From Podarcis muralis (lineage: Eukaryota): DNA of 64,000 bases. Positions 1 to 64,000 of this stretch are shown in pieces. The position numbers were made by a program, and so were the translations under genes. The stretch's first letter is position 1; every line of letters begins with the position of its first letter. A model generated the notes under the pieces. The model worked only from the letters and a program-made list of their open reading frames with translations. It searched no databases and had not been told where the DNA came from. The DNA lies in the NCBI RefSeq assembly GCF_964188315.1, contig NC_135655.1, positions 87,358,001-87,422,000 of the forward strand. The letters run 5' to 3'.

Positions 1-128
1 TATCCAGTTCTAACTGTAGCTTCTTGTCCCACATAGAGATTTCTCAGGAGACAGATGAGGTGATCAGGCACTCCCATTTCTTTAAGAACTTGCCATAGTT
101 TGCTGTGGTCGACACAGTCAAAGGCTTC
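1..128 (-). mobile_element. RTE/Bov-B LINE reverse-transcriptase fragment, 5'-truncated, continues off the window
   Basis: Minus strand reads stop-free AFDCVDHSKLWQVLKEMGVPDHLICLLRNLYVGQEATVRTG, a typical Bov-B RT segment. Confidence 0.9.
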
Positions 129-305
129 AAAAATTACTAGATATTATAAGCAGTGTTATAGCTACTGGGGGGCTAGCCAGGTTTTTTGCCCCGGGTGAAC
201 GCTCCAGAGGGGTGCCATTGAGGCTCCCAGCCTGTGTGTGTGTATGCAAATGTGTGGAGTGTGTGTGCTAAACTGCATCTTTGACCCGGGGTTTCACCCG
301 TTTCA

Positions 306-446
306 GGGAAAGGGCTGTAGCTCCTTGGTAAAGCATGTGTGCTTTGCATGCAAAAGATCCCATGTTCAATCTCCAACATCTCCAGGTTAGGCTAGGAAAG
401 ACTTGCAGTCCTGCAGATTCATGGCCAGTCAGCTGTAGGCATTGAG
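306..446 (+). mobile_element. Degenerate tRNA-derived squamate SINE (Squam3-like)
   Basis: GGGCTGTAGCTC...GCATGCAAAAGATCCCATGTTCAATCTCCAACATCTCCAGGTTAGG...GCCAGTCAG resembles the Squam3 head and body. Confidence 0.55.
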
Positions 447-640
447 TTTTTATTTTGATTATATATTTTGTGGCTTTATATTTCAATTTTGTTCTGTGAA
501 CGGCCCTGATACCTCCAGGTATAGGGCGGTATATAAATTCAGTAAACAACAACAGCAACTTTGTATAAGGAAGCCAGCTATGCTCTATGATTAATCAACG
601 GTGTTAGAGCTGTCATATCACTTTCAAATTCTGCTTTTTC

Positions 641-680
<40 letters not shown>
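641..680. repeat. (AAT)13 microsatellite
   Basis: Direct reading. Confidence 0.95.
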
Positions 681-1555
681 GAACCATCTATTGTCAGTCT
701 TCTGCCTTCATCTCCAAATAGTGTTCCTGCTATGAAAAATAGCCCTTCTTTGGTTCTATTTTAGTTCATTCTGCATAAACCACTGCTTTCTCTTTCCATT
801 TATTTCATAAATGGGCTTCTGGAGAGGCTCTTTCTCTGATCAGCAAAAGGAGATTCACGTAAAACGTCTAGGGAATAACTTATTGAATGTGAGTTTCAGA
901 GTCTTCATCTTTATCCTCAGGGGCCTCCTTGCTTTCTTTTTCATAAATAATTCTGCTGATTGGCACAGGGCTCCTGAATGCTGTGCAGTCTGCCAGTTTC
1001 CTTTGTTAAGAATACAGTGATGCTGCATTGTGCCCTCTGTGTCTCTTGGCTGTTCAACATCCTGTAGCCACCAGTCCTACCAGGCTTGATTGTCTCTCCT
1101 GACATAAAGAACATAAAGCTATTGAATGCTGTCATGTGGAAAGATGACCTCAGTTCTCTTTTCTCTCCAGCCCACCCCACACTCAGCACCAGGAGATTGT
1201 ATCTGGGTTGTGATAAGATGGCAGTGATGAGATGAGCTCCCTGTGATTATTTAATTGAACAGCCTTCCATCTCATACTTGCTGCTTTCAGAGGAGTCGTT
1301 GGAACTAAAGGCCTTTGGACCAAAATCTGTAGATAGTGTTGCCTACTAGTAGTGATGAAGCCATAGATTTCATAAGAAAACTCTTGGATCGGATACCAAA
1401 TGCTTAGTGTTCTGTTTCCAGTAGTGGCCAGCTAAATACTTTTGGGAAGCTTGCAAACAAGCTACGAAGGTAGCAGCCCTTTCCTGTTTGTCTCCAACAT
1501 CTGGTATTTGAAGTGGTTTCACTTAGGTATCGTATCTATTGGGCTGATAGTCTTT

Positions 1556-1600
1556 GGTGGCTGGGGAAACCCAGCCAGATGGGTGGGGTATAAATAATAA
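1556..1600 (+). mobile_element. L2-type LINE 3' tail fragment
   Basis: GGTGGCTGGGGAAACCCAGCCAGATGGGTGGGGTATAAATAATAA; the same tail occurs at 8033-8140 and 10200-10250. Confidence 0.65.
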
Positions 1601-1610
1601 TGATTAGCTA

Positions 1611-1756
1611 TAATTATGATTAGCTGTAAGATCACTAAACTAGTGAAAGAATGGTGTTATTAGTATTACATGTATTATTATAAAATTACTTGTGAAGTAT
1701 GGAAAGAAAACACCATGCTTTCACTAGTTTAGTGATCTTATAGCTAATCATAATTA
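1611..1756. repeat. Inverted repeat: 48-bp arms (1611-1658 and 1709-1756, 46/48 identical) with a 50-bp spacer
   Basis: TAATTATGATTAGCTGTAAGATCACTAAACTAGTGAAAGAATGGTGTT versus the reverse complement of the right arm. Confidence 0.9.
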
Positions 1757-4700
1757 AATATCAAATTCTGCATATAAATGATTACATTCATCCGGTTTAA
1801 ATTGCTTCAGTCTAATAACAATTCCTTTTGAAGAGGGTGCTGCTGCAACAGTGTACAAAGTCTGGCTATATACATTGTTACAAGTCTCCAAAAACCCTGA
1901 AACAATAGCTTCCTCTCGGAGTGTAAGGGAGGTCTTTTCCATTCATAAGTTTGACTTCTGAATCTAGTAGTAATTCTTTATTCCCAATGGAATAAAGGTG
2001 TCGAAGGGTGCAGGACTGCAGCCCATGATGCTCTCTGAAATACTCCTTTTTTTGCTAATGGGGGAAGGCTGAGTGATGCTCTCTGGGCGATTTTTTTCTT
2101 AAGCAAGGCAATTTAGGCTGCAAGCCTAAACAAACTTACACAGGAGTAACTCCCATTGAGCTCGGTGAGGTTTCCTTCTGAGTGGTCATGTGAAGGATTA
2201 CACTGCTCATGGTTTCATAGTCAAACATTTACTGAAGGGTCTTAACCATTAATATGGCTCTCCATATTGAGCATGCAGTGCTTGCATAATTCCTTAATAA
2301 ACAGCCCAGCCTTTTATCTGTACTTCTCATTCGGTGGCTATGAGTGGCTTTGCAGTATAATATGATTGGACTCTGCTGCCTGGAAGTGTGTATGTGTGTG
2401 GATATAAAAGTTTCTTGTAGCATGCTCTCTGAAGAGGCTGGATTTTCTTCTAAATGCATTGTTAAATCAGGGTTTTGTAATTGGTTGACTATCCAGACTG
2501 GTGCTGGGAAATGCATTCAGCTGTTGCTAATCATAATTAAATATCAAATCCTGTGTATGAGTTGCTGCATTCTTGTCTAGTGCTTGAGGGTTGTCTCCAT
2601 AAATATTCTGTTGAGTGATCTACTTTTTTCATGTGCTACTTTATGGACTTGCCCTTTTGTATTTCTTGATTTCCAACTGGAGTTAATTGCTGTTCTTACT
2701 TAATAGGGCTCTGATATTTGTTCTGTTACTCACCTCTACTGATTTTTCTCTGGCTTCTCCATATACCTGGAATGTGTTATATGCTAATATGCAGCCTATT
2801 TATCTCCCTTCTTAATACAAACTCCTGAACACACTCTTACCCCTTCCCTGCTGCCCCCTTACAGCCTCTTTTAATATAAGTTTAAAAAAGCCATTTTTAA
2901 ATTTACCAGTACATAAGGTTCTTCCTCATCTCATTGTCTAAAGATCTCAAAGCTGTGTACAAAACTACAACTTAAAAAAATTGAAACGGTATCATAAAAC
3001 AGACATACAACAAAATCAGTAAAACAGTATGATTAAAAAAAGGAATTATGTAATATCAGGATCCAGTCTTATGGACTAGGGAAATCACAGGCAAAACATA
3101 TGCATTTACAAGTAATCTGAAACATCTGATGGATAATGCTTTACATATGGCAGATGGCAGGGAATTCCACAGTACAGAGTTGATTATAGAAAAAGACAGT
3201 TTTGGGGTCACCACCCTGTGATATATTCTGTAGAGTATGTTTCCATGATTATCATTTCCTCAAATGATATACCAAAATGAAACATTTTAGTAATATATGG
3301 CTCTTGTTTTTCTAGAAGAGTCGCACACAGATTCTTGTCAATTTGAGCTAATTCAGCTGTTAATCTTTGTATTCAGATTCCCAGATTGCATGCCTCTTTT
3401 TAAAAGGAGTGCACAGGTATGAATTTATACCTATGATGTAACACCTGAAGCAGCCCTTAGCTGTGAGCTAGTTGGACAAGGGTTTGTTCTGCAAATTGTC
3501 TAGTATTAGGCATCATTATAAACAAATACTACGCATTTATAAAACTTCTTCTTACAAAAATGTAAGGATTTTTTCTTGCATTTTTGCAAAGCTGCTGGTC
3601 TGATTCTGCACAAAATCTATGCTGAAAGAATTGTAGCTGCTGTACATGCCTTGCTAAATATTCAAGAATGGCATTTCGCTTTTCTTTGACAGGGTTGTAT
3701 AGACAGCGACTCTGCCACTTCAGCAGAATGTTGCCATTACTTGTTTTGGGTAGCTGAGGATGCTGCTGGATTAGCATTTCTTCCATCTTTTGCTTGGCAG
3801 GGATCCAGGCCCCTTGGATCCTTGTGAAGACCATTGGCACAGATAGCGGAAAGGGGACACACAAACTGATTGCATGGGAAGAATAACTTCTGTGTAGCAA
3901 TGCATTATTCTTTAAAGCACAAATATGTTTGCATTAAGGCAAGAAAGCAGCCTTATTTTTAATCCTCAATTTTTAAGAGCTTTTGCCAAATGCTCTGAAG
4001 GTCAGAGGTGAATTTGAAACTCGGGACACAGGTGGAGAGGTGGGAAGAAAACTGGTGCTGTTGGATTAAGAGGAGAATGAAATCGCTTTTTCAAGTCTGC
4101 ACTAAAAAGAACTTTACAATGGAGCTGGAAAGGGAAGAACAGCATGCTTCATACTGGTGGAAGTTGGTCCATGATTAGAGCAAATGGGACACTGCCCTAC
4201 CACCTCAGAGTGCCATCAGTCAGCCCCCACCTGCATGCTTTCTTACTTAACGCTGGGCTTTAGCTTCATCTTCTGATGGGAGTTGTAGTCTAAAACAACT
4301 ACAGGGCACCAAGTTGAGCAAGAGTGGTCTAAAATCTCAGAAATCCTCACCCAGCTTCTCTCTGAACTCTGCTCTTCTGTCCGTGCCAAGTGGGCCTTGC
4401 TTCCATTCTTTGGGAATGCATTAATTTGCGTGCTGCTGTTTTCATTCATAAAATACAACAGATTGGTTGTCCTCCCTTGATGACCTTGGGAACTAGCAAG
4501 ACCTGCTTGCTGGCAAAAGACTATTTCACACATGACTTAAATAGACTATTAAAGACTGCTTGTTCCTTCTATCAGTGCTGCCGCTGCACCATAAAGTCTC
4601 TATCTACCTAACTAAGGTTTAGGTACATTTGAGGATGCATGTTTACTACTTCCAGGATTAGATATAAAATAACTATTCTAATATCCTTTATTGCAGAAAA

Positions 4701-5118
4701 GCTCTTTTTATTCATTCCTTGCAGTATTATTCATGGCATTGTTAGGAATGTCATGTTGTGTTTGACAAGATGCTCATGTCAGTCAGCTGTTACTATATGT
4801 TAAATTTTGTAGGATCGTGAAAGTTCTCTGAGACGTTCTATAATCTAGATCTAAAAGTCTATTTTTAGGAGGTTCCAGTGGACATTAGACCTCCGGCTGC
4901 AATGTTGTGATTTCTTTAGTGTTCACACTGTTTTACCAGCCCCTAACCTTCTTTTTGCAGGAGAAATATACAACATATACAAAATACAAAAAGAAACCAC
5001 TACAAAACAACCAATTGTTTTTATTTGGGGGAAGCTTGAGTAATTAATGTAGAAATGACTAACGCTAAAAGGCTACTGTGTGCAGACTTATCACTCAACA
5101 TTTTTTTACTATTGGTAG

Positions 5119-12650
<7,532 letters not shown>

Positions 12651-13073
12651 AACAAAAGAAATGGGGTTAGCCCCCTTCCATGCCTGTCAGTGGATAAATG
12701 CTACCTTTCAGTAATTGACTGCAATCTTGAGGATCACAGCCCCACTGGGGTAACATCTGTGCCTTAGTTTTCTTCTTATGATTCCTCTGAAGAAAGTCCT
12801 CCAGAACCAAACAACTGTCAACATGTGCTGCTGCTGGCTTTGATGTAAAAGGGTAAATGCATCTCTCATGACTTCTGCTCTTGCAATTTGCACTCTAAGC
12901 TCCGCTCACTAAATCACGTACATATGCTGCATTAACAAGGTGCTGGAGTGAATTACGGTCCAAGTTCTGTAGCTTGCTATCATCACAGCCTTTCTGATTG
13001 CCATGCATTGATTACTCACTTCTGCCATAAGAGTCTTTGGCACAGCTCCCAGAGATGAGAGATGTTGGTGCAC

Positions 13074-13079
13074 AATAAA
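13074..13079 (+). terminator. Candidate PECR polyadenylation signal
   Basis: AATAAA ~420 nt after the stop, followed by a GU/U-rich stretch (TGGTGGTTTGT...GTTGTGTTTT). Confidence 0.5.
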
Positions 13080-13170
13080 CTGGTGGTTTGTATCTATGTT
13101 CAAAGTTGTGTTTTATCTTCAGTGGGAGTAGGCAGCATGGGTACTAACTGCCACTTGAAAACATCTTTAG

Positions 13171-13386
13171 GTAAAAAAGGTAAAGGGACCCCTGACCATA
13201 AGGGACCCCTGACTCTGGGGTTGCGGCGCTCATCTCGCTTTATTGGCCGAGTACAGCTTCCGGGTTATGTGGTCAGCATGACTAAGCCGCTTCTGGCGAA
13301 CCAGAGCAGCGCACGGAAACGCTGTTTACCTTCTCGCACCTGTTTATCTACTTGCACTTTGACGTGCTTTTGAACTGCTAGGTTGG
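13171..13386 (-). mobile_element. Sauria SINE (subfamily A), 5'-truncated
   Basis: Matches the copy at 34873-35226; 9-bp TSD CATCTTTAG (13162-13170, 13387-13395). Confidence 0.88.
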
Positions 13387-13904
13387 CATCTTTAGCCTGT
13401 ACTATACTTTAAAAGTTCAGAGATTCAGAAAGGGAAATGCCTTCATCTTCAACGCATGGAGAAAACAATGGCAAAGCTTCATTTTGTTCACGTGTTGCAA
13501 GATAGTTTATTTTTCTAAACTAGCACTGCTTGTCTTGGACAGTTTGATTTGCAAGCCTTCAGGCTGGTATGTGCCATAGCCATCATACTGACTTAATTCT
13601 AGTGATTAGAGAAGTTGTCCAGAAACATTTCCCCCCCATAAAGGAGCTGAAGAGGAGAGGTGGCAGATGAAGAACTGAAATATGGATACTTCATTATCAC
13701 TGCAATTACCAGAACCCAAGGGGAAGAAAAAGCATTAGAGCTATAAGGGGAAAGCTCATGTTAGCTGCAGTTCCTTGCTTTTAATGAATTGCATTTTATA
13801 TATTTATTTTGCCAAATAAAAAAGAAAATTAGCAAAAATTAATCCTGCCAGAGTGTAATACTTTGAAGGGATAGTTTCAAAGCCAAGTTACTGCACAAAT
13901 TTAA

Positions 13905-14885
13905 ATGTTTAGTATCTAAACATTGGTTCTTGGGAGTCCTCATTTTCCTCTAGGCGGAAGTGTAGTAGCAAAAAAGGGAATGGAATATCCTTTTCTTCCC
14001 TGATAACAGTGCATCTTCTTTTCATAATTGACCGCTGTTGTGACAGTTAGGAAGTTTGCATCACCCTTTGCAAACACTGTTGAACAATGGATATCTATCA
14101 GTTTACAAACAGTTTATGAACTGTCTTGTTAGCAAGGAAATACTCATTTATTTGAACATCCACGTCGCTTTTGAAGTTCACCTGCACACCAATGATGCCT
14201 TTTGATCTACTCAGATGTGTACTATCCTTCACTGATAGACCAGATTTATAACCATAAAAGACAGTTAGTAGGTTACTGTATTTCTGGAAAACGTAATTAA
14301 CAGATTGCCTTGGTGTAGGGTGGCTGCATTTAATTCAATCTTTGACGAGAACAAACATCAGCAACCTATTAAGGAACCCTTTAGTGACTCTTCTGTTATT
14401 TCCCTGCCTACTGTGGCCCACAGTGCTTCAGGAAGGATTGGCTTGTTTGTCTTTCTTAAGCAGTCCAGAGAAGCTCCAAAAAGTGATAATGGGAACATTC
14501 ATAATTGAAGACACGTGAGAGAGCTTCACTCACGCTCTTTGCTGATAAAGCCAGATGCTGGAAAACAAAATGTCTATGGGCTAACAAACTACTTTCACTC
14601 CATTTTTTGCTTTGCTCTCTTGAATGTATATTGTGAAACACTTTTCTTACTATGGACTTCAGAATGTGTTGCCCAGCATTGACATCTTGACCCTAATGTC
14701 ACTTTGTTTCCTGTTTCATAGTGATGGAGGGTTTCTATCCTGGAGGTAATCATAGTTAAAACATTTGCTTTGTTTTTATTTTTCCATCCTGGATTAGATG
14801 CTGTTCTTGTGTTTGACACTGTGGTTCCGTTTAACTTCCAAACGGTATTGTTCATTTCTGTACAATGGGCCGGAAATCAACAATG
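13905..14885 (-). mobile_element. Decayed DNA-transposon protein fossil with XPG/PIN-like nuclease motifs (Academ-like)
   Basis: Minus-strand multi-frame translation gives, in the family's order: PAHCTEMNNTV..LNG, YLQDRNP (14748-14728), YTFKR (14630-14616), FQHLALSAK...VFNYECSHY, LRKTNKPILPEALW (14459-14418), NYVFQKY...VFYGYKSGLSVKDSTHLSRSKGIIGVQVNF...FLANKT (stop-free frame 14334-14101), AKGDANFLTVTTAV (14071-14030), TVIREEKDI (14010-13984). Family assignment is from memory. Confidence 0.72.
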
Positions 14886-15200
14886 CACAAAACACTTCCT
14901 TAAAAACAAACAATGTCTCCTTCACATGGGTTTATGCAAAGAAAACATTTAACAGAAAGGTGTACACACACATATATTACACAGTATAAGGCTTACTAGA
15001 ACTATCGCAGGTTCCCAGAATGGAAAAGGCTGTGTTTCCAATTCCACCTAGTGACTAGCCAGACTATTACATTTCATCTATTTATAGACAACTTAATTTT
15101 CAGAATTTCTGCACCTTGCCCATAAACGTGTTTTAAAAATAATAATACAGGAAACAAGAATGATAAAAATTTGTCTCCCGAATAAGCCAGCTTTAAGCCA

Positions 15201-15259
15201 TGCCTGGCGTGCTCTGGTCCATGGGGTCATGAAGACTAAACGACTAAACAACAACAACA
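15201..15259 (+). mobile_element. Very short Bov-B LINE 3' end with (CAA)n tail
   Basis: GCCTGGCGTGCTCTGGTCCATGGGGTCATGAAGACTAAACGACTAAACAACAACAAC; 6-bp TSD AAGCCA (15195-15200, 15260-15265). Confidence 0.75.
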
Positions 15260-15620
15260 AAGCCACGCGAGTTCTGTTGGCTTGTTGACATCCCTCGCCA
15301 GCACAGCATTCCTGCACACACGCGCTCTCCCCAGGCTGCGTCCTAGGGGATCGAACCCGCGATCCAAGGACGGGCAGAAAGGCAGGCAGGCAAGCACTGC
15401 CCCAAAGAGATCCACAAGGCGGTAGGGGAAACTGCGCATACTCCTTCTGATAATCGCTTTTCGCGTCATCGGCCACTGTGTGGCGAGCGTCGCTCGCGAG
15501 GTACGGAGAGCTCTGGATTGTGCACCACAGAGATAAGAATCTAGAGAAGGCCATCATTATCGAGACGGAGAATTTCAGGGTTCGCACAAGAGTGTGTCTG
15601 TAGGGTCAGAAGCGAGCGCT
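15260..15620. promoter_or_regulatory. Second, separate CpG-rich island with promoter-type motifs
   Basis: About 28 CpGs counted by eye in 15241-15620. CTCGCGAG (BANP-motif core) 15493-15500, palindrome GCGAGCGTCGCTCGC 15483-15497, TGCGCAT (NRF1-like half) 15433-15439. Confidence 0.55.
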
Positions 15621-16199
15621 GCCCATAGAAATCAGTGGAGAAACAGGATTTTGTAGGAGGTGAAGCTGAAGTGAGAAGCAGGGCTGACTTTCCACTCAAG
15701 GCTGCCTAATGCAAAACACCCTTCAGCTCAATCTTATTCATTTGCCTCCTCAAATCAACCTGTCAGGCCAGCTCCAATATGCAGTCGCATGCAAAAGCAT
15801 TATGTTTTTAAAACTCTAATTACTAAAATAAATATATTTAACAATATACACAAGAAATCGGGACGTGAACAAGGAAGAGTATGAAGTTCTGACTTTTCTA
15901 CCTTGTTTGAGGAGAGCTCTAACTATATTAAAATTGTGGATTTCTCCATTGTTAGAAGGAGAAAACATTTACAATTAACCCGGAAATTTCTTCCTAGCAA
16001 AATCCAGTTTTACAAATATACGATCCAGATCAATTTTAGAATGGAAATGTCAGTTAACTTCTTTGGATCCTGCAACTTGCAGACTTGTGAGTCCCAATCA
16101 AGGAAGTTCTGCTTCTATACTGTATAAGAGTTGCGTTTATCCTCAGTTAGTAGTTCTCTGACACAAAGCATATTTATTTCGGCGGTGGATTTATTTTAT

Positions 16200-17250
16200 T
16201 TTATTTTTTTACATCTTAGAATCCCCAAGACCTCCAGCGCTGTCGCTCTGCGCTCAGAGGAGATCATAGATGCCGGGTTTCCTTTTTATTTTTTTCCCCC
16301 GACAGGCAGTTGGACGCTATGGGAAGACGGGGTGGGTGTCCTCAGACGTCACCGGAACTACAACTCCCATGATCCCTCATTATTGGCTACGCTGTCATGG
16401 GGCTTGCTGGGAGTTGTAGTCCTACGACTTCACCGGGTTACAAAAGCTATCCTTTCGGGAGACTCTTTCTCCGAGCGCGCTTCTTCAGGCCACCCGCGAG
16501 CCCCTTTCCGAATAAAGTCTCCGTAGGGGGACGCGGCTCTTTCCCTCCTTCGTGCCTTTTATTTATTTATTTATTTATTTATGCGCGACGTGCGTCGTGA
16601 CGTTGCGACGTTCCCGTCTTGTGTGTGTGTGTACGGGAGTCACGGGCTCCTGCGTGGGGGGAGGCGGAGCCTGAGGAGATCTTGAGGAGGAAAAAGAACA
16701 GGGGTTGCTTGTGAGGGGTGGGGGTGGGGGAAAGGTCTGCTCGAATAGGAGACGGGCACCGGGTTGGGGTGGTGGGGGCTCCTTGCGCGCTTCTTTCCCT
16801 TCCCCCTCCGGCCCCCGGGTAGCGCAGGGGAGAGTGAGGGGGGGCCGCTGCCTCATTGGCCACTTCCACCTCCTCCCCCGGCTCTTTCTGTGGGTCTGTC
16901 CCCCTACCCCCGCATCGACGTGCTGCTTGCCCCCCCTCCCTGCGGAGGGGGTGTTGCTGGGCCTGCTGTTCTCTCCCCCCCGCGCTCCTCACTGGTACCC
17001 GGTGAGGGGTGAGAGTGGGTCTGGCCTCAGCTGAAAGCCAGGATCCTGGACCCCTCCGGTGTTCGAGGCCTGGAGCTGCCGGCTTCTGGGGGGGAGGAAA
17101 CCCTCCGCCTCCCCCCCCCCCCCCACTTCCTCGTCGCTGCCCCACAGGTAGGTAGTGTGCACGCGCGCGCGTTCATGTCGCCTGCTCTGGTGTCTGAGGA
17201 GATGGGGGAAAGGAGCCTCTTGCTCTTGGTGTAGGAGACCCCACCCCCCT
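16200..17250 (+). promoter_or_regulatory. MAP3K2: CpG island: MAP3K2 promoter and probable non-coding first exon (candidate donor CAG|GTAGGT at 17147/17148)
   Basis: Very GC/CpG-rich against an AT-rich background. Inverted ACTACAACTCCCA pair (16357-16369, 16408-16420), ATTGG (CCAAT box) at ~16382, CRE-like GACGTCA at ~16346 and TGACGT near 16598. Lies 8.3 kb upstream of the ATG exon. Exon limits are inferred. Confidence 0.75.
16558..16582. repeat. (TTTA)n tract inside the CpG island
   Basis: Direct reading. Confidence 0.85.
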
Positions 17251-19372
17251 TTGGAGCTCATAGCCATGCATGTAACCTATATTTATTATATATGATATAT
17301 TATCTTTATTTCTAGTGGGTCACTTTTCCTGGTTGCGGTTGTAATTGGGAAAAGCCAAGTACCGAAAGTCTCTGGGGATTCGGGGTTTGGGAGGACCCTT
17401 GAGTTGTCATTGAGGAAGAAAGGGGAGGAGTAAATTGTGGTTTCTTTCTATGCCATCCTGCGTGTGTGTCTACTCAAATGTAAGTCCCGCTATCAAGAGT
17501 GTGGCTGGGATTTTGGCATGTGTGTGTGTCTTTGGAAAGGAGGTGAGGTTTGTGAGTTCTCTAAACCATAAGGCTTGGCGTAAGCGTACTTATTTGGGAA
17601 TAAGTCACACTGTGTGTACATTTATCTGAGAATGGAAAAAAGGTTTTTATATAGCGTCTTTTTGCTCTGCTACCACACGTGCACACAAAGACACATCTCC
17701 AGCAGAGGAATCTTGTTTCAACTGCAGAGATGAGGTATGGAGAGAGAGGAAATAAGGAAGAATCCACAAGATACTTGCAAAAGAGCATCAGGTAAGAAGT
17801 AGGCCACAGTTTAACACTGTGGTTCAAAAAACAGGATGTCAGCACAGATTAGGCTTGATGTTAAAATGAGATATTGATTTACTAGAAGTATAAAACGGGG
17901 TTTTAATCCTGATTTGGGATTTTATGGAGGAGTTGGTGCAGTTTTGGTGGCCATGTTGGCTAGTGACAATTTTCAGTGTGTAGTTGTGGAGTGTAGTTAG
18001 AGGTTATGGTCAAGTTGAGTGACTTCTACTGACAAGGAATATTGGGTGAATGTGCTGTTTTTTATGTGTTGCGGCTTGTAACTTGTGCTACCCTATTAAT
18101 GTCATTTTACTTGAGTTCTTGATATTGTGAATTTATGAGAATTGCCTATCAGGTATTTTCAAGAGGGAAAGTGAACAAAGAGCTCCTTTTGCCCTGAGTT
18201 GTGAAGTGTGGAAATACATGCAAGGAATTTATCTAGCTTCCGTTCTTACTTTGCAAACAAATTCTTCAGGGTTTGCCACAACATTGTTGGTTAGAAGATC
18301 AAAGCTGAGTGATGCTGACCACAACTTAGTGATATTTGTGTTTCATGCTTATTTTCTGTTGAATGGCTAAAAAGGCTAATGGAAGTTCACTTTTGGAATA
18401 ATGAATTTTCATAGAATACTGTATCTGTGCTCTCTCCACTCACAAATCCCCCTGGAATTCCCCCACATTAACCCTTTACAGCTTTTCATTCCCACTCTAT
18501 ACAACTGTTAAGCTCACTTTTCATTTTCCCAGCCTCATTTCAGAAGCCACCTCTCTTATTCTGTAGCCTTGCTTTGAATGCCTGTTTTCACCTTCATCCC
18601 CATATCCATGCCTCCCTCTCTCTTTTTGTGCAACCCCTGCACACAGACCACCCCCATAGTAACCTCCTGTATCTTCCTCCTCCAAATACATTGCATCCAC
18701 TAACCATCCTTTTCACCTTCCATCCAGTTATGATAAAGCCACCATCCCCTCCTGGGAGAGCCTTTTATTCCTTTGCTTTCATCTTCATCTTGCAACTTCC
18801 TCTGCCCCCGTTTTCAACTTCACCCCTTTTTCTTACCTCCTCCTTCCTATTTTTTTCTAACTCTGCCTTGCACACAGACCACCCACCAATTCCATGCCTT
18901 CTCTCTACTATTCTGTAGCCTCTTTTGCACATATACCCCATGCTGATATGCTACTATATCTTTAAGAGGAACAGGATTTTAAGAGCAAGTATGCTAGTTA
19001 CCTTATGTTGATGGATGTTGTACATATATGGGTGTTTGCTTGTTAATAAAATATATCTTCTAAATTACTACATTGAATCTGTAACATCATGGGACCAGAA
19101 ATACATGGGACCAGACAACACATGAGAACAGAAATGCATTCTGTGAAGGTACTATTGAATATTTGAGGGCTCCACATTTTTATCCCTTTCACATGAGGCA
19201 GACCTGAGGGAGATGCTTAAAACAACCAATTTTCCCCTTTCAGTTTTCTCCCATTCTTCCTGTACTCAAATAATGGCAGAAGTTTCAGTAAAGCAGGGAT
19301 GTAAGAACACTGAGGGTTGTTGTCTAAACCAATTTTAACAAGGAGAAATACAAGAGGTTGGTACAACACATA

Positions 19373-19725
19373 TAAAGGTACCCCTGCCCGTACGGGCCAG
19401 TCGTGTCCGACTCTAGCGTTGTGCGCCCATCTCATTTAAGGGGCCGGGGGCCAGCGCTGTCCGGAGACACTTCCGGGTCACGTGGCCAGCGTGACAAGCT
19501 GCATCTGGCGAGCCAGCGCAGCACACGGAAACGCCGTTTACCTTCCCGCTAGTAAGCGGTCCCTATTTATCTACTTGCACCCGGGAGTGCTTTCGAACTG
19601 CTAGGTTGGCAGGCGCTGGGACCGAGCAACGGGAGCGCACCCCGCCGCGGGGATTCGAACCACCGACCTTTCGCTCGGCAAGCCCTAGGCGCTGAGGCTT
19701 TTACCCACAGCGCCACCCACGTCCC
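19373..19725 (-). mobile_element. Sauria SINE (subfamily B), full length
   Basis: tRNA-like head with GGTTCGAATCCC B box on the minus strand; 12-bp TSD GTACAACACATA (19361-19372, 19726-19737). Confidence 0.92.
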
Positions 19726-20703
19726 GTACAACACATAAGCTAATACCAAAAAGCTAACACAACAGAGCCTTCCCCAACTCTTTTCTCACTCTACTCAAAC
19801 TCGTATTTTCAACTGCCACTCCCCCCTTCAGCGCTGCAAATTTGTGACTATCAGTTGTATATTTTAATTTAGGAACAAAATTCAGTTTCATGATCATAAC
19901 AAGCTGAAAGATGTTGCTGTCAGGGCAGAAGCATATAGGATAAACAACTTAGCAGTGTTTTTTGGGGGGAGGAAAAATAGTATTTTGATTCTTGCAATTC
20001 CTTGCCGTGTTAACATTACAATATTAAAACATTACAAAAAGGGTTGTCATTCAGACTATTTTCAGCCCAAGTAAATGCTGATGCAGACTTCCTCTAGAAA
20101 CTGTAAAATTGTGAAATGATTTAATTATCACCTTGGTAGAAAATGACACTTATAAAATAACTCACAGAACACATTTAACTTGATGCCAAAAAGCAAAGAA
20201 GTGGTTAGCAACGTAGCTGTAAAGTTTTTTGATGTAAAAAAAGAGAGGTCTGTATAGCCAGAACCATTAAACCATTTATTAGCTGAACATTATTGCTCCC
20301 ACCCTCTTGTACTCTCCATAACTTGCTACATTGGTTGGTATGTGAACTGAGCTATGTTCAAGGTATTGTAATTGACAGATAAAGCCTTGAACTACTCAGA
20401 GCCAGGTTACCTGAAAGAGCTGTTTGATCTCTTAGCTAATCAACCTGAATCTCTATTGGTGGTACTGGATCCTAAAGATTATTTTACGGCAGGGGTGGAG
20501 AATCTGCAGTACATGGACCTATTCTGGGCCACCAAGCCACTCAGTTTGGTCTTTGAGGCCATTTCAAGTGACCCCTCCCAACTGTCCTACACATGATGTC
20601 ATTTTGATGTCAGGTGTGGGGTATGTAAGGGAACAGTTTGGCCAAAAGCACCTTGGCATACACTCTCACTTGGCAGTGCCAGCAACACCCCTATTTTACA
20701 GTA

Positions 20704-20921
20704 CAATGGTACCTCGGGTTACATACGCTTCAGGTTACAGACTCCACTAACCCAGAAATAGTACCTTGGGTTAATAACTTTGCTTCAGGATGAGAACAGA
20801 AATTGTGCTGCGGCAGCAGCGGGAGACCCCATTGTCTAAAGTGGTGCTTCAGGTTAAGAACAGTTTCAGGGTAAGTATGGACCTCCGGAACGAATTAGGT
20901 ACTTAACGTGAGGTACCACTG
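20704..20921 (+). mobile_element. TcMar (Tigger/pogo-like) MITE
   Basis: TA flanks; TIR CA(G/A)TGGTACCTC ... GAGGTACCACTG; same family as 22762-22965 and 63241-63466. Confidence 0.88.
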
Positions 20922-22761
20922 TAGTTCCCAAGTGCCCAGCTACCAACTGGTTGTTGGGTGCTTGGTAGCTGCTGTACAGGGGCTTTGCCAGCCCTGTGTT
21001 TGGTGCTCAGGTGTCAAGCCTAGACCTAGAGCTTGCAAAGACTTTGGGCTAAGCTTCCGGTTTTGGCACTTGACAGTCATCTGCTATCATTATGAAATCA
21101 GATGATTTATAGATGGATTGTCCCTCCCTTCTGTCAAAGTTGACTTGCAGGAGTGGAGGGTGATAAAGATTTGGCCCATTCAGCCAAAAAGGTTCCTCAC
21201 CATCGTTGAGTGATGAATTGGAAGGGGGCATTTTGTACGCTTGCTCCTGCCATTTGGAAGGCCCTTCCCTGTGCAATCTATCAGTTATCTGCTTGAAGCC
21301 ACACCTTGTTCAGGCCTCTCCTGTCCCCTAAGGCTGGACTCTGTCTCTTTGTATCTCTGTTTCCTGTATGTTTATGATGGTGTTCTTGTGTTTTATTGTT
21401 TGTTTTTATTGATTTTATGCTGTCTTTCATTGTATATGTGTACTCTGCTTCAAATTTTTCTAACGTTAAGCAGTCTATAATTCCCCCCCCCCCAAATAAG
21501 ATAAATAGTATGGGGCGCTTTTTTCCTTACCTGTACCAAGAACAACTCTCAGTGATAATCTCTATACAGCCTTGCCAGCTAAATAGTGTTGGTGTTATGA
21601 AATTCTTGGCTTGCGAAGAGAGTAATACTTAAAATAAAATAAACAGTTTCAACTTAATGTGTGCAGTGCTGAAGACTACCCAAATCCATGAAAGTTTCTG
21701 CTTATCTTCAGTCTTAATTGTTTAGGCAGCAGACGGGTTTCAAAAGTGTTAGGAACAGAGGAATTTCATAATTCAACACACATGTTCTTTCTGACTTTAA
21801 AATATCCAGATGTTTCTGTTGTTCATTTCAGCCCATTTTTTTTAGTTTTCAAGATTTGTTTTTTGCAAGAGCAACCTGCAACACAATTTTGTAGTGTGGG
21901 GTGCTTCAGTACAGCATCACGGCTACTCTATTCTCCCCTACCTACCCCTGTATATACGTATGCAGTGCCAGTATTCTATGGCTACCAAGTATATTCAGCC
22001 CCCATTGGGCTGTTCTGGAGATTAATTTCCTACTGATGGTTTCCCCTCTAAATATTTGTTTTTAATTTATGAAAACCTTGGGGTTCTTTCAAGCCTGGTG
22101 AAACCTCCTCCTCCTCCTCTGCATGGATAGTTCCGAAGGGCTGTCACTTAGCTAATTTTAATTGCTATTAGTCTGTACAAATGCAGTGTGGAGTATGGAC
22201 TGTTTCTGTTCAGGGTTCCAGCCACTCTGTACCATTCTCCTCTCTGCCTCCCACAGGTCCCCCATCTAACAGTCAGTATTCTGAGCAGAGGTGGCAAACA
22301 CACCTTTTTGCTGAATCCCAGATACATTAGAATCTTGGATTTCTGTGAACAGCTCTCAATTCTGACCCTGGGGACACTTTAAAGTAGTTTATGTGTGTGA
22401 ACGAGGAAGTGACCTATCAAGACAGTGAAATGGCCTTGTCGATCCATTTTATATCTGTGTCTTTCTCTGGCCATCGCATTCCCGCTCCCACATAGTTTAT
22501 AGTTGTTGTTTTTCATGACAGTCAGTCAGCATTTTGTGCCCAATGGATAGGTTTCAGAATTACCTGGTTTGGTTTTCCAAATGGGAAGCCACCAGTAGGA
22601 AATTAAGCTCCAAAATTGTGTTGCAGGTTGCTCTTGCAAAAAACAAATGGTTTCCCATCTAAATAGATAGATAGATAGTACTCCTGCAATCTTCAGGGTT
22701 AGCTGGTTTCTTCTTGTGCATGGGTAGTGGTGTTTCAGCTACTTTGTGTGAGTACAAAATA

Positions 22762-22965
22762 CAGTGGTACCTCAGGTTAAGTATTTAATTCGTTCCGGAG
22801 GTCCGTTCTTAACCTGAAATTTCTTAACCTGAAGCCTCCTGCTGCTGCTGTGCCGCCGGAGCACGGTTTCTGTTCTCATCCTGAAGCAAAGTTCTTAACT
22901 CGAAATACTATTTCTGGGTTAGCGGAGTCTATAACCTGAAGCGTATGTAACCTGAGGTACCACTG
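22762..22965 (-). mobile_element. TcMar (Tigger/pogo-like) MITE, opposite orientation
   Basis: TA flanks; TIR CAGTGGTACCTCAGGTTA ... TAACCTGAGGTACCACTG. Confidence 0.88.
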
Positions 22966-23742
22966 TACTTAAATATAGTTGATATGATGGGGAGAGAGAT
23001 GGAGGTAGACAGAAACATACATATGCAAACCTGCTGAGCAAGTAAAATGCAGAGGTGCTGTTCCTGTACATGCATGTAGCAGCTTCTTTGAATTGCGGCT
23101 TTAGTTGGTTCGGATAGGAACACATATATAAAGCCAGACTTTCATTTGCATTGCAATCATCTATAACAGAAAGCTGTTGATATTCTGCATTGGTGTCTGG
23201 AGGCAGTATTGAGCAGGATAAGGGCTAATAAATTGAAACTTAATCTAGACAAGACAAAGGGGTTGTGGAATAGGGGTTCATCCTGTTCCAAATTTGACAG
23301 TACTCTCCTTGAAGAATCACGTTCACAGTTTGGGTGGGTTGTGTGCTTCTGAACCTTGCTTTGTACCTGGGTGCTCAAAGAGCAGTTGTAGCCAGGAGTG
23401 CCTTTGTCCTGCTTAGCTGGTGTGACAACTGTGTCCATTTCTACGAGGTCGGACCTGGTCATGGTGACCATGTAAACATAGTTGCATCCAGATTGGATTA
23501 TTGAAGCATGCTCTGCGTGGGGCTACCTTTCCAAAGTTTTTTGAAACTAGTTGGTCGAGAATGCTGGCTTATGGGATGATGTTACACCTGTCCTGCCAGG
23601 CTGCACTGACTACTGAATTGTTTAAAAGTATAAATCAAAGTGTTGGTGACTTAAGACCAGGATACTGTGGACAGCCCCCTCCTGTATCTTCCTGCCCTCA
23701 CCTTAAGATATTACTGAGATGCTCTTCTCTATGTCCCAACTG

Positions 23743-24000
23743 TAAGAACAGAAGGAAAGCCTGCCAGATCAGGCCAAAGGCCTCTCTAGTTCAGCACCTT
23801 GTCACGGTGAGCTGCCTTTGAGAAACCCACAAACAGGACCCAAGCACAAGAGCACTCTCCCCTTCTGTGGTTTTTGGCCACTGGTATTCCATAGCATATT
23901 GCTTCTTACCACAAAGGTAAAGAATAGTCATTATGGCTAATAGCCACTTATCTTCCATGAATTTGTACAGTTCTCTTCTAAAGCCATCCAAGTTGGTGCC
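23743..24000 (-). mobile_element. CR1 LINE 3' fragment
   Basis: Minus frame DGFRRELYKFMED (CR1 ORF2 C-terminus) followed by a CR1-type 3' UTR. Confidence 0.7.
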
Positions 24001-25443
24001 CAGCTACAGTATGATGCAGGCATGGTTGCTAGGGTCTAGATAAACATCCTTCTCTGCAGCTACACCTAAATTTTTTAACACTTGGATGCTTCCCCCTTTT
24101 TTTACAGTGTTTCACTATATGGCAAAAACCTTTTTGTTTGGGCAGGTATTGTTTCATCATTTGGGTAGATTATATTAATCTCTATTTTAGCTGCTACAAC
24201 TTAGCTCTCTTTTAATTATATTGTGTTAATGTTTTAAAAAGAATTGTATTTTATTCTGGGTTTTAATTGTTAGCTGTTCTGAATGGTGCATAGGCGCCAC
24301 TAGGGTGGGAAATTTATGTTTTATTGTATTTGTAAAATGTATCTGCTTTTCACTACTAGTAGGCCCAAAGTGTGTACAATGTCAACAAAACAACAAAATT
24401 CATAGTAATGTATCAATAAGACACACCAAGATAAACACAATCAGCATATGCATGTAACAGTGTAGCAACCTACAACGATGTTAACTGCACACTTCCGGAT
24501 TTAAGTTTGACAAATGAGCAAGTCCAGAGGATACCTGTCTTCCATAGCGTTTCATTTTATTGTTGAATCAATCTGATTTTGGGTAAATTTTAACTTGGTC
24601 TTCTAATGTTGGTGGACACTGAATTTTCAACAAATCCTGTGAATTGTCTATTTCAAGCATTGATGGCTTGTGATGGACTGTTAGTACTGATTAGTTTGCT
24701 TGAATTTATTTTTTCTGCTGGTTCTGATTTAAATTTTTATGGATGCATGCTTTTAGTATTCTATGGATTTGCTCAGTTTTCCTATGGTTTTAAACTTCAT
24801 TTTTTTAATATTCATACATATAGTCACTCAGGTTATTTTGAGAAAGGTGACTAAAATGTAATAAACAATATATAATTATTATGACAACACAGTTGTAAGT
24901 GAGCTTCAGCTTTTTACTTCTTTAGAGGAGAGTGGCATTTACTTCACAAATATATTTCATCTTTATTAAAGTTTACCACCTCTGTTGGCCCCCCCACCTT
25001 GTGATCCCTACAGTCATATCTGTCCAGACAGGTTTCTTTTATTATTTTAGTATATGATTTAAGATCAAGAAGAGGTTAAAACAACAACAGCTTTATTGTG
25101 TCAGTACAGCCAACATAATGCTTCTCTGCTGCATGGTAATTTGGAGGTCTGAGAAAGGGACTGTGGTTTGCAGAGCTATCATAATACAGCAAAAGCTACA
25201 ACATTGCATTGTCGGCTATTCATGAACAGTAGTCAAGTAATTCCTATAGTAGCCTTCATCCATACTTCTTCATGAAGAAGCTGATGGGAAAGGATGTGGC
25301 TGACCTGTAACTAATTTCCAGTGGCTTATTATATTTAACATTTGGGACATAGCAATCTTCTTTTTTTATGCCTGTAATCATAGTCCTTTCTGAACTGTTT
25401 ATTCTCTTCATTGCTGTAATTTATGTGTTTGTTTTTCATATAG

Positions 25444-25509
25444 GCAACAGAAGGGTTCTAATGGGAGAACCAATCTTCTGAAGTAAAGGTTTGCTGGCTG
25501 GCTGCAGCT

Positions 25510-25513
<4 letters not shown>
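25444..25513 (+). CDS. MAP3K2: MAP3K2 start-codon exon (5' UTR 25444-25509, coding ATGG 25510-25513)
   Basis: TTTTCATATAG|GCAAC...GCTATGG|GTGAGT; ATG G joins AT of the next exon to give M-D. Confidence 0.88.
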
Positions 25514-41286
<15,773 letters not shown>

Positions 41287-44099
41287 TGGCCTGCTTCAAC
41301 CCAGCTGTCACCTACTGCATTTATTTTCTGACTGCACTTTTTTTTACACAAGGTTGAGAAAAGACAAGGGAGAAGTTGTTTCTCTTGATTCTTTATTTCA
41401 TATAGATTGTTAATAATCTCTGCATATTTACACTGCAGATTTCGTTCCCCATTTAGGACTTAAGATCTTTTTGTTTTGGTAATGTACTGATGTGGTTCGC
41501 ATAAAGCACTTTAGTACATATTCATTCCTTATTTAAGGGGGGAAAGGCAAGTTATTGGGACTGCCAGGAATTGTGTGTTAAGGTTTTTTTTCCTAGCACT
41601 ACTGATTAACTCAGGATGCAGGAAAAATATACATGTTGTTAGCAGATATAGAAAAGGAAAATGTGTCCAATTGTTCTTTGTAATATGTAGATAGATGCCC
41701 TGGGAGGTTTTGGTTGTGTTTCAGCTTTGACATGAGGCTCATCCACAGTATTGGAAACAGGTTTAAAAGCTGCAAACTCAAACTGCCGACCAAGGTGATT
41801 CTGGAAAAGAAATCTGACTAGTGCATCGCCTGCAACCAAATGTATATTTATAATTTTAAAAGAATATACAGGAGGGTTCCCTAGCTGAAGTAGTTCAAGA
41901 GTCTTTTGAGTCAAGTAGTTCTGATGTGTGAATGTTCTAGACCAGGAATCGTAGATAAACAGATTACTGTAGATCCATAAACCTTTACAGTTGAGGAACA
42001 GGCTTCACATAACGTGCCACAAGTTAGTTTGCTTAATCTGCTAAGAACCGCAATGAGTTGTGCTGGACGGGGCCTCTGGTGGCCAGGGTGAAGGCTAGTT
42101 TCTCTCTTGATAATTTTCTATTCTGCATCCTTCATGCTGTCCCAACTGGTCTGTCTGTTGCATAAAATACTTAATGAGACCCAGTCTTCCTTCCTTCCTT
42201 CCTTTATTATCATGCTTACGATGAAATTTTAAAGTACTTGAATAGGTATCAGTGATAAAATTAAGCCGTTACCATTTATGTTGATGCTAAACAGAAGTCT
42301 TTGTGTTAAGTACATTTGATTTAATAATCAAATAGTATTTGCAGAATTTGCATCATGGTGAGCCTGCAGAATTTTGGCTTTCCAGGTTTTTTATATGGAG
42401 TGTAGACGATCCCTCTTCTTTTTAAGCAAAAAGAGAAAGCAAGCTGAGTAGAAATAGATATGGAGGTTTCCATGTGCATCGCAACAATATAATTAAGTTC
42501 CGGCACACTGACCCTGATGGAGGCACAAAGAATGAGGTACCATTTTTACTGTCCTTTTTCTAAAGTGCATTTTATACCTTATCTGACTGTTAGTAATTAA
42601 AATAATTTCAGATTTGACATTATTATCCCAAATGTGTACATTCATATTTGTACACCTGAATATAGTCTTGAAAAGAAAAGAAACCCCTTTAGAATGCTTT
42701 AATGCTTTCTGTCCCTTCAAGAAATTGGGAAAAGTACCTGAAAGGAAATAATTCTAGTTTCCAGTGCCACAGTGTCTGTTTTCCAGAGGTGATGTTTCTT
42801 AATGCTGCTATTAAACGTTTCCTAGGGAAATTCAGTGCAGCCTGAATAAAAGCATCCTTGGCAAACCAAACATACTGCAGCTGTGCAGCTATTACATGGA
42901 CAGTGCATAGTCGGTGACACTATCTTCCATTAATAAGCTAAAAAATTTCATAAGTCTCAACAGCAATCAGATCTGGAACAATGTAATGCTATGCATGTGA
43001 TACGTTGCATGCATGTATATAACACTCCCAATTCTTTAGCCACAGGTTAGAAATAAGAGTTGCAAGCCCTAACTCCTGTTTACAGTTGTAAGTGGTTAAA
43101 GCCAACAAGGGAAATTTGCAGTTGGGAGCAGGGGCACAAAGAGGCTTAGAGATAATATCTGATCCTTTAGCTATGGTTAAAGGATGCAGAGCAATATGAG
43201 AGCACTCAAAGTTTGGGAATTGAAAGTTTATTGAACAAAATTTACTCTAGGTCACACTAAGAGACTCTTGCAGTTTTCTATGAAATATAGTACCTAATGT
43301 AGAAACTATCATACTGAGTGGACTTCTAAGAATAATAATTTCTTTAGTTCTTAAAGAAGCAAATCCTTTTAATTGTGAATAAAAAAGAAATGGTCAATTT
43401 TTGCTACCAGAAAAGAAAGAAAGAAGTATAATAGTCTGGTGTGATTTCAGTGATTGACTTTCCTTCTATACCATAGGTATTGATCCCTCTGTGGCCTACT
43501 ATCTGTTGTCTTCTCCTACAGACGTGTGCTCATCTTTCTTATACACTCTTTTTCCAGTTCCTCGTAGGAAGATCCCTAAGGTTCAGATTTCTAAACTCTG
43601 ATCAAACTGTAACTATGCAAATTGTGTAAAACATGCAAATCAAGTAAACATATACAAATGTGCATTGTTTGGTCCATTAATAGAATGTGGGATGAGGCTA
43701 AGTTGGAAGTATTGACTCCCCAGTCTCCAAAGTGTACCAAACTATGTTGAGCATATTTGTTCCTTGCTCTACTCCGTTGTCACTGTTTAGAATTGTTTAA
43801 TATCTAGCAGACAATCATTGCAGCCTGTAAGTGACCTCTTATAAAGTGTTGCTGCACCAGCTAAAGACTTGTTGAACTGAAAGTCTTCCTCCAGTGCAGT
43901 GATTTGAGGAACATGTTTAATGAACCTTCCCCTCTACAGAAAACAGTAAGTAGGGTTGCAATCCTGAGCACACTCACTGGAGAATAAGCACCATTAAACA
44001 AGACAATAGTTACTTTTGAGTAAATACGCATAGGACTGGGCCATTGGATTTGCCCCCTCCAATTTTCATCAAAATCTCACCTGCTTTTTGGCTGAGTGG

Positions 44100-44420
44100 T
44101 CATAGAATTGTAGAGTTGGAAGGGATTCCAAGGATCATCTTCTATCCCAACCCTCTGCAATGCAGGGATCTCAACTAGATCATACATGACAGGTCGCCAT
44201 CCAATCTCAGCTTTAAAACCTCCAAGGAAGGAGAGTCCACCGCCTCTTATGGAAGTCTGTTCCACTGTTGAACAGCTCTTACTGTCAGAAAGTTTTCCTG
44301 ATGTTTAGTCAGAATCTTGTTTCTTGTAACTTGTAGCCTCTGGAGCAGAGAAAACAAGCTTGCTCCATCTTCATGTGACAGCCCTTTAGATAATTGAAAA
44401 TGGCTCTCGTATCTCCTCCT
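44100..44420 (-). mobile_element. CR1 LINE 3' fragment (within the putative MAP3K2 3' UTR)
   Basis: Minus frame ...ENFLTVRAVQQWNRLP (CR1 ORF2 end) plus ATTCTATGA tail. Confidence 0.85.
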
Positions 44421-46139
44421 TTTTAACAGCTGAAAGAGGTTTCTAGCTTGGATGCCATTCAGTAGTGTACACTTTTTAACATGATTCTTTGAATATCTGT
44501 TTTGAGCTGCAGAATATAAATTTGGTGCTAAAGTCACTGGCTGCCTACCCTTGCTGTTTAGCTGTGTCAAGAACAGTGTCTCTTGGTGCTTTTTATTATT
44601 GGATTGCTAATCATTTGGGATTTGTCGTATCACCTCTTGCCTTTAGAAGTCTCAGATATGTGTAAGCCATGATTGAGGAGAGGATGGAAGAGTGAACTTT
44701 TTTTAAAAAGCACCTAGGAAAGTTACCAAGACTTAATCTTAAAATGTGAGGATGGAAAAATGTGCTAAAATCTAGAAATGAGGCTTGCTTTTAGGAGTCT
44801 GGATCTGCCTTAACCTGTTTATCTTTAGCTCAGCCACCTATACCATAGTTGCTGTTTTAGTGTCTGAGGCAGAGGAGGAGTAGTGATGGTTTCGGTTTTC
44901 TTTTCTTTCCCACTGTTCAGGGTGGGTAGCAGTATAATCTTAGGAGAGATCCTTGTGGAAGGAAATAAAGTCAGCTTTTTTTGGCTTCTTATTACACACC
45001 ACTCACTTGTGGAACCTGAAGGGAGAATGTGAATCTCTGAAACTCTAAATTTTGAGCAGTTAAAAGGGGCCTAAAAATGTTAACATTACTTTATAGTGTG
45101 CAGGTATGATAGTACTCATTGATTATGTGAAGGGTAACAATGTTATTAGAGTATTAGTTGTGTAGGTACAACATAGAGCAAGTAGGACAATACATCTTAC
45201 TGGTCATTTAGGGGGAATATGCAAACGTTTAGAGTCGTTTCAGAGCTTCAGGCATTCAGAGTTCAAATAAAATCCAAACAGAATTTGCTTTGTAGTCAGG
45301 CTTTTTGGTTATTTAGCTGGGTGCAGTTCTCTAGGACAAAGCAAGTAGATGCTACTAGCAGGCTACACAGATATGAGTTCTGCTTTTCTAGAGTTCTTTG
45401 CAACCTAAATCTTACTAGATGGGGGGGGGGGAGCCTTATGGGTTTTGGTTATATTGCTTACTATCTACATATTTTCCCACACCTTTTTTGTTCCTAAACA
45501 GAGCAGCTTACAGTAACCCAAAATCTGTTTTAAAGCCGCTTTATGATCTGAAGTAGTATGCTGTTTCATCCTCCCATTTCCTTTGTTCTAAAGAACCAGA
45601 GCCTTGACAGAGGGCTAGAGGGTTCAAATTGCATCTCTGTTTATTTTGGTCTCTGAATACCTGTGCTGAAGCATGCAGTTCAAAAGTTTGCGCTATTTTA
45701 ACAAGGTTACTTCTGTTACCAAAAAGTATGAGAATGGACTTCAAAAAGAATGTATGAATTGCAGCATATGAATTTTAAACTCTTCTTGAATTGTTTTAAA
45801 AGGAACTATTTGAAGCTTGGCAGCATTCAGATTCTATATTAACCCACCAGCTTGCGGTGCACAGCTTGTTTCTCTCAGCTGCAGGTCCATTTCCTTATTG
45901 TGGCTAGACAAGGGTTTCGGGGAACCTAGCAGAATAAGGTGCCTGCTTTCTGTGCCTTTCCCCCCCAGTACTGCATTTTGTCTTGACAATGGCAATGTAA
46001 AAGTGCTGCAGAGAGATAAGTATCTCTGGAGATTTCAAAAATCTGAACTACTGTCTTTAATACCATTTAGATGACATAAATACTGTCACAAACACATGCT
46101 TATATAGGAGTCCCAGTGGTTCTTTAACATTGTTGCTAG

Positions 46140-46501
46140 GTAAAGGTAAAGGTACCCCTGCCCATACGGGCCAGTCTTGCCAGACTCTAGGGTTGTGCGC
46201 TCATCTCACTCTATAGGCCGGGAGCCAGCGCTGTCCGCAGACACTTCCGGGTCACGTGGCCAGCGTGACAAAGCTGCATCTGGCGAGCCAGCGCAGCACA
46301 CGGAACGCCGTTTACCTTCCCGCTGGTAAGCGGTCCCTATTTATCTACTTGCACCCGAAGGTGCTTTCGAACTGCTAGGTTGGCAGGCGCTGGGACCGAA
46401 CGACGGGAGCGCACCCCGCCGCGGGGATTCAAACCGCCGACCTTTCGATCAGCAAGCCCTAGGCGCTGAGGCTTTAACCCACAGCGCCACCCGCGTCCCG
46501 C
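46140..46501 (-). mobile_element. Sauria SINE (subfamily B), full length
   Basis: 14-bp TSD AACATTGTTGCTAG (46126-46139, 46502-46515); near-identical to 19373-19725. Confidence 0.93.
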
Positions 46502-49500
46502 AACATTGTTGCTAGTTATTATTAAAAACACTTGTGATTTGCCCCCTAAGCAGCATGGGGAGTGGATCAAAGGTGTCTGATTCTTAATCCTTAGCAATTT
46601 TGCACTTAATGTAGTGCAAGTTTTGGATATAAGCCCTTTGCCTCACATGAATTGGTCACTGAGGTCACCAAACCAAAAAATGCAGTGAGGAATTTTAGTG
46701 AATGGCAGCAGCTCTGATGTTAAGGAGCCCAAAAGTTACCATTTTGTTTACAATTAAGACTTTGCCAAATGGGACAGCAGAGTGTTTACATGATTACTTT
46801 GTGGGTTGCTGTCTAACTGACAAAACCGCTTAGAGCCTTTTAACAACAACTACAAGAAGTGTACACTTTTATTTAGAAGAAAAGTACTGATCTCCCAATA
46901 AGTTGCATATATCCTCCCCCATGCACTGGGGTGCATAATGAATCCTAGTGACATTGTCAGTTCATTAAATCCCCCCTTTCTAGGTGTGTATTCTAAAATT
47001 CTTGTGTTCCTAGAATTCCAAAGATGCAGGGAGAATGAGGCCATGAAGCCAATAACCTTGCGAACAACTGCTATCATGTATAGGCTATTTGCAGAGAAAT
47101 TTTAAATCATGAATATTCTTCATGTTTCTTAAGGACAATTATGAGAAATTGGTCTGGGAGCAGACTGTGATCAAATGATCATTCTAGGGTGAAACTAGAA
47201 ACAACAAAAAGCTGGTAAAAGAACCGTCAAAGCAAAATAAAGATTCATCTCTCCAAACATAAGTTGCAGATCTGGCAGCAACAATTGTCAGCCATGCTAG
47301 TTGGCTTTTGTCACTGTTTTTAGCAGAATTTAGATGGCACACTGATGGCACATTTTAGCCAGTCAGAAATGACGTAATGCAATAATGCATTAGTGTCATA
47401 ATGTCTTGTATTTGGTATATCCTGAAAGTTGTCAACTTTTGGAGAAGAATTGGATGAACAAAACATTGACATGGAATCCAGCCATTGTCTGTAGATTTTT
47501 GATACCTAAAATAAGTTTTTGAAAATCAGGAAACAACCCTAACATGATTTGTTGAAGTTAAAAGAAAAATGAAGTTTCACCAAAATCATGTACAGTCTAT
47601 TGGAAGCAATTTGAATCTGCAGCATAAGCTTTACGCTTTAGTCCTTAGATTTCTAAAGCATTTTATTTTTTGTAGTTTGTTGCACTCATTTTTCAGATGC
47701 ACACCCCACGGAGTGAAACTTAACCTATTTAGTTATACAAACAACAAAAATCAAGCAGAGTGCCTTTATCTGTATGCCTTAATTTTGTTTGTTTGTATAT
47801 TAATTACAGTAGTGGACAAGTGATGCAGGACCAGCAAGATCAGTCTTTGAAATGTAGAAAATGGCAAATTCCCAGTTGTTACAAGTTACTTGTTCGTCTG
47901 CAGAAATTTCAGATTTAACTACCTAGTTTCCACCACCCCCGCCAGCCAAGTTCTATACAAATACTCAGAATGCAGCCAATGTTAAGCTTGTTGAACAAAC
48001 ACTTAACTCTCGCCACTGGAAATCAATAGCACTTAATTTGGTTTGACAGTGTCCTTTATTCTTAAGCTAAGTGGGAAGTAGGAAGTTCTACCACCACATT
48101 GTTCTTGTTTTTAAAAAATAACCCAGGCTTTGACTCTTGCACTCTGTTCCAGAATGCATGGTTAATGCTGCAGCTGCCCTAATGTCCAGTAGTTCAGTGA
48201 GCTGCTAACAGCTGCCCTATATAGTCTATGATGGTACTTATTCTGAAGGAAGGTGTTAAATCCCAGTCAGCATGGCCACTGGTTAGGGGATGATAGGACC
48301 TCTAGAAGATCACAGGTTCCCAGCCCTTGGCTTAAAGCATGTGACAGTATTGCTTTTGTATAGAGAAATCAGATGCCGTTTCAAATAACACATTTTCTTT
48401 CTATTGATATATATAAATAGAAATATATATATGAGACAAACCTTGTTCCTGCCATTGTCCAGATTTAATGCTGCATCAATGAGTCAGTTGCACTAGCAAT
48501 CCTTTCAATCATCTCTGCAGCAGTGTCTGATGACTGCTGCAGGTATTTAAGAGAGCCTGTCAGCATTCACAATATAGTTCCTTTTTTTCCTTTTTTAAAA
48601 TATGTGATCTTTGGAATATATCACGCCTATGCGGGCTGGGGACAGACTTTATTTGTTTGAATGTAAGTCCTTGTGGTGGTATTGAAGTTAGCAAAGGTAC
48701 TACCACCAGCATACCAGTACTTAATTGCTGGTTGGTTCCTTTTATGTATTATTGGCATGTGTGCATTTGCAAACCACTGCAAACCAAAGCTTTTCTACCC
48801 CTGTACACAGCCCAAAGTGATATTTATCTAGCTTACAGACTGTTAATTGTTGTCCAATTTTTAAGCTTTGCTGGACATAACAACTTCCATGTGCAACCCA
48901 AGAGGCTATGTGAGCAGAAATATTTTTAAGGGTGCCAATGAAACTGTGTGATGTAAGAGTTATGCTTAGTAGTCTCTGTGGAATTTCAAGGGCTCACTCC
49001 TGGGTTTGCAAGGTACACCAGTCCTTGTGGTGGTGGGGGGGGGGCAGCAAAATGTGCAGGTCCTGATAACTACCATAACTGCAGGGGCTAATGAGTGCTT
49101 TATTGGGCATTGCCTGACTCGTGTTCAGTGTTGATGTAAAGACTTAGCCCTGTTGACGTAGCAAGGAGATTCTAGTACAGCAGCAAAATTTGAAAAGTGA
49201 TCCATACCTCAGGGAAAATCTTACAGGTTTTAAATGAAAGGTGGAGGTGTATATAACAACTGATCCAAAATCCGACTTTATGCAGGAGCTAGGAGAAAGA
49301 TCATTTGGTATGGAAAATACTCTATTACACACTTACATAAATTCATCTGAAACTTTCAGAAATGATAGCCATTGGAAGAAATGTTCCTACTTAAAAAAGA
49401 AATGTGTGTTTATGCATAATGCGTTGGAAACTGGAATTGGCTTTTACATTGCAGTGCCACATATTTCATTTCTTCTCAGCATATACTTAATAATGCTAAA

Positions 49501-49919
49501 TGTGTTAGATTCTACTTTGTAGATGGTGGAGGCACCCCATCAACCCATCCCTGGCTTAATCTCTTAATGGAAAAACATTCTTATGCTATCCATTGAACTG
49601 ACCAGAATTGGCCTTTAGGCGAAGTATAGAGCAAATACTCATGAAAACTTGGAGGAATCTGTCACAAGAAAAAGCTACGCCTGAAATGGTGCAGTGGTCA
49701 CAAGGCAGTGACTACACTGACCTTCACACTGTGTCCTGCAGATTGATATGGGAACTTCTAGGAAGAAGCTTGATAATGTGGACCTGCATCATCTGATAGA
49801 ATGGTTTGATAAGCCTCAAGCCTTATCAAGACTAGTATTTTGTGTGCTGTGCTTTGCAATTGTACAGTTAAATTGTACAATTAAAGCAGAAGAAATGGAA
49901 TCTAGAACGCGTACAAAAG

Positions 49920-50313
49920 ATGGGCAACATCGGTGGGTATGGTGCATCAGTTATGGTGGGCTGCTTCAGTGCGGAATAATATCTGTCAGTCGTGATTATT
50001 CATGTGGGCATAACCACTCTATTCTGGAGATTACAATTACAGAAATAAATGGAAACATTGCGACTACCTCAAATACAAACTTTAAATACAGCAACGAGTT
50101 CATATGTAAAGACTGCCGTGCAAAAAAACCCTCTGTCCACGGAAGTTTGGTCTCTCACTACAATGCTAGAAGAATTGATTGAACCTTAAGCAGTAAAATT
50201 AGGACACAGTTTGGCTTTGATGGAATGAATCTAGGAATTGTTCTTGTGTCCTCATTCTCAAGGATAAAGAAGTTCTCTGCTTCACAAGAGGCCAGCTTGC
50301 TAAAGAAAAATAA
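49920..50313 (+). mobile_element. Possible highly decayed Tc1/mariner transposase fragment (C-terminal catalytic half)
   Basis: Ordered degenerate motifs across frames: VW-CISYGG (49937-49960) and SVMV-GCFSA (49947-49973) ~ GGGSVMVWGCFS; ILE; NEFICKD..PC (50093-50121) ~ FIFQQDNAPCH; WNE (50221); LVSSFSRI (50243-50266) ~ LVxSMPRR; RGQLAKEK* (50287-50313). No terminal inverted repeats (TIRs) found. Confidence 0.4.
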
Positions 50314-53300
50314 ATGTGATTGTGAAATCGCAGGCTGAAATTGGAGCTGGACCCAGATTCTTTGTCAAATTGTGCCCTTGAAATGTCAGCAATTCTTTAA
50401 CATTGCTCTGCTTCGCAGAACATGTGGATGGCAGCTATGGATGCAAAAACCTCCACAGGGAGCAGCACATTTCCCAAGACACTACCTCCAGCCATTTTCA
50501 TGGCAGATTTGTGAGGTCTACACGCTAGATCTGAAAGTAGGGCCTGGAAACTTGAAAAGTTCATTCTTATGACAAGGCTTTTGATGATATCCTTAAATGC
50601 TGCTGGGTGTAAGTACAAGATGGTATCAAGGCTTGCATGCAGTACAGCTTGCCTATGCTATAAATGTGGCTTGGCACACATAGCATCATGCAGTGATTGC
50701 CAGGTTAACGGATGTGGGATCCAAAGGTGCCTTGCTTAAGCAAAAAAATAAATAAATAATACTTCAATCTGCATCAAGCAGGGGAAGATCATATCCTGAA
50801 CTATTCCCAATAACCCTGCCCCCCGAAACCAGAGTTGGTGTTTGGGGGGCCGCTGAGCACTGCGGCGCAGAAAAGGGAGCAGACGATTCTTGCTCTGTGA
50901 TGGAAAACTGCTTGTAGTTCTCTGGATCAAAGCCATGGTTGGCTGATGTGATGAAACTTGACACCAGATCGTGCAGCATAATAAAGTATCACCAGTTTGT
51001 TAATTTTGTAGAGTGAATTTTATGGAGATTTCATAAATACTTGGAATGAAATATGTATTTCATGTCAAAATTTGCCCTTTGTTTAAACTATGATCACCAC
51101 ATATTAGCACTGGAGTTTTGGATAGATTATATATATATATCTTCACCTTTCATTTAAGTACTTCTGTACTCCCCCTCCACCACCCCTGGTCTAAACCACC
51201 AAAAGTTGTATTTCTGTGGCTTCAAAGTTTGCAGCTGAAGGGAAGGAGGTGCATCTTTAGGTCAGTATAATAGGCCAAAGTATTTCTTGTGCCATAGCAA
51301 ACCAGAACCTTGCAGAGTTTACAGGAGAAGTAGTCCATTTTATTCCAAATAATTCAGAACAATACTTCTCCCTTGGCTATCTTGGTTCGGTGTAAGTCAG
51401 ACATGCATCCAAGTGAGCAGGACTTAAGATTTCTAAACTGCTGGTTACTGAGAAACTTAGCATCAAAAGCATTTTATTCATTTATCTTGCGTCTGCCAAC
51501 TTTTTCTGCATTTCTAAAATAAGAGTACTTGACAAAACTAATGCTATTGGAAGTAGTTGGAGTCAGGTGAAAGGGGTCTTGTATAGGAAGAAGGGTTATT
51601 TTAATATACATATATTTTAATGGATTTGACCTCCTCTCTCCTTAATAAGAAAGGAATAACTACAAAAGGTTACTGAAATTCTCTCTGGCTATTTGACTGT
51701 AATGCGTTCAAACCCTGTTGGTAAAGGATGTCTCCCTCCTGAGACCCCTCCTAGGTTGTCAGACACTGAACAAATTCACAGACTAGTTTAATATCAGAGG
51801 TTGAACTACTCACAAACTCTGTTTTTAAAAAGGATTGTCCCAGTTTTGAATACCACCACACACCCACACACACCATGACCTAAAATAAAAGGTTTGTGCT
51901 TTCTTTTTGGAACAGGGTATGTAATCTGTCTAAATTTCACGTGGCTTGCTATTTGTTAGTATCACAATTTTAAAGCTTGATAATGTTTGTCCAAAAGTGG
52001 AAACTTGATTAATTGCAACCCAAACGTGCTCAGCCTGCCATCTGTACCTTGCACCATTTTCTTAAGAAAATGTCACTGTAAGTTATGGGGAAGAGATGTT
52101 GGTTAAAGCAGACTTTTGCTTTTAAAAAAGCTAATAATAATGATGATGATGTATATCTACCCTTTGGATCTAATGTACATTTTTTTATGCAGCTGTCAAA
52201 TTCTCTATTTAATCCCTTGGTTTCTCTGTAAATGTTTTTACTCTCTGTTTGAATGCTGGGCACAGTTTGTAACGTATGTACACAACGGTGTTTTTTTCTA
52301 TCAATGTTAACTTTTTTGCACATTTTTTGAAATTGTTTAATTTGTACACTGTTTTAATACTCTGACCAACTGTTATGGAGTGTATGCGGATTATGTACGT
52401 GTGCAATGTACTACTGTTTTGAATGAGGATTTTTAGATTCCGTATAAATGCGTGTCCACTTCTGGCTTTACCTTGGTTGAGGAACTCAGGACATTAGCTT
52501 TGCTTACTAGTTCCCCCACAATAGTCCAAATCCAGCAACTTGGTTGTACCTGCAGAGCTTTGACACAGATACTGAACTCTGTGTGAATAGGGACTTCCCA
52601 GTTCACTCCATGCTATTTGGGGCACCTGCCAGTTGACCAGTCAAATATGGTCAAGTTGACCACCATCTAACATCATGAATTCAATGTAACAGTTAACTTG
52701 GTTCTGTTTTGTAGCTAGTGCATTTCTGATTGCTTGCCCATTATTTGGCTGGAAGGCTAGCCAGATTCCAAATGCTTTTTCACTGATGTGCAGAGTGCAC
52801 ACACCCAGCTTCTCAGAAGCATGGCGTGAACAGGAACAGGGAAGCCACTGCTTAATAGAGCTTCAAATATGTGGCAGATCCTCTGCAGAGTTTGGATTGT
52901 GGTAAATGTGTCTAAGAACTTTCCAAATATAGGGTACATAAAATGCCTTCTATGTACTGTCTGTCCTGTTTCCCACAGACCTATTCCAGTTTCATTTCTA
53001 CATGTTTTTTAAAAAATTGTTTTTTAAAGGTACTGCATTTAGTTAGATGAATATATAAAAGCTTTGAGAGATAATTTACTAGATAAATATATTTTCAGCT
53101 GGCTGATGTTCAGAAAATATTTTATTTTTTGTTTTTAACCATTCAAAATGTATTTGTATTTCCAAAATTAGACATGAATTGTATATTAAAACACTCTGGC
53201 TGGATAATGGTATGGTTTGTCTTGTAAGGTTTCTCTCTCTCTCTTTGTTAAGAGCTAAAAATGTTTCTGTGATACAGAGAATAATAGTACTGTTCTGAAA

Positions 53301-54104
53301 AGCTGAAGGCAATCTTTCAATTTAGAGCTGCTTGAGAAAATTGAGACACAAAACCAATCTTAGAAAAGTCAGATGTTTTTATTGCCTGTTCTTTTTTGTT
53401 ACATTGAATGTAATGTTTCCCTCTTGATCTTAACACTTTCCTTATTTTCTGGTACTGGGAAAAAATAAAGCATGTTGAAGGTACTAGCAGAATACCAAGT
53501 AATACATAAATTTGCCAGCCTAGTTCATGGCTTGAAAGATTATTTGTATGATTCATAAGACTTGCCAACAAAAAATTCTCATGTTGGGTAAATAGCACAC
53601 TGGTGGATATCAAAAACCAACAGTTAGGAAAAGTGGTATTCTCTCTCTCTTTTTTTAAAGAGCCTACTAATAGCCTGGTATGGTGTGGTATGTTCCATTC
53701 TTCATGCACATTTTGACCTTGTCATAGTCTCAAAAGTGTGCTTGTACAAAATGTATAAAAGCATTTTGATTTTTTTAAAACAACAACTATGTATTTACCT
53801 GTCATTTTTTTGCTGGTAAATGGCTTTTATTTTATTTGGGTTTTTTATTGATTATAAAAAGAAGCCATGTTTATATTCTGTGTTTGACCAAATTACTTCT
53901 GTTTTATGAAATTTGTATATTGGTGGTACACATCTTCGTGTAGGATGATTGTGCATGAGGACCTGCAAGAATTAATACAATGAAAGATTGGAGGTTGGTT
54001 TTTTTCTTCCAAGTTAATTCTGGAAAGGTTATGGTGCAAAGGTTTACTGGATGTAACCCTATGAGCTTATGGAATGACTATAGAGAATGGCACTTCTAAG
54101 TGTT

Positions 54105-54110
54105 AATAAA
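54105..54110 (+). terminator. Candidate distal polyadenylation signal of MAP3K2
   Basis: AATAAA followed by a U/GU-rich tract (TTTGTTTTTTGTCTTTTC), after a long AU-rich UTR-like region; last such strong signal before the TE cluster upstream of the ERCC3 promoter. Inference only. Confidence 0.4.
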
Positions 54111-55277
54111 ACAAATATTTATTTCCACTTTGTTTTTTGTCTTTTCTAAGTTCATTAACACTTGGCATTTACATAATGCTTCGGAGTGATACCCAACAAG
54201 TCATGCTTGGAGTAGACCCAGTGGAATTTAATGGATAATTCAGTTTCAGTTGATTTCAGATTTCAGTTGAGCTATGACATAGCTGGAAATTATACTTAAT
54301 GTACTGACAGGGTTTCATGTACAGCATCTCAATAATTATTAGAACACTCACTGCAGGGTAGTTTGGTAAAATGCAGTGCATGCTTTACCTAGAAGTAAAC
54401 CGCTCTGTGTCCTCTGGGGCTTACTCCTTAATTTGTTTAGCACTGCAGCTTCATTATTGTATCCTACTATGCAACTTGCAGGTAGTGTTGGGTGTTCATA
54501 TATAATTTCTATATTGCTTTTCCCACCCCAGTGTTCATAGTACTAAAACAGCCACCTAACTGATTGATTGGTAAAATTGGTATACCTCTCAATATAAAAA
54601 GAAATCTATACATTTACATGAAATATAATTAAGGGGGTAGGGTGAAGGTGAATATAAAATCATTTTAAAATACAGCACCATCAAATAAATTTTTAGAAGC
54701 CAAAACTGAGTCCTGTAGAACTATATCATAGGTATAATTTGAGTAGTGCACAAGAAAGAGAAAGTTTAAGAATTAGAAATGAGCGAAAGCTTGGGTAAGC
54801 ATGTTTTGGTAACAGTTGTTTAAAGCTGGTTACTGTCTCAACCTTTTGAGCCACCCAGGAGAGGGCATTCCAAATGGAGGGTGTCACCACCAATAAATCA
54901 TCCTCCTTGTCTAGGTTTACTTACAAAAACATGAAAAATGTAATGATGTACAACATCTATTACGCTTTGTGTACTTCTTATGCAGGGCAAAACATTTTAA
55001 ACAATCCAAAGCAGGCAAATGTTTATACAAATAAAACCAATGTTTTAGACTTATTACCTATAGGCAAATAGCTCAGGCCAATGGCACCACCGTATATTAT
55101 TAACATGCACAGGCCTATAAATGTGGACACACACTCCAGCCCCCATGCAGCTTACATAGGGTCTGAGCATGCATCTTCATGCATGTGAGTACATTGCTTT
55201 GAAGTCTTGCAGCTCAACTATGTAAGCCACCTCAACTGAGAAGTGTTAGGTGGAAAAGATGGTACGAAACCCAAGTT

Positions 55278-55473
55278 CACCAACTTGGATGGATTTAAAG
55301 GAGGATTGGACAAACTCGTGGAAGTGAAGGCTTATGTTGAACCTCTGTATGCCAGTTGCTGGGAATCAAGCGGGGGGAGAGGGCTGTTTTACGCAGGTCC
55401 CGTTGGCAGACTTCCCAAAGGCATCCAGGCAGCTATTGTGAGCAGGATGCCGCACTAGATCCAGCAGGGCTCA
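55278..55473 (+). mobile_element. CR1 LINE 3' fragment
   Basis: Frame TNLDGFKGGLDKLVE, then ...CTAGATCCAGCAGGGCTC tail. Confidence 0.65.
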
Positions 55474-55647
55474 TGCACTCAGTGCCTGCATGCCTGAATT
55501 TAACAACTCACATTTGGTGTGTTTTATTGTTTGTTTCACAAACAACCATTGCCAATCAGCTAATTGTCCCTGCACTTAGTTCCTTCCTGGCCCCTTTCTT
55601 TATGAGAGCCATACACACATGGCAGGTACCTGATCAAGTGGACTATC

Positions 55648-56064
55648 CAGGGCCGGATTTAGGTTTGATGAGGCCCTAAGCTACTGAAGGTAATGGGGCC
55701 CTTTATATGTCCAGCTGTCCTTTGTCAACAACAAATTGTCCGTGTTTTTTGTGTTGAATATATGCTATATGGTAATTTAAGGTATCTAAAGCCATTTGGA
55801 CATACAGAATGTAGGCACCCTATATACAGAAATGAGCAAACCAGTGATATTTTAGGGAGCAGACTAGCAGGCGGGGCCCATTACTTACACCATAGGAGAC
55901 TACACAAAACACTGTTGCTGTATGTAGGTTTTATTATTTGTTTTTTATCTTATATTTTGGAAATGTACATCCAGGTGTTCTTTTCCTTTAATTTTTTTGG
56001 GGGGCCCCAAGAGAGTGGGGCCCCAAGCTATAGCTTATTTAGCTTATACGTAAATCCGGCACTG
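55648..56064. mobile_element. 417-bp hAT-type non-autonomous element
   Basis: 14-bp TIRs CAGGGCCGGATTTA / TAAATCCGGCACTG (13/14); GGGGCCC subterminal repeats; TSD not clean. Confidence 0.75.
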
Positions 56065-56162
56065 GCTAGCCCATGGATGCTTAGGCTGCCTAATAAATCT
56101 GTTAGCCTGTGAGATGCCACAAGCCTCTGGGCTGCTCTTTGCTGCATCTGTCGTGGATGCTT

Positions 56163-56243
56163 CAGCTGAGATTCCTGCATTGCAAGAGGGCTGGACTACA
56201 TGTATGACCCTCGGGGTACCTTTCCAACTCTACGATTCTACGA
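56163..56243 (+). mobile_element. CR1 LINE 3' end fragment abutting the ERCC3 CpG island
   Basis: CAGCTGAGATTCCTGCATTGC...TTCCAACTCTACGATTCTACGA. Confidence 0.78.
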
Positions 56244-56590
56244 CACCCGACGGTCAGCGACCTCCTTTCTGCCAAACGGCCGGCCCTGCTGCGCTCCGCG
56301 GCAAATCCGCCTTTTTCCTGGGCACTTGGGAAAGCGGCTCCAGGCTGAAAAGAGGCCCCACCCCGGCAACTTTAGCCCTGGGGGCGCACGCCTCTTTCCC
56401 TCCCGTGCAAACCCCCCGTTCCTGTCGTCCCCTCGTCCCCCCCCCCCCCCCGCAGATCGGCCATGTTATGGAGGCGGAGAGGAACCGGATTCGCTCCCTG
56501 TCCTGCTCCGGAAGCGGCGGGGCGAATGGGAAGGGACGCGGAAGGGAGGCGTGAAAGCGGCGTTGCGCACTCTGCCGAAGCCGCGTCCCG

Positions 56591-64000
<7,410 letters not shown>

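What the first reader, a model, noticed from the sequence alone, without database searches (positions are those of the whole stretch)
13905..14885. Hidden fossil of an XPG/PIN-nuclease transposon protein (Academ-like) between PECR and MAP3K2
SEEN: the minus strand carries about 1 kb of frameshifted coding sequence that the ORF track mostly misses. A 78-codon stop-free frame (14334-14101, no long start-initiated ORF) reads ...NYVFQKYSNLLTVFYGYKSGLSVKDSTHLSRSKGIIGVQVNFKSDVDVQINEYFLANKTVHKLFVN. After a frameshift comes CSTVFAKGDANFLTVTTAV, then TVIREEKDI. Upstream frames give YLQDRNP, YTFKR, FQHL...VFNYECSHY and LRKTNKPILPEALW. KNOWLEDGE: VFDG...K...H..RR / GDAD / GEDTD is the acidic active-site pattern of FEN/XPG (PIN-fold) nucleases. 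As I recall, this whole ordered series (YLxERNP, FTFKR, LFQRL, FxYEL, RKxNKxxLxxAIW, VVFDGY, FLANKxNK, GDAD, GxDTD) belongs to the large proteins of Academ (AcademX) DNA transposons, which carry an XPG domain. INFERENCE: this is an old, neutrally decayed copy. The catalytic acidic residues are eroded (D>Y in VFYGY, D>N in GDAN, GEDTD>REEKD). Academ is best known from invertebrates and fish, so a squamate copy may be unannotated.
Basis: partly seen in the sequence, partly recalled or inferred. Interest (0 to 1): 0.85.

Follow-up and report, generated by a model that had tools for sequence, protein, structure and literature searches.

The report
Decayed Academ-type transposon gene fragment
A 0.9-kb stretch on the minus strand is the dead, frameshifted middle piece of the big protein gene of a cut-and-paste DNA transposon that carries an XPG/FEN-type nuclease (AcademX-like); it is real but is ordinary genomic junk, silent and decaying.

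Summary
Window 14873-13956 (minus strand) aligns, with frameshifts allowed, to positions 886-1226 of a ~1470-residue protein family. The score is 359 half-bits, against 44-67 for every other block of the window and 31-46 for shuffles. The copy has 13 frameshifts and 6 in-frame stops, and is 43% identical to the family consensus.

The family is multi-copy in corals, molluscs, jellyfish and echinoderms. I showed here that it belongs to a DNA transposon:
- Five Porites copies are >99% identical over a 6.42-kb element.
- The element has 16-bp perfect inverted termini and 3-bp target duplications.
- The central region folds like DDE transposases (P element Z 13).
- The C-terminal half folds as a Rad2/FEN1/EXO1 nuclease (pLDDT 91.6).

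These are the published traits of AcademX. A direct comparison with Repbase or Dfam Academ proteins could not be run.

The fossil keeps only the linker and the first half of the nuclease domain. It has no transposase core, C-terminus or termini. Three nuclease acidic positions are changed (D>Y, D>N, D>E). It has no RNA-seq coverage, a CpG ratio of 0.30, and is shared with two close relatives at neutral-looking divergence.

An Academ protein fossil of amniote age is already published (Frith 2022). The scan also noted two similar fossils elsewhere in this genome; those notes are unchecked. Low interest.

The parts
13956..14873 (-). Whole detectable fossil: an internal fragment of the transposon protein gene, aligned to family consensus positions 886-1226 of 1470. 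It has 294 matched codons (43% identical to consensus), 13 frameshifts, 6 in-frame stops, 36 deleted positions and 6 inserted codons.
   Evidence: Frameshift-aware profile-to-DNA alignment; nulls.
14361..14873 (-). Remnant of the family-specific linker between the transposase core and the nuclease domain (positions about 886-1079). It carries YLQDRNP (14745-14728), YTFK (14627-14619), FQHL...VFNYE and LRKTNKPILPEALW.
   Evidence: HMM domains 995-1037 and 1019-1070; tblastn pieces colinear with P0005, P0011 and P0022.
14101..14334 (-). 78-codon stop-free frame, the best-preserved piece: the N-region of the XPG/FEN-type nuclease (positions 1102-1170). The VVFDGY motif reads VFYGY, with the catalytic Asp 1119 changed to Tyr at 14256-14254.
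   Evidence: phmmer; HMM E 2e-13.
14354..14359 (-). Remnant of the first acidic motif (LDGG in the family). Asp 1080 is kept at 14359-14357; the two following Gly are lost.
14015..14098 (-). Start of the nuclease I-region (positions 1178-1205). GDAD reads GDAN: Asp 1190 is kept and Asp 1192 is changed to Asn at 14056-14054.
   Evidence: HMM domain; alignment of this motif to EXO1 E150/D152.
13956..14001 (-). GEDTD motif remnant reading REEKD (14001-13987; D1214>E, T1215>K, D1216 kept), then the LLCYH remnant. The detectable homology ends here.
13176..13388 (.). Flanking high-copy SINE-like repeat, not part of the fossil. Three more copies lie in the window, and it attracts very deep RNA reads with loose ends.
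15155..15351 (.). Flanking high-copy repeat on the other side, not part of the fossil. Only this segment of the proposed CpG island attracts RNA reads.

Best explanation
This is a dead internal fragment (about 918 bp, roughly 23% of the coding sequence) of the single large protein gene of an AcademX-type cut-and-paste DNA transposon.

In living relatives, one protein of about 1470 residues combines:
- an N-terminal zinc-finger-like region;
- a DDE/RNase-H-like transposase core with an all-helical insertion domain;
- a family-specific linker;
- an XPG/FEN-type metal-dependent 5' nuclease domain;
- a C-terminal Cys-rich (CXC-like) domain.

The element is bounded by short inverted repeats and makes 3-bp target duplications.

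The copy in this window once sat here as part of such an element, or arrived already truncated. It lost its transposase core, C-terminus and termini, and has since drifted neutrally. It now does nothing: it is not translated, not detectably transcribed, and has no intact catalytic site.

Shown here: the homology, extent and decay of the fossil, and the transposon nature and domain folds of the family. Inferred: the name Academ (from defining traits), neutrality, and age. Three crude proxies suggest about 0.13-0.15 substitutions per site since inactivation. They are amino-acid retention of 43% against 59% in living members, 13 indels per 918 bp, and 6 stops.
For: - Peptides present as described.
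- 67 hits at E<1e-3 for the 78-aa piece, at about 36-52% identity apart from three repetitive proteins.
- Colinear top four HMM hits among 4290 pieces.
- Frameshift-aware score 359 against a null of 31-67.
- The family is multi-copy in Porites, Mytilus, Littorina, Patella, Mercenaria, Solemya, Nucella and Sanderia.
- Porites element: 6.42 kb, five loci >99% identical, 16-bp perfect TIR, 3-bp TSD in 4 of 5 copies.
- Nuclease domain: EXO1 E 0.004 with FDG / DAD / EDTD / GCD aligned to the catalytic acids; the model (pLDDT 91.6) matches Rad2, FEN1, EXO1 and XPG.
- Central region: P element transposase Z 13.0, Hermes 8.8, Transib 8.6, RAG1 6.8.
- AcademX is described as nuclease-encoding with 3-4 bp TSDs (PMC10045372).
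- Decay: 13 frameshifts, 6 stops, changed acidic residues, CpG o/e 0.30.
- Zero depth across the fossil in the part of RNA run X23 that was read, about 12 in 100 of the run.
- Contigs of two related organisms cover 14012-14461 (19 differences and 4 gaps in 450) and 14247-14418 (6 in 172). This is no more conserved than the flanks, which differ by 3.4-7.8%.
Against: - No direct comparison with curated Academ proteins (Repbase/Dfam) was possible, and the key paper (Kojima 2020) is not in the held library.
- Pfam alone barely sees the XPG domain: 1 of 34 members at E<0.1.
- The fossil has no transposase core, TIRs or TSD of its own, so the transposon identity is borrowed from invertebrate relatives that are only about 30-43% identical.
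- No closer relative (above about 52% identity) exists among the predicted proteins searched, so the vertebrate lineage of this element is not characterised.
- RNA absence rests on one raw-read run, read at about 12% of its depth.
Confidence: 0.85

Rival explanations
1. It is a fossil of an XPG-bearing DDE transposon that is not a true member of the Academ superfamily, but a separate, unnamed lineage with convergent architecture.
For: No direct sequence comparison with curated Academ proteins was possible. The transposase region's best structural match is the P element transposase. Pfam gives only a sub-threshold DUF6589 match.
Against: The combination found here is a single large protein with a DDE core plus an XPG nuclease plus a Cys-rich tail, short TIRs and a 3-bp TSD. 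This is the combination described for AcademX (PMC10045372; also my own recollection of Kapitonov & Jurka 2010 and Kojima 2020). As far as I know, no other named superfamily carries an XPG nuclease. The 3-bp TSD found here differs from the 8-bp TSD that I recall (not checked here) for P and hAT elements.
Confidence: 0.1
2. It is the remains of a host gene domesticated from such a transposon, driven by the neighbouring CpG-rich stretch at 14855-15620, that later died.
For: A CpG-richer stretch (o/e 0.79; 1.02 at 15352-15620) lies directly upstream on the coding strand. An earlier first-stage note (s1-152858) raised this idea.
Against: - Only an internal 23% of the protein is present, without start, transposase core or C-terminus.
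- It has 13 frameshifts and 6 stops.
- RNA depth is zero over 13776-15154 and 15352-16336 in the raw-read run. The only signal in the 'island' is a high-copy repeat at 15155-15351.
- No joints link the island to the fossil.
- Divergence from relatives is no lower than in the flanks.
Confidence: 0.03
3. It is a pseudogene of a cellular XPG-family nuclease (FEN1, EXO1, GEN1, ERCC5), or a chance pattern.
For: The acidic motifs are those of the XPG family.
Against: Similarity to EXO1 is only remote, even for the family profile (E 0.004). In contrast, the fossil is 43% identical to the transposon family over 294 codons, including about 190 codons of a transposon-specific linker upstream of the nuclease domain. 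Chance is excluded by the nulls.
Confidence: 0.01

Closest known systems
AcademX lineage of the Academ superfamily of DNA transposons (Repbase Academ-1 type; Kapitonov & Jurka 2010; Kojima 2020, as cited in PMC10045372)
   Same: In the living relatives of the fossil: one large protein with a DDE-type transposase and an XPG-type nuclease, terminal inverted repeats, and 3-bp target duplications within the published 3-4 bp range. The host range is invertebrate-rich.
   Different: The fossil keeps only the linker and the first half of the nuclease domain. It has no transposase core, termini or TSD. Direct sequence membership against curated Academ entries was not tested.
Academ protein fossil of amniote age in the human genome (Academ-1_NV_tp match on chr4 near NDST4; Frith 2022, PMC9004415)
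   Same: A short, degraded, frameshifted protein-coding relic of an Academ transposon in an amniote genome, invisible to ordinary ORF and repeat annotation.
   Different: It lies at a different locus (this window holds an ERCC3-like exon, recognised from memory only) and in a different host lineage. This fossil is longer (918 bp against 152 bp) and apparently less decayed. Whether it is as old is unknown.
Cellular XPG/Rad2-family nucleases (FEN1, EXO1, ERCC5/XPG, GEN1)
   Same: The family's nuclease domain has the same fold and the same acidic metal-binding motifs.
   Different: Only remote sequence similarity. The transposon domain is fused to a transposase and a CXC-like tail. In the fossil, three of the six family-conserved acidic positions checked are changed (D>Y, D>N, D>E).

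Membership tests
AcademX (Academ superfamily, XPG-encoding lineage) | Significant protein similarity to curated Academ transposases (Repbase/Dfam) | not testable with these tools
   No Repbase or Dfam library is available. Kojima 2020 (PMC7165386) is not held. No held paper contains both 'Academ' and 'XPG'.
AcademX (Academ superfamily, XPG-encoding lineage) | An XPG/FEN-type nuclease encoded by the element | tested here: met
   Family profile against PDB: EXO1 E 0.004 with catalytic motifs aligned. The AlphaFold model (pLDDT 91.6) matches Rad2, FEN1, EXO1 and XPG in all top 50. The fossil aligns to the first half of this domain.
AcademX (Academ superfamily, XPG-encoding lineage) | [quoted passage not shown] | tested here: met
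   Met for the family: the central-region model matches P element transposase (Z 13.0), Hermes (8.8), Transib (8.6), ISCth4 (8.0) and RAG1 (6.8). Plain Foldseek was weak (E about 0.1). This part is absent from the fossil itself.
AcademX (Academ superfamily, XPG-encoding lineage) | Terminal inverted repeats and 3-4 bp target site duplications | tested here: met
   Met for the Porites relatives L001-L005: a 16-bp perfect TIR and 3-bp TSDs (ATT, TAA, AGT, AAT) in 4 of 5 copies, with the fifth at 2 of 3 bases. The published range comes from PMC10045372. Not testable on the fossil, which has no termini.
AcademX (Academ superfamily, XPG-encoding lineage) | Dispersed multiple copies in the host genome | not tested
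   Only this window is readable. Two other first-stage notes of similar fossils in the same genome (s1-179081, s1-153019) are unchecked. No second copy lies in this window.
Cellular XPG/Rad2 nuclease pseudogene (FEN1, EXO1, GEN1, ERCC5) | Best and full-length similarity to a cellular XPG-family protein | tested here: not met
   The best matches are transposon proteins. About 190 codons upstream of the nuclease domain match the transposon-specific linker. EXO1 similarity is only remote.
P element / hAT superfamilies (best structural matches of the transposase core) | 8-bp target site duplications; THAP (P) or BED plus hAT dimerisation (hAT) domains | tested here: not met
   The TSD is 3 bp. Pfam finds no THAP, BED or hAT dimerisation domain in full-length members. 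The defining features in this row are from my own knowledge.

The most novel reading that the evidence does not exclude
Academ-type transposons were active in the squamate (or lepidosaur) lineage well after the amniote ancestor, possibly after a fresh horizontal arrival. They are not merely Paleozoic relics. The arguments are the fossil's moderate decay (43% identity to an invertebrate-derived consensus, a 78-codon open stretch, roughly 0.13-0.15 substitutions per site by crude proxies) and the scan's two other unchecked notes of similar fossils in the same genome. This would extend the known host range and timing of a superfamily thought to be essentially absent from amniotes.
Probability: 0.3. 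Interest if true: 0.4.

Novelty: new member of a known kind. Interest (0 to 1): 0.25.

Why it matters
By itself this is neutral junk: a dead fragment of a known transposon type. It has two modest values.

First, Academ is one of the least characterised DNA transposon superfamilies and is hardly recorded in amniotes. Repbase listed no trace in human (PMC5753468), and Frith 2022 found a single amniote-age relic (PMC9004415). A well-preserved 0.9-kb relic in a reptile genome, probably with sister copies, helps to chart when this superfamily was last active in tetrapods.

Second, it shows that ORF-based and standard repeat annotation miss such relics, while frameshift-tolerant protein-profile alignment recovers them cleanly.

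As a by-product, the session documents a young, apparently intact 6.42-kb element of this family in Porites corals, with its termini and target duplications.

Tried and rejected
- Pfam on the six separate pieces of the fossil gave nothing meaningful.
- The ESM Atlas feature search on the 78-aa piece gave only unrelated bacterial clusters at or below 0.87. The Atlas on full-length P0148 added only mollusc and echinoderm clusters.
- Inverted-repeat search around the fossil found no credible TIR pair.
- The top two phmmer hits (P0001, P0002) and P0044 are repetitive proteins, not single-stretch family matches.
- Searches for the N-terminal 885 and C-terminal 244 family positions in the flanks, on the same strand, gave only null-level scores.
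- Single-sequence Pfam detects XPG_I in only 1 of 34 family members. The XPG assignment therefore rests on the profile and the fold, not on Pfam.
- Literature: Kojima 2020 could not be read. No held paper links DUF6589 to Academ. The Frith 2022 supplement held as text has no Academ counts.
- Look-ups of cluster names found no vertebrate member.
- The search of earlier findings by sequence was blank.

Full report
**1. Observation.**
- the 78-codon stop-free frame at 14334-14101 (...NYVFQKYSNLLTVFYGYKSGLSVKDSTHLSRSKG...FLANKTVHKLFVN);
- then, in another frame, CSTVFAKGDANFLTVTTAV;
- then TVIREEKDI;
- and upstream YLQDRNP, YTFKR, FQHL...VFNYECSHY and LRKTNKPILPEALW.

The start-to-stop ORF list indeed shows only short pieces.

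**2. Is it more than chance?**
Yes, on three tests.
- The 78-aa piece alone, scored against 1.84 billion representative proteins, has 67 hits at E<1e-3. Three of them (P0001, P0002, P0044) are repetitive proteins, not single-stretch family matches. The rest are single-stretch matches at about 36-52% identity over roughly 45-70 residues.
- I built an HMM from 84 full-length relatives and scanned all 4290 stop-to-stop pieces of the six frames of the whole window. The four best pieces all lie here, on the minus strand, and are colinear with the protein: 14614-14486 matches positions 995-1037, 14543-14391 matches 1019-1070, 14307-14077 matches 1102-1179 (E 2e-13), and 14098-14015 matches 1178-1205.
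- A frameshift-aware profile-to-DNA alignment of my own joins these into one alignment from 14873 to 13956, covering family positions 886-1226 of 1470. It scores 359 half-bits. The same procedure gives 44-67 on 21 other 5.5-kb strand blocks of the window and 31-46 on ten shuffles of the region.

**3. State of the copy.**
Searches give the following.
- 294 codons are matched and 43% are identical to the family consensus. Living members are 59% identical to that consensus on the same columns, and 47% identical to each other.
- There are 13 frameshifts, 6 in-frame stops, 36 deleted positions and 6 inserted codons.
- 28 of the 42 columns that are at least 95% conserved in the family are kept.
- Of six family-conserved acidic positions of the nuclease motifs, three are kept and three changed:

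| Family position | State in fossil | Window coordinates |
|---|---|---|
| D1080 | kept | 14359-14357 |
| D1119 (VVFDGY) | Tyr | 14256-14254 |
| D1190 | kept | 14062-14060 |
| D1192 (GDAD) | Asn | 14056-14054 |
| D1214 | Glu | 13995-13993 |
| D1216 | kept | 13989-13987 |

The CpG observed/expected ratio of the fossil is 0.30.

Nothing resembling the N-terminal 885 positions (zinc-finger region and transposase core) or the last 244 positions is detectable on the same strand in the flanks; scores there are at null level. The relic is therefore an internal fragment of about 23% of the protein: the family-specific linker plus the first half of the nuclease domain. High-copy SINE-like repeats lie on both sides, at 13176-13388 and about 15155-15351.

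**4. What the family is.**
- **Distribution.** Full-length relatives are about 1450-1530 residues and massively multi-copy. Named hosts are Porites, Mytilus, Littorina, Patella, Mercenaria, Solemya, Nucella and Sanderia. Source names are uninformative ('Tesmin/TSO1-like CXC domain-containing', '5'-3' exonuclease', hypothetical).
- **Pfam.** It sees almost nothing: sub-threshold XPG_I in one member, and sub-threshold DUF6589 in 15 of 34 members.
- **Nuclease domain.** A profile of 36 full-length members searched against PDB sequences finds human EXO1 first (E 0.004). The family's vvFDG, gDAD, GeDtD and GCD motifs align to the EXO1 motifs ILVFDG, YEAD, TEDSD and GCDY. By my recollection these hold EXO1's catalytic acids (D78, E150/D152, D171/D173, D225). 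An AlphaFold model of the domain (pLDDT 91.6) matches only FEN-superfamily nucleases in its top 50: Rad2/XPG, FEN1, EXO1, XRN and T5 flap endonuclease.
- **Central region.** A model (pLDDT 81) gives weak Foldseek hits. On re-alignment it matches DDE transposases with an inserted helical domain: P element transposase Z 13.0 over 359 residues, Hermes 8.8, Transib 8.6, ISCth4 8.0, RAG1 6.8, followed by RNase H-fold proteins.
- **Element structure.** Five genomic loci of a Porites lobata / P. evermanni subfamily share a 6.42-kb element at over 99% identity, in unrelated flanks. The termini are a perfect 16-bp inverted repeat. Four of five copies have perfect 3-bp target duplications (ATT, TAA, AGT, AAT), and the fifth matches at 2 of 3 bases.

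The family is thus a cut-and-paste DNA transposon whose single protein fuses a DDE transposase to an XPG-type nuclease.

**5. Comparison with what is known.**
The Academ superfamily has two lineages. AcademH encodes a helicase and makes 9-10 bp TSDs. AcademX encodes a nuclease and makes 3-4 bp TSDs (PMC10045372, citing Kojima 2020). That the nuclease is of XPG type, and that a Cys-rich finger follows it, is my own recollection of Kapitonov & Jurka 2010 and Kojima 2020. Neither could be read here.

All traits that I could test agree with AcademX. The one decisive test, direct similarity to curated Academ proteins, cannot be run with these tools. I put about 85% on AcademX and about 10% on a separate XPG-bearing lineage.

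Repbase listed no Academ trace in human (PMC5753468). However, Frith 2022 reported a 152-bp Academ protein fossil of amniote age near NDST4 (PMC9004415). An Academ relic in an amniote therefore has a precedent.

**6. Function now.**
There is none.
- In a raw-read RNA-seq run of the same organism (about 12% of the run read), depth is zero from 13776 to 15154 and from 15352 to 16336. The only signal in that span comes from the high-copy repeat at 15155-15351.
- No joint links the CpG-richer stretch at 14855-15620 to the fossil.
- Assembled contigs from two related organisms cover 14012-14461 (19 differences and 4 gaps in 450) and 14247-14418 (6 differences in 172). The flanks differ by 3.4-7.8%. 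The fossil therefore predates the split of these close relatives and shows no extra conservation.

**7. Age (inference only).**
Three crude proxies each suggest roughly 0.13-0.15 substitutions per site since inactivation. These are amino-acid retention (0.43 against 0.59), 13 indels in 918 bp, and 6 stops in about 300 codons. That implies an old insertion, perhaps of the order of 10^8 years. These data cannot tell whether it predates squamates.

Two other first-stage notes report similar fossils 41 and 47 Mb away in the same genome (s1-179081, s1-153019). They are unchecked, and I could not read those sequences.

**8. Verdict.**
The finding is a new, possibly unannotated copy of a known kind of element, with a published amniote precedent. 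Interest is low to moderate.

The claims 'squamate' and 'between PECR and MAP3K2' were not tested. The window does hold an exon that I recognise from memory as the N-terminus of ERCC3 (58307-58663, + strand).

Noticed in passing
window 13176-13388, 34876-35113, 46142-46385, 19470-19611: A SINE-like repeat with four copies in the window (72-83% identical). It attracts enormous RNA-contig depth and many loose ends in all four runs, so it is a high-copy transcribed repeat family.
   Followed up: partly
window 15155-15351 (core 15201-15235): A second high-copy repeat segment inside the proposed CpG island at 14855-15620. It is the only part of that island with RNA reads. The rest of the island and the fossil have zero depth in the raw RNA-seq run.
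   Followed up: partly
window 12397-13184 (+ strand RNA): A well-expressed stretch (depth about 30-200 in the raw RNA-seq run, first mate on the minus strand) ending about 0.8 kb before the fossil. A 1314-nt contig ends at 13092. It is probably the last exon or 3' UTR of a + strand gene.
   Followed up: no
window 58307-58663 (+), with a GC-rich region at 56100-56800: This ORF encodes [18 protein letters not shown]...[43 protein letters not shown] recognise it from memory as the N-terminus of ERCC3/XPB, with a CpG-rich promoter-like region upstream.
   Followed up: no
window 16500-17200: A GC-rich stretch (65% GC, CpG o/e 0.64) with a 188-aa G/P/R-rich ORF on the minus strand. It looks like a CpG island. 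RNA depth is very low in the run examined.
   Followed up: no
L001-L005 (Porites lobata / P. evermanni), element e.g. L004:5365-11788: A 6.42-kb element of the same family is present at five loci at over 99% identity. It has a 16-bp perfect TIR (TAGTCTAGTCATTCTA), 3-bp TSDs and an apparently intact gene of about 1470-1495 aa. It looks recently active in these corals.
   Followed up: yes
protein P0001 (878 aa, source not looked up): A predicted protein made of about 9 tandem repeats. Each contains an ...IIFEGYGSGPSTT... unit that resembles the family's VVFDGY..GPSTKD nuclease motif. It may be a satellite built from a fragment of such an element.
   Followed up: no
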